Shown here in pieces: positions 1-64,000 of a DNA stretch of 64,000 nt. The stretch spans positions 384,001-448,000 of the forward strand of contig CAVPSB010000016.1 of NCBI GenBank assembly GCA_963708025.1. The letters run 5' to 3'. The position numbers and the translations under genes are program-made. The first letter of the stretch is position 1; each line of letters opens with the position of its first letter. This DNA is from an uncultured Candidatus Rokubacteria bacterium. GTDB taxonomy: Bacteria; Methylomirabilota; Methylomirabilia; Rokubacteriales; DASRDR01. Under the pieces are notes generated by a model. That model searched no databases. It worked only from the letters and a program-made list of their open reading frames with translations, and had not been told where the DNA came from.

Positions 1-381
1 GGCGTGGGCGTAGTCCCGAAACATGAACGGCATGTCGAAGATCCCGATGGCCGGATCGAAGTTCGTCAGGACGCCGGGCCCGCCGAAGGTGAAGTTGACG
101 TTCCCGATCTGCAGGCCCTCTTCCAGCTCGCGCTCGTTGCCGAGCTGGCTCGCTGGGAAGACCTTGATGGCGATCTTGCCCCCGGTGCGCTGGCCGACCA
201 GGTCGGCGAAGCGCTGGGCCGCGCCCCCCCACCCGCCCTCGGGCGGCCAGATGTGGCCGAAACGCAGCGTCCGGTCGGCGGCCGTTGCCGGCCGCCCGTC
301 CGGCAGGGCGAGGACGGCGACGACGAGAATGGCGAGCGCGAGCAAACCGAGGTACCGGGAGCCGGTCGTGATACGCGTCAT
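1..381 (-). CDS. dctP: TRAP transporter substrate-binding protein (DctP family), 3' end outside window
   Basis: Manual translation MTRITTGSRYLGLLALAILVVAVLAL...LRFGHIWP...IKVFPASQLGNERELEEGLQIG...FDMPFMFRDYAHA; signal peptide; GGAGG RBS. Confidence 0.85.
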   Translation of the reverse strand, partial: MTRITTGSRYLGLLALAILVVAVLALPDGRPATAADRTLRFGHIWPPEGGWGGAAQRFADLVGQRTGGKIAIKVFPASQLGNERELEEGLQIGNVNFTFGGPGVLTNFDPAIGIFDMPFMFRDYAHA

Positions 382-407
382 CGAAACCTCCACGGTGGGG
401 GGTGGAA

Positions 408-1142
408 TCAGTCCGGGCGTCGGCCCGAGCGATCGCGGTCCTCGAGCCAGGCTCGATACTCCTCCAGCGTGCGGGCGTTGGGCGGATAGGTGCCGGGCAG
501 CGCCGCGCCCTCGCGGACCTTGGCGAGGACGAAGGTCTCCAGACGCTCCTGCTCGGCGGCGTCGCGGGCGACCTCGACCGCCAGGTGCCGGGGAATGATC
601 ACCACGGCCTCCTCGTCGCCGAGCACCACGTCGCCCGGGAAGACCGGCACCCCGCCGCAGCCGATCGGGACGTTGATGTCGACGGCGTGGTGAACGGTGA
701 GGTTCATGGCCGGGCTCGCCGCGCCCGCGTACACGGGGAAGTCCATCTCGGCGATGGCCGGGCTGTCCCGCAGGGCGCCGTCCGTCACCAGGCCGGCGGC
801 GCCGCGCTGCTGGAGCCGGGTCACCAGGATGTGACCGGCCGACGCCGCGCCAGTGTCCCGCCGGGCGTCGACGACCAGGACCTGCCCCGGCTGGGTCAGC
901 TCGATCGCCTTGCGCTGGGGATGCTCGGGGTTCTGGAACACCTCGACCACGTCGAGGTCCTCGCGGGCCGGGATGTAGCGAAGCGTCAGCGCCTCCCCCG
1001 CGAGCCGGCGCCCGCGGCTCACCGGGAGCACGCCCTGGAGGTGCATCCGGCGCAGGCCGCGCTTGAAGAGCTGGGTCGTGACGGTGGCCGTGCTCGCCTC
1101 GGCGAGCCACCGCCACAGCTCTTTGGGAAGCGGCTCTCCCAT
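408..1142 (-). CDS. RraA/HMG-aldolase family protein
   Basis: STATVTTQLFKRG, GQVLVVDAR, GLVTDGALRD, VFPGDVVLGDEEAVVIIP motifs. Confidence 0.85.
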   Translation of the reverse strand: MGEPLPKELWRWLAEASTATVTTQLFKRGLRRMHLQGVLPVSRGRRLAGEALTLRYIPAREDLDVVEVFQNPEHPQRKAIELTQPGQVLVVDARRDTGAASAGHILVTRLQQRGAAGLVTDGALRDSPAIAEMDFPVYAGAASPAMNLTVHHAVDINVPIGCGGVPVFPGDVVLGDEEAVVIIPRHLAVEVARDAAEQERLETFVLAKVREGAALPGTYPPNARTLEEYRAWLEDRDRSGRRPD

Positions 1143-1151
1143 GCCTTCGCT

Positions 1152-1427
1152 CTAGAACTCTTGACGCACCAGAGTCATGACAGATTGGTCAAGCTCTGGG
1201 GGGCGGGGTCGAGGAGCGAGCAGCGCCCAAAGGCCGAAGGCCGTCCGAAGGACGCAGGAGTTCGCCGACAATCGCAGGCGTACTCCGAGTACGCCGAGGA
1301 TCGGCGACGACCGAGGACGACCATAGGTCGGGACGGACGCCCACAGGCCGAAGGCCCTCCGATCGACGTAGGCCGAGCGCGTCCAGACCGAGATGAGAAT
1401 TGCGACGCTCATCGGCCCGCCCGCTAG
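1152..1427. repeat. Composite palindromic intergenic repeat (REP/MITE-like), copy 1
   Basis: Collinear with 8203-8399; imperfect terminal IRs GGGCGGGGTCGAGGAGCG...CGCTCATCGGCCCGCCCG; central palindrome GGCGTACTCCGAGTACGCC (1277-1295); GGCCGAAGGCC modules at 1226-1249 and within 1329-1384. Confidence 0.85.
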
Positions 1428-2536
1428 TTGGGGGCGATCGCGCCGCGCGTGATGTGTCCGTCCTCCTGCTCCCGGAAGGCGTCGTTGATCCGCTCCAGCG
1501 GGAACGTGTGGGACAGGATCCGCTGATAGGGGTACTTCGCCCGGGTGCGGATCATGAGGTCGAGCGTGGCCTTGAGGTGCTCGGCCTCGTAGTGGATGAC
1601 GCCGACGATGCGCCGGTTGCCGAAGACGAGCCACGACGGGTCGATGGTGCCCTCCAAGCCGGCGTTGATGTTGCCGACCTCGAGGTAGGTCCCGTCGGGC
1701 GCCAGCATGCGGAGCCCCTCGTCCACGATGCCGGGATCCCCCACCAGCTCCATCACCACGTCGGCGCCCCAATCGTCGGTCAGGGCCCGGACGCGCTCGA
1801 CCCGGCTGGCCGGGGTGCGGTACTCGCGTAGGTCGACGGCCTCGTCGGCCCCGAACTCCCGCGCCAGGGCGAGTCGTTCGTCCACCCCGTCGATGACCAC
1901 GATCTTCCCCGCGCCCATCTCGCGGGCGGCCGCGCAGGAGTAGACGCCGAGCCCGCCGGCCCCCTGGATCACGACCGTCTGACCCGCGTGGAACCCGGCG
2001 ATCTCCAGCGCGGCGTAGACCTGGGTGAAGGCGCAGTTGATGCCGGCCGCCATCGCGTCGGTGATGGCGTCGGGGATCCGGAAGATGGCGTGGCCGGCCC
2101 CCAGGTAGAAGTACTGGCCGTAGCCGCCCTGGAAATGGGGCCAGACGTCGCAGCTCACCGCCCAGTTCGACTGCCGGGTGGGGCAGGACCGGAAGTGGCG
2201 CCGCAGGCACGCCGGGCAGCGCCCGCACGGGATGAAGTACCGGTAGATGACCCGGTCGCCCTCGCGGAGCGGCTGGCCGGCCGAGTCGCGGGTGACGCCC
2301 GCCCCCAGCTTGTACACGGTGCCCATGTGCTCGTGGCCGGTGTTCAGCGGGAGCGGCCGGCCCCGCTTCGTGAAGTCGTAGTGGCCCTTCCAGTAGTGCA
2401 TGTCGGAGCCGCAGACGTTGGCCAGGGCGACCTTGATCAGCACCGCCCCCGGCACCGGATCCGGCACCGGGTACTCCCGGATCTCGAAGCCCTTGCCGAG
2501 CCCCTGCCACGCCGCCAGCCGGCCCACCTCGGCCAT
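1424..2536 (-). CDS. Zinc-dependent alcohol dehydrogenase (MDR family)
   Basis: VCGSDMH, GHEHMG, CGRCPAC...C structural Zn site, GAGGLG Rossmann motif. Confidence 0.92.
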   Translation of the reverse strand: MAEVGRLAAWQGLGKGFEIREYPVPDPVPGAVLIKVALANVCGSDMHYWKGHYDFTKRGRPLPLNTGHEHMGTVYKLGAGVTRDSAGQPLREGDRVIYRYFIPCGRCPACLRRHFRSCPTRQSNWAVSCDVWPHFQGGYGQYFYLGAGHAIFRIPDAITDAMAAGINCAFTQVYAALEIAGFHAGQTVVIQGAGGLGVYSCAAAREMGAGKIVVIDGVDERLALAREFGADEAVDLREYRTPASRVERVRALTDDWGADVVMELVGDPGIVDEGLRMLAPDGTYLEVGNINAGLEGTIDPSWLVFGNRRIVGVIHYEAEHLKATLDLMIRTRAKYPYQRILSHTFPLERINDAFREQEDGHITRGAIAPN

Positions 2537-2696
2537 CCCGTCGTCCTCCTCGTCGTCGGATCACGCAACGCCGACGATGCTGCGCCAACGGCCTGGCGGT
2601 GTCAAGGCGGGACCCCGCACATCGGCCCCGGGCTGCGCTACAATCTCCACGGGCACGAGGTAGAAAATGGGACCGACGCTCGGTGGAGGGAACGAC

Positions 2697-3027
2697 ATGA
2701 CACGACGCGTGGTCATCGGCCTCCTGGCGCTCTCGATCACCGCCTGCGCCACCGCGCCGGCGGGTCCGCCGCAGACGTCGGAGCCCGCGGCGAACCCGCC
2801 GCGCCGCCGTCTCGGTCGGCAGCCAGGTCGTGGCCGTCATCGGGACCCCCTTCTACCTGATCTACAAGACCGTCGTGTGCGCGGCGACGCTCGTCATCGC
2901 GCCGCCCATGTCGGGGCTGGTGGCCATGACCGATCGCGACGACCGGCAGGTCATCCGCCGGCGGATCGACGAGGGCACCACGCAGAACTGCGGCGGGTCC
3001 TGGATCCTCACGCCCGCCTCCCCGTGA
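2697..3027 (+). CDS. Small lipoprotein, hypothetical (one frameshift near 2800)
   Basis: GGAGGG RBS; MTRRVVIGLLALSITAC lipobox; continues in another frame as VAVIGTPFYLIYKTVVCAATLVIAPP... Confidence 0.55.
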
Positions 3028-3086
3028 CGGCCGCCCTCGAGATGCCTTCCCGCCGAGCCGGAATTCGCGCGCTCGTGGGATAGAAT

Positions 3087-3338
3087 ATGCCCGTGAGCCT
3101 TCAGGGGGGAACAGCCAACCACTGGATCGGACGCATCGCGCCTCGTGGCCGGTCCGACGCCTACGCCTTGGCGACGAGCCCGACCTGTGCCTGCTGACCA
3201 CCGCGGAACAGAGGCTGGAGATGATGTGGTCCCTGGCGCTCGAGGTCCTGGGCGCTGACCGGAAGGCCCCTGCCGCAGTACCGTCGGCAGGACGCGCCGG
3301 TCCGCCTCCTCGAGCTCTCGGCTCTCCGAAAGAGCTGA
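3087..3338 (+). pseudogene. Small protein of the type found upstream of nucleotidyltransferase genes (frameshifted)
   Basis: Stitched read RASWPVRRLRLGDEPDLCLLTTAEQRLEMMWSLALEVWALTGRPLPQYRRQDAPVRLL; TAGAAT -10-like hexamer at 3081-3086. Confidence 0.45.
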
Positions 3339-3345
3339 GAGGCTG

Positions 3346-3455
3346 TGCATCAAGGGCGTCGGGAGTTGCTTCAGAACAAGCGCGCCACGGGTCGCCTCCG
3401 AGACCTGGCCGACGTCGAAGCCCTGGAGGCGAGCGGAGAGATCGCGCCGCCCTGA
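3346..3455 (+). pseudogene. C-terminal remnant of a nucleotidyltransferase (DUF6036-like)
   Basis: GRRELLQNKRATGRLRDLADVEAL matches the NKxAxGRxKDxxD terminal helix; the rest of the gene is absent. Confidence 0.55.
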
Positions 3456-3464
3456 GGAGCATCA

Positions 3465-4019
3465 TTGGGACGCGGCGAAGACGACCCATCCGGTGAGTCC
3501 CCCCTGAGTCGGCTCGAGTTCCACATCGCCCAGAAGATCGCGCAGCGTGACGCGATCGATCGCGCGGCCGAGCGCGTGGCCGGGCTCGACGGCGTGGTGG
3601 TCGAGTTCGGACTGGGCCAGGGGCGCTCGTATTCCCACCTGGTCGCCCGCTTTCCCGACCGCGAGGTCTTCTGCTTCGACCGCCAGGACGCCACGCCACC
3701 CGGCTGGGCGCCGCCGGCCGATCACCTCTACCTGGGCGAGTTCGACGCCGTGCTCCGCGACCCGACGGTCCACGCCCGCTTCGCCGGCCGGGTCGTCCTG
3801 GCCCACCTGGATCTCGCGCGTGGCGACTCCCCGGATTCCCGGGTGCACCACTTCGTGGTCGGGCAGACCCATGGCTGGCTGCGGCCCGGGGGCTCGGTGC
3901 TCAGCGACCGGCCGCTCCGGCTCGAGCCGGCGTGGGGCCTCGAGCCGCTCGGGCCGGCCGGAGAGTCCTGGCCGCCGGACCGGCCCCGGTTCTACGCCTA
4001 CCAGCGGCACTCCGCGTGA
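3465..4019 (+). CDS. Class I SAM-dependent methyltransferase-like protein (Methyltransf_17-like)
   Basis: SRLE...AQR; VVEFGLGQGRSYSHL; EVFCFDR; LAHLDL; GAGGAG RBS before TTG start. Confidence 0.75.
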   Translation: MGRGEDDPSGESPLSRLEFHIAQKIAQRDAIDRAAERVAGLDGVVVEFGLGQGRSYSHLVARFPDREVFCFDRQDATPPGWAPPADHLYLGEFDAVLRDPTVHARFAGRVVLAHLDLARGDSPDSRVHHFVVGQTHGWLRPGGSVLSDRPLRLEPAWGLEPLGPAGESWPPDRPRFYAYQRHSA

Positions 4020-4039
4020 AGCGCGGGCACCACCACGAC

Positions 4040-4241
4040 CGCAGGCCCTGACGCGCTGCTGGCGGGGCGGGAGGCGGACTACGCCACGCTGATCGACCTG
4101 CTGGACTCCGTCGGGCGGGCCTGGGCCACCCAGCAGACGGGCCACCCCGGCCGTCCGCCCATCCCCTTCCACACCATCCTGGCGGTGCCCCGCTCCCGCC
4201 TGGCGAGCCGCGCCGACTGGCGGGCCCCGCGCCTCCGCTGA
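4040..4241 (+). pseudogene. Possible C-terminal fragment of a barstar-family protein
   Basis: DALLAGREADYATLIDLLDSVGRAWATQQTGHPGRPPIPFHTILAV...*; coding-like codon use; no start codon. Confidence 0.35.
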
Positions 4242-4307
4242 CAGAGCACGAGAGGTTGCTATCGTGCCCTTGTCATGCCGAAGCCGCATGGCAGCGAAAG
4301 CGGGCCC

Positions 4308-4580
4308 TCAGAGCTTGTCGGCGATGTGTCGGGCGGCCTCCGCGGAGGTGCGCACCGGAATGATCTCGAAGTGGCCAAGGTCGCTCCACGCCTTCATCCA
4401 TGGATCGAACAACGACCGATCCTCGGTGCGCATGACCTGAAAGCACCGGAAGTAGTCGAGGTCCACCCAGCTGTCGACGTATTCGAGACCGGGTGGCAGC
4501 TGGCGACCACGGTCGCGAGCACGACGATAGATCTCCGGAGCCGCGCCCGCATTGAAGTACTCGATGACCATGTAGAGCAT
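4308..4580 (-). CDS. DUF3303-family small protein
   Basis: MLYMVIEYF...IYRRARDRGRQLPPGLEYVDSWV...CFQVM...WSDL..FEIIPV; GAGGAG RBS. Confidence 0.75.
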   Translation of the reverse strand: MLYMVIEYFNAGAAPEIYRRARDRGRQLPPGLEYVDSWVDLDYFRCFQVMRTEDRSLFDPWMKAWSDLGHFEIIPVRTSAEAARHIADKL

Positions 4581-4641
4581 CACGGGATCTCCTCGCGGTC
4601 CGTTGTCGTTAGACTCGGCTGAATAGCGTTGCCCTGGTTAG

Positions 4642-4791
4642 TTACACTCGGTGTAGATTGGCCAACGCCTCAACAAGCGGTACGCTCTTCGCTAGTTGTG
4701 CAATGCCGCGCATGGAGAGGCGCAGCGCGCGGTCGATCTCACGAACCGCATCATGGGCCCGGTCGAGAGGGCGGAGCGCCCAGTCAGGCAT
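4642..4791 (-). CDS. 49-aa ORF at gene-cassette position directly after attC (possibly truncated)
   Basis: GTTAGGC-GAAGGAC-ATG; MPDWALRPLDRAHDAVREIDRALRLSMRGIAQLAKSVPLVEALANLHRV*; lower GC. Confidence 0.35.
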   Translation of the reverse strand: MPDWALRPLDRAHDAVREIDRALRLSMRGIAQLAKSVPLVEALANLHRV

Positions 4792-4798
4792 GTCCTTC

Positions 4799-4856
4799 GC
4801 CTAACAATCGCGCTCAGCGGCGCGCGAGGCGCGTCCGCTCGAGTGCGAAGCTAGAC
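4799..4856 (-). mobile_element. Integron attC site (59-base element), slightly degenerate
   Basis: Minus strand GTCTAGC-TTCGCA-CTCGAGCGGACGCGCCTCGCGCGCCGCTGAGC-GCGATT-GTTAGGC; 58 bp; R' = GTTRRRY; R'' one mismatch from RYYYAAC; two extrahelical bases. Confidence 0.75.
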
Positions 4857-4858
4857 CG

Positions 4859-4960
4859 TCACGACGGGAGGTCCTCGAGTCGAACACCGCTACCGTCCCT
4901 GAGAGCTTTGCGCGCTTCCGCCACGCGGCGCAGAAACTCGGGGTGATGTTCCAGAAGGTA
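4859..4960 (-). pseudogene. C-terminal remnant of a Phd/YefM-type antitoxin cassette
   Basis: YLLEHHPEFLRRVAEARKALRDGSGVRLEDLPS* ends 2 bp before attC R''; truncated at a duplicated TAGCCAGAAT (4959-4979). Confidence 0.55.
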
Positions 4961-5031
4961 GCCAGAATATAGCCAGAATTGTCAGCAGTGTCAAAACGGG
5001 GCCCAGGCGGCTTCCCGGATGGACTGCCGGC

Positions 5032-6298
5032 CTAGAAGCCGCCGGCGCCGGGGCGGGGGCCGAGGCCGGCCGGGTCGTGCTCGGGCTTCCGGCCCGCCAT
5101 CAGGTCGGCGACGATCCGCGCGGTGCCGAACGCCATCGTCCAGCCCATGTGGCCGTGGCCGGCGTTGAGGAAGAGGTTCCGGTGCCGGCCGGTCCCGACG
5201 ATGGGGCGACCGTCCGGGGTCATCGGCCGGAGGCACGCCCGGTACTCGCCCCGGTCGTAGTCGACGGCCTCCGGGAAGACGTCGCGCGCGAACTTCAGGA
5301 TGTTGTTGAAATCCCGCGGCGTCCAGCTCCAGTCGTAGCCGGCGAACTCGGCGGTCGAGGTGAGCCGCAGCCGATCGCCCAGCCGGGACCAGCCGACGAG
5401 CCACCGCTCGTCGACGCCCGGCAGGGTCGGCGCCAGGCCGCCCGCCTTGAGCGGGAACGTCGAACGAGTAGCCCTTGGCGGGATAGACGGCGAGCCGCAC
5501 GCCCACCGTGCGGGCGATCAGCGGGCCGTTGACGCCGAGCGCCAGGACGTAGGCGTCGGCGGTGAGGAGGCCGCCGGCGGTCATCGCGCCGACGACGCGG
5601 TCCCCCTCGGCGCGCAGGCCGGTGACGGGCGTCCCGAGCCGGAAGGTCGCCCCGAACTTCTCCCGGCAGACCCGGGCGAGGTTCTCGCTGAACACCCGGG
5701 AGTCCCCGCTCGTGTCCCCGAGGTCCCGGATCGCCCCGGCGATCCGGTCCTGGACCGGCTCGAAGACCGGGTCGAGCCTGGCCACCGCGGCCGCGTCCAG
5801 GGTCTCCTGCTTCTGGCCGTGCTCCGCCAGGAGCGCCATCTTCCGGACTCCCGCCTCCAGCTCGACCGGGTCCCGGTAGAGGTAGAGGGCGCCCCGCGTG
5901 ATGGCGTGGTACTCGATCCCTTCCCGCCGCACGAGGTCGGTCATGACCGCCTGGCTGTACTGGCAGAGGCGCAGCTTGATGAGCGTGTTGTGGCGGGCCC
6001 GCTCGGCGGTGCACTCGCGGAGGAACCGCCAGCCCCAGGTGTAGAGCCGAAGGTCGGGCGCGAGCTTCACCCGGATGGCGGTCTCCTTCCCGAGGAGGGA
6101 CCGCACGAGCTGGGCCGGGGCGCTCGGCGACGCCCACGCGAAGGAGTGGCCGGGGGCGATGATGCCCGCGTTGCCGGAGGTCGCCTCGAGGCCGAGCTGG
6201 TCCTTCGCCTCCACGAGCGTGACTTCGTGCCCGTCCAGGCCGAGGAAGTACGCCGTGGTGACGCCCACGATGCCGCCGCCGAGAACGAGGACCTTCAT
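5032..6298 (-). CDS. dadA: D-amino acid dehydrogenase (frameshift near 5460)
   Basis: MKVLVLGGGIVGVTTAY, ATSGNAG, VYPAKGYS; second frame ACLRPMTPDGRP, LNAGHGHMGWTM. Confidence 0.85.
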
Positions 6299-6549
6299 GG
6301 CACTGGAGCTTACGTCGGGGCCGCGCCTCCCCGCAAGCCGGTCGCCGGAGAGCGCCCGCCACGGCCCGGGCCGACCACGGCGAGCGACTGGACTGACACC
6401 TGGAAGCGTCGCTACAATCGGCACGACCGAGAGGTGTCTCGATGAAAGAGCTCCCAGTCGTTCCCGAGCGATCGCTCCCGGCGCTGCCGGCCGCGAAAGA
6501 GTAGCCGGCGGGGAAAGCCTCGCGACCTGGCTACTGACCTGAGGGGTCC

Positions 6550-7554
6550 GTGAGATCGGTCGCGATCGAGCCCACGTTCGAGGCGTGGCAGGAGGCGGCC
6601 CGGGCGCTTCTGCGCGAGGGCATGCCGCCCGGCGACGTCGAGTGGCGCGAGGGCCCGGCCGCCGTGCGCCCGGGGCCCGAGGGTGGGCCCTCGGCGGCGA
6701 TCCGCGTGCCCCGCCGGTTCATCGAGCTGGCGGGCCGGGTCGCGCGCCACGGTGATCCCGCCCGGTGGGCGCTCCTCTACTCGGTGCTCTGGCGGCTCGT
6801 CCACGAGAGCCGGGACCTCCTGGCGAGCGAGGCCGACCCGGAGGTCCGCCGGCTCGTCACGCTGGCCGCCGAGGTCCGGGGCGAAGGCGCCCGTGACGCG
6901 GCGCCGGACGCGCCCCTCACCCTGTCCGGGGACGCGGGGGCCGCGGGGGCGGCGCCGTTCGTGCCGGTTGGTGCCGGCCTCGCGGAGCTGCGGGTGGCCG
7001 CCCGGCGCTGCACCGGCTGCGACCTGTACCGCCACGCGACCCAGACAGTGTTCGGCCGGGGCCCGGTAGACGCCCGCGTCGTGCTGGTCGGCGAGCAGCC
7101 CGGCGACCAGGAGGACCTTCAGGGCGCGCCGTTCGTGGGGCCGGCCGGCGAGGTGCTCGACCGCGCGCTCCGGGAAGCCGGTCTCGCGCGCGAGCGGCTC
7201 TACGTGACGAACGCGGTGAAGCACTTCAAGTTCGTGGAGCGGGGCAAGCGACGCATCCACCAGACGCCCGGCCCCGTCGAGATCGCCGCCTGCCGCCCCT
7301 GGCTCGAGGCCGAGGTCGCCGTCCTCGAGCCCGGCGTGCTGGTGTGCCTGGGAGCGAGCGCCGCCCGCGCGCTCCTGGGCCCGGACTTCCGGCTGATGCG
7401 AGACCGCGGCCGCTTCATGGTCACGCGCTGGGCGCCCAAGACGCTCGCCACGCTTCATCCCTCGGCGGTCCTCCGGGGCGAGGACGAGACGACGCAGGCC
7501 CGACTCTATGGCCTGCTGCTGGGCGATCTCAAGCTCGTGGCCGAAGCGGCATAG
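6550..7554 (+). CDS. udgX: UdgX-family uracil-DNA-binding glycosylase with N-terminal DUF4130-like segment
   Basis: CTGCDL Fe-S motif, GEQPGDQED, TNAVKHFKF, KRRIH R-loop, TLHPSAVLR; N-terminal F..W...ARALL...P..V.W. Confidence 0.88.
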   Translation: MRSVAIEPTFEAWQEAARALLREGMPPGDVEWREGPAAVRPGPEGGPSAAIRVPRRFIELAGRVARHGDPARWALLYSVLWRLVHESRDLLASEADPEVRRLVTLAAEVRGEGARDAAPDAPLTLSGDAGAAGAAPFVPVGAGLAELRVAARRCTGCDLYRHATQTVFGRGPVDARVVLVGEQPGDQEDLQGAPFVGPAGEVLDRALREAGLARERLYVTNAVKHFKFVERGKRRIHQTPGPVEIAACRPWLEAEVAVLEPGVLVCLGASAARALLGPDFRLMRDRGRFMVTRWAPKTLATLHPSAVLRGEDETTQARLYGLLLGDLKLVAEAA

Positions 7555-7915
7555 CCCGCCTGCTCGAGAACGATGAGTCCCACCTCCGCGACCAGGCTCC
7601 GCATCGTCGCCACCGCCCAGATCCTCCTGGGGATCCTCCTGCTGCCGTTCTCGATGTTCTTCGGGTCGATCCCGGCGCCGGCCCTGGCGCTGGTACCGAT
7701 CTAGCTGGATCATCGTCCGCGGGTGTCTCATGTGGCGACCCGGCGCGGGCACTGTCGCGGTCGCGCGTCGCACCGCCTGGGTCTCACTCGGAACGCCCCC
7801 AGCAGACCACCCCCCGGCGGCAGCGCTTCGCCCGGCCTGCCCGAAGGGCAAGAGCGCATGATCGCCTGTCTCGCGGCGATGTCTCTCGCGCTGGCAGGTC
7901 GAGGCAAGTAGCCGG

Positions 7916-8188
7916 TCAGAAGTACTCGAACGTGTCGGGCTCGCGCGCCATCCGGAGGCGCAGGCCCGCCATGAAGACCAGGTAGGGATGCGCCCCCCGC
8001 GCGATCAGCCGGTCGCGGTCGAGGGCGGTCAGCGCGCCCTGCGTCTCGAGATCCAGGCCCATCTCGGTCATGGCGCCGCCGGCGTCTTCCAGGTAGCGGG
8101 CGCGGAAGCCATCGTCGGACTTCAGCCGGAACAGGCACAGATTCAACTGGTACGCGGCGGCCGACGGGAAGAAATAGTGCGTCTCCAT
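7916..8188 (-). CDS. LigA-like small subunit of class III extradiol dioxygenase
   Basis: YQLNLCLFRLK...FRARYLED...GL...L...GAHPYL; downstream of LigB-like gene; GGAG RBS. Confidence 0.7.
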   Translation of the reverse strand: METHYFFPSAAAYQLNLCLFRLKSDDGFRARYLEDAGGAMTEMGLDLETQGALTALDRDRLIARGAHPYLVFMAGLRLRMAREPDTFEYF

Positions 8189-8202
8189 ATCTCCAGCCTC
8201 CC

Positions 8203-8399
8203 CTAAGGTCCTTGACGCGCCCAAGTCATGGCAGGCGAGTCAGGTTCTCGGGCGGGGCCGAGGAGCGAGCAGCGCTAGGACGCAGGGAGTCGCCGACCGG
8301 AGGCGTACTCCGAGTACGCCGAGGATCGGCGACGACCCCAAAGGCCGAAGGCCGTCCGAACGACGACGCGATGCGACGCTCATCGGCCCCGCCCGCTAG
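8203..8399. repeat. Composite palindromic intergenic repeat, copy 2
   Basis: About 28-bp imperfect terminal IRs (8249.. / ..8395); palindrome 8302-8320; CCCAAAGGCCGAAGGCCGTCCGAA module at 8337-8360. Confidence 0.85.
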
Positions 8400-9184
8400 A
8401 CGGGCCAGGTCACGACGGCGTTGCCGTGGTGCCACGACGGCTCGTAGCAGAGCACCTCGGCCCGGGCGTCGCCCACGGCGCCGAGCAGCGTGACCCAGGT
8501 TCGCAGCTCGACGTTCCCGGACTTGCCCAGCTCCTCGCCGGTCAGCGCCGCCGCCTCGTGCCCTCGTCCCGCCGCCAGCGCTTCCAGGAGACGGCGATCG
8601 AACTCGTAGTCGGGCGCGTCGTAGCGGTCGGTGCCCGGGAAGTGCGACATGCCCCCGGAGGCCAGGAGCGCCACCCGCTCCGGGCGCGCATCGAGAATCG
8701 CGCGCAGCGCCTGCCCCCAGGCGTAGCAGCGGCGGGGGGTGGGCTGGGGCGGGAGGTAGACGTTGACGTAGAGGGGCACGATCGGCGCCGGCGGCTCAGG
8801 CATCGTGAAGTGGAGCGGGACGTAGAAGGCGTAGTCGAGCCGGAGCGCCTGGGAGTAGAGCAGGTCGAAGCCGCGCTCGATCCCCTCCTCCAGGATGCCC
8901 CGGGCCAGCGGCTCGTGGACCGGGAAGCTGTAGCGGTAGCGGCCGAACTGGCCGGCAACCTCGGCGCCGACGAAGACGCCGAGGGCCGGCACCGCGTCGA
9001 GGAAGAAGCCCTCGATGTGGTCGCCGGCGACGATCGCGATGGCGTCCGGGCGGGCGTCCGCGAGGAGACGCTTCACCCGGGCGAAGGCCGCGTGGACGCG
9101 GAGCACCAGCGCCCGGTCCTCGGTCGGCGGCCGGACCAGGAGCTGCGGGGTGTGGGCGCAGGCGGCGGCGGCGACGAGAGGCAT
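8396..9184 (-). CDS. LigB-like class III extradiol ring-cleavage dioxygenase, catalytic subunit
   Basis: AHTPQ, GDHIEGFF, LDYAFYVPL, ASGGMSHFPG, GNVELRTW. Confidence 0.85.
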   Translation of the reverse strand: MPLVAAAACAHTPQLLVRPPTEDRALVLRVHAAFARVKRLLADARPDAIAIVAGDHIEGFFLDAVPALGVFVGAEVAGQFGRYRYSFPVHEPLARGILEEGIERGFDLLYSQALRLDYAFYVPLHFTMPEPPAPIVPLYVNVYLPPQPTPRRCYAWGQALRAILDARPERVALLASGGMSHFPGTDRYDAPDYEFDRRLLEALAAGRGHEAAALTGEELGKSGNVELRTWVTLLGAVGDARAEVLCYEPSWHHGNAVVTWPV

Positions 9185-9195
9185 GCCGATCTCCT

Positions 9196-11532
9196 TCAGG
9201 ACGGCCGCCGACGGGCGGCCGAGCGGAGCCATTCGAAGAGCCGCGGGCCGGTGACGGGCAACGCGTCCACCTCGACCCCGAGGTCGGCCAGCGCGTCCTC
9301 GACGGCGTTGGCGACGGCGGCGCCCGGGGCGATGATGCCACTCTCGCCGACGCCCTTGATCCCCAGCTCGTTCAGCGCTGACGGGAAGTCCACGGACAGC
9401 ACCTCGAGGGGCGGCACCTCGTCGGCGCGGGGCAGCCCGTAGTCCATCAGGCTTCCCGTCAGGAGCTGCCCGCCGGCGTCGTGGACCAGCTCCTCCATGA
9501 GCGCGCTGCCGAGCCCCTGGACGATGCCCCCGTGGAGCTGCCCCTCCACCACCATCGGGTTGATCGGCTGCCCGCAGTCGTGGACCGCCACGTGCTTGAG
9601 CAGGCGCACCGCGCAGGTCTCGACGTCGACCTCGACCACGCACGCCTGGGCCCCGAAAGCCCACGTCACCGTCTCGGGATAGAAGAAGGCGCAGCCGTTC
9701 AGCCCGGGGCCGCCTGCGGTCGCCAGCCTGGGGCTGCGGACCGCCGCCTGGGCCACCTCGGCCAGCCGGATCCCGCGACCCGGCACGCCCTTGACGAAGA
9801 CCCGGCCCTCCGCCAGCTCGAGGTCCTCGGGAGCGCACTCGAGGAGGTCGGCGGCCACGAGCCGGGCCTTGTCGGCCACCTCGCGAGCGGTGCGCGCCAC
9901 GGCCGGGCCGGCGACGGCGGCCACGCGGCTCGCGATGGTCCCCATCCCGTACCCCACCAGCTGGGTGTCGCCGCCCATCACCACCACCTGCTCGAGCGGC
10001 ACCCCGAGCCGATCGGCACAGATCTGCGCCAGCGTGGTCTCGTGGGCCTGCCCCTGGGCCGAGACGCCGACCATGACGTACACGGTGCCCGACGGGTCGA
10101 CCCGCACCTGCGCGCCCTCGTACGGGCCGAGGCCGGTCCCTTCCACGTACGCCGACAGCCCGATCCCGATCGGCGACCCGGTCCCCGCGCGCCGCTTCTG
10201 CTCGACGCGCCACCCGGCGTAGTCGAGGAGGGCCAGCGCCTTCTCGAACGCGGCGGGGAAGTCGGCCGGATCGTAGACGATCGCGCCCCCGTCGCGGTAG
10301 GTGAGCCCGGTGCGGAACGGCATCTCCGCCGGGCGGATCAGGTTGCGGCGCCGCAGCTCGGCCGGGTCCATCCCGATCCGGCGCGCCGCCCGATCCAGCA
10401 GCCGGTCGAGGACGAGGGCCGCCTCGGGACGGCCCGCGCCCCGGTAGGCCGCGGCGAAGGTCTTGTGGGTCACCACGTTCCGTCCGGTCGCCCGGTAGTG
10501 CGGGACGCGATAGGGCCCGGGCAGATGGTTGATCGTGTTGACCGTGATCGCGTCGCCCAGCGTGGGATACGGCCCGTGGTCCCGGGTGAACTCGGTCTCG
10601 AGCGCGACGATCGTGCCGTCCCGCCGCACGCCGAGCCGCGCGCGATGGGCCTGGTCGCGGTCGGCGGCCGCGGTGAGGAAGTGCTCCTGGCGCGTCTCCA
10701 CCCACTTCACCGGGCAGCCGAGCCGTCGCGCGAGCGCCGGCACCAGGATGTCCTCGGGATAGACGTGGCCCTTCACGCCGAAGCCGCCCCCGACGTCGGG
10801 GGCGAGGACGCGCACCCGCTCCTCGGGGAGCCCGAGGGCGGTCGCGATCGCGCTGCGGACGGCGAACGGCACCTGGGTCGAGACCCAGACGGACAGGAGC
10901 CCCGTGGCGTCCTCGGGCACGGCGAGCACGCCGCGCGGCTCGATGGGGACCCCGAGCACCCGCGGATAACGGAGAGCGGTCTCCACCACGACGTCGGCAT
11001 CGGCCAGGCCCCGGGTCGCGTCGCCGACCTGGCCCGCCGACAGCCCGGCGAGGTTGTCCGGCCAGTCGGGGTGCACTCGGGCCGCCCCCGGTGCCAGCGC
11101 GGTGTCGGCGTGGGCCACGGCGGGAAGCGGCGCGTACTCGATCGCGACGCCGTCGAGCGCGTCCGCCGCGAGGTACGGATCCGTGGCCACGACCGCGACG
11201 ACCGCCTCGCCGACGTGGCGGACCCGGTCGCCGGCAAGCACAGGGTGCGTGTACGGCCGGAAGTGGGGCGTGGGGACCAGCGCCGGGATCGCCGCCGCGG
11301 CCAGCTCCGGCAGCTCGGCCGCCGCGAAAACGGCGCGGACGCCGGGTCGGCGCCGGGCCTCCGTCGCGTCGATCCGGACGATGCGGGCGTGGGCATGGGG
11401 ACTCCGGACCAGGGCCAGGTGGAGCAGACCCGCCACCCGGATGTCGTCCAGGTAGCGTCCGCGTCCCGTGAGAAAGCGGAGATCCTCGCTCCGCTTCACC
11501 GAGCTGCCGACCCAGCGCGCGCCAGGCGTCAT
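9196..11532 (-). CDS. Xanthine dehydrogenase-family Mo-binding large subunit (form II CoxL-like)
   Basis: RSEDLRFLTGRGRY, DVGGGFGVK, AYRGAGRPEA, QGQAHET, GQLHGG, KGVGESG. Confidence 0.9.
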   Translation of the reverse strand: MTPGARWVGSSVKRSEDLRFLTGRGRYLDDIRVAGLLHLALVRSPHAHARIVRIDATEARRRPGVRAVFAAAELPELAAAAIPALVPTPHFRPYTHPVLAGDRVRHVGEAVVAVVATDPYLAADALDGVAIEYAPLPAVAHADTALAPGAARVHPDWPDNLAGLSAGQVGDATRGLADADVVVETALRYPRVLGVPIEPRGVLAVPEDATGLLSVWVSTQVPFAVRSAIATALGLPEERVRVLAPDVGGGFGVKGHVYPEDILVPALARRLGCPVKWVETRQEHFLTAAADRDQAHRARLGVRRDGTIVALETEFTRDHGPYPTLGDAITVNTINHLPGPYRVPHYRATGRNVVTHKTFAAAYRGAGRPEAALVLDRLLDRAARRIGMDPAELRRRNLIRPAEMPFRTGLTYRDGGAIVYDPADFPAAFEKALALLDYAGWRVEQKRRAGTGSPIGIGLSAYVEGTGLGPYEGAQVRVDPSGTVYVMVGVSAQGQAHETTLAQICADRLGVPLEQVVVMGGDTQLVGYGMGTIASRVAAVAGPAVARTAREVADKARLVAADLLECAPEDLELAEGRVFVKGVPGRGIRLAEVAQAAVRSPRLATAGGPGLNGCAFFYPETVTWAFGAQACVVEVDVETCAVRLLKHVAVHDCGQPINPMVVEGQLHGGIVQGLGSALMEELVHDAGGQLLTGSLMDYGLPRADEVPPLEVLSVDFPSALNELGIKGVGESGIIAPGAAVANAVEDALADLGVEVDALPVTGPRLFEWLRSAARRRPS

Positions 11533-11731
11533 GCGAACCGAGCGGCAGGATGTCGAGGGATTCTGGTCATCGGCGATGGCCGTAGCCGATGATACCCCCC
11601 TCGCGCGACGGCTTCAAACGGCCGCCGACCGTATTGATTCGAGTCACCGGAGGCAACAGCTACCAACAGACGGGCGTTACGACCAGACTGAACCGACGCG
11701 CGCGCTGCCGCCGTCAAAAGAGTACGCATTC

Positions 11732-11971
11732 ATGATAGAGTCTGGAGCACTCGGGAGGTACCTGATGGGTCCCTACGACAGTCGCCGACTGACCCTCGAT
11801 CCTGGCCTCACCGCTCTCACGCTTCACGCGTTGCGGAGCCGTGACGGCCACTACCCCTTCATCGAGCGCCACGCCCGATCGCGCAGGCTGCGGGCGGCGC
11901 TCCGGCAACGCCTGGCCGCCTGGTTCCCCACGATCCGCACCCTGCTGACCGCCCGCCCGACCACGAGCTGA
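11732..11971 (+). CDS. Hypothetical protein
   Basis: 79-aa ORF divergent from the Mo-subunit gene; no recognisable motif. Confidence 0.3.
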   Translation: MIESGALGRYLMGPYDSRRLTLDPGLTALTLHALRSRDGHYPFIERHARSRRLRAALRQRLAAWFPTIRTLLTARPTTS

Positions 11972-12122
11972 CGCGCTCGCTCGCCGGCGCCTGGAGACCG
12001 GCCCGCGCCTGAACGACCTGGGTCCCGAGCCCGGGCGGTTGTATCGTAGCCGCCTCTAGGGCCGGGAGCTGGCGCAGATCCCGCGGTACCAGCTCACCGC
12101 CGGGCTCCGCCACAGCCGCCCG

Positions 12123-12374
12123 GGGTGGCCGACGCTCTCGGCCGACCTGTGCTACGTGGGCCCGCGATTCGAGGACGACAGGAATCGAGTCCGTCTCGGC
12201 GACGCCGTGGTCCTCGACCTCACCGTCTCCATGCAGCTTGCCCGGCGCGCCCAGCTCTTCCTGTCGTTCGAGAGCACCCTCGGCAGCGAGCTCGAGCTCG
12301 CGAGGATGAGCGACGGGGTGGCCACGCTCGGCTCCCCGACCCTCGTCCGCGGCGGCCTGCGCGTCGGCTTCTGA
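12123..12374 (+). pseudogene. C-terminal remnant of a TonB-dependent receptor
   Basis: YVGPRFEDDRN..RLGDAVVLDLTVS..L....QLFLSFE...TLGSPTLVRGGLRVGF* with terminal Phe; barrel absent. Confidence 0.6.
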
Positions 12375-12450
12375 GATGAACGTGCCCCACGTGCTAGAGT
12401 AGCTGCCTCATGGTGGACATCCGCCACCACGATGACCGGTATTCGGAAGG

Positions 12451-14046
12451 GTGACTGAGCGCACGGGGCCCGAGACCGTCTCCGCCTGCTTCCGCGCCGC
12501 GCTCGACACCGCGGCCGACACGGGGTTCCTCGCGATGGAGCATGGAACCCTCAGCTACGTCCAGGCGGCCGACTGGTCGCGGGCCGTCGCGAGCGGACTC
12601 ACCGCCCTGGGGATTCGACGGGGAGACCGCGTGGCGATCGTCTCCACAAACCGGCCCGAGATGGTCATCCTGTGGCTGGCGTGCCTCCGGCTCGGCGCGT
12701 GCTTCTGTCCCCTCAACACCGGCTTCACGGGTCCCCAGCTGGCGAATCTCTTCCGGCGGCTGACGCCGGCCCTGGTGATCGCGGAGCCCGGGGCGGCGGC
12801 GGCGATCGCGGACGGCCTGGCCCGGAGCGAGACCGCGGTGCCGGCGGTGGCGCTCGGTCCGGCGCCGACCGGCTGGGCGAGCTGGGACGATCTCGAGCGG
12901 CATCACGGCGATCCCGGCTGGGTCGAGGCCCGGCCGGGCGACCTCGCGGCGATCCTGTGCACGTCGGGCACCACCGGCCCCTCCAAGGCGGTGGCCCTGT
13001 CTCACCGATGGTTCACGAAGATGTGCGAGACGACGGCGCGGTACTGGGGCTTCGGACCGCGGGACGTTTTCTACTCCCCCTTTCCCCTGTACCACATCGA
13101 CGCGCTCGCCCTCACGGTGACCCCCGCCATCTACCACGCCACCGGCACCGCGATCGGGGTCCGCTTCTCGGTCCGCCGGTTCTGGGAGGAGATCCGCCGG
13201 TTCCGGGCGACGGTCTTCGACTTCATGGGCAGCACGCTGACGCTCCTGTGGAAGCGGGAGCCGGCGCCGGATGACGCGGACAACCCGGCGCGCCTCGGGT
13301 GGGGCGTGCCGCTGCCCGATTTCGCCCGCGCGTTCGAGGATCGGTTCGGCTGCCGTTTGGTCGACTGCTACGGCTCCACCGACGTGGGGCTCCCCGTCGT
13401 CGGCCTCCCCGGCGAGCCCAAGCCGACCGGCGCCTGCGGGCGGGCGGTGGAGGGATGCGAGGTGGCTATCCTGTCGCCGGACGGATGGCGTCTTCCCGCC
13501 GGCCACTCCGGTGAGATCGCCATCCGCGTGGACGAGCCCCACACGCTCATGGAGGGTTACGTCGGCGATCCCGAGGCCACCCTCCGGACGTGGCGGGGTC
13601 TGTGGCACCACACGGGCGATCGCGGCCGCCTGGACGAGCAGGGATACCTGTACTTCGAGAGCCGGCTGACCGACTCGATCCGGCGCCGCGGCGAGAACGT
13701 GTCGGCCCAGGAGCTGGAGGAGCTGGTCCTGGCCCATCCCGACGTCCTGGAGGCCGCCGCCGTCGGGGTACCCTCGGAGCTGACCGAGGAGGACATCAAG
13801 GTGGCGGCCGTTCCACGGCGAGGTGCTGCGCTCGACACCCCGGGGCTCGCGCGGTGGCTGGCCGAGCGGGTGCCGCGCTACATGACCGTCCGGTACGTCG
13901 AGCTGGTCGAGGATCTCCCGAGAACCGACACCCAGAAGGTCATGAAGACGACCCTCCGCGAGGAGTGGAGAACGACCGGGACGTGGGACGCCGAGCAGGC
14001 GCGGTTCCTGGCCGACGGGCCCGCCGCTCGACAGGAGAAGCCATGA
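12451..14046 (+). CDS. AMP-binding acyl-CoA ligase (CaiC-like)
   Basis: CTSGTTGPSKA, YGSTD, WHHTGDRG, IRRRGENVS, LPRTDTQK. Confidence 0.9.
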   Translation: MTERTGPETVSACFRAALDTAADTGFLAMEHGTLSYVQAADWSRAVASGLTALGIRRGDRVAIVSTNRPEMVILWLACLRLGACFCPLNTGFTGPQLANLFRRLTPALVIAEPGAAAAIADGLARSETAVPAVALGPAPTGWASWDDLERHHGDPGWVEARPGDLAAILCTSGTTGPSKAVALSHRWFTKMCETTARYWGFGPRDVFYSPFPLYHIDALALTVTPAIYHATGTAIGVRFSVRRFWEEIRRFRATVFDFMGSTLTLLWKREPAPDDADNPARLGWGVPLPDFARAFEDRFGCRLVDCYGSTDVGLPVVGLPGEPKPTGACGRAVEGCEVAILSPDGWRLPAGHSGEIAIRVDEPHTLMEGYVGDPEATLRTWRGLWHHTGDRGRLDEQGYLYFESRLTDSIRRRGENVSAQELEELVLAHPDVLEAAAVGVPSELTEEDIKVAAVPRRGAALDTPGLARWLAERVPRYMTVRYVELVEDLPRTDTQKVMKTTLREEWRTTGTWDAEQARFLADGPAARQEKP

Positions 14047-14828
14047 CGCTCGAGACGGTCCTCTACGACGTGCAGGACGGCATCGCCCGCATCCGGCTCA
14101 ACCGGCCCCACCGGCTGAACGCGATGGTGCCCCAGCTCATGCGCGACCTGCACCGGGCGTTCGTGGCCGCCGCCGAGGACGCGGCGGTGCGGGTCGTCAT
14201 CCTGTGGGGTGAAGGGCGCGCCTTCTGCGCGGGTGACGACCTGAAGGAGTCCGCCCAGGCCCCGACCGACGTCGGCCACGTCCGCGACTTCGTCAACGAG
14301 ATCCAGCAGGTCACCGTGGACATGAAGTCGATGCCCAAGCCGATCATCGGCGCCATTCACGGCTACGCGGTCGGCGGCGGATGCGAGCTGGCGCTGGACT
14401 GCGATCTCGTGGTGGCGGCCGAGGACGCGAAGTTCGGGTTCGTCGAGACCGGGGTCGGACTGTTCTGCACCGGCGGCGTGACCCACTTCCTCCCCCGCAC
14501 GGTGGGGCTCGCCAAGGCGAAGGAGCTGATCATGACGGGCGAGCTCTTCGACGGACGGGAGGCCGAGCGGCTCGGGCTGGTGAACCGGGCGGTGCCCCGG
14601 GACCAGGTGCTCCCGGTGGCCGAGGCCCTCGCGCGGAAGATCATGGCGAGGGCCCCCATCCCGATCTCGATGACGAAGCTCGCCCTCGAGGCGGGGGTCC
14701 AGAGCGATCTCGCCACGGCCATGGCCCTGGAGACCGCCTCGACGGTCACCTGCTTCCTGACGGAAGACGCGCGGGAAGGTGCGCGGGCCTTCGTCGAGAA
14801 GCGACCGCCACGCTACAGCGGCCGATAG
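14043..14828 (+). CDS. Enoyl-CoA hydratase/isomerase
   Basis: LNRPHRLNA, AFCAGDDL, GYAVGGGCELAL, FGFVE; ATGA overlap with the ligase. Confidence 0.92.
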   Translation: MTLETVLYDVQDGIARIRLNRPHRLNAMVPQLMRDLHRAFVAAAEDAAVRVVILWGEGRAFCAGDDLKESAQAPTDVGHVRDFVNEIQQVTVDMKSMPKPIIGAIHGYAVGGGCELALDCDLVVAAEDAKFGFVETGVGLFCTGGVTHFLPRTVGLAKAKELIMTGELFDGREAERLGLVNRAVPRDQVLPVAEALARKIMARAPIPISMTKLALEAGVQSDLATAMALETASTVTCFLTEDAREGARAFVEKRPPRYSGR

Positions 14829-15015
14829 CACAGAATCAGCCCGGAAGAACGAGGCCGCCGCCGCCTTGTGCGACGGCCCGGCCTGCGCTACGCTCTCGCC
14901 ACGTGGAGCCATCCCGGAGCGGAGCCGGGCCGCCCGAACCGGCGTCATGCCCCGCGTGCCCAACCACGCAGGAGACCGCGGCGTTCCGCTTCAACCGCCC
15001 AAGGAGGTAGGGTCG

Positions 15016-16557
15016 ATGCGAACTCTTCGAGTGATCCTCACCCTCGCGCTGGCCGCCGGACTGGTGGTGGCCGGCTTCCTGCCCGCCGTGCTGGACGTCT
15101 CGGCCCAGCAAGCGAAGAAGGTGATCAAGTTCGGCGTCAACCGGGGGGCCGAGAACCTCGACCCCGTGACCCAGGACGCCAACCCCGACATCTGGGCCTT
15201 CATGCAGATCTACCAGCAGCTCGTGCGCGTCAACGTCAAGGGCGACGGCTTCGAGCCCGACCTCGCCGAGAAGTGGACCACGTCGGCGGACGGCCGGACG
15301 TGGACCTTCATGCTGCGAAAGAACGCCAAGTTCTCGACCGGCGATCCGGTGACGGCCGCCGACGCCGTCTGGTCGCTCAAGCGGGCGCGCGACACCAAGG
15401 GTCCGTGGAAGTGGGCCCTGGAAGCGGTGGAGGACATCGCGGCCAAGGACGACCACACGGTGGTCATCTCCCTCAAGGAGCCGTGGGCGCCCTTCCTGGC
15501 CGACATCTCGCTCTTCTCCAACAGCATCATGTCCGAGAAGGTGTTCAAGAACGCCTCCGCCGACGACATCTCCAACAAGCCGGTCGGCTCCGGACCCTTC
15601 ATGCTCGCCGAGTGGAAGAAGGGCGAGGTGCTGATCATGAAGGCCAACCCCCACTACTACGAGAAGGGCCTGCCGAGGACGGCCGAGCTGCACATCCGGT
15701 ACATCCCGGACGACAACAGCCGGATCATCGCGCTCCAGTCGGGCGAGCTGGACGGCATCGACTACCCGCCGTTCTCCCGCATGGAGGAGCTGAGAAAGGA
15801 TCCCAAGCTGGAGGCGCAGCTCAATCCCTCCACCCAGGTGTCGCACCTCGTGCTCAACGTCCGCGAGGCTCCGCTCAACAACGTGAAGCTCCGTCAGGCG
15901 CTGGCCTACGCCACCGACCGGGCCGCCATCGTCAAGGCCGTCTGCTTCGGGAACTGCACGCCGGCGACGACCTTCCTGCCGATGACGACCCCGTTCTTCA
16001 ACAAGGGCTCGAAGGGCTACCCCACCGACCTCAACAAGGCCAAGCAGCTCTTCAAGGAATCCGGGGTGGGAACGGCGGTCACGCTGAAGCTCATGTACCG
16101 CTCCAACGACGCGGTCCACCAGCCGACCGCGGTGGCCCTGAAGGAGATGTGGGGCAAGCTCGGCGTCAACCTCGAGCTGGAGCCGCTCGACCGCGCCACC
16201 GAGACGCAGCGCTACCGGGCGAACCAGTTCCAGGTCCGCGTGACCGGCTGGACCAACGACATCCCCGACCCCTCGCAGCTCGCGGCCTACGAGCTGGGGT
16301 TCACGGAGAGCGAGTCGTACCACAGCGGCTACAAGTCGGCGGAGATGGACGCGCTCCTGGCCAGGGGCATGCGCGAGACGAACCTCGAGAAGCGCCGGCA
16401 GATCTACTACGAGATCCAGGAGCTGGCGCTGCGGGACTCGCCGCTCATCTGGCTCTACTACTCGCCCTACACCATCGCCATCAACAAGAAGATGAAGGGG
16501 TTCGTGCAGATGGCCACCGGGCCCTGGATCTTCAAGAACGTGACCGTCGGCGAGTAG
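15016..16557 (+). CDS. ABC peptide/nickel substrate-binding protein (family 5)
   Basis: AAGGAGG RBS, signal peptide, DLAEKW...TWTFMLRKNAKFSTGDPVTAAD, PVGSGPF. Confidence 0.92.
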   Translation: MRTLRVILTLALAAGLVVAGFLPAVLDVSAQQAKKVIKFGVNRGAENLDPVTQDANPDIWAFMQIYQQLVRVNVKGDGFEPDLAEKWTTSADGRTWTFMLRKNAKFSTGDPVTAADAVWSLKRARDTKGPWKWALEAVEDIAAKDDHTVVISLKEPWAPFLADISLFSNSIMSEKVFKNASADDISNKPVGSGPFMLAEWKKGEVLIMKANPHYYEKGLPRTAELHIRYIPDDNSRIIALQSGELDGIDYPPFSRMEELRKDPKLEAQLNPSTQVSHLVLNVREAPLNNVKLRQALAYATDRAAIVKAVCFGNCTPATTFLPMTTPFFNKGSKGYPTDLNKAKQLFKESGVGTAVTLKLMYRSNDAVHQPTAVALKEMWGKLGVNLELEPLDRATETQRYRANQFQVRVTGWTNDIPDPSQLAAYELGFTESESYHSGYKSAEMDALLARGMRETNLEKRRQIYYEIQELALRDSPLIWLYYSPYTIAINKKMKGFVQMATGPWIFKNVTVGE

Positions 16558-16564
16558 CGGCCCC

Positions 16565-17506
16565 GTGCCCCTCGCCAGCTACGCCCTCCGGCGCATCGGC
16601 CAGACCCTGCCGGTGGCCCTGCTGGTGACGGTGCTGATCTTCCTCCTCATCAAGCTGCTCCCCGGGGACCCGGCGGCGGCCATCCTCGGGGAGCGGGCCA
16701 GCGACGCGGCGGTCCAGGCCCTGCACCGGCAGTGGGGCCTGGATCGCCCGCTCTGGCAGCAGTACGCGGTCTACATGCGGAACCTGGCGACGGGCGACCT
16801 GGGCCAGTCGTTCCGCTACCGCACCCCGGTGATCGACCTCCTCCCCCGCCGCATGGGGGTGACGATGTTCCTCGTGGTCTACAGCCTCGTCCTGGCCGTG
16901 GTCATCGCCGTGCCGCTGGCCGTCGTGGCGGCCACGAACCGCGAGCGCTGGCCCGACCAGGCGGTGCGGGCCCTGATCACGCTGCCGCTGGCGTCGCCCC
17001 CCTTCTGGATCGGCATCCTGCTCCTCATCGTCTTCGCGCTCAAGCTCGGCTGGTTCCCGGCCACCGGCTACGGCGAGGGCTTCACCGGCCACCTCCGCCA
17101 CCTGTTCCTGCCGGCCCTCACGCTCTCCCACGCGTTCGCGGCGGTCCTGACCCGCAACCTCCGCTCCGCTCTCATCGACGTGCAGACCACCACCTACGTC
17201 GACTTCGCCCGCGCCAAGGGTCTGGACCGGCCGCACGTCCTGGTCCACCACGTGCTGCGCGCCGCGCTGCTGCCGATCGTCACGCTGATCGGCGTCCGCC
17301 TCTCGTACGCCATCGGGGGCTCGGTGGTCGTCGAGACCGTCTTCTCGCTGCCCGGCCTCGGGTCCTGGATGGTGGAGTCGATCATGGCCCGCGACTACAT
17401 GGTCGTCCAGACCCTGACCCTGGCCTTCGCGCTCGGCGCGATGGCGATCAACCTCGCCACCGACCTGGTCTACCCGCTGTTCGATCCCCGGGTCCGCATG
17501 GGATAG
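16565..17506 (+). CDS. ABC peptide permease (DppB/OppB type)
   Basis: LPGDPA, GDLGQS, YVDFARAKG, VVETVFSLPGLG. Confidence 0.92.
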   Translation: MPLASYALRRIGQTLPVALLVTVLIFLLIKLLPGDPAAAILGERASDAAVQALHRQWGLDRPLWQQYAVYMRNLATGDLGQSFRYRTPVIDLLPRRMGVTMFLVVYSLVLAVVIAVPLAVVAATNRERWPDQAVRALITLPLASPPFWIGILLLIVFALKLGWFPATGYGEGFTGHLRHLFLPALTLSHAFAAVLTRNLRSALIDVQTTTYVDFARAKGLDRPHVLVHHVLRAALLPIVTLIGVRLSYAIGGSVVVETVFSLPGLGSWMVESIMARDYMVVQTLTLAFALGAMAINLATDLVYPLFDPRVRMG

Positions 17507-17512
17507 GCCCCG

Positions 17513-18365
17513 GTGAGCGTCGTCGCCGCGGAGATCCCGATCGCAGCGTCGGCCCGGCCGCGGCTCCACCGGAGCCTCACGGCCGGCGGGCTCATGCTGG
17601 GACTCCTGGTCGCCGCCGCGGTGGCCGGCCCGCTGCTCTCGCCGTACACCCCGACCGCCCACGACTTCGACGCGCTCCTCCAGCCCCCGAGCCTCGCCCA
17701 CCCGTTCGGCACCGACAACTTCGGGCGGGACGTGCTGACCCGGATCATCTATGGCGCCGTCATCGACCTGCGCATCGGCGTGCTGGCGGTGGCGTTCCCC
17801 TTCGTCTTCGGCTCGGTGCTGGGGGCGGCGGCCGGCTACTACGGCCGCTGGGTCGACACGCTGGTCATGCGGGTCGTCGACGTGATCACCGCGGTGCCCT
17901 TCCTGGTCCTCGTGATCGCCGTGGTCGCGTTCCTGGGGCCGGGCGAGGTCAACATCTTCATCGCCATCGGGGGCGTCGGCTGGGTGACCTACGCCCGCCT
18001 GGTGCGCGGTGAGGTGTTGCGCGAGAAGAGCCTGGAGTACGTGGCGGCCGGGCGGGCGCTCGGGTTCCGCCGGTGGCGGCTCCTCCTCGGCCACGTCCTG
18101 CCCAACGCGATCCCGCCCGGCGGTCATCTTCCTCGCCTCCGACGTCGTGCTCGTCATCCTCACCACCGCGTCGCTCGGCTTCCTGGGCCTGGGCGTCCGG
18201 CCCCCCGCGCCCGAGTGGGGGATGATGATCTCGGAGGGGCGCGAGTTCCTGGCCAGCGGGTGGTGGGTGGCGACCATGCCCGGCTTCGCCTGCATGTACA
18301 CCGGCCTCGCCTTCATCCTCCTCGGCGACGGGGTCGCCGACCTCCTCCGCGTGAAGGGGCAGTGA
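17513..18365 (+). CDS. ABC peptide permease (DppC type; frameshift near 18118)
   Basis: HPFGTDNFGRD, YARLVRG, HVLPN; second frame SLGFLGLGVRPPAPEWG. Confidence 0.88.
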
Positions 18366-18395
18366 GAGGAGCCGGCAGGCGGGCATCCGGCACCC

Positions 18396-18520
18396 CCAGG
18401 TGGGGGGGTCCAGGTGGGGACCGCCGGAAGGGCGGGACGGACGCCCACAGGCCGAAGGCCGTCCGATCTACGCAGGCCGAACGCGTCCCGGCGAGTTGGT
18501 GGTTGGGACTCCCCCCCTGG
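18396..18520. repeat. Palindromic intergenic repeat carrying the module shared with 1329-1384
   Basis: CGGGACGGACGCCCACAGGCCGAAGGCCGTCCGATCTACGCAGGCCGAACGCGTCC (18433-18488) inside G-run/C-run inverted arms. Confidence 0.75.
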
Positions 18521-18531
18521 CGAACAATCCA

Positions 18532-19498
18532 GTGACCGGCGACGGGCTCCTCGCGGTCGAGGACCTGCGCGTGGAGATCCCGACCCGGCGCGGCGTCGTC
18601 CACGCCGTGCGGGGCGTCAGCTTCGGCGTGCAGGCGGGCGAGACCTTCGCCCTGGTCGGGGAGTCGGGCTCGGGCAAGACGATGACCTGCCGGGCGATCG
18701 TCCGCCTCGTCCACCCGCCGGGGCGGATCACCGGGGGCCGCGTCGTCTTCCAGGGGCGCGACCTGGTGCGGCTGCCCGAGCGGGAGCTGGAGCGCATCCG
18801 CGGGCGCGGCCTGGTCATGGTCTTCCAGGACCCCATGACGGCCCTCAACCCCGTGCTGAGCGTCGAGCGCCAGATTACCGAGGTCCTGTCCGATGGCGGC
18901 TCCCGGCGGGCCCGGGCCGTGGAGCTCCTCCGGCAGGTCGGCATCCCGGACCCCGAGCGGCGGCTCCAGGCCTATCCTCACCAGCTCTCCGGCGGCCAGC
19001 GCCAGCGCGTGATGCTGGCCATCGCCCTCGCGCGCCAGCCGCGGCTGCTCCTCGCCGACGAGCCCACCACCGCGCTGGACGTGACGATCCAGGCCCAGAT
19101 CCTCCGCCTCATCGTGAGCCTCCAGAAGGCGATGGGGATGGCGCTCATCCTCGTGACCCACGACCTGGGCGTGGTCTACCAGGCGGTCGATCGCGTCGCC
19201 GTCATGTACGCCGGCCAGGTGGTCGAGCTGGCGACCACGGCCGAGCTGTTCGCGCGGCCCCGCCATCCGTACACGATCGGCCTGATCGCGTCGATCCCCA
19301 GCCTCGACCGGAGCCGGCCCCTGGTGCCCATCCCCGGGTCGCCACCCGACCTGGTCGCGGTCGGCCGGGGCTGTCCGTTCGCCCCCCGCTGCGCCTGGGC
19401 GTCGGCGGAGTGCCTGGACGGCGACATCCCGCTCCGTCCGGTCGGTGACGCCCACTGGAGTCGGTGCATCAAGGCGGAAAGCCTCGACCGGTGTCTGA
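18532..19498 (+). CDS. ABC peptide ATP-binding protein (DppD type; stop probably lost to an indel)
   Basis: [41 protein letters not shown]. Confidence 0.88.
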
Positions 19499-20512
19499 GC
19501 CCCTCCTCGAGGTCCGCGACCTCGTCAAGCACTTCCCGCTGCGCCACACGCTCCTCGACGTCGCGCGCGGCCGGCCGCCCGAGGCCGTCCGCGCGGTGGA
19601 CGGCGTCTCCTTCACGCTCGAGCGGGGCCGGACGCTCGGCCTGGTCGGCGAGTCGGGGTGCGGGAAGAGCACGCTCGGGCGCTGCATCCTCCGGCTCCAC
19701 GACGCCGACCGGGGCGAGATCCGGTTCGACGGCGTGGACCTGGCGCGGCTCGGCGAGGCCGAGCTGATTCCCTATCGCAAGCGCCTGCAGGTCGTCTTCC
19801 AGGACCCCTACGCCTCGCTCAACCCCCGGCAGCGCGTGGGCCGGACCCTGGCCGAGGTGCTCGACGTCCACGGCATCGACGGTCCGGGGGGACGCCGCCG
19901 ACCGCGTGGAGCAGCTCCTGGTCCAGGTGGGCCTGAGCCCGGCCGACGCCCGGAAGTATCCGGGCGAGTTCTCCGGCGGACAGCGCCAGCGGGTCGGCAT
20001 CGCCCGGGCGCTGGCGGTGGAGCCGGAGCTGCTCATCGCCGACGAGCCGCTCTCGGCGCTCGACGTCTCGATCCAGGCCCAGATCCTCCAGCTCCTGCTC
20101 GACCTGCGGACCTCGCTCGGGCTCGACGATGATCTTCATCTCCCACGACCTCCGCGTCGTGCGGTATCTGAGCGACGAGGTGGCCGTGATGTACCTGGGC
20201 AAGATCGTCGAGCGCGCGCCCACCGCGACGCTCTTCGCCCGGCCCCGGCACCCGTACACGGCGGCGCTCCTGTCGGCCGTGCCCGAGGTGGGCGGCGAGC
20301 GCCGGGACACCGTCCCCATCGAGGGCGAGCCGCCGAGCGCCGTCCGGATCCCGGCCGGCTGCCGGTTCCATCCCCGCTGCGCCTGGCGCGAGGAGCGATG
20401 CCTCCGGCAGTCGCCGGAGCTCCGCGAGCTGGCGCCCGCGCACTTCGTCGCCTGCCACGTCGCGGAAGATCGCGCGGCGACTGGTGATTCCCAGCCGCGG
20501 CCCCCCGGGTGA
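19491..20512 (+). CDS. ABC peptide ATP-binding protein (DppF type; frameshifts near 19890 and 20125)
   Basis: GESGCGKS / [11 protein letters not shown] / [18 protein letters not shown] split over three frames. Confidence 0.85.
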
Positions 20513-20591
20513 ACGCGCGTGGCGGGTTCCCGCCAGGCGGTGGTAGACTCGAAGGCAACCGGGTTGGACTCATCTCGAATGGGAGGACGTG

Positions 20592-20993
20592 ATGTCGTAC
20601 TTCAGGGGAGCCGTTATCGCATCCCTCGTCATCGCTCTGACCGGCTGCGCCGCGACGCTTCCCGCCGCCCGCGACCTCCAGCCGCAAGACGTGAATCGGC
20701 TAGCCGGGAACTGGACCTGGACCGCCTGGTCCTCGACGCCGGCCCGCCTCGGGGCCGGACCGATCAAGGTCAAGGTCGCCGACGGCCGGCTGCAGTTCGA
20801 AGCATCGGCCGCCGTCGGCACCCTGGTCCTGTACGAAGACGCCAGCCGGCGAGTCCTGAGAGGGGAAGGCCGGGATCGCACGGGAGGCGGGCCGTTCGTC
20901 GTGGAGCTGACCCAGCGGGGCGCCGTGACCCCGGCGACCGCGGGCTTTGACGGCTCGGGCAGGGCGGTCTTCGCGCTGGTCGTCGTCCAGTAG
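20592..20993 (+). CDS. Hypothetical lipoprotein
   Basis: GGGAGG RBS; IALTGC lipobox; beta-rich mature part (LAGNWTW). Confidence 0.6.
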   Translation: MSYFRGAVIASLVIALTGCAATLPAARDLQPQDVNRLAGNWTWTAWSSTPARLGAGPIKVKVADGRLQFEASAAVGTLVLYEDASRRVLRGEGRDRTGGGPFVVELTQRGAVTPATAGFDGSGRAVFALVVVQ

Positions 20994-21172
20994 CACCCCG
21001 CCCCAGAACCGCCGGCGATCCTGTCCACGATCTCCTCGGCCCTGCTCCCCGCTGACCGATCCAGGGAAGCGGGGGCGGGCCGAGGATCGCCTCGTCACCA
21101 CGACTCGCCTTCTCGGTAGCCCGGCCGCACTCTGGACGCGATCTCGGGAGCGAACGATGAAGGGAGCCAGCC

Positions 21173-22198
21173 ATGGGTCATGACGCGATCCGGATCCGGG
21201 ACATCGTCGCCGAGCCGGGCACCCGGCAGCGCGGGCGTCTCAAAGTCGGCGAGACCGCGGCCGGGCCCATCGAGATGCCCCTGGTGATCGTCCACGGGTC
21301 GGGCCCCGGGCCCACGCTCTGTCTCACCGGTGCCGTCCACGGCACCGAGTACCCCGGCACCACGGCCGTCCGCGAGCTGACCCGGCAGCTCGACCCCGAG
21401 CGGCTGACCGGCACGGTGATCGCGGTCACCGTCACCAACATGCCGATGTACCAGGCCCGCTCGCCGTTCATCTCGCCGATCGACGGGCTGAACCTGAACC
21501 GGGTGGCGCCCGGCCGCCCGGACGGGACGATCACCGAGCGCATCGCCCACACCCTCTTCAGCGAGGTGATGCCCCTGGCCACCCACCACATCGACTGCCA
21601 CGGCGGGGACATCACCGAGGCGCTCTGGCCGTACGCGGCCTACCGCGTGACCGGCAACCGCGCCGTCGACGAGGTCGGCGAGGCCATGGCCCGCGTGTAC
21701 ACCCCCCGGATCTTCGCCCTCCTCAAGGAAGGCCTCCCGCTGGCCATCACCCACGGCACCGTCACCTCCGAGGCCGCCCGGCGCGGCATCGCCTCGATCC
21801 TGGGCGAGTGCGGCAGCGACCGCGGACTCGATCCGGCCGACGTGCGCACGCACGTCAACGGGATCACCAGCGTGATGCGCTACCTGAAGATGATCCCGGG
21901 CGAGCCGACCGTCGCCCGGGACCTGCTCCTGGGCGTCAGCCAGTTCGTGGTCCCGGCCGATCGCGGCGGCCTCCTGCGCCTCGCCGTCCAGGTCGGTGAC
22001 GAGATCGCCGAGGGCCAGCCGCTCGGCGAGATCTGGGACGAGTTCGGCGACGTCGTGGAGACGCTCCGGGCCCCGGCCCGGGGTCTGATCCGCCTCGTCT
22101 GGACCCACAAGGTGGTCAACACGGGCGACCTCGTGCTCAAGTGCTGGGTTACCGAGCCGGCGCCGCCCTTCCCCTTGACGGATCGGTTCGCCCGGTAG
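21173..22198 (+). CDS. Succinylglutamate desuccinylase/aspartoacylase-family (M14) deacylase
   Basis: GAVHGTE, NLNRVAPG, IDCHGG, GECG; C-terminal barrel-sandwich domain. Confidence 0.88.
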   Translation: MGHDAIRIRDIVAEPGTRQRGRLKVGETAAGPIEMPLVIVHGSGPGPTLCLTGAVHGTEYPGTTAVRELTRQLDPERLTGTVIAVTVTNMPMYQARSPFISPIDGLNLNRVAPGRPDGTITERIAHTLFSEVMPLATHHIDCHGGDITEALWPYAAYRVTGNRAVDEVGEAMARVYTPRIFALLKEGLPLAITHGTVTSEAARRGIASILGECGSDRGLDPADVRTHVNGITSVMRYLKMIPGEPTVARDLLLGVSQFVVPADRGGLLRLAVQVGDEIAEGQPLGEIWDEFGDVVETLRAPARGLIRLVWTHKVVNTGDLVLKCWVTEPAPPFPLTDRFAR

Positions 22199-22241
22199 CA
22201 TCGTCGAGCCAGCGCCAGCGGCGCGGCAGGGAGGCCCCGGC

Positions 22242-23405
22242 ATGGAGATCAGGTCCCAGAAGCTCAGCGAGTTCTTCAACATCGGGCGCGACCGGGGGTG
22301 GGACGTCCAGAAGCAGGCCTGGACCGTGCATTCCCTGGTCAACCCCGAAGGCCGGGTCCTCACGCTCGGGGACATCATGGAGGGGATCCCGCCGGACCTC
22401 CCCCTGGCGAAGTCCGGCAACCGCTACGGCTACCCGCCGCTCCGGGAACAGATCGTCCGGTCGCAGCGCTACGAGGTCACCGCCGACGACGTCCTCGTCA
22501 CCTCGGGTACCCAGCACGCGAACTACCTGGCGTTCGCCACCCTGCTCCAGGCCGGCGACGAGGCCATCATCGAGTCACCCTCGTGGGAGCAGCCGAAGGT
22601 CCTGTGCGAGGCGCTCTCCGTGCAGGCCCGGATCCTCCCGCGGCGTCCGGAGCTCGGGTGGAAGTTCGACCTCGACGAGCTCGAGCGGCTGGTCTCCCCC
22701 CGCGTGAAGCTGATCTACCTCTGCCACCCGAGCAACCCCACCGGGGCGATCCTCGACGAGTCGGAGCTGAAGGCCGTCTGCGCCGTCGCCGATCGGATCG
22801 GCGCCTACGTCGTCTCCGACGAGATCTACCGGGGCCTCGAGTGGGACGAGGCGCTGTCTCCCTCGGTGGTCAACGTCTACGAGCGGGGCGTGACCACGAG
22901 CAGCATCTCCAAGACCCTGGGGATGAGCGGGCTCCGCCTCGGGTGGCTCGCGACCCGGGACCGGGCGTTTCGCGAGCGGTGCATGGAGCTGAAGTACTAC
23001 ATCAGCCTCCACCAGCAGAGCCGCCTCGACGAGGTCGTGGCCCTGGCCGCCCTCGAGCCGACCCGATACTGGCGCCTGGTGAGGAAGACGATGGACGCCG
23101 CCCGCGTCAACTACGATCTGGTGGCCGCCTGGATGAAGGACAACGGCGTCTTCACCTGGATCCCGCCTGGCGGCGGCTTCCTGTCGTTCCCCCGCTACGA
23201 CCTGGACATCCCCTCCTGGGACCTCTGCGTCCGCCTGCTGGAGGCGCCGTACCGCACGTACCTGATCCCGGGGAGCTGTTACGGCCACGAGGGGCACGTG
23301 CGGCTCGGCTTCGGCCCCGGCACCCCGGCCGACACGATCCGCGCCGGCCTCGCCGCGGTCGACCGCTTCGTCGCCGACCTGCGGGGCCAGACCGTCCGCG
23401 CGTGA
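22242..23405 (+). CDS. PLP-dependent aminotransferase class I/II fold
   Basis: YGYPPLR, HPSNPTG, SDEIY, SISKTLGMSGLRLGW, HVRLGFG. Confidence 0.88.
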   Translation: MEIRSQKLSEFFNIGRDRGWDVQKQAWTVHSLVNPEGRVLTLGDIMEGIPPDLPLAKSGNRYGYPPLREQIVRSQRYEVTADDVLVTSGTQHANYLAFATLLQAGDEAIIESPSWEQPKVLCEALSVQARILPRRPELGWKFDLDELERLVSPRVKLIYLCHPSNPTGAILDESELKAVCAVADRIGAYVVSDEIYRGLEWDEALSPSVVNVYERGVTTSSISKTLGMSGLRLGWLATRDRAFRERCMELKYYISLHQQSRLDEVVALAALEPTRYWRLVRKTMDAARVNYDLVAAWMKDNGVFTWIPPGGGFLSFPRYDLDIPSWDLCVRLLEAPYRTYLIPGSCYGHEGHVRLGFGPGTPADTIRAGLAAVDRFVADLRGQTVRA

Positions 23406-23440
23406 CGCGAATGGATAGCGACGGCAACGGAGGTGCAGCG

Positions 23441-24385
23441 ATGCTGAGGACAATCGGGATCGTGGTGGCGGTGGCCTGGATGCTCGGATCGGCAACGGTT
23501 CCGGCCAGTGCGGCCGATGACGTGGCCGAGCGCTTCACGCGCATCGCGCGGTCGCTGGACTGGCAGCTCGTCGAGACCGTGGCCGTGCAGTTCCCGACCC
23601 ATCACCCGCAGGGGATGGTGAAGATCGGCGACCGCCTCTATTTCTCCACCGTGGAGATCCAGGAGGCCACGCAGCGCTATCCGGAGCCGCGCGACGGGCT
23701 GGACCGCAGCGCGGGCAAGGGCGTCGGCCATCTCTTCGAGATGGATCTGAAGGGCGCCCTGCTCCGCCAGATCCAGCTCGGTGAGGGCGACGTCTACCAC
23801 CCCGGCGGCATCGACTTCGACGGCACCCACCTCTGGGTGCCGGTGGCCGAGTACCGGCCAAACAGCAACTCGATCGTCTATCGCGTCGATCCGAAGACGA
23901 TGCAGGCGGTCAAGGTCCTGTCCTTCGCCGACCATGTCGGCGGCATCGTTCACGACACCGTGGCCAACACCCTCCACGGCGTGAGCTGGGGCTCGCGACG
24001 CTTCTATCGCTGGACGCTCGACCGCTCGCTCAAGGTGACGAACGCGGCTGCGAAGCCGGAGGCGCTACGCAAGCTCAACCCGGCCTTCTACATCGACTAT
24101 CAGGATTGCCACTACGTCGGCGGCAGCCGCATGCTCTGCTCGGGGCTCAACACCTACCGCATGAAGCCCGACGGCCCACCGTTCCCGCTCGGCGGGCTCG
24201 AGCTGGTCGACCTCAAGACCGACCGACCGCTCCACCAGATTCCCGTCGCGCTGTGGACGGACGGCGGCAAGGTGATGACCCAGAACCCCTTCTGGATCGA
24301 GACCTCGGCGGCCGGGCTGCGCCTCTATTTCATGCCGGAGGACGACAAGTCACGCCTGTTCGTCTACGAGGCGAAGGTCAACTGA
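23441..24385 (+). CDS. Secreted DUF6454-like beta-propeller protein
   Basis: Signal peptide; HHPQGM, YHPGGIDFDG, VPVAEYRPNS, WGSRRFY, IDYQDC, TQNP. Confidence 0.65.
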   Translation: MLRTIGIVVAVAWMLGSATVPASAADDVAERFTRIARSLDWQLVETVAVQFPTHHPQGMVKIGDRLYFSTVEIQEATQRYPEPRDGLDRSAGKGVGHLFEMDLKGALLRQIQLGEGDVYHPGGIDFDGTHLWVPVAEYRPNSNSIVYRVDPKTMQAVKVLSFADHVGGIVHDTVANTLHGVSWGSRRFYRWTLDRSLKVTNAAAKPEALRKLNPAFYIDYQDCHYVGGSRMLCSGLNTYRMKPDGPPFPLGGLELVDLKTDRPLHQIPVALWTDGGKVMTQNPFWIETSAAGLRLYFMPEDDKSRLFVYEAKVN

Positions 24386-24646
24386 CGGCTCGATGACCCG
24401 GTGTTCGAGGGCGGCGACCGCGGCCGCGATCGAGACCGATCTTCGCGCGGTCAGGCGTCCCGCAACCACGGGCCCAGGCCGTCGCGGAGACCGTCGCTCA
24501 CCGACTCGTGCTAAAAGGGCCCTCACGGAGAAAGGAGGGGAAGCTCGACAGCTGATCGGCCGGCCAGCATCGCTCCGCTCCGATCACGATCCCCCGATCG
24601 GCGCGTTCACGATGGGCCGATCTAAGCGTTCAGCTTCGCCGGAATA

Positions 24647-24679
24647 CGCACCCACGCACGCCGCGCCCCTGTGGGTGCG
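24647..24679. terminator. Possible stem-loop between convergent genes
   Basis: CGCACCCAC...GTGGGTGCG 9-bp inverted repeat; no U-tract. Confidence 0.25.
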
Positions 24680-24719
24680 GGAGAAGATCCTACGTTCCGG
24701 GCGGCCTCAGTCCGACTCT

Positions 24720-27700
24720 TCATTCCAGCATCGTCCGCACGTCCTCCGCGCTGCGCCTGTCTCCAACCTCTCGAAAGATCGCCAGCGCAGCGCCCGCCAT
24801 CTCCCGCGCGCGGTCTCGTGATGCCGGGTTTTCCGACGTGAGCTCCGCTCTTCCCCAATCACGCAGCGTCTGCGCGACCTCCCAGCGCGTCCCGAGCTCC
24901 TGATACCGCCGCAGGGCCTCCGCGAAGTGCTCCGCCGCCGTAGACGAGTCGCCGACGGAGCCGAGGACGATGCCGCGCGCGCGGTAGGTCTGAGCGATCT
25001 CCTTCCCTGCGCCGGCGCGCGTCGCCAACGCGAGGACGTGGTCCGGCGCCGCGGCGGCGCGCGGGTCGCCGGTCCGAGCCTGGATCTCCGCGAGGTGGGC
25101 GTGCACCGCTGGTAGAAGCCGGCGAGGTTCGCCCGCGAGCTCCTCGAGCGCGACGCGGGCGTCGGCCAGGCGGTCCTGCGCCATCAGCAAGAGCGCAGGG
25201 AGATGGAGCATGCGGCGCACCGGGTAGTCTTGCGCTTGCCGCGCCAGCGCGCTCGCCTTCTCCTCCTGACCGCGGCGAGCCAACACGACAGCCTGGATGA
25301 GAAAGAGTTCCCCGACGAACGTCTGGTAGATGCGGCCGTAGTTCTCCCAGACACGCAGGAACTCCTCGAACGAGCGCGTCGCGTCATCCCACTGATCCCA
25401 GGCGAAGTGCGCCCAGGTCCGCCAGAGCAGCGCGTGCACGTGCCATCCCCCCAACCCGATCTCCCCGAGGTCGGCGGCGGCCTGCGCCTCCCGCACCGCG
25501 TCGGCGTATCGGCCCAGGGCGGAGTAGGCCTGCGAGAGCATGCAGCCAATGTCGATGAGCTCGGCGCGGTCCTCGATGAGCGGGCCGAGGTCACGGCGGT
25601 GCAGGTGGCATCCGAGCGCGCCAGGGTAGTTGGCGAGGTGCATGTGCACGCCGCCGATCGAATCGAGTACCGCCGAGACGTCGCGGGCCGTGCCGAGCGC
25701 CTCCATGATCGGCAGCGCCTCTTCGGCGCTCGCGAGGGCCGGGCGCAGCTCCTCCTCGTCCCGTCGCCCGGTGAAGTTCGGCAGCGCCGCGCGTGCCATC
25801 AGCAGCCGGCCTTTCTCGATGGAGGGCTCCTGGTCGCGGAGGAGGTCCAGGCCGGCTTGGATCCATCTGATGACGTCGCCCTCGGCCGGGGGCGTCTTGA
25901 AGGCGCCCCGCCAGCGCGTCGGCGCCTCGGCGAGCTTGGCGTACAGGCGCGCGCCCAGGCCGGCGTCAGGCGCTCCCGCCGCGTGCCACATCTCGAGCGC
26001 GCGCCGATGGTGGATGCCTCCGGCGTCCCCCGACCATTGGAGCATGTGGATGTCGCCGATCCGCTCATGCAGTGAGGCGCGGTCCAGGGGGCTGTCCGCG
26101 ATCGCCAACGCGGCCTCGTAATAGTGATTCGCGGGACCGGTGGCGTACTTTCGCGCCGCCATGTCCCCGGCGGTCGTCAGCCAGACCTGGGCCTTCCTCG
26201 GCACCTCCGCGTGCCGATAGTGCCGGCCGAGGGCGCCGGCGGGGGGATCGAGCGCGCCGGCCGTGAGCGCTTCGAGGGCCACGGCCACGTCACCGTGCAG
26301 AAGCTTCCGCCGCGGCGGCAGGAGCCCGCCGTACACCACCTCGCGGATGCGGTCGTGCGTGAAGTCGAAGCCCTCGTCCACGCCGTGCAGCATCCGCCGC
26401 CGCACCAGCTCCTCCACGCCCTCGGCCGCATCGCGCTCGGGGAGCCGGCTGGCCCGCTGCAGGAGCGCGAAGTCGAACTCGCGCCCGATGACGGCCGCCA
26501 CCGAGAGGAGCTGCCGGCTCCCCTCGCTCAAGCGCGCCACGCGTCCGGCGATGACATCCCGGACGCGCTGGGGCAGCGACAGGGTCGCCGGCTCCTGGAG
26601 CGTCAGCCCCTCCCGCAGCGCCCGCACGGTCTCGACGACCACGAACGGGTTGCCCTCGCTGGCGGCCCACGCTTGCTCCTCCAGCCACGCCACCGTGCGC
26701 GCCTCGCTGCCCGCCACGGTGAGGCACCGCACGAGCCTGGACGTGTCGGGGCGCGACAGCGGCGAGAGCAGTAGCTCACCGAAGTGGCCCTCGCCTCGGA
26801 GCTCCCCGAGCACCCGACGCAGGGTGTCGGCGTCGGCAAGCTCCTCCTCCCGCGCCGTCGCCACCACCAGCACGGGCCACGCCTGCACGCGACGGCCCAG
26901 GAACGACAGCAGCCGCAGGCTCATCTCGTCGGCCCAGTGCAAGTCCTCGAGCATGAGCGCGAGCGGCTGGGTCGAGGCGACGTGCGCGACGAGATAGGCG
27001 ACACTCTCGAAGAGGCGGAGGTAGTCGTCGCTGGGCGCGGGCAGCCCCGGCCCCGCGAGCTCTGGAAACAGCCGGGCCAGCTCCGCCCGCCAGACGGGGT
27101 TCAGCCCGCTGACCATGACCTCCTCGGCGATCAGCCCACCCGTGCGGAAGGCATCGACCCAGGGACCGAACGGCAGAATCTGGGCACTTTCATAGGCCCG
27201 GCCGACCAAGACGTGGCTGCCGCCCTGGCGGGCTTCAGTCGCCACTTCCACGAGGAGGCGGGTCTTGCCGACGCCGGCCTCACCCAGGACCGCGACGGCG
27301 CGGCCGCGGCCCCCGCCGGCCTCGGCCAACGCATTCCGCAGCGTGGCCAACTCGACGTCGCGGCCGATCAGCGATGTCTCGGTGGTCACCGCCTCCGGAC
27401 GGGCCCCCAGCGGCACCCGGCGCGTCAGTTCCTGGCCGGCTTTCCCCAACGCCGTCCGGCTGGACGGCGCCTCGTCACGGCGCCGGATGATCTCCTGGTA
27501 GAGCTGCTTCGTCTCCGCTTCCGGCTCCACCCCCAGCTCGCGCTGGAGCACCCCCACGCACTGCTGGTACTGGCGCAGCGCGGCGCCCCGCCGGCCAGTC
27601 TGGGCGTAGAGGCGCATCAGCGTGCGGTGCACCGGCTCCTGCAACGGGTCCAGGCTCGAGAGCTTGAGCCCCGTCTGGATCGCCGGCTCCGTCTGGGCGG

Positions 27701-28199
27701 CGCTCCTCTGGTGCGCCAGGAGCTTCGCCAGCCCCTCCAGCGCCAGCTCCCGGAGCCGCTCCCGTTCCCCCAGCAGCCACTCCTCGAAGCCCCCCGCCCC
27801 CTCCACGCTCAGCCCCGCCAGCAGGTCCCCCTGGTAGAGCGGCACCGCCGCCTCCAGCGCCGCCGGCGTCCCCTCGGCGACCCCTCGCTCGAACGCCGCC
27901 ACGTCCACCTCCACCGCCGCCGGGTCCAGCGCGACCGCGTCCCCCTCCACGCGCACCCCGCCGGCGGGCAGCGCCCGCCGCAGCGCGAACAGCGCCTGGC
28001 GGAGGCTGTTGCGGGCCTGGCCCTCGGGGCTGTCGCCCCAGAGCAGGGTCGCCAGCTTGTCGCGCGGATGCGCCCGCCCGGCGGAGAGGGCGAGGTAGGC
28101 GAGCAACGCCTGGGCCTTCCGCGTCGGCAGGGGGAGGGCGGGGCCCGATCCGATCCGGGCCTGGAAGCCGCCCAAGAGGGTGAGCTGGAGGGATGCCAT
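24720..28199 (-). CDS. AfsR/SARP-type regulator: wHTH + BTAD + AAA (STAND) ATPase + TPR
   Basis: LTLLGGF..RKAQALLAYL..RDKLATLLW; LYQGDLL..FEEW..DPLQE; LIGRDVEL..GEAGVGKTRL; LEDLHWAD; GNPF; FTHDRIRE. Confidence 0.92.
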   Translation of the reverse strand: MASLQLTLLGGFQARIGSGPALPLPTRKAQALLAYLALSAGRAHPRDKLATLLWGDSPEGQARNSLRQALFALRRALPAGGVRVEGDAVALDPAAVEVDVAAFERGVAEGTPAALEAAVPLYQGDLLAGLSVEGAGGFEEWLLGERERLRELALEGLAKLLAHQRSAAQTEPAIQTGLKLSSLDPLQEPVHRTLMRLYAQTGRRGAALRQYQQCVGVLQRELGVEPEAETKQLYQEIIRRRDEAPSSRTALGKAGQELTRRVPLGARPEAVTTETSLIGRDVELATLRNALAEAGGGRGRAVAVLGEAGVGKTRLLVEVATEARQGGSHVLVGRAYESAQILPFGPWVDAFRTGGLIAEEVMVSGLNPVWRAELARLFPELAGPGLPAPSDDYLRLFESVAYLVAHVASTQPLALMLEDLHWADEMSLRLLSFLGRRVQAWPVLVVATAREEELADADTLRRVLGELRGEGHFGELLLSPLSRPDTSRLVRCLTVAGSEARTVAWLEEQAWAASEGNPFVVVETVRALREGLTLQEPATLSLPQRVRDVIAGRVARLSEGSRQLLSVAAVIGREFDFALLQRASRLPERDAAEGVEELVRRRMLHGVDEGFDFTHDRIREVVYGGLLPPRRKLLHGDVAVALEALTAGALDPPAGALGRHYRHAEVPRKAQVWLTTAGDMAARKYATGPANHYYEAALAIADSPLDRASLHERIGDIHMLQWSGDAGGIHHRRALEMWHAAGAPDAGLGARLYAKLAEAPTRWRGAFKTPPAEGDVIRWIQAGLDLLRDQEPSIEKGRLLMARAALPNFTGRRDEEELRPALASAEEALPIMEALGTARDVSAVLDSIGGVHMHLANYPGALGCHLHRRDLGPLIEDRAELIDIGCMLSQAYSALGRYADAVREAQAAADLGEIGLGGWHVHALLWRTWAHFAWDQWDDATRSFEEFLRVWENYGRIYQTFVGELFLIQAVVLARRGQEEKASALARQAQDYPVRRMLHLPALLLMAQDRLADARVALEELAGEPRRLLPAVHAHLAEIQARTGDPRAAAAPDHVLALATRAGAGKEIAQTYRARGIVLGSVGDSSTAAEHFAEALRRYQELGTRWEVAQTLRDWGRAELTSENPASRDRAREMAGAALAIFREVGDRRSAEDVRTMLE

Positions 28200-28262
28200 G
28201 GGCCACCGGCCAGGGGCCACGCCGACCATAGCACTCCCCGGATGGCGGGCCAAGTCCGGGGC

Positions 28263-28317
28263 TCGACGGGCGTTTAACGCTCACCTGGACGGGCCCGTAA
28301 CGGCGCCCCCTTACCCT
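28263..28317 (+). promoter_or_regulatory. Candidate SARP operator/promoter (four ACG-core direct repeats plus -10)
   Basis: ACG cores at 28266, 28277, 28289, 28300 (11/12/11 bp); TACCCT at 28312, 8 bp after the last TAACGG. Confidence 0.55.
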
Positions 28318-28338
28318 CGGGCGCGAAGGAGGTCTCAC

Positions 28339-28440
28339 ATGGTCACCCAACAGGAGCTGGAGGCGCTGCGCGACCGGTATCCGGATCTGCCCTGGCCCCC
28401 CCGGCCACCCTGTCCCCGCGAACTCCGGGCAAGAACATGA
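28339..28440 (+). CDS. 33-aa peptide (or frameshifted N-terminus of the next ORF)
   Basis: AAGGAGG RBS; MVTQQELEALRDRYPDLPWPPRPP...; ATGA overlap with the next ORF. Confidence 0.4.
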   Translation: MVTQQELEALRDRYPDLPWPPRPPCPRELRART

Positions 28441-28610
28441 CCTTCGTCGTCCGGCTCTCGCTCGACGAGGCCGGACGCGTGACCGGGATCGTGGAGCGGG
28501 TGCGGATCGGAGAGAAGGAGCGGTTCGAGGGAGTCGCCGCCATCGCGACGTTGATCGCGCGCATGGTGGAGGCCGACCACATCCAGAGAGAAGCGGAGGA
28601 CACGCGATGA
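28437..28610 (+). CDS. 57-aa uncharacterised protein, paralog of 31185-31379
   Basis: MTFVVRLSLDEAGRVTGIVERVRIGEKERFEGVAAIATLIARMV; ATGA overlaps at both ends. Confidence 0.65.
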   Translation: MTFVVRLSLDEAGRVTGIVERVRIGEKERFEGVAAIATLIARMVEADHIQREAEDTR

Positions 28611-28747
28611 CCACGCTCAAAGGCAAGCACGCCCTGGTGACTGGAGGTTCCCGCGGGATCGGCCGGGGGATCGCCCTCGAGCTCGCCGCCGAGGGCGCCC
28701 GGGGCGCCGTCCACTACTACCAGAACGAGGCCGCCGCCAAGGACACC
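28607..28747 (+). pseudogene. Truncated short-chain dehydrogenase (N-terminus only)
   Basis: MTTLKGKHALVTGGSRGIGRGIALELA...HYYQNEAAAKDT, then similarity is lost. Confidence 0.75.
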
Positions 28748-28947
28748 CCCCGGGGGGCCATGGCCGAGAATGGGCATTGTGTTGACTCCCCCCCCGGTGA
28801 GCAAGTGGCACTGGCCGACGTGGTCGCTCGGCTCGCGGCCCGCCCCGAGGGGCGGGTGCCCGGGGGCACCAGGTGGGCCAGTTCCGTGACACAGGCGCGC
28901 GAGATGACCGAGATAGGGCCGTCCCGGACCGGCACGGAGGTGGTGTC

Positions 28948-30917
28948 ATGAGACGAGGTGTCAGGCGGGCTGCCTTGTTCGTTGGCATGACGATCATCTT
29001 CGCGGCTGTCTTGGCTCTTCCGCCGGGACACCATGTGCGGGCCAATGAGCATCACGACTCGAGTGGTCGGAACGATGATCGGGGAAGAGCCAGCGACAAG
29101 GGCGGGAGGCACCGGCATCATCGGTGCGATCCTCTGCGGGACCAGCACGGCAAGGCGAAGAGGATCGACGGGAGATGTCCGACGGGAGGCAGCAGCAACG
29201 GCATCGCCAAGGGCGACTTCAACGGCGATGGCTTTGCCGATCTCGCCATCGGGGTGCCGGGCGAAGAGACGCCTTCCGGCGTGCCCAGTTCCGGCGCGGT
29301 GATTGTCATCTACGGCTCGGCCAGCGGGCTCACCGCAACCGACCCCAATGTCCCGGCCTCTCAGTTCTGGTCCCAGAACGCGACCGGGGTTCCGGGGACC
29401 TCTGAGGCCGGTGATGGGTTTGGCTCGGCCTTGGCAGCGGGTGACTTCAACGATGACGGATTCTCAGATCTCGCCATCGGGGCGCCTGCTGATGTGAGCG
29501 TTAGAGGCGGTGCGGGGTTTGTAGGGCAAGTGTACGTGATCTACGGCTCCTCGGTTGGACTGACGACCGACAACAGCTTGGGCGTTCCGAGGGCCCAGCG
29601 CTTTTCAATGGGGGAATTGAACACAGGGGGCCTACTGGCCCCCTTCGCGGCTACGACGGAAGACGACGTACCTGGCACCTTCTCCTTCGGCGCCGCTCTG
29701 GCCTGGGGTGATTTCAACGGGGATGGCTTTGGCGACCTCGCGGTGGGTTCGCCGAGGGAAATGGTCAACAATTTTGAAGATTTTCCCACAATGGCCGGAG
29801 CGGTGGGCATCATTTTCGGGAGCAGTACCGGCCTGGAGGTCGCGGGCAGCCAGGTCTTCACCCAGGAAAGTCCCGGCATCCCGGGCAACAGTATTGGCGG
29901 TGACCTCTTCGGGGCAGCCCTGGCCGGAGGAGACTTTGACGGGGACGGTGTCACGGACCTGGCCATCGGGATTCCGTTGAAGAATGTCCCAGGTACCGCC
30001 ACGCAGGGTGGCGGTCTCCTCAACGATGCCGGAGCCGTGCTGGTTCTGTTCGGAAGCAGCGGTGTTGGACTCGTGACCACGCTGAACCGGTTCTTTGACG
30101 AGACGGATCTCTTCGAAGGCGCCGGCTTCGGCGTGGGGGACCGCTCCCAAGCCGGTGCCCGGTTCGGCTCCGCTCTGGCGGCCGGCGACTTCAATGGCGA
30201 TGGTCGGGATGACCTGGCGGCGGCCGCGCCCTTCAAGGCCATCCGGGGTCTTCCTCAGGCCGGTGGGGTGTGGGTGGTCTTTAGGACGGCATCGGGCACG
30301 AACCAGTTCTGGGAGCAGTCACTGATCTTTCCTGGCAGCACCGCAATCAACGAGCGCGACGGGGATGGGAGTCCCACGGAGGCCGGGGATCTCTTCGGCG
30401 CGGCCCTGGCCGCCGGCGACTTCAACGGTGACGGTCGAGACGACCTCGCCATTGGCGCGCCGTTTGAGGACGTGCTCGTGCAGCGCAGCGCCAACCGCTT
30501 CGAGACCGTCGTAGACGCGGGTGCGGTGACCGTGGTCTATGGCTCGGCCACTGGCCTGTCGATCGCAGGGCGAGCGCCGCAGCTGTGGCATCAACAGAGC
30601 GTCAACATCGAAGAGGAGGCTGAAGCCGGCGATCGGTTCGGTTCCAGTCTGACCGCCTGGAATTTTGGCAGAAATGAAACTCGCCAGGTCTGTACGCCTG
30701 ATTGCTTTAGAGTGTCAGTCCAAACCGCCGATCTCGCGATCGGGGCGCCGTTCGAGGACGTAGGGAGCGTCGTCAATGCCGGCGCAGTCAACGTCATCTA
30801 TGGCTCCTTTCCGCCAACGGACTGACGTTCTCCAATGACCAGGTCTGGACGCAGAACAGTCCTGGGGTTCCAGGGGCATCCGAGACCAACGACCGCTTCG
30901 GCGGCGCAGTGTATTGA
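28948..30917 (+). CDS. Secreted FG-GAP (integrin-alpha-like) repeat protein (frameshift near 30810)
   Basis: Signal peptide; repeated [19 protein letters not shown]; last repeat continues in another frame to ...[11 protein letters not shown]. Confidence 0.88.
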
Positions 30918-30962
30918 CACTGGCTCCCCCGGCTCGGCGTCACGGGTGTGCCCGGCCCGCGC

Positions 30963-31004
30963 CTCACGGATTCTTGACGCTCCGCCCGACGCGGTTCCCA
31001 TGCT
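30963..31004 (+). promoter_or_regulatory. Second copy of candidate SARP operator
   Basis: CTCACGGATTCTTGACGCTCCGCCCGACG aligns with 28263-28291; ACG at 30966, 30977, 30989. Confidence 0.45.
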
Positions 31005-31184
31005 CGTTGCCGTACACGGCCCGCGCGAGGGGGAACAATGGGAGCCGGACTCGCAGGGCGCACGCCTGATCGCGCGGATGATCGGACCCAGCGTAGCGGG
31101 GCTGGCCGCGCGCCGTCCCGCCCGCGGGGGGGCGCCTGGCCAGGCCGCAGACGCTCGCTCGGCAGCGCACGGGTAGGCCGGGCG

Positions 31185-31379
31185 ATGGAGTCCTTGCCGC
31201 GCACGGCGACCTTCGTCGTCCGAGTCAGCGAGGGGGAGGCCCGGGAGCTGACCGGGACCGTCGAACGAGCGCTGACCGGGGAGCGGCACCCGTTCCGCGG
31301 CGCGGAGGCGCTCGCGAGCCTGATCGCGCAGCTGGCGGGGCGCCCGACGACCGATCCCCCCGCGCGGGGTGGCCACTGA
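31185..31379 (+). CDS. 64-aa uncharacterised protein, paralog of 28437-28610
   Basis: [43 protein letters not shown]. Confidence 0.6.
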
Positions 31380-31510
31380 CGCCCCGTGAGGCTTCCCGAC
31401 CCTCGCCAAGCATGGGTCGCTGGCAACTCGGCGGCAGGCCGGCGGGGCTACTCCCGGGCGGACCCGGCCCCGACTCCGGCGTCGGCTCCGGCTCCAGCTC
31501 CGGCCTCGGC

Positions 31511-31765
31511 TCAGGCCATGGACCACCGGCGCTGGAGCGCGCGGAAGATCCCGAGCGTGGGCAGCGTCGCCAGCCACAGGATCGCGGCCAGCCACAGGGC
31601 GGCGGCCCCGCCGCTCCGATCGATCAGGTAGCCGGCCTAGCCCCGGGACGACACCCATGCACGCGTAGTAGAGCGCGTAGAAGAGGCCGAAGCCCGTGCT
31701 GCGGCTCCGCGGCGGGAGCACCTCGCCGGGCAGCGCCACCACGCCTGCGGCGGGCGCGACCAGGA
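31511..31765 (-). pseudogene. C-terminal remnant of an MFS transporter
   Basis: [24 protein letters not shown]...[20 protein letters not shown] (frameshifted). Confidence 0.6.
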
Positions 31766-31769
31766 GACC

Positions 31770-31945
31770 CACGCGGAAGCGGTTGACGATGGGCAGGCGC
31801 CAGTCGCGGCCGAACGCCCGCGGGGTGATCTTCACATCGATCGGCCCCCGGCGGCGCTTGTACTCGTTGACGTCCACCATGCGCACCACGCACGGTCTCC
31901 TCGGCGGAGCCGCGGGCGACCACCAGGGCGTGGAAGAGCGGGTCA
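31770..31945 (-). pseudogene. nadE: C-terminal remnant of glutamine-dependent NAD+ synthetase
   Basis: [38 protein letters not shown]. Confidence 0.7.
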
Positions 31946-32065
31946 CGGCACGTGCCTGACCGCACTCACGAGCTCTTGCCGGGCCCGAGGAAGGTGGTCA
32001 ACGTGAAGACCACCCGCGTGTCTCGGAGGACCGGACTGCTGGCTCTTCTCTGCGGGATGGTCGCG

Positions 32066-32410
32066 CTACGGGAAGCGGACCAGCGCCAGCGCCCGCGCTT
32101 CCAGCAGCTCGACCTCGAGACGGACGGGGATCTCGTGCGCCCCGGTGAGCCGGGCGACCCGCTCGGCCGGCAGGAACAGGATGACCTTGGGCGGCTCCAG
32201 CTCCCGGCCCACGGCTTCCGGCCGAAAGCCCTCGGCGACCAGCCGCTCCGCCTCGCCGTCGGGGATCACGTACGCGGCCTCGGCATCGGCGAGGATGCGG
32301 CGGAGTCGCATCCACACGCCTTTCGCGTGGTGTCGCTGGCGGTACTCCCAGGCCCGCACGGCGACGCGCGATCGCACCTGGCGGACGCGGCGCCGGAGAT
32401 CGTCGCTCAC
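32066..32410 (-). CDS. Hypothetical protein (114 aa)
   Basis: Intact ORF with coding-like codon bias; GTGA overlap with the upstream gene. Confidence 0.6.
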   Translation of the reverse strand: MSDDLRRRVRQVRSRVAVRAWEYRQRHHAKGVWMRLRRILADAEAAYVIPDGEAERLVAEGFRPEAVGRELEPPKVILFLPAERVARLTGAHEIPVRLEVELLEARALALVRFP

Positions 32411-33160
32411 GGCAGGTCCTCCTCGCCCGTCTCCAGCCGCCGCAGCAACGCGGCGACCCGCGCCCGCTCTCCCCGCGGGTCGGGCATCCCGGGGCGTGGC
32501 GCCATGAGGGAGAGGAGCGTCAGGCTGGAACGGGCGACGTGGCGCAGCTCGGGCCGGAGCCCGCGATAGGTCGTGTCGAGCTCCCGGAGGTCGTCCGGGC
32601 TCGCCGTCATCAACAGGCCCAGCGCCACGAGCAGGTCCCGGTCACCCTTCTCGCCGGTCCGGTCCGTCACGAGCTTCTTCAGGACCAGGCCCGACCGGGC
32701 GTGTGCAACGGCAGTCGGGCGCCGTCGATCCCGATCAGGTGGCCGGCCTTCACCGAGCGACAGCGGACCGAACGCCTCAGGGGAAGCTGGGGATCCGCAC
32801 GGAGGTAGGTGACGCCGGGATGCTCGCCGGGTCCATGGCGACGAAGTTCACCACGAGCAGATCGTCGGCCTCGGGGACGCAGGACCGAGAGCTCCTCGGC
32901 CGAGAGCCGGAACCTCGACAGGACTCCCACGCGGCGCTTCGCCGCCGCATGATGGCTGACGGGAACCGGCGATGTCGACGTCCTGCGACATGACCAGAGA
33001 GGACGCGGCACGCCGGCTGGAGCAGGTTGGGCACCTCGGAGCCGACGATGACGGACGTTGGGCTCCTCGAAGCACCGATCGCCAGCTCTCAGCGTCGCGA
33101 AGAGACGGTCGCGAGAAGGTCACCGTTCGACGCCTAGGGAGGACGGCTGCCGAAGTCCAA
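32407..33160 (-). pseudogene. Multiply frameshifted nucleotidyltransferase-like gene
   Basis: Stitched VIVGSEVPNLLQP..SSLVMSQDVDIA (GS..DxD) ... KKLVTDRTGEKGDRDLLVALGLL...; intact 3' part is 32407-32670. Confidence 0.45.
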
Positions 33161-33370
33161 GGGTCCGGCCCCCGCGGCGTCGGGCCGACGAGGGTCGGGT
33201 CGGCCGTCGGGGCGAGAAACCCGGGTCGGAATCGCACAGTCGCGCGCTGGGCGCAGCACCGACGCCGGCACCAGCCCGCCGAGGCCGGGTACGCGGCAGC
33301 GCGAGGCGCGGAATTGGAGGCCGGCGATTTCTCTTGCGCGGCCCTGAACCTCGGGCGGAGAAGAAAGTCG

Positions 33371-33849
33371 TCAGCGGGCGGCTTCGAGCCGCTGGAGGCG
33401 ACCCTCGAGCTCCGCGTACCGCTGGCCGAGCTCGCCGACGCGGTGTTCGAGGGTCTGGATCTTCCGGTCGAGCTCCGCGTACGAGACAGCGCATCATCGC
33501 GCTGAGCTCGCGCTGCGCGCGCAGGATCTCCTCGCGGAGGTTGGCTTCCAGCCGCGGTGAGCGCGCTCGGAAAGCGCGGTGACGCCTTCGGCAACCGAGC
33601 CGGATGTCACCACGCAGAGCCTCTGCGACCACGTCGAAATGGCGACGGGTCTCGACGCCGTCGCGTCAACGTGGTGGCGCGTCGTCCACCGCCGTCGCAT
33701 CGACGTGGCGGCGCGTCTCCACCGCCGTCGCGTGGACGTGACGCCGCGTCTCGACCGCCCCCGCGTCGGCATAGCGGCGCGTCTCGACCGCGCTCGTCTC
33801 GACCTGACGGAGGATCTCCGTCGAAAGCCGCGACGGAGCTCCCGTCCAT
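33371..33849 (-). pseudogene. Coiled-coil protein with 11-aa tandem repeats (several frameshifts)
   Basis: AVETRRYADAG/AVETRRHVHAT/AVETRRHVDAT...VVAEALRGDIRL..AEGV...SYAELDRKIQTLEHRV...LEAAR*. Confidence 0.6.
33630..33803. repeat. 33-bp coding tandem repeat (about 5 units)
   Basis: Recurring GCGGCGCGTCTCGACCGC-like core at about 33-bp spacing. Confidence 0.7.
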
Positions 33850-33946
33850 CGCGCGGCCCATCCTACACGGTCCCAGGCGGCGTGAAAAGGACAGGGGGTG
33901 ACTCTGGCGCGACGCGCGCCGAGGGTCGACTGACCGGCTCGCGCCG

Positions 33947-34835
33947 TCAGGCGCTCCGCAGTCGCGGGTCCAGGTAGTCGCGGAGGCTGTCGCCCACCAC
34001 GTTGAAGGCGAGCGTGAGGCTCAGGATGGCCAGGCCGGGGAACGTGGCGATCCACCACTGCTCGAAGTGGTTCCGGCCGGCGGCGATCATCGACCCCCAC
34101 TCGGGGATCTCGGGCGGGGGTCCGAGCCCGAGGAAGCTCAGGGAGGCGAAGGTCAGGATCGCCTGGCCCACGTCCAGCGTGCCGATGACGACGACCGACG
34201 AGATCAGGTTCGGCAGGATGACGCGCGACAGCACCCGCGAGTCGGAGGCGCCCAAGCGAGTAGGCGGCCTGCACGTACTCCCGCTCCCGCACCGACAGCA
34301 CCAGCCCGCGGACCAGCCGCGCGTAGGTCGGCCACCACGCGATCATGATGGCGATCACGGCGTTGCGGATGCCGGCGCCGAGGGCGGCCGTGATCACCAG
34401 GGCCAGGATCACCGTGGGAAACGCCAGCATCAGGTCGGTCGCCCGCATCATCGTCTCGTCGGCCACGCCGCCGACGAACCCGGCGATGGCCCCGACGAGC
34501 GTCCCCAGCACCGCCGCCAGGACCACGGCCCCCATGCCGACCGGGATCGAGATGCGCGCGCCGTACAGGATGCGGCTCAGGATGTCGCGCCCCAGGGCGT
34601 CGGTGCCCAGCCAGTGGCCGGCGGTGGGTGGCGCGAGTCGGCCCGCGATGTCCTGCTCCAGCGGCTCGTAGGGCGCCACGGCCGGCGCCGCCGCCGCCAG
34701 CACCAGCCACGCCCCGACGATCGACGCGGCGACGATGGCCAGCGGCGAGCGCCGGAAGGGCGACGGGATCGACCGCACCCAGGCGGCCCCGCGACCCACC
34801 GGCGCCCGCCCGGACGACTCGAGGGCGACGTCCAT
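33947..34835 (-). CDS. ABC peptide permease (DppC type; frameshift near 34255)
   Basis: HWLGTDALGRD, YARLVRG, EYVQAA; second frame ILPN..LSFLGLG..PEWG. Confidence 0.88.
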
Positions 34836-34842
34836 CGCGCCG

Positions 34843-35883
34843 CTACCCGGCCACCTGGATCCGCGGGTCGATGAAGGCGTACGCCACGTCCACCAGCAGG
34901 TTGACGCCCACGTAGATCGCCGCCACCACCATCCCGACGCCCATGATGGCCGGGAAGTCGAGCGAGGTCGCGCTGCGGAACGCGTAGAGCCCGAGCCCGG
35001 GCCAGGCGAAGACGCTCTCGATGATCACGGCCCCCGAGAGCAGCCGGCCGAAGCCGAGGCCGATGACGGTCACCACCGGGATGAGCGCGTTCCGCGCGGC
35101 GTGCCGCAGCACCACGGTGGTCTCGGCCAGCCCCTTGGCGCGCGCCGTCCGGACGTAGTCCTCGCCGAGCACGTCCAGCGTGCTGCCCCGCATGAGCCGG
35201 GCCAGCACGCCGAGGTTGTACGTCGAGAGGACCAGCGCCGGCAGCATCAGGTGACCCAGGGTGTCGGCGGCGACGTCGGGGCGGCCGGCCAGCAGCGAAT
35301 CGATCAGGAGGAAGCCCGTCACCAGCGGCGGCGCCGCGAGCGTCGCGCTCAGGCGGCCGGGCGCCGGCGCCCAGCCGAGGTGGGCGTAGAAGACGAGCAG
35401 CGCCACCAGCCCGAGCCAGAAGATCGGCATCGACACCCCGACCAGCGAGGCGACCCGCGTGAGCTGGTCGAGCACGCTGTCGCGCCGGGCGGCCGAGAGG
35501 AGCCCGAGCGGGATCCCCAGCACGATGCTCAGGACCATGGCCACCAGCGACAGCTCGATCGTCGCCGGGAAGTGCTGGCGGAGGTCGAGCACGACCGGCT
35601 GGCGCGTGGAGATCGATCGCCCCAGGTCGCCGTGGAGGAGGTTCCAGACGTAGATCGCGTACTGCTCGGGGAGGGGCCGGTCGAGCCCCCACTGCTGGCG
35701 GAAGGCGGCCACCGCCGCCGGGTCGGCGGCGGCCTGCTCGCCGAGGTTGGCGGTGACCGGGTCGGCCGGCACCGCGTGGGACAGGACGAAGCTCAGGAGG
35801 GTGATGCCGAGCAGCATCGGCCCGAGCAGCAGGAGCCGCCGGGCGACGTAGAGCCGCAGTCCGGTCAGGATCGGGACCTCCAC
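34843..35883 (-). CDS. ABC peptide permease (DppB type)
   Basis: GDLGRS, PATIEL, DYVRTARAKG, ESVFAWPGLG. Confidence 0.92.
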   Translation of the reverse strand: MEVPILTGLRLYVARRLLLLGPMLLGITLLSFVLSHAVPADPVTANLGEQAAADPAAVAAFRQQWGLDRPLPEQYAIYVWNLLHGDLGRSISTRQPVVLDLRQHFPATIELSLVAMVLSIVLGIPLGLLSAARRDSVLDQLTRVASLVGVSMPIFWLGLVALLVFYAHLGWAPAPGRLSATLAAPPLVTGFLLIDSLLAGRPDVAADTLGHLMLPALVLSTYNLGVLARLMRGSTLDVLGEDYVRTARAKGLAETTVVLRHAARNALIPVVTVIGLGFGRLLSGAVIIESVFAWPGLGLYAFRSATSLDFPAIMGVGMVVAAIYVGVNLLVDVAYAFIDPRIQVAG

Positions 35884-35894
35884 GCGCCACTCAA

Positions 35895-35975
35895 TCCCCC
35901 GACGGCTTTCGGCCCTTGGCTCCGGCCATCCCGTGGGTTCCGCTCGAGACGGCCTTCGGCCTGCTGGCGGGGGGC
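35895..35975. repeat. Intergenic repeat with two reverse copies of the GGCCGAAGGCCGTC module
   Basis: GACGGCTTTCGGCCCTTGG (35901-35919) and GACGGCCTTCGGCCTG (35948-35963). Confidence 0.6.
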
Positions 35976-36016
35976 AGGGGGGTCGCCGAGCCGCGCGAGG
36001 TCACCCGGGGCGTGTC

Positions 36017-37628
36017 CTACTTGGCTCACGGTCCAGAAATCGACCCCCCACACGCTGTTGAAGGTAACCCCCTTGACGCTCGCGCGGAAGGCGTAGGGGA
36101 CCGCCGGCTGGAAGAGCGGCGCGTAGGGGCCGATCTGGGCCAGCCGCTCCTCGAAGCGGCGGTAGAGCCCGGCGCTCTTGCCCGGGTCGACCTCCGTCTC
36201 GGCCGCGTTGGCCATCTCGGCCAGCTCCTTGGCCTCCGGACTCCCCTCCGGCAGCCAGCCGGCCCGCTTCCCGACCGTCCGCCCCGGGCCGTAGACCAGG
36301 AAGTCGTTGCCGTCCGGGTAGTCGGCCGCCCAGCTCCAGACCCCGAGCTGGTTCTTCCCGTCCCGGTAGAGCTGCAGCGCCGTCGCCCGCGGCAGCCCGT
36401 TCAGCGTGATCCGCATACCGGCCGCGTTGAGGTCGGACTGGACCTTCTGGACCAGCAGGCTCATCTGCACGCCCCAGATGGTCGAGTCGCTGGCGTAGGT
36501 GAGGGTGCCCCGGACCTCCCCGAGGTTCGCTTCCTTCAGGAGGTCCCTGGCCTTGTTCCGATCGGTCCGGACGGCCTGCTTGGGATCCAGCGAGCCCGGG
36601 AACATGGTCGGGATGACGCCGGCCAGCCGCACGGATCCCCCGCCGGCCAGGGTCATGATCCCCTCGTAGTCGAGGGCGTACCGCACCGCCTGCTGGACCT
36701 TGGGGTTCGCGAACGGGCCGCCGACCTGGGGGTCGTTGTTCATCAGGACGTAGAACGTCGTGGCGGCGGGGCTGGTCCGGGCCACCACGCCCGCGCTGTT
36801 CCGCAGCACCCGGATCTGGTCCTGGTCCAGGCCGGTCGCGATGTCGAGATCCCCCCGCTCGAGCTGGAGCTTCTGGGTCGCCGGCTCGGTGATGTTCCGG
36901 ATCACGATGCGGTCGAGCTTGGGCGCTCCCCGCCAGTGCTGCGGGTTCTTGACCAGCACCACCTCCTGGTCGGGCACGTACCGCTCCAGGATGTAGGCGC
37001 CGCTCCCCGCCGAGCGGCCGTTCAGGAAGCTCTCCGCCTTGTCCTTGTCCTTGGCGCCGGCACTCGCGTCACCACCCTGCTCGGTGACCAGCTTGCTGTC
37101 GAGCACCCCCAGGCTGGGGCTGGACAGGATCGGCAGGAGCGCCGGGTTCGGCGCTTTCAGCCGGATCACGACGGTGGCCGGATCGGGGGCCCGGATCTCT
37201 TCCACGGTGCTCAGCAGGAACCCCGGGTTGCTCTTGATGCCCTGGACCCGCTCGAAGGACCACTTGACGTCGGCCGCCGTGAGCGGATTGCCGCTGGTGA
37301 ACTTGACGTTCGGCCGCAGCTTGAAGGTGTAGGTCTTCCCGTCCTCGGAGATCTTCCACTCCGTGGCCAGGGACGGCTTCGGGCTGCTCAGATTCTCGCC
37401 GTCGAACGTGACCAGCGAGTCGTAGGCCGCGTGGTTGACCATGTAGCTCGTCGTCTCCACGGTCCGGCCCGGGTCGAGGCTCTTGATGACGAAGTTCGCG
37501 CCGACGACGAGGGTCTTCTCCTGGGCGGCCGCCGGCCGTGCGAGAGGACCGGGGCCGACCGCCAGCAGGGCTCCGACGAGGCTCAGCGCGACGAGGTGAC
37601 GGGCCGACGCGATCGTGAAGGTGCTCAT
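36017..37628 (-). CDS. ABC peptide/nickel substrate-binding protein (family 5; terminal indel)
   Basis: AAGGAG RBS, signal peptide, LATEWKISEDGKTYTFKLRPNVKF, GSGAY; probable stop ...VSK* at 36017. Confidence 0.9.
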
Positions 37629-37857
37629 CCCCATCTCCTTGGCTGGTCGGTCGGACATCGTGGCACGCACCCGGGTGACTCGGCGCGCCGGCTACTATGA
37701 CAGGATTGCCAAGGCGCGACAAGGCCGGGCGGCGCGTGCCATCTCCGGCCGCTTTCCGTTCGTTCGGGGCCGGCGATGGACCGAAATGGTCCAGCCCCGC
37801 CGGCGTCCCATCCGGGAGAGGGCAATGATGCCGGCGGGTTAGCGTCGCTCCCGGTCC

Positions 37858-37873
37858 TGGTGTCACGGTTGCA
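37858..37873 (+). promoter_or_regulatory. Possible sigma54 -24/-12 promoter
   Basis: TGGTGT-CACGG-TTGCA (GG-N10-GC) about 64 bp upstream of the MshEN gene. Confidence 0.4.
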
Positions 37874-37913
37874 CCCATCCGCCGTGCGGCGAGCGCCCGA
37901 GGCCCGGCCGCAC

Positions 37914-37946
37914 CATGACGAGCCCATGACGAGCCCATGATGAGCA
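37914..37946 (+). repeat. 11-bp tandem repeat x3 at gene start
   Basis: CATGACGAGCC-CATGACGAGCC-CATGATGAGCA. Confidence 0.75.
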
Positions 37947-38993
37947 AGGACGCCGCGTCACCGAATCAGGGAGCCCCCGGCTCCGAGCCCTCCGACGCCG
38001 CGGTGCTGGCGATGCTGCAGCGGATCGCGGCGCGGCACGGGCCGACCGCCGCCGGCCGGAGGGCCCAGCCGGCCGCCCCCGGCCCACCAGCGCCGTCGAT
38101 CGCCGCCCCGGCGTCCGGCAAGCCCGCGAGCGAGAGCCGAGAGCCCTCCCTCCGGCGGCGCCGCCTGGGAGAGATCCTGCTCGACGAAGGGCTCGTCACC
38201 AAGGAGCAGCTCGAGGCGGCGCTGCGGCTCCAGGCGGAGGAGCGCCCCGGTGTTCCGGTCGGCCAGCTCCTGGTCTATCAGGGCGCCATCACCCAGCGCC
38301 AGCTCGGCGCCATCCTCGACAAGTATCGCCTGGGGAACTTCCTGGTCGAGACGAACGTCATCTCCGAGCAGCAGCTCGAGACTGCGCTGCAGCGGCAGAA
38401 GCGGACGAACCACCCGCTCGGCAACGTGCTCGTTCAGCTCGGGTTCCTCACCGAGCCGCAGCTCCGCCAGGCCCTCGCGACGCAGCTCGGGATCGCCTTC
38501 GTCGACCTCGACCGGATGACGCTCGATCCAGGGCTCGCCCAGGTGATCGACCGCGACTATGCCCGGCGTCACCGGGTGGTCCCGATCCGTCGCACGGCCG
38601 ATCGCGTCACGATCGCCATGGACGATCCCGCCGACTACTCGGTCATCGGGGCGCTGTGGGTCTCCGCGGCGTGCAAGATCGACGTCGTCACCGCCACCGG
38701 CGCCGCCCTCCGGCGAGCCTTCGGCCGCGTCTACGGGGATCGCCCCGCCCGCGCCCCCGGTGGCGCCCGACGACCCGGCGATGCGCGAGCTCCGGGAGCG
38801 GCACACCGAGACGGTGCGACGGCTGACCGCGCTCCGAGCCGCGTCGGAGCGGGTTCGCCACGATCTCGACGTCGGCGCCCGCCTCCTGCAGGGGATCGAG
38901 CGACCCTCCGGGGAGCCGACGGCGCCGCCGGCCGGACCGCCTCCGGCCTCCGCCCCCGGCACTCGCCCCGGCGACAGATCCCCCCAGCCCTGA
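37937..38993 (+). CDS. Stand-alone MshEN/GspE-N (T2SSE_N) protein without ATPase; probable coiled-coil tail after a frameshift near 38755
   Basis: RRLGEILLDEGLVTKEQLEAALRLQ, YRLGNFLVETNVISEQQLETALQRQ, PLGNVLVQLG, IAMDDP; no Walker A. Confidence 0.8.
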
Positions 38994-39035
38994 CAATCGG
39001 CCGTGGGCGGCCGTGGGGGTTGGTAAGATGACCCC

Positions 39036-39521
39036 GTGGGACTCGAGCAAGCGCTCAGCCAGACGCTGACCCAGGCGATCCGGGACAGGGACCAGCCGAC
39101 GGCCGACGTCGTGCGGATGATCAAGACGCGGCTCGCCGAGCGGCGAACCGCGAAGGGCTTCACGGGCGAGGTGGACGACGCCATCGTCCTCGAGGTCATC
39201 GGCGCCTATCGCAAGCAGCTCCAGAAGGCGCTGGTCGAGTTCGAGAAGGTCGGCGAGCGCGGCGCCGCCCAGGCCGCCCGGCTCCGCTTCGAGATCGAGT
39301 TCTGTGACCGCTACCTGCCCCGGCGCCTCGACGAGGCGGCCCTGCGCGGCTTGATCCAGGAGCGCCTCCGCGCCCTCGGCCTCACCGACCCCAGGCAGGT
39401 CGGCCGGCTCGTCGGCGATGTCATGAAGACCCACAAGGGACAGGCGGACGCCGGCGAGGTGAAGCGCCTCGCCGAGGAGCTCCTGGCGGGCCCTGGCAGC
39501 TCATTCGACCTCGCCCGCTGA
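39036..39521 (+). CDS. GatB/YqeY domain protein
   Basis: L...L..AIR..D....VVRMIK; EIEFCDRYLPRRL; VGRLVGDVMK...GQADAG.V. Confidence 0.85.
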   Translation: MGLEQALSQTLTQAIRDRDQPTADVVRMIKTRLAERRTAKGFTGEVDDAIVLEVIGAYRKQLQKALVEFEKVGERGAAQAARLRFEIEFCDRYLPRRLDEAALRGLIQERLRALGLTDPRQVGRLVGDVMKTHKGQADAGEVKRLAEELLAGPGSSFDLAR

Positions 39522-39582
39522 CCGGGAAGGGGAGCCTCTGAACCCTCCCGGGATTTATCGCGGCGGTCGGATACCCATGTCA

Positions 39583-39613
39583 GACGCGATGCGATGCTCA
39601 TCGCCCCCGCCCG
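39583..39613. repeat. Right-arm fragment of the composite repeat
   Basis: GACGCGATGCGATGCTCATCGCCCCCGCCCG matches 8365-8395; abuts the livM stop codon. Confidence 0.7.
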
Positions 39614-40540
39614 TCAACGGTTGGCGCCGGCCGGGCGGCCGGGGATGGGGATGCGCGGCAGGCGCTCGGGGATCAGGCCGGCGGGGCGGACCCGCAGGAC
39701 CAGGATCAGGCTCCCGCTGATCAACAGCTCCCGGATGGCGGCGCCCTGGACCGCGCTCAAGCCCGGCAAGAGCGGCACCACGAAGCGCGTGGATTCCAGA
39801 AAGAAGACCACCAGGAACGCGCCGACGACCGCGCCGCGGTTGTTGCCGACGCCGCCCGCCAGCAGCGCCAGCACGATGTAGATCGTGAGCAGCGGGCTGA
39901 AGATGTCCGGCGCGACGTAGGACGTGTAGTGGCCATAGAGCCCGCCGGCCAGCCCGAGAATGCCGGCGCTCGTCGCGAAGGCCTTGATCTTGAAGCTCAG
40001 CACGTGCTTGCCCGCCACCGCCGTCACCTGATCGTCGTCGCGGATGGCCCGCAGCACCCGGCCGAACGGGGAGTGATACAGACGCTGCAGGAGGACGTAC
40101 ACCGCCCCGATCACGATGGCGACGATCGCCAGATAGAGCAGGTTGAACTGCGGCGGCGTGAGCACGCCGCGGTAGGGGCCGGGAACACCCGAGATCCCGT
40201 CGGTGCCGTTGGCGAGCCAGAGCTCGTTGCTCGCGATGATCCGGACCGTCTCGGAGAAGCCGAGCGTCACGATCGCCAGATAGTCGCTCCGCAGCCGCGC
40301 GGTGACGAGCGCCACCAGCCCGCCGATCAGCGCCGCCAGCGCCCCGCCACACACGGGCCCGGCGGCGAGCGGCAGTCCCGCCTTGACCGTGAGCAGCGCC
40401 GACGCGTACGCCCCCACCGCGAAGAAGCCGGCCAGCCCGAGATTGATCATACCGGCCATGCCCCAGATGACGTTCATCCCGAGGGACATCAGCGCGTAGA
40501 TGCCGGCGAACACCGCCATGGAGACCAGGTAGTGTTCCAT
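39614..40540 (-). CDS. livM: Branched-chain amino acid ABC permease (LivM type)
   Basis: GMINLG, RLRSDYLAIVTLGF, SPFGRVLRAIRDD. Confidence 0.9.
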   Translation of the reverse strand: MEHYLVSMAVFAGIYALMSLGMNVIWGMAGMINLGLAGFFAVGAYASALLTVKAGLPLAAGPVCGGALAALIGGLVALVTARLRSDYLAIVTLGFSETVRIIASNELWLANGTDGISGVPGPYRGVLTPPQFNLLYLAIVAIVIGAVYVLLQRLYHSPFGRVLRAIRDDDQVTAVAGKHVLSFKIKAFATSAGILGLAGGLYGHYTSYVAPDIFSPLLTIYIVLALLAGGVGNNRGAVVGAFLVVFFLESTRFVVPLLPGLSAVQGAAIRELLISGSLILVLRVRPAGLIPERLPRIPIPGRPAGANR

Positions 40541-40567
40541 CGGAGGGGGGCGCCGCTCGCCGGGGCG

Positions 40568-41443
40568 CTAGTACGCCCGCTGGCCGAGAATGCCGCGCGG
40601 CCGGAGCGTCAGCACCAGGAGGATCGCGACGAAGCCGATCGCGCTGCGATAGTCGGGCGACAGGAACAGAAGCGACAGCTCCTCGCCGATGCCGATGGTC
40701 AGCGCGCCGACCACCGCCCCCGGGATGCTACCCAGTCCGCCCACCACCGCCGCCGCGAACACCGACAGGATCGTGCGGAATCCGGTGAGCGGATCGATCG
40801 TGGTGTCGAGCCCGATCAACATGCCGCCGAGCCCGGCCAGCCCCATGCCGATGAAATTGACCAGCCGGGCGACGACGTCGGCATTGATGCCCTTGATGCC
40901 AGCCAGCATCGGGTTGTCGGCGACCGCGCGCATCGCCTTGCCGGTGCGCGTGAAGGCGAGAAAGGAGAACAGCGCCGCCATGGCCACGACGGCGATGCCC
41001 AGGTTCCGGGCCTGCTGGGGCCCGACCCGCAGGAGGGCGAAGCGCCAGTCCCGCTCGAGCGGCAGGGCGTAGCCACGCTGCTCGTTGCCGAAGGCGAAGC
41101 GGACCACGTTCTCGAGCGCGATGGTGAGCGCGACCGAGGCGATCGCCGTGGTCATGTACCCGGCCGGCCGGAACGGCTTGAGGACGATCTCGTCGGTGAG
41201 GACGCCGGCGATCCCGGCGACAACGAAGGCGGCCATCACCGAGGGCAGGACCGGGAGGCCCAGCCAGGCGTTCGCAACGTAGCCGGCGAAGGCGCCGATC
41301 GTGGCGTGGGACGCGACCGCGAAGTTCGGGAATCGCAGCACCGCGTAGATGGCGGTGAGGCCGATGGCCGGCACCGCCAGGATGGTGCCGGCCATCACGC
41401 CGTTGACGAGCAACTGGGCGACGTGGGCGAGCAGGGCGTTCAC
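40568..41443 (-). CDS. livH: Branched-chain amino acid ABC permease (LivH type)
   Basis: QLLVNG...AIGLTAIY..LRFPNFA, TRTGKAMRAVADN, GGLGSIPGA, RPRGILG. Confidence 0.9.
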   Translation of the reverse strand: MNALLAHVAQLLVNGVMAGTILAVPAIGLTAIYAVLRFPNFAVASHATIGAFAGYVANAWLGLPVLPSVMAAFVVAGIAGVLTDEIVLKPFRPAGYMTTAIASVALTIALENVVRFAFGNEQRGYALPLERDWRFALLRVGPQQARNLGIAVVAMAALFSFLAFTRTGKAMRAVADNPMLAGIKGINADVVARLVNFIGMGLAGLGGMLIGLDTTIDPLTGFRTILSVFAAAVVGGLGSIPGAVVGALTIGIGEELSLLFLSPDYRSAIGFVAILLVLTLRPRGILGQRAY

Positions 41444-41451
41444 GTGGTCGA

Positions 41452-42661
41452 TCAGGCGACCTTCAGGAACCTGAACCGCCCCTTCTCGACCTGGGAGTAC
41501 CGGAACTTGCAGTCGATGATGTCGCCGATCTCGTTGAAGTCGCAGGGACCGCTGGCCCCCTCGTAGTTGATGTCGCCGCCCTGTCCCGAGGAGCGCCAGG
41601 CCCTCGACCGCGCTGTGGACCCTGGTCCCGGACCCCTGGGAGATCTTCCGGATGGTGTCGCGGACGGCGGCGCCGGTTGGCTCCTTGGCGCGGGCGATGG
41701 CCAGGCAGGCCAGGCTCATCCAGTCGGTCGCCGCGCACTCGTAGGAGTCGGGCTCGGGAATCCCAAGCCGCCTGGCGGCGAGCTGGTAGGCCGGCGAGCC
41801 GACGTCGGCCGACGGCTGCACGATGTAGGTGCCCTCGGTCACCTCGGGGGGCATCGACTCCACCACCTTGCCGGTGACCGCGTAGGACTGTGAGAACCGG
41901 GCGCCGGCGTAGCTGGCCCGGTAGAGGTCGCGCAGGACGATGGTCACGTCGGGCGCGTAGCCGTTCAGGTAGACGAGGTCCGGACGGGTCCGCAGCGCCT
42001 GGTCGACCTCGGAGCGGTACGTCGTCTTGTCCTTGTCGTAGATCAGCGCGCCGGCCAGCTGCGAGCCCCGCTCCTTCAGCACCTCGCCGAGGCGCTCCTG
42101 GGTCGGCACCGAGAACGGCGCCTGGATCGCCATGATGAACACGCGCTTCATGCCGAGGCCCGCGATGAACTCAGCGTGCTTGCCCGCCTGCAGGTGGTTG
42201 TTCGGCTGGGTCCGGACCAGGTACCCCTGGTGGGGCAGCTTCGTGATGGAGTCCGCCCCCGAGGTGGTCATGAGAAAGGTCTTGCTCTCCCAGCAGAGCG
42301 GCGCGACCGCGGTCGTCACGGCCGAGGCCCAGGTGCCCAGGATCACGGGCACCTTGTCCACGTCGATCAGCTTGCGCGCCGCGCGGACCGCGGCCTCGGG
42401 GCTGGTCTGGTCGTCCTCGACCACCAGCTCGATGCGCCGGCCCAGCAAGCCGCCCGGGGTGGCGTTGACCTCGGTGACCACCGCCTGCATCGCCTTGAGC
42501 ATGCGCGGTCCGTCGGCCCCCCCGGCGCCGGTGAGCGGCGTCAGCACGCCGAGCCGGAGCGGCTGGCCCTGGGGGAAGCCGCGGCCCGGAAGCAGGCCGA
42601 GCGCGAGGGCGCCGGCGCCGGTCAGGAACGTCCGCCGTGAAGTGCCTCCGGTGGTCGTCAT
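41452..42661 (-). CDS. Liv-type ABC substrate-binding protein with Tat signal (frameshift near 41583)
   Basis: SRRTFL, LGVLTPLTG, EDDQT; true C-terminus DINYEGASGPCDFNEIGD...KVA* in another frame. Confidence 0.88.
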
Positions 42662-42709
42662 CTCGAGCCTCCTGCGAGCACACCGATGCCCGCGGTCGTG
42701 GTCGTTCGA

Positions 42710-43404
<695 letters not shown>

Positions 43405-43417
<13 letters not shown>

Positions 43418-44184
43418 CGCCGTGGCCCCATGTACGCCTCCTGGACCCGCTCGTCGGCCGCCAGCTCGGCGAAGGTGCCCTCGGCGAGGTGCCGGCCCTC
43501 GGCCAGGACCACCACGCGGTCGCAGAGCTGGGCGACGGTGTCCATGTGGTGCTCGATGAGGAACACGGTGACGCCTTCGGCGACCAGGGCCCGCAACTGC
43601 TCGACGATGTCCCTGACCAGCGTCGGGTTCACGCCGGCCACCGGCTCGTCGAGCATGATCAGCTTGGGATCGGCCATGAGCGCCCGGCCGATCTCCAGGA
43701 GCTTCTTCTGGCCGCCCGACAGGTCGGAGGCGGGATCGTTCAAGACCCGCGTGAGGCCGAGGCGGCGGGCGATCGCGAAGGCGCGCTCGCGCAACTCCTG
43801 CTCGCGCCGGCCGACGGCGGGGGGCCGCAGCAGGGCGTGGCCGAATCGCTCGCCGGGCTGCCGGTCTCCATAGAGCAGCAGGTTCTCGAGCACCGACAGG
43901 CGGGGAAACCCGCGCGCGATCTGGAATGTGCGCACGAGGCCGCGCCGGGTGATGCGGTCGGGGCGCCAGCCCGTGATGTCGCGACCGTCGAAGACGACGG
44001 TCCCGGAATCGGGCGGCACCAGACCCGAGACGCAGTTGAAGAGGGTCGTCTTCCCGGCGCCGTTCGGCCCGATGAGACCGGTGACCGTCCGCGCTTCCAC
44101 GGCGAGATCGACACCTCGCAGCGCGTGAACGCCGTAGAAGCTTCGCGTCAGCCCGCGTATCTCGAGGAGGGGCACCGCCAGCAC
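43405..44184 (-). CDS. livG: ABC ATP-binding protein (LivG type)
   Basis: GPNGAGKTT, RTFQ, LSGGQKK, LDEPVAG, IEHHM, AYMG. Confidence 0.92.
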
Positions 44185-44196
44185 CAGGTCGGCCGC

Positions 44197-45540
44197 TCAG
44201 TAGTGGAACTCGGCGATCACCAGGCGCCTCTCCACCATCGACCAGCTCTGGACCGCGAACGACTCCAGGTTGAAGCGCACCGGCACCGCGCGCGGCGCCC
44301 CGGGCGGGAGCGCGATCTTGCTCGACGACGCGCCCGGCACGCCCACGTTGACGTCCGGCGCCACCTTGCCGTCGATCAGGAAGATGTCACGGCCGTGGCC
44401 GAAGTACCCGCGGGGCCGGGTGATGCTGATCACGCTGCCCGCCTCCTCGTCGCCCTTGGCCATGCGGGCCGGGCGCAGGTGCACCACGTTGGTGCCACGG
44501 GGAAAGGGCGAGCGATAGATGTGCGTGATCGGGTGGTCCAGCAGCGTGACGACGAACTCGTAGTACACGTCCGACTTGCCGGGGAACGGTCCCCAGGCGC
44601 CGTCGGCGCCCGTCGTCCGGCGATGGACCGCTCCCTCCGACCGGGCGCCGGTGCGAGGATCGAACTCGAAGATCTCGACCGTGACCCCGGCCACCCCCAC
44701 GTTGTCGTAGCTGCCGCCGGTGACGCCGGTGACGTTGCCGTTCAGCGTCGCCGTCGTCTCCGGCAGGATCTCCAGCCGCGCCGGCAGGCGCCCGGTGATG
44801 AAGCGGTAGGTCTCGATGAAGGCGGACGCCCCGTAGGACGTCTCGCGATGATCGATCCCCGGCAGCACGACGTTCTCGGCACCCTTCAGCGCCGGCGCGT
44901 CGTAGGAGATGCCGGTCGGCTTGCCCGCCATGCCCAGGAACAGGCCGTCGGGCTGGGCGTACTTGTCGATCCGGTCGGAGCGGATCGTCATGAACCTGAC
45001 GCCGTCCACCACCTCGGTCGGGCCGCCGTTGAGTTGCCGCATGAACGGGCTGGCGCCGTTGAACTCGCTCCCGACCAGCGCCGTGTCGGAGACCAGCACG
45101 CCGCGATTGGTGCCGCCGCCCAGCACGACGTGGGAGACATGCGCCTGGCCGCCCCCGTTCCGCACGTAGTTGCGGATCGTGTTGGCGCCCCGGGAATTGC
45201 CGACCAGCGCCACCTTGGCCGCCCCGGTCTTCTGCTTCACCTCGGCGACGAAGGCGGCCAGCTGTGTCATCGCCTCCGCGGTCGAGGAGCGGCCAGCCTG
45301 CGGCTTGTCGTCAGCCGAGCGCGCCAGCGGGTACTTCAGGTCGATGGCCTGGAGGTGATTGCGGGCGTAGCCGTTGGATTCGAAGCGCCAGATCTGCACC
45401 AGCCACAGGGCGGCGGTATCGCCGTTGCCGTGCACGAAGACGATCGGCGGGTCGGCTTGCTGCGCGGTGGCCGGGAGAGGCAGCAGACCGAGCAGGGGCA
45501 GGACCAACAGCGACAGGAAACGCCGACGGGTGCATGCCAT
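44197..45540 (-). CDS. Exported alpha/beta hydrolase (lipase/esterase-like) with C-terminal beta domain
   Basis: TRRRFL signal, PIVFVHGNG, GNSRG nucleophile elbow, DHRE. Confidence 0.8.
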   Translation of the reverse strand: MACTRRRFLSLLVLPLLGLLPLPATAQQADPPIVFVHGNGDTAALWLVQIWRFESNGYARNHLQAIDLKYPLARSADDKPQAGRSSTAEAMTQLAAFVAEVKQKTGAAKVALVGNSRGANTIRNYVRNGGGQAHVSHVVLGGGTNRGVLVSDTALVGSEFNGASPFMRQLNGGPTEVVDGVRFMTIRSDRIDKYAQPDGLFLGMAGKPTGISYDAPALKGAENVVLPGIDHRETSYGASAFIETYRFITGRLPARLEILPETTATLNGNVTGVTGGSYDNVGVAGVTVEIFEFDPRTGARSEGAVHRRTTGADGAWGPFPGKSDVYYEFVVTLLDHPITHIYRSPFPRGTNVVHLRPARMAKGDEEAGSVISITRPRGYFGHGRDIFLIDGKVAPDVNVGVPGASSSKIALPPGAPRAVPVRFNLESFAVQSWSMVERRLVIAEFHY

Positions 45541-45757
45541 CGCGGGGGTCTCCCTTGTCGGATCGACGCCACGGGCCGATCGCGGCGGCCTCATCATCGC
45601 ACCGACCTCACCCCGCCGACAACTGGCTGGAGAGGCCTGGCCGCGACCGGCATTTGCCGGCCTGGCGGCCTGGTGCCCCTTGCCGGCCTGCATCCCCCTT
45701 GCCGCGCCCGGGAGTCGTCGCTATGCTGGGCCGCGATCCGACCAGGAGGCGGCGTGC

Positions 45758-46696
45758 ATGGTGACACTTCCACGCGCGAGGTTCGCGCACATCGGCGGCT
45801 CCGGGACCTGGGCCTTCTCCTACCCGGACGGCGCGCTGGAGGGTCACCCGCACCTGTCGGCCGAGATCGTCGAGCCCGACGTCCAGGTCGCCACGCCGTT
45901 CGGACCCTCGCCGTCGTTTCGCCTGTGCCGGCTCACCGACCGGCGGACCCGGGAGGTCCGCGACTACCTCTACGTCTGGATGCACGGGATCGATCCGGCC
46001 AACCCCGTCGATGCCCCGGGCCGGAGCGTCCACTCGAGCGAGCGGGTGTTCGACGTGCTGGCCCGGGCCGGTGTCGAGCACGTCTTCGTGGACAACAGCA
46101 CCGGGGCGGTGGCCGAGGATCTCGAGGCCTGGGACCTGGTCGACGTCGCCGACGTGCTCGACCTCTCCGGCGCGGTGCCCCGGCCGGTCGCGCGCGGGCT
46201 CATCCGGTTCCGCGACGGGCTCTGCCCGCGGCTTCGCGCCCACCTGGGGGCGGCGGTCGAGGCGAACCGCGAGCACTACGCCGCCGTGGCGACCGCCGGC
46301 GGTGCCCACCGCCCGCCCCGCCTCAAGCGGGACGGGCTCTACGTCCACACGCCGGGACCGTGGTTCGAGACCCCGACCGAGGATCGCACCTACCGGCGCC
46401 TCGGCTTCGACGTCGTCGGCAAGACGGCCGGCCCGGAGTTCCGGCTGGCCCGGATGTACGGCATGTGCCTGGCGATCCTGTCCATCGTCGTCAATCCGGC
46501 CGAAGGGCTGGGCGACTTCGAGGTCGCCGGCCTCGCGGCGATCTACCGGCGGTGCGGCCCGGCCATGGCCCGGATCGTCATCGACGCGATCGCCGCTGCG
46601 GAGCCGGCCAATCCCCGTCCCTGTCACTGTGCGGAGCCGAGGGGCAGCTCGCTCTTCGCCGAGTTCTCCCGCTTCGCGCGCCGCCAAGGAGACTGA
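45758..46696 (+). CDS. Divergent MTAP/PNP-family nucleoside phosphorylase-like protein
   Basis: HIGGSG, TPFGPS, LCPRLR, GPWFETPTE, DVVGKTAGPE..LAR, VVNPAEG, C-terminal CxC. Confidence 0.75.
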   Translation: MVTLPRARFAHIGGSGTWAFSYPDGALEGHPHLSAEIVEPDVQVATPFGPSPSFRLCRLTDRRTREVRDYLYVWMHGIDPANPVDAPGRSVHSSERVFDVLARAGVEHVFVDNSTGAVAEDLEAWDLVDVADVLDLSGAVPRPVARGLIRFRDGLCPRLRAHLGAAVEANREHYAAVATAGGAHRPPRLKRDGLYVHTPGPWFETPTEDRTYRRLGFDVVGKTAGPEFRLARMYGMCLAILSIVVNPAEGLGDFEVAGLAAIYRRCGPAMARIVIDAIAAAEPANPRPCHCAEPRGSSLFAEFSRFARRQGD

Positions 46697-46698
46697 TC

Positions 46699-47734
46699 AT
46701 GGCCCGATCGCGCTCGTGGCTCCTCCTCGCCCTCGCCCTCGGCGTCCTGGCCGGCGCGGCCTCGCACCGCCTGGAGCCAGGCGGTCGAGGTCAAGACCCA
46801 GCTCGGCTGGCTCCGGAATGGCGAGTTCGCGCCGATCATGGTCGCCGACGCCAAGGGGTTCTTCGCCGAGGAAGGAATCAAGCACCGGATCCTCGACGGC
46901 GGCCCCGGCAAGAACCCCGTCCCCATCGTCGGGGTCGGTCAGGCCCAGTTCGGCATCACGGCCGGCGGCAACAACGTCTACCAGGCGCGCCTGGCGCCGG
47001 ATCCCGTCGACATCGTGGCCGTCGGCACCATCATCCAGCGCGGCCCCTACGCCTACATCACCCTGGCCGACCGCGGCGCCCCGGACCCCAAGCCCAAGGA
47101 CCTCGAGGGCAAGACGGTCGGGATGCAGTCCGACGGGGAGATCTTCCTCCAGGCGCTGGCCAAGAAGCACAACCTCGACCTGAAGAAGATCAAGATCGAA
47201 ATCGTCCAGGCCAACGCCGAGCCGTTGCTGGTGGGGAAGGTGGACTTCTTCACCGCCTGGGTCACGAACCAGACCTACCAGATCGAGCAGGAGACGGCCA
47301 AGGCGGATGCGCCGCCTCAGATCCGCGGCAAGGTCTGGAAGGCGATCGCGTTCGCCGACTACGCGATCCCGACCTACTCGGACGTGATCTTCACCACCGG
47401 CAAGATCGTCCGCGAGAACCCGGATCTCGTCCGCCGCTACCTCCGGGCGGTGGCCCGGGGGATGGAGTACATCCTCGACCATCCGGACGAGACCGTGCAG
47501 CTCGTGGCCGGCTACCCGGAGCAGGTCGAGAAGGCGGACAAGCTCGCCTGGCGCTGGAAGATCCAGAACGCGCTGTTCGTGAGCGACGACACCCGGCGGA
47601 ACGGTCTCCTCTGGATGAACCCGAAGGTCTGGGAGGGCATGATGGCCTTCTACAAGGAGTACGAGCGCATCCCGCGCGTGCTCCCGGCCGCCGAGATGAT
47701 GACGAACGACTTCCTCCCCGGCATCAAGAAGTAG
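46699..47734 (+). CDS. NMT1/THI5-like ABC substrate-binding protein (frameshift near 46760-46790)
   Basis: Signal peptide; QLGWLRNGEFAPIMVADAKGFFAEEGI, GGP, PKDLEGKTVG, YSDVIF. Confidence 0.85.
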
Positions 47735-47750
47735 GCGACCGGCCTCCGCC

Positions 47751-48518
47751 GTGTCCGTCCCGATCTCGATCCGGTCGGTCTCGCGGCGCTTCGGGGGGAC
47801 GCTGGCGCTCGACCGCGTGGACCTGGAGGTGGCGCCGGCGGAGCTGGTGGCGCTGGTGGGACCGTCCGGCTGCGGCAAGACCACGCTGCTCCGCATCGTG
47901 GCCGACCTCGAGAGCCCCAGCAGCGGCGAGGTCCGGGTGGGGGCCGACCCGCCGGCGGTGGCCCGCCGGCAGGGGGTCCTCGGCCTCGTCTCCCAGCGCC
48001 CGGCGGTCTTGCCGTGGAAGCGGGCCGTGGACGACGTCGGCTTCACCCAGCGCATCGCCGGCCGGGTCGGCTTCCCCGCCCGCGAGCTGCTGCACGAGTT
48101 CGGGCTGGCCGGCCACGAGGGGAAGCGCCCCCACCAGCTCTCGGGCGGGATGCTCCAGCGCGTCAACATCGCCAGCGCGATCGCCCACGATCCGCAACTC
48201 CTCCTGATGGACGAGCCGTTCTCGGCGCTCGACGAGATGACGCGGGAAGAGCTGGGCGAGTGGCTCGGGCGGACGCTCGTCGCCCGGCCCAAGACGGTCC
48301 TCTTCGTCACCCATCACATCGACGAGGCGGTCCTGCTGGCCGACCGGGTCCTCGTCTTCTCGCCGGCGCCCGGCCGGGTCCTGGAGATCGTGCGGGTCCC
48401 GGCCTCCCGGCCGCGGGAGACCGAGTTCCGGCAGGACCCCCGGTTCGTGGAGACCACTGCCCACATCCGCAGCCTGCTCTTCCGCCGGGCCGACGGGGCC
48501 CCGGCGCCGGTGGCGTGA
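47751..48518 (+). CDS. ABC ATP-binding protein (TauB/SsuB type)
   Basis: GPSGCGKTT, LSGGMLQR, LMDEPFSALD, FVTHHIDEA. Confidence 0.92.
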   Translation: MSVPISIRSVSRRFGGTLALDRVDLEVAPAELVALVGPSGCGKTTLLRIVADLESPSSGEVRVGADPPAVARRQGVLGLVSQRPAVLPWKRAVDDVGFTQRIAGRVGFPARELLHEFGLAGHEGKRPHQLSGGMLQRVNIASAIAHDPQLLLMDEPFSALDEMTREELGEWLGRTLVARPKTVLFVTHHIDEAVLLADRVLVFSPAPGRVLEIVRVPASRPRETEFRQDPRFVETTAHIRSLLFRRADGAPAPVA

Positions 48519-49282
48519 TGGCCCGGCTCGGCCGCGTCCTGCTGCGGGTGGTCACCCCGCTGGCGTCGATCCTCGCGCTCTGGTACCTGGCCATCTTCCT
48601 CTCCGACCTGCCGGCCTTCGTCATCCCGCGGCCCGAGCGGGTGCTCCAGACGCTGGTCATCGAGCGGTCCTTCATCACCGTCCACCTGCTGGCGACGCTC
48701 GAGGCCGCTTCCCTCGGCTTCCTCGCCGCCAACGTGGCCGGCATCGGGCTGGCGGCGCTGTTCGTCGCGCTGCCGGCCAGTCGCCAGGTCGTCATGCCGG
48801 TCGCCATCACGCTGCGCAACGTCCCCTACGTCGCCCTCGTCACCGTGCTGTTCCTGGCGTTCGGCGGCACGCTCGGCACCAAGGTCGCCATCGTCGCGCT
48901 GGCCGGCTTCTTCCCCGTGCTCGTGAACACGTACCGGGGCCTCCTCGCCGCCGACCGGGTGATCCTCGACCGGATGCGCGTCCTCAACGCGAGCCCGAGC
49001 CAGATCTTCCTCCACGTGCGGCTGCCCTACGCCCTGCCCTACATCGTCTCCGCCCAGGAGATCACCGGGAGCGGCAGCATCATCGTGGCGATCCTGGCCG
49101 AGTGGATGGTCGCCACCACGGGGCTCGGCTACGTGATCAACCGCGCCATGCAGCAGTACCGGGGCGACGAGGTCTACGCGGTCGCGCTCCTGGCGGCGCT
49201 CCTCTCGTTCGGCATCTACACCGTGGTGCACGTGGTGGGGCGGCGGCTGGACTGGCAGGCGCTGCCGGAGGGACGGGCGTGA
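48518..49282 (+). CDS. ABC permease (SsuC/TauC type)
   Basis: VIPRP, FFPVLVNT, RLPYALP, AEW...GLG. Confidence 0.9.
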   Translation: MARLGRVLLRVVTPLASILALWYLAIFLSDLPAFVIPRPERVLQTLVIERSFITVHLLATLEAASLGFLAANVAGIGLAALFVALPASRQVVMPVAITLRNVPYVALVTVLFLAFGGTLGTKVAIVALAGFFPVLVNTYRGLLAADRVILDRMRVLNASPSQIFLHVRLPYALPYIVSAQEITGSGSIIVAILAEWMVATTGLGYVINRAMQQYRGDEVYAVALLAALLSFGIYTVVHVVGRRLDWQALPEGRA

Positions 49283-50256
49283 CCGGTCCCTGCCTCTGTC
49301 ACCTGGACCCGACCGTCGCCTACGAGGGGCCGGCAGCAACGCTCGCGACGCTGGGCGGCAGCCCGACGTGGGGGCTCGGCGATCGCTTCCACGAGTTCGC
49401 CGCCACCCTCGGCCATGCCCGGCTGGGCGTCGGGCGGCCCCGCACCCCGTACGGGCTCGGCCCGCAGGTGGAGCACTACCGGACGCCGTCCGGGCGGGAG
49501 TTCCTGCGCATCCCGACCTACGGGCAGGTGGCGGACGAGGACCCGCTCCTCCACGGGAGCGAGTGGAAGACCTTCTGGATCCTCTGGAAGGCCGGCGTGC
49601 GGCTGCTCCTGGTCGGCGGCACCAGCGGGAGCTGCGACTGGCGTCGGGCGGCCGCCGACGAGGACGCCGTCCGCCCGGGCGACCTGATCCTGCCGAAGAG
49701 CTACCTGACCCGCCACCCCATGCCGACCGGGCTGCCGGGGACCGAGCTGGAGTTCTGCCTGCCGCGCCAGGTGGCGATCATGGACGACCCGTTCTGCCCG
49801 CCGCTCGCCGAGGCGCTCCGCGCCGAGGCCGGGCGCCTGCCCGACTTCCGCTTCCGCCGGATCCACGGTCCCGAGGCCGGCGTCGTCCTGAACCGCTGGC
49901 TCGCCGGCAACGGCTTCGAGTCACTGGCGATGTGTCGCGAGATGGAGGCCTACGGGCGGCTCACCGGCCTGCCGGTCATCACGGGCGACTGCGTGAGCCC
50001 GGTCCTGGCCCGGGTCTGCGGGATGCACCTGCTCTATTACCACGTGGTGTCGAACTGGGGGACGGGGCTCGAGCCCGAGGACCCGACGATCGTCCTCGAC
50101 CGGCTCTACATGGAGACACTCCCGGCGGTCGCCGCCACGCTCGAGCTGTCGCTCCTCGACCGCCTCGCCGAGCCACCGGGCTGCCGGTGTCGCGAGCTCC
50201 TCCGCCAGCGACCGGCCGCCTACGTCCGGGCCCTGAGCCCGCCGGCCCCCGGCTGA
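49279..50256 (+). CDS. Second, more divergent MTAP/PNP-fold protein
   Basis: TLGGS, TPYG, AGVRLLLVGGTSGS, PGDLILP, DPFCPPL, FES, LARVCGM, VSNWGTG, CRC; GTGA overlap. Confidence 0.65.
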   Translation: MTGPCLCHLDPTVAYEGPAATLATLGGSPTWGLGDRFHEFAATLGHARLGVGRPRTPYGLGPQVEHYRTPSGREFLRIPTYGQVADEDPLLHGSEWKTFWILWKAGVRLLLVGGTSGSCDWRRAAADEDAVRPGDLILPKSYLTRHPMPTGLPGTELEFCLPRQVAIMDDPFCPPLAEALRAEAGRLPDFRFRRIHGPEAGVVLNRWLAGNGFESLAMCREMEAYGRLTGLPVITGDCVSPVLARVCGMHLLYYHVVSNWGTGLEPEDPTIVLDRLYMETLPAVAATLELSLLDRLAEPPGCRCRELLRQRPAAYVRALSPPAPG

Positions 50257-50330
50257 TCCGGCCCACGGCGCGACCGATGCCGGTTCGACTTCCCGGGGCT
50301 GGACGTATACTGAGTGGCAGGTGACGATCG

Positions 50331-50918
50331 ATGGCGATGGTAACCCAGCTCGCGACGCGCCAGTTCGCCGTCCGGGAGTACCAGCGGATGATCGATGCTG
50401 GCGTCCTCACGGAGGACGAGCGTCTGGAGCTTCTCGATGGACTCATCGTGCCCATGAGCCCCACGAGCCCCAGGCACGCGGCCCACGTCGCCCGTCTCGG
50501 TGAGCTGTTGCGCGGGCTCCTGGGAGGCCGCGCTCAGGTGCGCGAGGAGAAGGCCGTCGTGCTGGAACCGGCAAGCCAGCCGGAGCCGGACCTGGCGGTC
50601 GTCCGCCCCCGAGTCGATTTCTACGCCGAGTCTCATCCCGATCGCGCCGACGTCCTCTTCCTGATCGAGGTGGCGGATACCTCGCTCGAGCGCGACCGCG
50701 GTGTGAAGCTCGGCATCTACGCGGCGGCCGGTATCCCGACCGTCTGGGTACTCGATCTCCCTGCCGATCGACTGTGGGTTGCGTCGGGGCCACGCGGCCG
50801 AGAGTATACCGGTCTCGTGGAGTTCCGGCGTTCGGACAGCTCCCGACTTCTGCCCATCCCGGGGGTTCAAGACCTTCATCTGGCAGTCGACGACGTCCTC
50901 GGCCCCCTCTCCCGGTAG
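50331..50918 (+). CDS. Uma2 (DUF820) family endonuclease-fold protein
   Basis: EYQRM..AG...ERLELLDG..MSP..H, PEPDLAV, IEVADTSL.RDR..K..IYA.AGIP. Confidence 0.92.
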   Translation: MAMVTQLATRQFAVREYQRMIDAGVLTEDERLELLDGLIVPMSPTSPRHAAHVARLGELLRGLLGGRAQVREEKAVVLEPASQPEPDLAVVRPRVDFYAESHPDRADVLFLIEVADTSLERDRGVKLGIYAAAGIPTVWVLDLPADRLWVASGPRGREYTGLVEFRRSDSSRLLPIPGVQDLHLAVDDVLGPLSR

Positions 50919-51083
50919 CCGAGGAGCTCGCGCCCGTGTCCCGGTCCTGAGCCCGCGCTGTCCGTCGGCCGGGGGGGGGACGGGAGCGAATCAGCCACCC
51001 CACCGACCGTCGGCTTCTCGCAACCCACTGGCTCCGGCCGCGCGGCCGGGAATCGGGGGGTCTTCCTAGACTTCCCGAAGACC

Positions 51084-51435
51084 TCAGCCCCCGGCGGCGG
51101 CCCCGGCCGGGCGGGGCTGGATGTCCGGCTCCACGAAGATCCACCTCGCGTCCGGACGGCGGGCCCGCAGCTTCGTCTCGAACCGGTTGATGGCCGCGGG
51201 GATCTCCTTGGCGGAGACGGCGGGAGCGAACTCGACCTTCATCGCCAGCAGGACCTCGCCCGGCCCCTGCTGGACGGTGATGATCCGCCACACCGCCTGC
51301 ATGGCCGGCTCGCCGGTCACGATCTCCCGGACGGCCAGCTCCAGATCGGGCTCGGCCCGCTCGCCGACCAGGAGCGACTTGACCTCGACCGCCAGGAAGA
51401 CGGCGACCACGATCAGCACCAGCCCGATGGCGATG
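51084..51435 (-). pseudogene. C-terminal remnant of a cation diffusion facilitator
   Basis: IAIGLVLIVVAVFLAVEVKSLLVGE...GPGEVLL...INRFE..LR..P...WIFVEPD; N-terminal TM region absent. Confidence 0.7.
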
Positions 51436-51447
51436 CGCCTCCTCCGG

Positions 51448-52284
51448 CTACTTTGCCAGGGCTTTGCGCTTCCAGAGCTCCCACGGCCGGGCGATCGTTC
51501 CCGCCACGGTCGCCTCGGTCTTGCGAGCCTCCTCCGCGTCGAGATACGTCACGGATCCGCCCAGCGCCAGGGCCTGCCCTTGCAGTCGGGCGTTGATCTC
51601 GGTGTAGACGCTCCGGAACACCGCCAGCGGGAGCGAGGAGGCCACCACGACCGCGCCGTGCCCGCGCATCAGCGCGACGGGGCGGGCGCCCAGGGTCCCG
51701 GCCAGGGCCTGGCCGAGGGCCGGGTTGCGCACCAGCATGTCGGTCGCGCCCCCCGCCGCCTGCCGGATCTCGAAGACCGGGACTCCGTCGCCGAGGAACG
51801 CGCTCATGTGGTAGACGGGGCGGAGGGGTGTCCCGGTGATGCCGAAGGGGATCAGCGAGGGCGAGTGGTTGTGGACGATCGCCGTCACGTCCGGCCGCAC
51901 CTTGTAGATCTCCCCGTGGATGAAGCGCTCGATGAACATCGCGCGCCCCTTGGGGTCCACCGGGTTGCCGTCCAGGTCGTACTCCATGAGGTCGGCGGCG
52001 ACCACCAGCTCCGGGGCCAGTGACCGCGAGAGCAGGTACCGATTGGGGTCCCGATCGTGCCGGGCGCTGACGTGGCCGTAGCCGTCGACGACGCCCTGGT
52101 CGGCCAGGATGCGGTTGGCGGCCACGAGGTCCTCGATGAGCTGAGGCGCCGCAGGCCCCGCCGACGGCGGCGCCGTCTGGGCCGCCACCCGGCGCCCCGC
52201 CAGGGCGCCGCCGAGGAGAATCCCGCAGCCGAGCGCGAACTGCCGCCGGGTGAACCGCTCGCGACCTCTCGAGCCCTCTCGCAT
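51448..52284 (-). CDS. Class II aldolase/adducin-family protein with Tat-like signal
   Basis: TRRQFAL + hydrophobic stretch + VAA; GHVSAR, E..IH..IY..RPDV..IVHNHS, LMRGHG. Confidence 0.85.
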   Translation of the reverse strand: MREGSRGRERFTRRQFALGCGILLGGALAGRRVAAQTAPPSAGPAAPQLIEDLVAANRILADQGVVDGYGHVSARHDRDPNRYLLSRSLAPELVVAADLMEYDLDGNPVDPKGRAMFIERFIHGEIYKVRPDVTAIVHNHSPSLIPFGITGTPLRPVYHMSAFLGDGVPVFEIRQAAGGATDMLVRNPALGQALAGTLGARPVALMRGHGAVVVASSLPLAVFRSVYTEINARLQGQALALGGSVTYLDAEEARKTEATVAGTIARPWELWKRKALAK

Positions 52285-52454
52285 GGGTGCCACCTCCTCG
52301 CTGTTGTGCCGCCCATCATACAGCGGGGCCCGACCGGGCGAAAACCGGCGCCGGGACGGAGCCGGCGAGCGGCAATGGTATCCTGGCGACCGGCCGGCGT
52401 CCCTCCGGACTGGGAGGCCGCGGCCCATCCGTGAACCCCGCGCAGGAGGCCACC

Positions 52455-53399
52455 GTGGATCACGTCATGACCGTCACCGGGCCCGTGCCCGCCGATCGGC
52501 TCGGGCTCACCCTGATGCACGAGCACATCTTCCTGGACCTCACCCGCGACGTGGCCGGGAAGATGAGCCTCCTGAACGACCCCGAGCTGGCCTACCGGGA
52601 GCTGATGCGCTACAAGGACGCTGGCGGCGTGACGCTGGTCGACCAGACGACGGGCGGCCTCCGCGGTCACGACCACGACCTCCTGCCCGTCAAGCACGCC
52701 CTGGCGGTCCGCGACGTGGCCAGGCGGACCGGGCTCCAGGTGGTGCTCGGCGCCGGCTGGTACCGTGAGCCGTACTACGACCGGCGGCTCTACCGGGCTC
52801 GGACCGCCCAGATCGCCGAGGAGTTGGTCCGCGACGTGACCGAAGGGATCGACGGCACCGACGTCCGGGCCGGCCTGCTCGGCGAGATCGGCGCCCACTT
52901 CACCTGGGTGTCGCCGGTCGAGGAGCGGGTGTTCCGGGCCGTCGCCCGGGCCCAGAAACGGACCGGGGTCTCCATCGCGACCCACGCGCTCCACTCGCCG
53001 GTGGGCCTCGACCAGCTCGACATCCTGGCCGAGGAGGGGGTGGACCTCCGCCGGGTGATCGTCGGTCACTGCCAGTCGTATCCGAGCCACGACTACCACG
53101 CCGAGATCGCCCGCCGCGGCGCCTACGTCTCGTTCGACCGGCTCGGCGTTCCCAACGAGTACGAGCACGAGACGATGCTCCGCCTGATCCAGCGCATGGT
53201 CCAGGCCGGCCTGACGCGCCACGTCCTGCTCTCCCAGGACGTCTGCTGGCGCTCGGACTACGTGGCGTACGGCGGCCGGGGCTACGCCTGGGTCGCGACC
53301 GGCCTCCGCGACGAGCTCTCCGCGCTCGGCGTCGCCGACGAGCAGTACCGCGCGATGACCGTCGAGAATCCCCGCCGCGCGCTCACCGGCGGCGGCTGA
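52455..53399 (+). CDS. Phosphotriesterase-homology (PHP) amidohydrolase
   Basis: TVTGPV..LGLTLMHEH, GEIG, ATHA, VGHC, LSQD; AGGAGG RBS. Confidence 0.9.
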   Translation: MDHVMTVTGPVPADRLGLTLMHEHIFLDLTRDVAGKMSLLNDPELAYRELMRYKDAGGVTLVDQTTGGLRGHDHDLLPVKHALAVRDVARRTGLQVVLGAGWYREPYYDRRLYRARTAQIAEELVRDVTEGIDGTDVRAGLLGEIGAHFTWVSPVEERVFRAVARAQKRTGVSIATHALHSPVGLDQLDILAEEGVDLRRVIVGHCQSYPSHDYHAEIARRGAYVSFDRLGVPNEYEHETMLRLIQRMVQAGLTRHVLLSQDVCWRSDYVAYGGRGYAWVATGLRDELSALGVADEQYRAMTVENPRRALTGGG

Positions 53400-53403
53400 G
53401 GCG

Positions 53404-54669
53404 ATGAGCAACTTCGAGCTGTCGGTCCTGTTCTTCCTGCAGATGGCGGTCATCCTGGCCGCCTGCCGGCTGGTGGGCGTCATCGCCCGGTACGTCGGCC
53501 AGCCGCCGGTGGTGAGCGAGATGATCGCCGGGGTGGTCCTGGGCCCGTCCCTCTTCGGCGCGGTGCTGCCGGGCGTCCACGGCCTCCTGTTCCCCCGCCC
53601 GTCGATGACCATCATCTTCGCCGTCGCCCAGCTCGGGCTCGCCGTGTACATGTTCCTGGTCGGCGTGGAGTTCCGGGCGGACCTGATCCGGCAGCGGGTC
53701 CGGAGCGCCGCCTCGGTCTCGGCGGCGGGGATCCTGGCCCCGTTCGCCCTCGGCAGCCTCATCGCGCTGCTCGTCCACGGCGACGGCGCGATGTTCACCG
53801 AGACGGTGGGGGTCGGCCAGGCGGTCCTGTACCTGGGCGCGGCCATGTCGATCACGGCGTTCCCCATGCTGGCCCGGATCATCCACGAGCGCGGCCTGGC
53901 CGGCACCGCGCTGGGCACGCTGGCCCTGGCGGCGGGGTCGATGGACGACGCGGCGGCGTGGTGCATGCTCGCCATCGTCCTGGCCAGCTTCGGCAGCGCG
54001 CCCATGGTCGCGGTGCTGGCGATCGGGGGCGGCGTCCTCTATACGCTGATGGTGCTGCTGGCCGTCCGGCCGGCGCTCGCCCCGCTGGCCCGGCGGGTGG
54101 AGCGCAGCCAGGCCATGAGCTCCCCGATGCTGAGCTTCGTGCTCATGCTGGCCATGCTCGGCTCCTGGTTCACCGATCGAATCGGGATCTACGCCGTGTT
54201 CGGGGCGTTCATCCTGGGGACGGCCATGCCCCGCGGGAAGTTCGCCGAGGAGCTGCAGCGGCTGATGATGCCGCTGACGACCAACCTGCTGCTGCCGCTC
54301 TTCTTCGTCTATTCCGGCCTGAACACGAAGATCGGGCTCGTGAACACGCCCTACCTGTGGGGCGTCGCCCTGGGGGTGCTGGCGGCGGCGTGTCTGGGCA
54401 AGGGCGTGGCGTGCTGGCTAGCCGCCCGCCTCCACGGCGAGCCGAGCGGCGAGGCGCTGGCCATCGGCGCGCTCATGAACGCCCGTGGGCTGATGGAGCT
54501 GATCATCCTCAACATCGGGTACGAGCGGGGGATCATCACCCAGACGCTGTTCTCGATCATGGTGCTGATGGCGGTCGTCACCACGCTGATGGCGACGCCG
54601 ATCTTCGAGGTGGTCTACGGGCGCCGCGGCCGGCTGCTGGGTACCGTGGGGGTGGTGCGGACGACGTAG
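53404..54669 (+). CDS. Cation:proton antiporter (CPA2)
   Basis: GQPPVVSEMIAGVVLGPS, SITAFPMLARI, SMDD, MNARGLMELI. Confidence 0.92.
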   Translation: MSNFELSVLFFLQMAVILAACRLVGVIARYVGQPPVVSEMIAGVVLGPSLFGAVLPGVHGLLFPRPSMTIIFAVAQLGLAVYMFLVGVEFRADLIRQRVRSAASVSAAGILAPFALGSLIALLVHGDGAMFTETVGVGQAVLYLGAAMSITAFPMLARIIHERGLAGTALGTLALAAGSMDDAAAWCMLAIVLASFGSAPMVAVLAIGGGVLYTLMVLLAVRPALAPLARRVERSQAMSSPMLSFVLMLAMLGSWFTDRIGIYAVFGAFILGTAMPRGKFAEELQRLMMPLTTNLLLPLFFVYSGLNTKIGLVNTPYLWGVALGVLAAACLGKGVACWLAARLHGEPSGEALAIGALMNARGLMELIILNIGYERGIITQTLFSIMVLMAVVTTLMATPIFEVVYGRRGRLLGTVGVVRTT

Positions 54670-54792
54670 ACGACGGCGCCAGCCCTGATCGGGACGGTCA
54701 CCTGTCCCAATTGAGACAAGGCCCTGTTTCTTCGGGCTTTCCCCGGTGGCGGGTGTTATGTTCTTGCCACACGGATCAGAGGCCCGGCGCCC

Positions 54793-55521
54793 GTGAAGAC
54801 CATCCTGCTCATCGAGAACGATCCCGCGATTCTCCGCCTCGAGCAGCAGGTGCTGCGCGACGCGGGCTATGCCGCGGACCCCGTGGGCGACGGCCAGCAG
54901 GCGCGGACGAAGCTGAAGGCCACCCCCTACCACGGGATCGTGCTGGACCTCACCGTGGCCGGCAGCGAGGGCTACACCCTGGCCGCGCAGATCGGCGGAC
55001 TGGACGCCAACCGGCACACGCCCCTCATCATCCTCGGCTCGGACGAGCCCGACGGCCGGCGGCGAGCGTTCGACGCGGGGGCCATGGCCTTCCTTCCCAA
55101 GCCGTTCACCGCCGAAGCGTTCCGCGCCGTGATCCACAGCGTCATCAGCCCGACCGGGCCTCGAGCGCCCGCCGCCCCCGGCGTCGCGATCGGACGGGCG
55201 TCCCGCCCGGTCGCGCCGGCCCCGCCGGCGGCCTCGCCGGCCGAGGCGGAGCTCGAGGCGGGGCCGGTGGACGGATCGATCCCGGTGAGCTTCCAGGGCG
55301 GACCGGTCTACTGGTGTCCGCCGAACGCCGAGGGCACGTGGCGTTGTGGCCGCTGCGAGCTCGGCGTCATCGGGGCGGCGGAGGTCGGGAGCAGCTGCGG
55401 CATCTGCCAGGCCGCAGTCGTGCAGTTCCGGGCAGGATCGGGATCGGGCATCGGGTGGCTGATCGTCTTCATCGCGCTCGGTCTGCTGATCGGGTGGGCG
55501 GTGCTCGAGTGGTGGTCGTAG
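54793..55521 (+). CDS. Receiver + Pro/Ala linker + Zn-ribbon + C-terminal TM helix
   Basis: ILLIEND, IVLDL, LPKPF; CGRC...CGIC; GWLIVFIALGLLIGWAVL. Confidence 0.75.
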   Translation: MKTILLIENDPAILRLEQQVLRDAGYAADPVGDGQQARTKLKATPYHGIVLDLTVAGSEGYTLAAQIGGLDANRHTPLIILGSDEPDGRRRAFDAGAMAFLPKPFTAEAFRAVIHSVISPTGPRAPAAPGVAIGRASRPVAPAPPAASPAEAELEAGPVDGSIPVSFQGGPVYWCPPNAEGTWRCGRCELGVIGAAEVGSSCGICQAAVVQFRAGSGSGIGWLIVFIALGLLIGWAVLEWWS

Positions 55522-55654
55522 CTCGCCGGAGACGGTAACGGCGGGGAGGCCACCGCCCCTGCCCGCCCGGGCCCCCTTCCAGGCTCGGCAGGCCTGGGCC
55601 TCCGGCCGCGCGGAGACGACGACGCTTCCCGGAGGTCGACCCGCTGGCGGGTCC

Positions 55655-57454
55655 TCAGTCCCTGAACCTGCGGGCCAGTCGCTCGAGCCCGTCCACGACG
55701 TCCTGCCGTTCCCGGAGGAGGAGCTGAAAGTGCTTCTCCTGCTCGCGCAGCGCTTGCATTGCCGCCTCGTGCTCCTGCAACAGGGTCGTGTACTGCGACT
55801 GTAGCCGTGTCAGCGTTTCTTCGATCTCTGCTTGTCGCATGGATGTCTCCTGTCGCGTCAGCAGGCCGTCCCCGCGCCTCTGCCGCGCCTGGCCGCTTTC
55901 CGGCCCCGCATCGATCACTGCTGCGGCCTGCGCCGGGCCCGGGCCGACCTCCCTCTGATAGGAGAAGATCGCCTCCCGGATCTCAGCGTGCGTCGCCGTC
56001 ACCACCTCGATGGCGCATCCGGTTCGCTCGTGCAGGTCCGCGATGACGTCGACATCGGTGGGGTCGTCCATGACGACCGTCAGCCCCGCCGCCGTCGCCC
56101 CGATCGGAAGGACGCGATGTCGCTCCGCGAACTCGACTGGGACCAGAACGGCGAGCTTCGGGTCGATCAACGTTCGGTCCAGCTCGACGAATCCGATCCG
56201 GAGCTGCTTGCACAGCGCTTCTCTGAGCGTTCGCTCAGACAGATAGTCCATGTGGATCAGGACCTCACCGAGCCGGAGCCCGCTCGCTTGCTGCTCTCGG
56301 ACCGCGTCCTGTAGCTGTTCCTCCGTGATGACATTCGTCTCGACCAGCAGGTCCCCGATCCGATACTTCCTCTTGTGTCCTTCGAGGAGGTCGTTGAACT
56401 GACGGCGGATCACCCGCTGCCGATCGAGCGGGAGGTGCCCCAAGGGCGTGCCGGGCTTCTCCTGAGCCTGCGCCTGGAAAGCCGCCTGAAGCCGACCTTC
56501 GGACACGAATCTTTCACCGAGAGCGAGCTCGTCGACCGGGCGATGCGGCCGGCCATCGGTGCTTCCCGGGCCGTCGCGCTCCAGGTCGTGGACGGCTGTC
56601 CGGGCGCCGTTCGGCGCGACGATCGCGAGTCGGCCCCCAATCGCCAGATCGGAGGTCGCCGACGCGCGACGGCCACTCCCGATCGCCGCATCCCGGAGCG
56701 CCGACCAGAACTCCCCCGCGGAGTGGAAAGGGGCGCCGCCGCGCCGGAGGGACGCCCTCAGCACCGCTTCCACCTCACGCGGCACATCGAGTCGCCGTTC
56801 GGCCGCGAGTGTCAGCCAGGGTTCGCCCGACAGCATCGCGTACGCCGCCAGACCCAGCGAATGGACGTCCGCCCAGGATGACCCGTGCTCCACAAGCCTC
56901 GCCCGCCCAGCCAGCCGGCGTGCACGCGAGCCCGCCGCCACCGCCGCGGACGTCGGCAGCCCGAAATCCCTCACTCGGACCCGCAGCGCACCAGCCGGGT
57001 CCCGGGCCGGGAAGATCGAATCGAGGGCGATCGACCGATTGCGCACGCCGAACTGCTGCCCGATGTGCAGGACCCTGGAACACTGGCCGACGATGTCGAT
57101 CACCGTCGCCAGCGCCAGCGGACCATGGACCAGAAGCCGGCTGGCCACGCTGGGTCCGTCCAGCCACTCCGTCACCACGTACAGGCGGCCGTCGGCCGCC
57201 TGCTCGCATTCGTACACCGGCGCGATGTTGGGATGACGGATCAGCGCAATGGTCGCGATCTCACGGCGGAGACGCGCCGAGCTCCCACCCTGACCAGCCA
57301 GGGCGGGCGACAGGACCCGGATCAGCACGCGCCGCCGCTCCATGTCGAGCTGCTCGGCCAGCAGGGCGGTGCTCAACCCATCCGAGCCGAGCTCGGCGAT
57401 GGGTCGGTACTCCCCGGCCAGGATCTTCACCAGGCTCACCCCGATGCCACCCAT
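55655..57454 (-). CDS. Ser/Thr pseudokinase - MshEN/GspE-N - coiled-coil fusion (start uncertain)
   Basis: RHPNIAPVY, LYVVTEWLDG, DFG, DVHSLG..Y.MLSG; YRIGDLLVETNVITEEQL, RLGEVLI, VMDDP; heptad tail. Confidence 0.75.
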   Translation of the reverse strand: MGGIGVSLVKILAGEYRPIAELGSDGLSTALLAEQLDMERRRVLIRVLSPALAGQGGSSARLRREIATIALIRHPNIAPVYECEQAADGRLYVVTEWLDGPSVASRLLVHGPLALATVIDIVGQCSRVLHIGQQFGVRNRSIALDSIFPARDPAGALRVRVRDFGLPTSAAVAAGSRARRLAGRARLVEHGSSWADVHSLGLAAYAMLSGEPWLTLAAERRLDVPREVEAVLRASLRRGGAPFHSAGEFWSALRDAAIGSGRRASATSDLAIGGRLAIVAPNGARTAVHDLERDGPGSTDGRPHRPVDELALGERFVSEGRLQAAFQAQAQEKPGTPLGHLPLDRQRVIRRQFNDLLEGHKRKYRIGDLLVETNVITEEQLQDAVREQQASGLRLGEVLIHMDYLSERTLREALCKQLRIGFVELDRTLIDPKLAVLVPVEFAERHRVLPIGATAAGLTVVMDDPTDVDVIADLHERTGCAIEVVTATHAEIREAIFSYQREVGPGPAQAAAVIDAGPESGQARQRRGDGLLTRQETSMRQAEIEETLTRLQSQYTTLLQEHEAAMQALREQEKHFQLLLRERQDVVDGLERLARRFRD

Positions 57455-57525
57455 GCCGTTCGAGCGAGACTGATGCCCGTTGGCGACGATGCTGCCCCTC
57501 CCTCGGACGTCACGGTCGTCCGGTC

Positions 57526-57876
57526 TCAACATCCGAGGGCCCTTTGCACCGTCGCGCGCAACGTGTCCAGGGAGACCGGCTTCTCGAGCCGCGCGACGAT
57601 GTTCGGTCTCGACACCAGGTCATCCGGCAGGTCGGAGAGAAACCCCGACAGCACGACTACGGGAATCTGGCGGGAATGCGCCAGGAACTGGATCCCTGAC
57701 ATGCGCGGCATCCGCAGATCGAGGATGATCACGTGGGGGTACACCTGCTTCGCCAGCTCGAGGGCCTCCACCCCGTCCCGAGCGGCAACCACGGCGTAGC
57801 CGGCATCGGTGAGGACACGCACCAGGAGTCGCCGGATGGCCTTGTCGTCGTCGGCCACGAGGATCCAGTGGCGCAC
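57526..57876 (-). CDS. Single-domain response regulator (CheY-like)
   Basis: WILVADDD, ILDLRMPRMSG, VLSG, LEKPV. Confidence 0.88.
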   Translation of the reverse strand: MRHWILVADDDKAIRRLLVRVLTDAGYAVVAARDGVEALELAKQVYPHVIILDLRMPRMSGIQFLAHSRQIPVVVLSGFLSDLPDDLVSRPNIVARLEKPVSLDTLRATVQRALGC

Positions 57877-58078
57877 CTTGTCGCCTTCAGGCCCATCGAC
57901 TCCGCCGTCCTGGGCACCCTTCCTCCCTGGCTGATCTCGCCGGGTCCTGTCCCCGAGCCTCAGTCGGGCCGCCTCCACTGGTCTTCGCCTCATCAGTCCC
58001 CACGATTCGCGCCCGCACCCGTCGTGGCCGCCAGCGCGAACCGCAGCTTTCGTCGTCGTGGCAATCCACCACGTTATG

Positions 58079-58093
58079 GCAAGCCGGGTGCCA
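58079..58093 (-). promoter_or_regulatory. sigma54 -24/-12 promoter
   Basis: Minus strand TGGCAC-CCGGC-TTGC, exact consensus, upstream of the receiver/pseudokinase pair. Confidence 0.65.
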
Positions 58094-58295
58094 GTCTACG
58101 GCTCGGCCGAGATAGGTTGACCTGGCGGTGAGTTAGCCAGAACGGAGCCAGCCGAGAGCCGTGGCGACCGGTAAGGTATGGACCGGCGCCGCTCAGCTCC
58201 GCGCCGGTTTGCCGGTTTACCGGGTCGCGGGTGGAAGCCGGTTCGCGGACGTTGCCGGACAGTTCGAGACGAAAGTGGCCCGAGAAGTGCCGATG

Positions 58296-58667
58296 CTACG
58301 ACTTGAGTCGTCGCAGGAGGGCTTCCAGCTCCCCGGCGGCGAATTCGCGATCCTGCCGAAGACCCTCATGGCCTTCGCGAAGTTCCCGATGGGCCTGGAG
58401 GAGGGTCTCATGCTCGTGCTGGAGGGCTTGGTACTGAGTCCGTAGAGCTGCGAGGGTCCGTCCACTCTCCTCGGATTCCCGGCGCAACCGCTCGAAGCTT
58501 TCCTGAAGCTCGAGGAGCTCTCGCTCTTGCCGCTCCGAACGCTCGCGCAGCTCGTCGTTCGCCTTGGTCAGCCCATCGAACTGCTTGACGAAGGCATCCC
58601 AGTCAGCGACGACCGATCTGAAGACTTCAACGATCTGTGTGAGGCTCTTCGGACTCGTCTCGCCCAT
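58296..58667 (-). CDS. Coiled-coil protein; C-terminus resembles the tail of the pseudokinase-MshEN protein
   Basis: GGGAGG RBS; heptad-rich; TLAALRTQYQALQHEHETLLQAHRE...LEALLRRLKS. Confidence 0.7.
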   Translation of the reverse strand: MGETSPKSLTQIVEVFRSVVADWDAFVKQFDGLTKANDELRERSERQERELLELQESFERLRRESEESGRTLAALRTQYQALQHEHETLLQAHRELREGHEGLRQDREFAAGELEALLRRLKS

Positions 58668-58781
58668 GCCCGATCCTCCCTCGCGGATGGCCATACGGGG
58701 GCCCTTCTTGTACCCTTCTACGCCCTCCAACCCTGCAATGTGGCCGCGTCTCCAGACACTCTGGCCGACCGATCCTCGCCT

Positions 58782-59228
58782 TCAGGCCGGGGTCGGCAAG
58801 ATGCCCTCCGGTGAGCCGGAAGGGGCTGACCGAAGGTCACCGGATCTCGGTGACAGTGCGGCAGCGACGGCCTCCAGCAAGTTGCGTGTGCGAATCGGCT
58901 TAGGCAGGCGGGCCACGATGTTGAGCCCGTCACCGACGCGGAGATCCCCGTCGAGGAAGCCGGAGATGATGAGGACGGGAATTCGTTTCAGCATCGCGGA
59001 ACCACGCAGCTCCTTGAGAATGTCCTCGCCCGAGAGCCCGGGCATGCGGAGGTCGAGGATCATCAGGTCGGGGATGATCGCCTGCATGAGACCGAGAGCC
59101 TCCAGACCATTGTCGGCCGACAGCACCCGGTATCCGGCCCGGGTCAGCTCTTCAACCCAGAGTTCGCGAACCGCCGGATCGTCATCGGCTACGAGGATCC
59201 ACTTCCGCGACCCGGCACCGACGTTCAT
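58782..59228 (-). CDS. Single-domain response regulator, paralog of 57526-57876
   Basis: WILVADDD, ILDLRMPGLSG, IISGFL..NIVARLPKP. Confidence 0.88.
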   Translation of the reverse strand: MNVGAGSRKWILVADDDPAVRELWVEELTRAGYRVLSADNGLEALGLMQAIIPDLMILDLRMPGLSGEDILKELRGSAMLKRIPVLIISGFLDGDLRVGDGLNIVARLPKPIRTRNLLEAVAAALSPRSGDLRSAPSGSPEGILPTPA

Positions 59229-59293
59229 TTCCGCTGACAAGGCTTACCCGCCTCCTGGAGAAGAGATGTTCTCTTTCAGAGCCGGTCGCCTCA

Positions 59294-61099
59294 TCACGAC
59301 TCGTCCAAGACCGACTCGTCCAGCGTCACCCGCAGGACTTCCTGGGGGGTCGTGATGCCCTCGATCACCTTGAGCAGGCCGGCCTCGCGGAGGGTCATCA
59401 TCCCCCGCCGGCGGGCAGTCGCCCGGATCTCGCTCGTGGAAGCGCCACGGGCGATGAGTTCGGCGATGTCAGCGGACGTCTCCATCACTTCGTAGATGGC
59501 GATCCGGCCTCGCATCCCGGTGTGCCGGCACGCCGAGCACCCTCGCCCCCGATAGAAGGTGCACGGGCCAGGCCCGGCGACCCGGTGCCCGAGGGGCACG
59601 AGGCTCGCCTCGTCCCCCTCGTAGGGCTCGCGGCACTGGACGCAGATCCGGCGCACGAGTCGCTGGGCGACGGTCAGCCGAAGGCACGATGCCAGGAGAG
59701 TCAACGGGACGCCCATGTCGAGCAACCGGGGAATGGCCGAGGGACAATCGATCGTGTGCAGAGTGGTGAGAACCAGGTGGCCGGTGAGCGCCGCCCGGAT
59801 GCCGATCTGGGCCGTCTCGGCGTCCCGCATCTCCCCGACCAGCAGCACGTCCGGGTCATGGCGGAGGAAGGTGCGCAGGATGACGGCAAAGCTCCGCCCG
59901 ATGTCTTCGTGCACGGCCACCTGCGTCACGCCGTCGAGGTGGTACTCGACCGGATCCTCGACAGTCATGATCTTCACTTCTCGGGGACGTAGCCGGTCGA
60001 TCGCCGCGTACAGGGTGGTGGTCTTCCCGGATCCGGTCGGCCCGGTCATCAGGATCATTCCGTGCTGGGCGTCGATCGCCCGGGTGAACCTGTCGAGGTT
60101 CGAGGCCCGAAGTCCGAGATCGACCAAGCTGAGCCGCACGGCCTGCCGGTCGAGCAGTCGCATGCACAGGCTTTCTCCGGACACCGTCGGCATGCTGGAG
60201 ACCCGGACGTCGATCTCTCGGCCCTCGTAGCGCAGCCGCAGCCGCCCATCCTGCGGCAGGCGGCGTTCCGCGATGTCGAGATTGGCCATGATCTTGATCC
60301 GGGAGACGATTCCCGCCTCCACCCGCTTGGGCAACGCCTTGATCCGCTGCAGGAGGCCATCCAGTCGGTATCGCACATGGAGTCCGGCCTCGAAGGGCTC
60401 CAGGTGAATGTCGGAGGCGGACTGGGCGATCGCATCCGCAAAAATCGTGTTCACGAGCCGGATCACCGGCGCCTGGTCCGCCCAGGCCTTCAGGTCCGAC
60501 AGGTCGGCGGCGCTCCCGGGGGCCGCCCGGTCAACGATCTCGACCTCGCGGGCATCGACGTCCGTGTCCAGAAGAGCATCGGCCCGAGGGGTGTCCTCGG
60601 GCTGCTTCCCGATCGCTCGGCGAATCGCCGAGGAGGCGGCGATCGCCGGGATGACGCGCAGACTGGTCGCGAACGTGACATCATCCATGGCCTGAAGATT
60701 CGTCGGATCCGCCATGGCGACCGTCAGTGATCCGTTGATACGGCGGACAGGCACGAGATCGTATTTTTGAGCGATCCGCAACGGGATGAGTCTCAAGACG
60801 TCCGGGTCGATGATGTCCTCGAGAACTGTCACGACGGGGATCGCCAGCAGAGCGGACAGGTGGTCGACCAGCTCCGGTTCGGTGATCAGCCCGAGACGCA
60901 CCAGCACGAAGCCGAGCTTCTCGCCGGTCTCCTCCTGTTTACTCAACGCCCGGGCGAGCTCGTCCGGCGTGATGGCCCCACGCTCGAGCAGGAATTGACC
61001 GAGCCGCCGTCGAGGTCGGGCCCGGGCCAGTCCCCCCGGGACCGGGTCAACGATCTGGCCGGTGGACTCGCCCGAAGACTCCCGTCGGGAATGTCTCAT
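59294..61099 (-). CDS. GspE/PilB-family assembly ATPase with N-terminal MshEN
   Basis: RRLGQFLLERG, ASDIH, DIAERRLPQDG, GPTGSGKTT, EDPVE, DPDVLLVGEMRD, TLHT, CxxC..CxxC; ATGA overlap with the upstream gene. Confidence 0.92.
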   Translation of the reverse strand: MRHSRRESSGESTGQIVDPVPGGLARARPRRRLGQFLLERGAITPDELARALSKQEETGEKLGFVLVRLGLITEPELVDHLSALLAIPVVTVLEDIIDPDVLRLIPLRIAQKYDLVPVRRINGSLTVAMADPTNLQAMDDVTFATSLRVIPAIAASSAIRRAIGKQPEDTPRADALLDTDVDAREVEIVDRAAPGSAADLSDLKAWADQAPVIRLVNTIFADAIAQSASDIHLEPFEAGLHVRYRLDGLLQRIKALPKRVEAGIVSRIKIMANLDIAERRLPQDGRLRLRYEGREIDVRVSSMPTVSGESLCMRLLDRQAVRLSLVDLGLRASNLDRFTRAIDAQHGMILMTGPTGSGKTTTLYAAIDRLRPREVKIMTVEDPVEYHLDGVTQVAVHEDIGRSFAVILRTFLRHDPDVLLVGEMRDAETAQIGIRAALTGHLVLTTLHTIDCPSAIPRLLDMGVPLTLLASCLRLTVAQRLVRRICVQCREPYEGDEASLVPLGHRVAGPGPCTFYRGRGCSACRHTGMRGRIAIYEVMETSADIAELIARGASTSEIRATARRRGMMTLREAGLLKVIEGITTPQEVLRVTLDESVLDES

Positions 61100-61632
61100 G
61101 CCGACGGGCCACGCTGCAGCCGGGGTCCCGGCCGCATCAGTGGTTGCTGCAACCAGGCGAGCGCCCGCCGGGGAAGCGAAGGTCGCCGTCGGGCCGTCCC
61201 AGCCGGCAGCGCAGTCGGGTGGCCAATCGGCAGGTCCCGAATTCGGTGGATGGCCGTTGCGACGGCATAGACACGGAGATTGTTCGAGGCCGGATCGGCC
61301 GGCACCAGGAAAACACCCGGCCCGCCCCCGATGTCGCATCGGGTCGAGCCGACCAGGACTTCGCCATCCTTGAAGGTGATCTCGACTCGCCGGCCGGGCA
61401 GAGCTGCGGTATCCGAGAACCGCTTCCGTTCGTCGTATCGGGCGTTCCCGGCGAGATCGCGAACGAGAAACACCGCCTTCAGCTCGGCGACGAGGACTGG
61501 GGTGGGATCAGATGACGCGTCGAGCGTCGGGAACACGTGAAAGCGACCCCGGCTCTCGAAGTCGTAGGTGTAGCCCTTGACCAGTCTTCCATCCGCGTAG
61601 CGGACGACAACCTTTGCTGCCGGACCGATCAT
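61096..61632 (-). CDS. DUF6982-like protein
   Basis: KVVVRYADGRLVKGYTYDF, LKAVFLVRDL.GN, GRRVEITFKDGEVLVG, PADPASNN.RV. Confidence 0.7.
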   Translation of the reverse strand: MIGPAAKVVVRYADGRLVKGYTYDFESRGRFHVFPTLDASSDPTPVLVAELKAVFLVRDLAGNARYDERKRFSDTAALPGRRVEITFKDGEVLVGSTRCDIGGGPGVFLVPADPASNNLRVYAVATAIHRIRDLPIGHPTALPAGTARRRPSLPRRALAWLQQPLMRPGPRLQRGPSA

Positions 61633-61737
61633 CGTGACACTCCCCACCCGACCCGCGAGCGCCATGTCCCGCGGGCCAACGGTTGCGACATGTACCGCTT
61701 CAATCTGGAAGGCCCCTCGTGCAGCCTGGCGGTCAGA

Positions 61738-61753
61738 TGCCACCTTCGTGCCA
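61738..61753 (-). promoter_or_regulatory. Probable sigma54 -24/-12 promoter
   Basis: Minus strand TGGCAC-GAAGG-TGGCA about 105 bp upstream of the DUF6982-like gene. Confidence 0.5.
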
Positions 61754-62241
61754 ATCAGTCACCGGTCCGTCAGGACTGCCCGCATGCGCAACCTTGACGT
61801 GTGCGCTTTACATGCGCCCACGACAGCCATCGTGGTCGCGTCGGGGATTCCGAGCGAGCTGAAGTGGTCAGATATTCACCGCTTCGGACAGATCGGGACC
61901 AGCGGCCCCGGGCAGAGCGACACGTCACCGCTCTCGGATCCGGGACCTCAGTTCGGGACCTCCCGCCCACCAGGGGAAGCCGGAAGACCCATTCCTTCGA
62001 CACACTCTCAGAGGAAGAACAGTTGCCGTGAGCTGCGCCGAGCTAATGGCCCAATCGGAGGGCCTCAGGCGACCCGAGGGTTTTCCAGGAATCGCTCCAT
62101 TCGGAAAACCGGAACGCCGTTTCCGAATCTTTGTGATCCTCGTTGCATAGACCAGCGAAGCGCGCTCGGTGGGCGCCTGTCTGCCGGAGGCCTTCGAGCT
62201 CCCTCCCTGGAGACGAGCGCCGGAATCTCGGATCCGGGCGG

Positions 62242-63972
62242 TCAGCGAGGCGGCGTCGAGCGGAGGCGGGCGGTCTCCTCTCCGAAGATCGTCCAAGTGG
62301 CGGGGTCGATGGCGACGCCGTACTCGCGGCGAGCGTAGTCGACGCTGATCTTCTCCTCGCGGACGTCGCGCAGGACGCGCTCGGGGTCGCGGGTGAAGGG
62401 ATCGCCCCAGCCGCCGGCGCCGGCCAGGACGTGGCGGAAGACGTCCCCCCGCCGGAGCGTCAGCGTGCACTTGGCCGGCAGCTCGCGGCGCTCGCCGTCC
62501 GGGTCGAGGAGGTTCTGCGAGGGCGTGCCGTCGCGGCCGCCCTGGAGCCCGTAAGGCAGGAAGCGCCGGCGGTCGGTCCGGAGCTGGAGCGTGCCCTCCG
62601 CGTTCTCGAAGCGGTACTCCCGCGCAAGCGCCAGGCCGCCCCGGAACCGCCCCGGCCCCCCGGAGTCGGGGAGGTAGCCGTAGCGCCGGATCACGATCGG
62701 GTACTCGGACTCGATCACCTCGATCGGGTTGTTCGAGAAGTTGACGACGGAGCTCGAGCAGGCATCCACCCCGTCCTTCGCTGGCCGCCCGCCCCAGGAG
62801 CCGAACAGGAACTCCAGGAAGACGAAGGGCCGGCGCTCCGCGTCGTAGCCGCCGATCGACACCCCGGTGTCGCCGCCGACCTCGCAGGCAAAGACCCGGT
62901 CGGGCGCGACCTGGGCCAGGGCGCCGAAGACCGCGTTGGCGATCCGGAAGCCGGTGAGGCCGCGGGCCGCGACCGACGCCGGCATCACGGGATTGACGAC
63001 GGTCCCGGGCGGGGCCACCACCTCGATGGGACGGAAGTACCCCTCGTTGTTCGGCGGCTCGCCGCCGACCAGGTGGCGGACGCAGGCATAGACGGCGGAC
63101 TTGGTGAAGGGCAGCGGCGAGTTGATGGCGCCCTTGACCTGGGCCGCCGAGCCGGTGAAGTCGGCGATCAGCCGGTCGCCGGTCACGGTGACCGCGACCG
63201 TGATGGGGATCGGGTCGGGGTCGATCCCGTCCTCGTCGATGTGGTCGGTGAACCGGTAGACCCCGTCGGGCATCGCGCGGATGGCGTGGCGGGCCAGCCG
63301 CTCGGCCTGGTCGAGGAGGGCGGCCGTGCAGGTGGCGAGGAGCCCGCCGCCGTACCGGGCGAGCAATCCCAGGTAGCCCCGCTCGCCGGTGAGGCAGGCC
63401 GCCACCTGGGACCGCACGTCGCCCAGGACCTGGCGCGGCACCCGGACGTTCCGGTCGATCAGCTCGAACAGCGCCTCCACCGGCGCCCCGGCCGCGTACA
63501 GCTTGAGCGGCGGGATGCGCAGCCCCTCCTGGAAGATCTCGGTGGCGTCGCAGCCGTTGCCGCCGGGGGTCTTGCCGCCCACGTCGAGCTGGTGGCCGAT
63601 GCTCGCCGACCAGCCGGCGAGGGCGCCGTCCGCGAAGATCGGCTTGACGATGTAGAAGTCGGGCAGGTGCGTGCCGCCCTCGTAGGGGTCGTTGAGGATG
63701 AAGACGTCGCCGGCCCCGATCCGCCCCGCGAACTTCCGGCGGATGGCGGCCATGGCGTCGGGGATCGAGCCGAGGTGGAGCGGGAGGGTCAGCCCCTGGG
63801 CGATGAGCCGGCCCTCGGCGTCGCACAGGGCGCAGGACATGTCCATCGCGTTCTTCAGGTTGTTCGAGTAGGCCGTTCGCACCAGCGAGATCGCCATCTC
63901 GTCCACGATGGCGTCCAGCGCGTTCTTGACCAGCTCGAGGAGGATCGGATCGGTCGCGGTCCGCGGGCTCAT
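62242..63972 (-). CDS. Hydantoinase B/oxoprolinase family protein
   Basis: EMA..L.RTAYS, NDPYEGGTHLPD, GHQLDVGG, QEGL, NNPIEVIE, DSGGPGRFRGG, GAGGWGDP. Confidence 0.93.
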   Translation of the reverse strand: MSPRTATDPILLELVKNALDAIVDEMAISLVRTAYSNNLKNAMDMSCALCDAEGRLIAQGLTLPLHLGSIPDAMAAIRRKFAGRIGAGDVFILNDPYEGGTHLPDFYIVKPIFADGALAGWSASIGHQLDVGGKTPGGNGCDATEIFQEGLRIPPLKLYAAGAPVEALFELIDRNVRVPRQVLGDVRSQVAACLTGERGYLGLLARYGGGLLATCTAALLDQAERLARHAIRAMPDGVYRFTDHIDEDGIDPDPIPITVAVTVTGDRLIADFTGSAAQVKGAINSPLPFTKSAVYACVRHLVGGEPPNNEGYFRPIEVVAPPGTVVNPVMPASVAARGLTGFRIANAVFGALAQVAPDRVFACEVGGDTGVSIGGYDAERRPFVFLEFLFGSWGGRPAKDGVDACSSSVVNFSNNPIEVIESEYPIVIRRYGYLPDSGGPGRFRGGLALAREYRFENAEGTLQLRTDRRRFLPYGLQGGRDGTPSQNLLDPDGERRELPAKCTLTLRRGDVFRHVLAGAGGWGDPFTRDPERVLRDVREEKISVDYARREYGVAIDPATWTIFGEETARLRSTPPR

Positions 63973-64000
63973 GCCGGTGCTCCCGTGGTGATGACGATGT
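63969..64000 (-). CDS. 3' end of upstream gene, probably hydantoinase A (partial)
   Basis: ...IVITTGAPA* with ATGA overlap to hydantoinase B; product inferred from position. Confidence 0.45.
   Translation of the reverse strand, partial: IVITTGAPA

Follow-up and report, generated by a model that had tools for sequence, protein, structure and literature searches.

Small proteins and CheY-like regulators that bind PilB have precedents in print (PMC7690835, PMC11656802), and an extension ATPase usually works with its own machine only (PMC11656802). In the PilB-PilZ-FimX system of Xanthomonas citri, a small beta-barrel adaptor and a separate c-di-GMP sensor regulate a PilB-type extension ATPase (PMC8389850, PMC11656802). 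In cyanobacteria, the Sm-fold protein Hfq and the PATAN-CheY proteins PixE and PixG bind or steer the extension ATPase PilB1, Hfq binding to a C-terminal extension specific to cyanobacterial PilB1 (PMC7690835). Acinetobacter baylyi carries an extra PilB-family ATPase, TfpB, beside its housekeeping PilB, which may act on the same pilus (PMC11656802). Finally, MshEN, the c-di-GMP receptor domain of MshE/PilB-type ATPases, has been listed in fusions with T2SSE or with a Hanks-type kinase, each with a receiver (Wang et al. 2016, PMC5013675): REC-MshEN-T2SSE in Geobacter metallireducens Gmet_3473 and Pkinase-MshEN-UNK-REC in Stigmatella aurantiaca PKN11 (Supplementary Table 4 of that paper). No described function for these fused precedents, and no paper containing both 'MshEN' and 'pseudokinase', was found in the literature.

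The locus analysed here is a cluster of six genes on the minus strand (55655-61632) of a 64 kb window, the whole stretch of DNA that was analysed, from a soil bacterium. In order, it encodes a DUF6982 protein, an MshEN+T2SSE ATPase, a receiver (REC1), a coiled-coil protein, a paralogous receiver (REC2) and a pseudokinase-MshEN-coiled-coil protein. It resembles PilB-PilZ-FimX in its set of parts, whereas none of the six proteins has a PilZ, EAL or GGDEF domain (Pfam scan), a tandem Sm-like DUF6982 protein is the presumed adaptor and the pseudokinase-MshEN protein the presumed sensor, the ATPase, an orphan paralog, is distinct from the housekeeping PilB, and binding between the parts is likewise presumed. 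Unlike in the fusions of PMC5013675, each receiver has a gene of its own, the kinase is apparently dead, with conserved Arg substitutions, the kinase-linked MshEN lacks the turn Gly in both motifs, and a coiled-coil tail takes the place of the unknown domain and REC of Pkinase-MshEN-UNK-REC. The receivers lack the PATAN domain of PixE/PixG; in contrast to TfpB, the ATPase has its own signalling genes and sigma-54-type promoters, and it fails the TfpB model (NF053534, 418.3 against a cut-off of 850).

An earlier note on this DNA had described six co-oriented genes of lower GC and weaker codon bias, with a DUF6982 gene coupled to an orphan ATPase gene, two paralogous receivers and a pseudokinase, under a sigma54 label, and had reported no pilin, PilC/GspF, secretin or histidine kinase gene in the window. 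These descriptions were borne out, and the receiver/MshEN/ATPase and kinase/MshEN combinations have the fused precedents mentioned above. All six genes are real (Pfam scan, ORF calls), their frames are open and their motifs intact. Their GC3 ranges from 0.73 to 0.84, whereas the 24 other Pfam-supported ORFs of the window average 0.935 (sd 0.026, minimum 0.888), a difference that suggests a foreign origin; a cassette that was horizontally acquired, or is at least compositionally atypical, is the best explanation. Neither PilC/GspF nor a secretin was detected on the contig of the cluster, none of the 89 HATPase_c matches of the genome falls in the window, and no pilin or sigma-54 activator was found among the 46 window ORFs scanned (pilins without a dedicated model). 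No PilM-Q genes are linked to the cluster, nor is any EPS gene or output domain within the window.

The ATPase (601 aa; 59294..61099, minus strand; T2SSE 427.9 bits, MshEN 69.1 bits) retains Walker A (GPTGSGKT, 353), the Asp box (EDPVE, 381), Walker B/Glu (419-426), the His box (438-449) and the CxxC...CxxC pair (486/520). A predicted c-di-GMP-binding motif pair, as defined in PMC5013675, lies at residues 32-84 (60848..61006, minus strand), with RLGQFLLERGAITPDELARALSKQ and KLGFVLVRLGLITEPELVDHLSAL separated by a 5-residue spacer; the region passes the NCBI curated c-di-GMP-motif model NF053729 (61.6 bits, cut-off 38), and its second motif ends in Leu instead of Gln. The genome encodes four full-length GspE/PilB-type ATPases and only two PilC/GspF genes, both beside other ATPases, in a canonical pilB-pilT-pilC locus (contig C31) and a gspE-gspF-secretin locus (contig C3). 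The resident PilB (732.9, cut-off 675.65) and GspE (655.5, cut-off 630.25) pass their NCBIfam equivalog models, whereas the cluster ATPase fails both (581.5 and 564.6, respectively), as do three of its orthologs. It shares 51% identity with the resident PilB, and its closest solved structure is Geobacter PilB. In a quick tree, it formed one clade with 14 orthologs (SH-aLRT 100%, stem 0.64) nested among PilB-like sequences, pointing to a separate, fast-evolving, PilB-derived lineage. The members of this clade (68-94% identity) were seen only in metagenome contigs; no ortholog of at least 60% identity was found in 250 other genomes of the phylum, where the best match reached at most 58%.

The start codon of the ATPase gene overlaps the stop codon of the DUF6982 gene (ATGA). 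The DUF6982 protein (178 aa; 61096..61632, minus strand; PF22478, 94.4 bits against a cut-off of 24.5, E 7.8e-27) is an unstudied small protein. Its AF2 model (pLDDT 77.7) shows a pair of small Sm-like beta-barrels (residues 6-57 and 81-133) along with a disordered tail, in which the motif LPxRxLAWL is conserved (W160 and L161 at 90% or more). Fold comparison gave only weak matches to Sm, Hfq and Tudor; each modelled half resembles Sm/Hfq barrels with a Z of 3.5-4.7, a weak and generic likeness. Among 55 long DUF6982 proteins scanned, PilZ was present in six, a further point of similarity with the Xanthomonas system, and REC and FHA in one each; these fusions count in favour of DUF6982 being a signalling module. 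By analogy, its proposed adaptor role would be comparable to that of PilZ in PilB-PilZ-FimX or of Hfq on cyanobacterial PilB1. Complex prediction for the ATPase and DUF6982 gave a median score of 0.33 (runs 0.33, 0.01 and 0.40), against 0.00 for the best of three controls, with at least 40% of contacts in agreement between runs and a partner pLDDT of at least 66. Of the 157 solved complexes in the benchmark, 116 reached the mark, compared with 2 of its 215 mismatched pairs; only 18 of the 157 did so with scores of 0.60 or below, as did both passing mismatches. The pairwise prediction proposed in the earlier note is thus weakly in favour of a complex, one run of 0.01 pointing the other way.

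Both receivers retain all their phospho-acceptor residues. REC1 (58782..59240, minus strand; 152 aa, TTG start) has a response-regulator domain only (Pfam Response_reg, E 9.3e-20; D19/D20, D63, S93 and K113). REC2 (57526..57993, minus strand; E 9.3e-19), of up to 155 aa with an uncertain start codon, has its receiver domain from residue 44 (D49/D50, D82, S116 and K138) and shows 47% identity to REC1 across 126 aa (E 5e-29). Between them lies the coiled-coil gene (58296..58730, minus strand; up to 144 aa, start codon uncertain), for which only sub-threshold coiled-coil Pfam matches were obtained, and none of three alternative starts matched in a public collection. Its product is 34% identical over 94 aa (E 2e-5) to residues 535-624 of the pseudokinase protein.

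The pseudokinase-MshEN-coiled-coil protein (625 aa; 55655..57532, minus strand), whose ATG overlaps the REC2 stop (ATGTTGA), has a family profile that matches StkP/PknB kinases (E 1e-29 to 1e-26) and the N-domains of PilF, PilB and MshE. Its Hanks-type kinase domain (residues ~36-290; 56663..57427, minus strand) is degenerate (Pfam Pkinase 28.1, below the cut-off of 31.7): the beta3 Lys is replaced by Arg72, HRD by RNR (163-165) and the catalytic-loop Asn by Ser, while DFG is kept. R72, R164, R166 and D189-F-G are invariant in all nine aligned family members, supporting the pseudokinase call. A second c-di-GMP-motif pair occupies residues 391-443 (56204..56362, minus strand), with RIGDLLVETNVITEEQLQDAVREQ and RLGEVLIHMDYLSERTLREALCKQ again separated by five residues, and matches NF053729 over its full length (68.2 bits, cut-off 38, coverage 53/53). 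In place of the turn Gly, the two motifs have Asn400 (invariant) and Asp429, so that neither fits even the relaxed motif published in PMC5013675. The C-terminal coiled coil (residues ~560-625; 55658..55855, minus strand) is conserved in 9/9 members at L574, L577, Y581, L584, H588, E589 and other positions. No ortholog of the full-length protein was found in the 250 other genomes of the phylum.

Sigma-54-type -24/-12 elements precede two units. The first, TGGCACGAAGGTGGC (61739..61753, minus strand), precedes the start codon of DUF6982 by ~105 nt, and the second, TGGCACCCGGCTTGC (58079..58093, minus strand), lies in the ~300 bp that separate the coiled-coil gene from REC2. They are the only two matches to TGGCAC-N5-TKGC in the window (chance expectation 0.34; at least two sites in 5 of 100 shuffles), both on the minus strand, and since each is placed directly upstream of one sub-operon they delimit two sigma-54-type transcription units. 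Across the 8.17 Mb genome the motif occurs at 59 sites with N5, against 14-24 at other spacings; rpoN is present, and the sigma-54 activator domain PF00158 has 40 matches. No sigma-70-like promoter was found anywhere in 55400-62400, no shared upstream activator site was found for the two units, and neither a sigma-54 activator nor a histidine kinase lies near the cluster. From these motifs, the cluster is apparently switched on by sigma-54.

Conservation of the gene order, raised in the earlier note, proved partial. DUF6982 and ATPase orthologs stand together on at least eight other contigs (3476, 5681, 4171, 2533, 3251, 3896, 9521 and 3933 bp), as judged from same source and equal contig size; of the 2533 bp contig, 91% is taken up by the two genes, both of them complete. 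By the same measure, a DUF6982 protein was found for only 5 of 14 ATPase orthologs, and the other nine include contigs of 19867 and 7944 bp, roomy enough to hold one. REC1 joins the pair in close relatives only (at least about 90% identity), which share part of the cluster, and the full six-gene order was seen in the source genome only. One diverged contig (7932 bp) seems to carry both DUF6982 and the pseudokinase protein, a single case. Downstream of the only diverged ATPase ortholog fragment with readable DNA context (66% identity) come a membrane-protein ORF and carB, with no REC or coiled-coil genes. A linkage in the wider phylum or in other phyla did not hold up: none of the 29 DUF6982 loci in the phylum (1.5 kb flanks), and none of 80 drawn from many phyla (6 kb), had a GspE-type ATPase as a neighbour, and no conserved DUF6982 neighbour of any kind was found across the loci compared. 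Orthologs keep architecture and key residues down to 68% (ATPase), ~53% (DUF6982) and 36-48% (pseudokinase protein) identity, which argues for selection.

The cluster probably adds a layer of control to a pilus or secretion machine whose genes lie elsewhere, and we tentatively read it as an accessory PilB-like motor tuned by c-di-GMP and phosphorylation, with its own cofactors. Some sigma-54 activator would switch on the two operons, yielding a PilB-type hexameric motor ATPase and its partners; through the ATGA overlap, DUF6982 would be produced in step with the ATPase and bind it as a small adaptor. A kinase encoded elsewhere would pass phosphoryl groups to REC1 and REC2, which may act on the ATPase and the pseudokinase scaffold, an arrangement that would mirror the natural fusions REC-MshEN-T2SSE and Pkinase-MshEN-UNK-REC. 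With its dead kinase domain, the pseudokinase-MshEN protein would sense c-di-GMP, its coiled coil assembling either with further copies of the protein or with the stand-alone coiled-coil protein, and the motor would be recruited, activated or blocked at the type IV pilus (C31) or the T2SS-like machine (C3). Docking on a resident machine is only a proposal, since no machine genes are linked to the cluster and extension ATPases are usually machine-specific.

It is possible, but unlikely, that the PilB-like hexamer is a nucleotide- and c-di-GMP-dependent switch rather than a filament motor, with DUF6982, the receivers and the pseudokinase scaffold reading out its state for pilus-independent signalling, e.g. 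exopolysaccharide or biofilm control. The unlinked machine genes, the two platform genes for four ATPases and the fusions of DUF6982 to PilZ, REC and FHA would suit this, the long stem and both failed equivalog cut-offs suggest a changed function, and in Myxococcus xanthus PilB has a pilus-independent role in regulating EPS (PMC11656802); however, a protein acting purely as a switch would perhaps have lost the catalytic and zinc-binding motifs, all of which are retained, and the window offers no linked output domain or EPS gene. We consider it less probable still that the ATPase is a negative regulator or decoy, competing or forming mixed hexamers with the housekeeping PilB, so that sigma-54 induction stops or re-times pilus extension. 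The 51% identity makes mixed assemblies conceivable, interactions between extension ATPases are illustrated by the two-motor PilB/TfpB case (PMC11656802), and conditional sigma-54 expression is compatible with such a role, yet the sequence bears no inhibitory mark, its catalytic motifs are intact, and by its NF053534 score it is not TfpB. That the ATPase is the ordinary PilB/GspE of a split operon, or the cluster a decaying, functionless remnant of horizontal acquisition, is very improbable: sources name its orthologs 'type IV pilus assembly protein PilB', the GC3 suggests foreign origin and the cluster is rare, absent from 250 other phylum genomes, but the resident pilBTC and gspEF sets are complete with ATPases that pass the cut-offs it fails, the six frames are open with intact motifs, and diverged orthologs keep their architecture and key residues.

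The exact 152 aa REC1 protein was found in public records, and the DUF6982 protein has the same length as its public-record counterpart. A weak DUF4388 match (E 2e-4) falls on the MshEN_N-like helices.

Six minus-strand genes make up the cluster (55655-61632): a DUF6982 gene (61096-61632, 178 aa, PF22478 at E 7.8e-27), an ATPase gene with MshEN and T2SSE domains (59294-61099, 601 aa), a first receiver, REC1 (58782-59240), a coiled-coil protein (58296-58730, start provisional), a second receiver, REC2 (57526-57993, start provisional), and a kinase-like-MshEN-coiled-coil protein (55655-57532, 625 aa). The stop of the DUF6982 gene overlaps the ATPase start (ATGA), and the REC2 stop overlaps the start of the 625 aa protein (ATGTTGA). 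Proteins of 178, 601, 152 and 625 aa are annotated in the public record of the contig and agree with the starts used here; none of three candidate starts tried for the coiled-coil gene, nor the ATG starts of REC2 (57993) and REC1 (59228), had a match in the public protein collection. GC3 was 0.73-0.84 in the six genes, as against 0.935±0.026 (minimum 0.888) in the 24 other Pfam-supported ORFs of the window. The cluster is flanked on one side by genes for a convergent REC-membrane protein and a Na+/H+ exchanger, and on the other by one for hydantoinase B, all native in composition and unrelated in function. Gene calls, Pfam matches, overlaps and GC3 thus confirmed the co-oriented, lower-GC cluster that an earlier note had described from the sequence alone, and a search for flanking direct repeats found none marking the island borders. 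Contigs from two soil runs, at 90-99% likeness, covered parts of the cluster stretch in X1 and all 30 bins in X2; this coverage shows related strains only and says nothing on transcription. A reading as anti-phage defence was set aside, PADLOC having given generic kinase-domain matches (PD-T4-6) and a weak match in the REC region, with no system-level match.

All the motifs of an active motor were present in the ATPase: Walker A (GPTGSGKT, 353), the Asp box (EDPVE, 381), Walker B with the catalytic Glu (VLLVGEMRD, 419), the His box (LTGHLVLTTLHT, 438) and the tetracysteine zinc site (CVQC, 486; CSAC, 520), and these positions are invariant in a 35-sequence alignment. The nearest solved structures were Geobacter and Myxococcus PilB (E 8.5e-159 to 5.3e-151), with GspE at 6.1e-114. 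The protein nevertheless fell below the curated cut-off of each of the three ATPase families, scoring 581.5 bits for the PilB equivalog TIGR02538 (cut-off 675.65), 564.6 for GspE (TIGR02533, 630.25) and 418.3 for TfpB (NF053534, 850). Three orthologs from a clustered protein collection (P0003, P0011 and P0013) missed the cut-offs in the same manner, with 571-615 bits for TIGR02538, for which the PilB of the pilB-pilT-pilC locus of the same genome (contig C31) gave 732.9 as a control; the ATPase of its gspE-gspF-secretin locus (contig C3) passed TIGR02533 at 655.5.

Among 5.8 billion clustered proteins, 14 clusters were 68-94% identical to the ATPase, and the next matches, at 61% or less and mostly at 55-58%, were ordinary PilB according to their source names, from Rokubacteria/Methylomirabilota and other soil phyla. 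In a quick maximum-likelihood tree, the PilB/GspE phylogeny that the earlier note had proposed as a check, the window protein and the 14 formed a separate clade (SH-aLRT 100, stem 0.64) nested among PilB-like sequences. Neither the 20 other genomes of the family (best identity 57%) nor the 250 others of the phylum (58%) yielded an ortholog, the phylum tallies including five unpublished genomes (G076, G034, G218, G217 and G044) from which no specific locus was taken. A metagenome scan returned nine loci, and only one, L061, holds a likely fragment of an ortholog (66% identical, with the upstream region absent), and what comes after it is a membrane-protein ORF and carB rather than genes for REC or coiled-coil proteins.

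The genome encodes four full-length PilB/GspE-type ATPases and only two PilC/GspF genes, both of which adjoin other ATPases (on C31 and C3). T2SSF matches were restricted to C31 and C3 and secretin matches to C3, C15 and C31, and no pilT, pilC or other pilus machine gene was found among the window ORFs scanned. Since the platform genes stand beside the C31 and C3 ATPases, the window protein is truly an orphan paralog, as opposed to one part of a divided operon; the orphan ATPase of the earlier note is therefore borne out, the PilB and GspE of the genome passing cut-offs that it fails. With active-motor motifs in the ATPase and the platform genes elsewhere, the reading we lean to, at slightly under an even chance, is that the cassette would supply a regulated accessory motor to a pilus or T2SS-like machine whose genes lie elsewhere. 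The same setting, with machine genes lacking among the window ORFs scanned, could belong to a cassette that signals without any filament, which we hold to be possible and distinctly less probable; a pilus-independent role would extend the idea of such ATPases as signalling proteins, so far reported only for Myxococcus PilB. That the cassette acts as an inhibitor or decoy we consider unlikely. The reading as an ordinary PilB/GspE, or as something in decay, has the failed cut-offs, the orphan position and the intact motifs against it, and is very improbable.

Association of the ATPase with DUF6982 outside the window was inferred from an equal source and an equal contig size in protein tables, not from contig sequence. 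On this basis ATPase and DUF6982 proteins, respectively, were paired on contigs of 3476 bp (P0003 and P0130), 5681 bp (P0241 and P0244), 4171 bp (P0010 and P0134, each on two contigs), 2533 bp (P0004 and P0139, ENA), 3251 bp (P0006 and P0141), 3896 bp (P0247 and P0249 with P0121), 9521 bp (P0251 and P0122) and 3933 bp (P0001 and P0265), besides the 467295 bp contig, which is the window's own record. Five pairs are diverged, with ATPases 72-75% and DUF6982 proteins 53-59% identical to those of the window. Complete ATPase and DUF6982 genes account for 2304 bp of the 2533 bp contig and must therefore be adjacent there. A DUF6982 protein of equal contig size was found for only five of the 14 ATPase cluster representatives, and six of the nine without one lie on contigs of 2.8 kb or less. 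P0011 (contig size 19867), P0013 (7944; NCBI MGH7264985.1), P0009 (4362) and P0014 (3744) had no DUF6982 partner among the 120 matches listed, and several close DUF6982 orthologs on long contigs (9640, 7511, 8653 and 7033) had no equal-sized ATPase contig among the matches listed. REC1 accompanies these two proteins on the contigs of 3933 and 3896 bp, which come from close relatives. A pseudokinase protein (P0258, 47% identical) and a DUF6982 protein (P0158, 51%) share a source and an equal contig size of 7932 bp, the only hint of whole-cassette conservation beyond close relatives.

Seen from the DUF6982 side, no GspE-type ATPase was found in 29 loci of the phylum (1.5 kb flanks) or within 6 kb of DUF6982 in 80 loci from many phyla. 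Conservation of the gene order in other genomes, which the earlier note had named as a test, would thus extend to the DUF6982-ATPase pairs recognised by equal contig size, but not to DUF6982 loci at large. Pairwise structure prediction had also been proposed in that note. For the ATPase-DUF6982 complex the median score was 0.33 (runs of 0.33, 0.01 and 0.40), with the best of three controls at 0.00. Of 157 solved complexes, 116 reach that mark, as do 2 of 215 mismatched pairs; the scores of only 18 of these solved complexes, but of both passing mismatches, are 0.60 or lower. The runs agreed in at least 40% of contacts, with a partner pLDDT of at least 66, and the models lend weak support to a predicted binding of DUF6982 by the ATPase.

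DUF6982 itself is a widespread family. The window protein scored 94.4 bits for PF22478 (gathering cut-off 24.5) and aligned with 20 members from the phylum and 37 from databases; the family has 2205 representatives (50% identity clusters, E of 1e-3 or better) and members in 35 of 251 genomes of this phylum, and a search of genome contigs from many phyla gave at least 530 relatives. An AF2 model (pLDDT 77.7) consists of two five-stranded small barrels and a disordered tail. Fold matches were weak and were used for no functional inference: in the PDB, Foldseek had no match with an E of 1e-3 or better (tandem-Tudor and Sm/Hfq folds at 0.013 or worse), a wide VIA-align search gave nothing at Z of 5 or more (Sm/LSm/Hfq at 3.5-4.7), and the ESM Atlas DUF6982 clusters only. 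A tail motif, LPxRxLAWL, is conserved in the longer members (about 170-190 aa), including those on ATPase contigs, and it is also present in copies of the phylum with no ATPase alongside. Clustering of neighbours in the 80 loci revealed no conserved partner (largest real cluster, at most eight loci); REC genes were located within 6 kb in 9 of the 80, and on both sides of DUF6982 in 4 of the 29 phylum loci. A domain scan of the 55 longer proteins among the best 150 of the 2205 representatives (E of 1e-6 or better) detected PilZ in six (one also with DnaJ), REC in one, FHA in one and a second DUF6982 in two, the remaining 45 showing no other domain at that threshold. These fusions make DUF6982 a plausible adaptor or output module in second-messenger and phospho-signalling. 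No mention of DUF6982 was found in the literature searched.

The two receivers are 47% identical, and both keep the residues of a phospho-acceptor site (D19/D20, D63, S93 and K113 in REC1; D49/D50, D82, S116 and K138 in REC2). None of the 89 HATPase_c matches of the genome falls in the window, in keeping with the absence of a histidine kinase gene remarked on earlier. At its C-terminal end the 625 aa protein has a coiled coil similar to the small coiled-coil protein (34% over 94 aa, E 2e-5). Between coiled coils such similarity is weak evidence of homology; even so, the cassette looks like two paralogous REC-plus-coiled-coil pairs. A third receiver gene (54793-55521, plus strand, 242 aa), convergent with the cluster, encodes a REC domain, a Cys-rich stretch and a C-terminal hydrophobic segment; because of its native GC3 (0.92) it is probably not part of the island.

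The kinase fold of the 625 aa protein was recognised by homology, its family profile matching StkP and PknB over positions 8-287 (E 1e-29 to 1e-26) and the protein itself matching NCBIfam PknB_PASTA_kin (E 2.6e-13), with Pfam Pkinase at 28.1, below the cut-off of 31.7. The catalytic residues are replaced: the beta3 Lys by Arg72, HRD by RNR (163-165) and the catalytic-loop Asn by Ser, with DFG kept. Since the Lys, the HRD Asp and the Asn are all lost, the domain is a pseudokinase, as the earlier note had it, and the replacements are invariant in all nine family members (36% to 93% identity). On this alignment the pseudokinase is old and conserved, and its pocket has been remodelled and is rich in arginine. 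The family is rare, with nine clusters at E 1e-30 or better among 5.8 billion proteins, and the full-length protein had no match in 250 other genomes of the phylum, which matched only its separate halves, either the MshEN and coiled-coil part (35-42% identity) or the kinase half. A possible PATAN domain was not counted, a weak DUF4388 match (E 2e-4) falling on MshEN_N-like helical repeats.

Both the pseudokinase protein and the ATPase carry candidate c-di-GMP-binding MshEN motif pairs, recognised by NF053729, the NCBI model of the c-di-GMP motif (cut-off 38). Residues 391-443 of the pseudokinase protein scored 68.2 bits over the full 53-position model; the motifs are complete, but the turn Gly is replaced by Asn400 (invariant) and Asp429, and the relaxed [GAS] position fails. 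A second, upstream MshEN_N-like pair is intact in more distant family members and degenerate in the window protein. In the ATPase the pair is of the N-terminal, MshE type (61.6 bits); motif 1 departs from the published consensus (PMC5013675) only in an Ala at the (L/V/I) position next to the Gly, and it satisfies the relaxed form, while in motif 2 the Arg is replaced by Lys and the final Gln by Leu. Some of the MshEN proteins listed in PMC5013675 are described there as having no recognisable motif, and one tested domain as non-binding. Elsewhere in the window, a 370 aa MshEN protein (37919-39031, plus strand; MshEN E 1.4e-14, weak DUF4388 and DUF2949 matches) shares 41% identity with the pseudokinase protein over residues 278-537 of the latter, and its GC3 of 0.85 is closer to native; sister genera in the family have related proteins (450-500 aa) encoded in tandem pairs.

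The motif TGGCAC-N5-TKGC occurs only twice in the 64 kb window, both times on the minus strand: at 61739-61753, upstream of DUF6982, and at 58079-58093, in a gap of about 300 bp upstream of REC2. The chance expectation is 0.34, and two or more sites arose in 5 of 100 shuffles. Genome-wide, 59 sites have the N5 spacing versus 14-24 at N3, N4, N6 or N7, which argues for a real sigma-54 signal in this organism, and rpoN is present. A -24 GG/-12 GC element (TGGCAC-N5-TTGC-like) thus stands upstream in the correct orientation, as expected of a sigma-54-dependent transcription unit, and we read the cluster as two predicted units, DUF6982-ATPase-REC1-coiled coil and REC2-pseudokinase. The sigma-54 activator domain PF00158 gave 40 matches in the genome, some of them pieces of one gene, and none in a window gene. 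Searches for an activator-binding motif common to the regions upstream of the two promoters, and for a sigma-70-like promoter within 55400-62400, found none; in the same interval the terminator scan gave nothing informative and no Rfam family reached threshold, the single match being a chance miRNA (E 0.92). The intergenic region upstream of promoter 1 (61754-62241) is unusually long (about 490 bp) and of lower GC, and contains a palindrome of 18 nt (CCACGATGGCTGTCGTGG) at a distance of 82 nt upstream from the -24 element; two copies of a 20 nt sequence, in direct orientation, lie at 61932-61951 and 62226-62245. A GC-rich hairpin with no T-run (GACCCG-CCAG-CGGGTC, 55638-55653, minus strand), directly 3' of the last stop, was noticed by eye, with no call there in the terminator scan.

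The description that suits the cassette best is that of a rare module of foreign composition under putative sigma-54 promoters, in which a divergent ATPase derived from PilB is joined by a probable DUF6982 partner of its own, by two receivers and by a scaffold of pseudokinase and MshEN. Its domain partnerships exist elsewhere as single proteins, which supports functional coupling: Supplementary Table 4 of Wang et al. 2016 (PMC5013675) lists a REC-MshEN-T2SSE fusion in G. metallireducens (Gmet_3473) and a Pkinase-MshEN-UNK-REC fusion in S. aurantiaca (PKN11). A small adaptor and a c-di-GMP sensor acting on PilB are described for PilB-PilZ-FimX (PMC11656802), a resemblance that is functional only, as none of the six proteins has a PilZ match, and Sm-fold and CheY-like partners of PilB1 are described in cyanobacteria (PMC7690835). 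In the literature searched, no paper was found combining MshEN with a pseudokinase, and nothing joining Rokubacteria, type IV pili and c-di-GMP.

A PilB-family motor with cofactors is of an already known kind, and the licensing of extension ATPases by second messengers and cofactors is presented as an active question of pilus biology in PMC11656802. To it the cluster would add a distinct PilB-derived clade outside the pilus operon, the first concrete setting and partner for DUF6982, and a conserved scaffold of pseudokinase and MshEN in which arginines have remade the active site of the kinase. It would also offer a few testable proteins with which to study the convergence of c-di-GMP and phosphorelay inputs on one motor. 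More speculatively, and with considerable doubt, DUF6982 could be an unrecognised class of PilB-family adaptor, made of tandem Sm-like barrels and an LPxRxLAWL docking tail, and the cassette a "plug-in" motor, complete in itself and induced through sigma-54, whose activity both c-di-GMP (through two unlike MshEN sensors, one on the pseudokinase scaffold) and phosphorelay (through two CheY-like receivers) would gate; its role could be to reprogram a type IV pilus or T2SS-like machine already in the cell, or that of a filament-free, ATP-driven signalling hexamer. We know of no genetic system for the host phylum, a soil phylum.

Related genes were observed elsewhere in this genome and in its relatives. 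An 829 aa MshEN protein with no kinase domain (locus L152, G000:C24:60000-74000) was considered as a lead and rejected; it is the closest genomic paralog of the MshEN half of the pseudokinase protein. Near it, an NtrC-type sigma-54 activator is apparently split into two overlapping ORFs (REC and AAA core, then AAA lid and HTH), which could be a frameshift or an assembly error. On contig C16 of the same genome, outside the window, a further GspE-like ATPase lacking MshEN (442 aa, at about 270 kb) adjoins two histidine kinases, and a PilT-like ATPase cluster with a 631 aa MshEN protein lies at 295-299 kb, with kinases nearby. In three loci of sister genera (L058-L060, in genomes G238, G235 and G243) a canonical pilB has a receiver-domain gene before it and a second, partial ATPase match after it, probably pilT, and a REC gene beside PilB may be an ancestral arrangement in this family.
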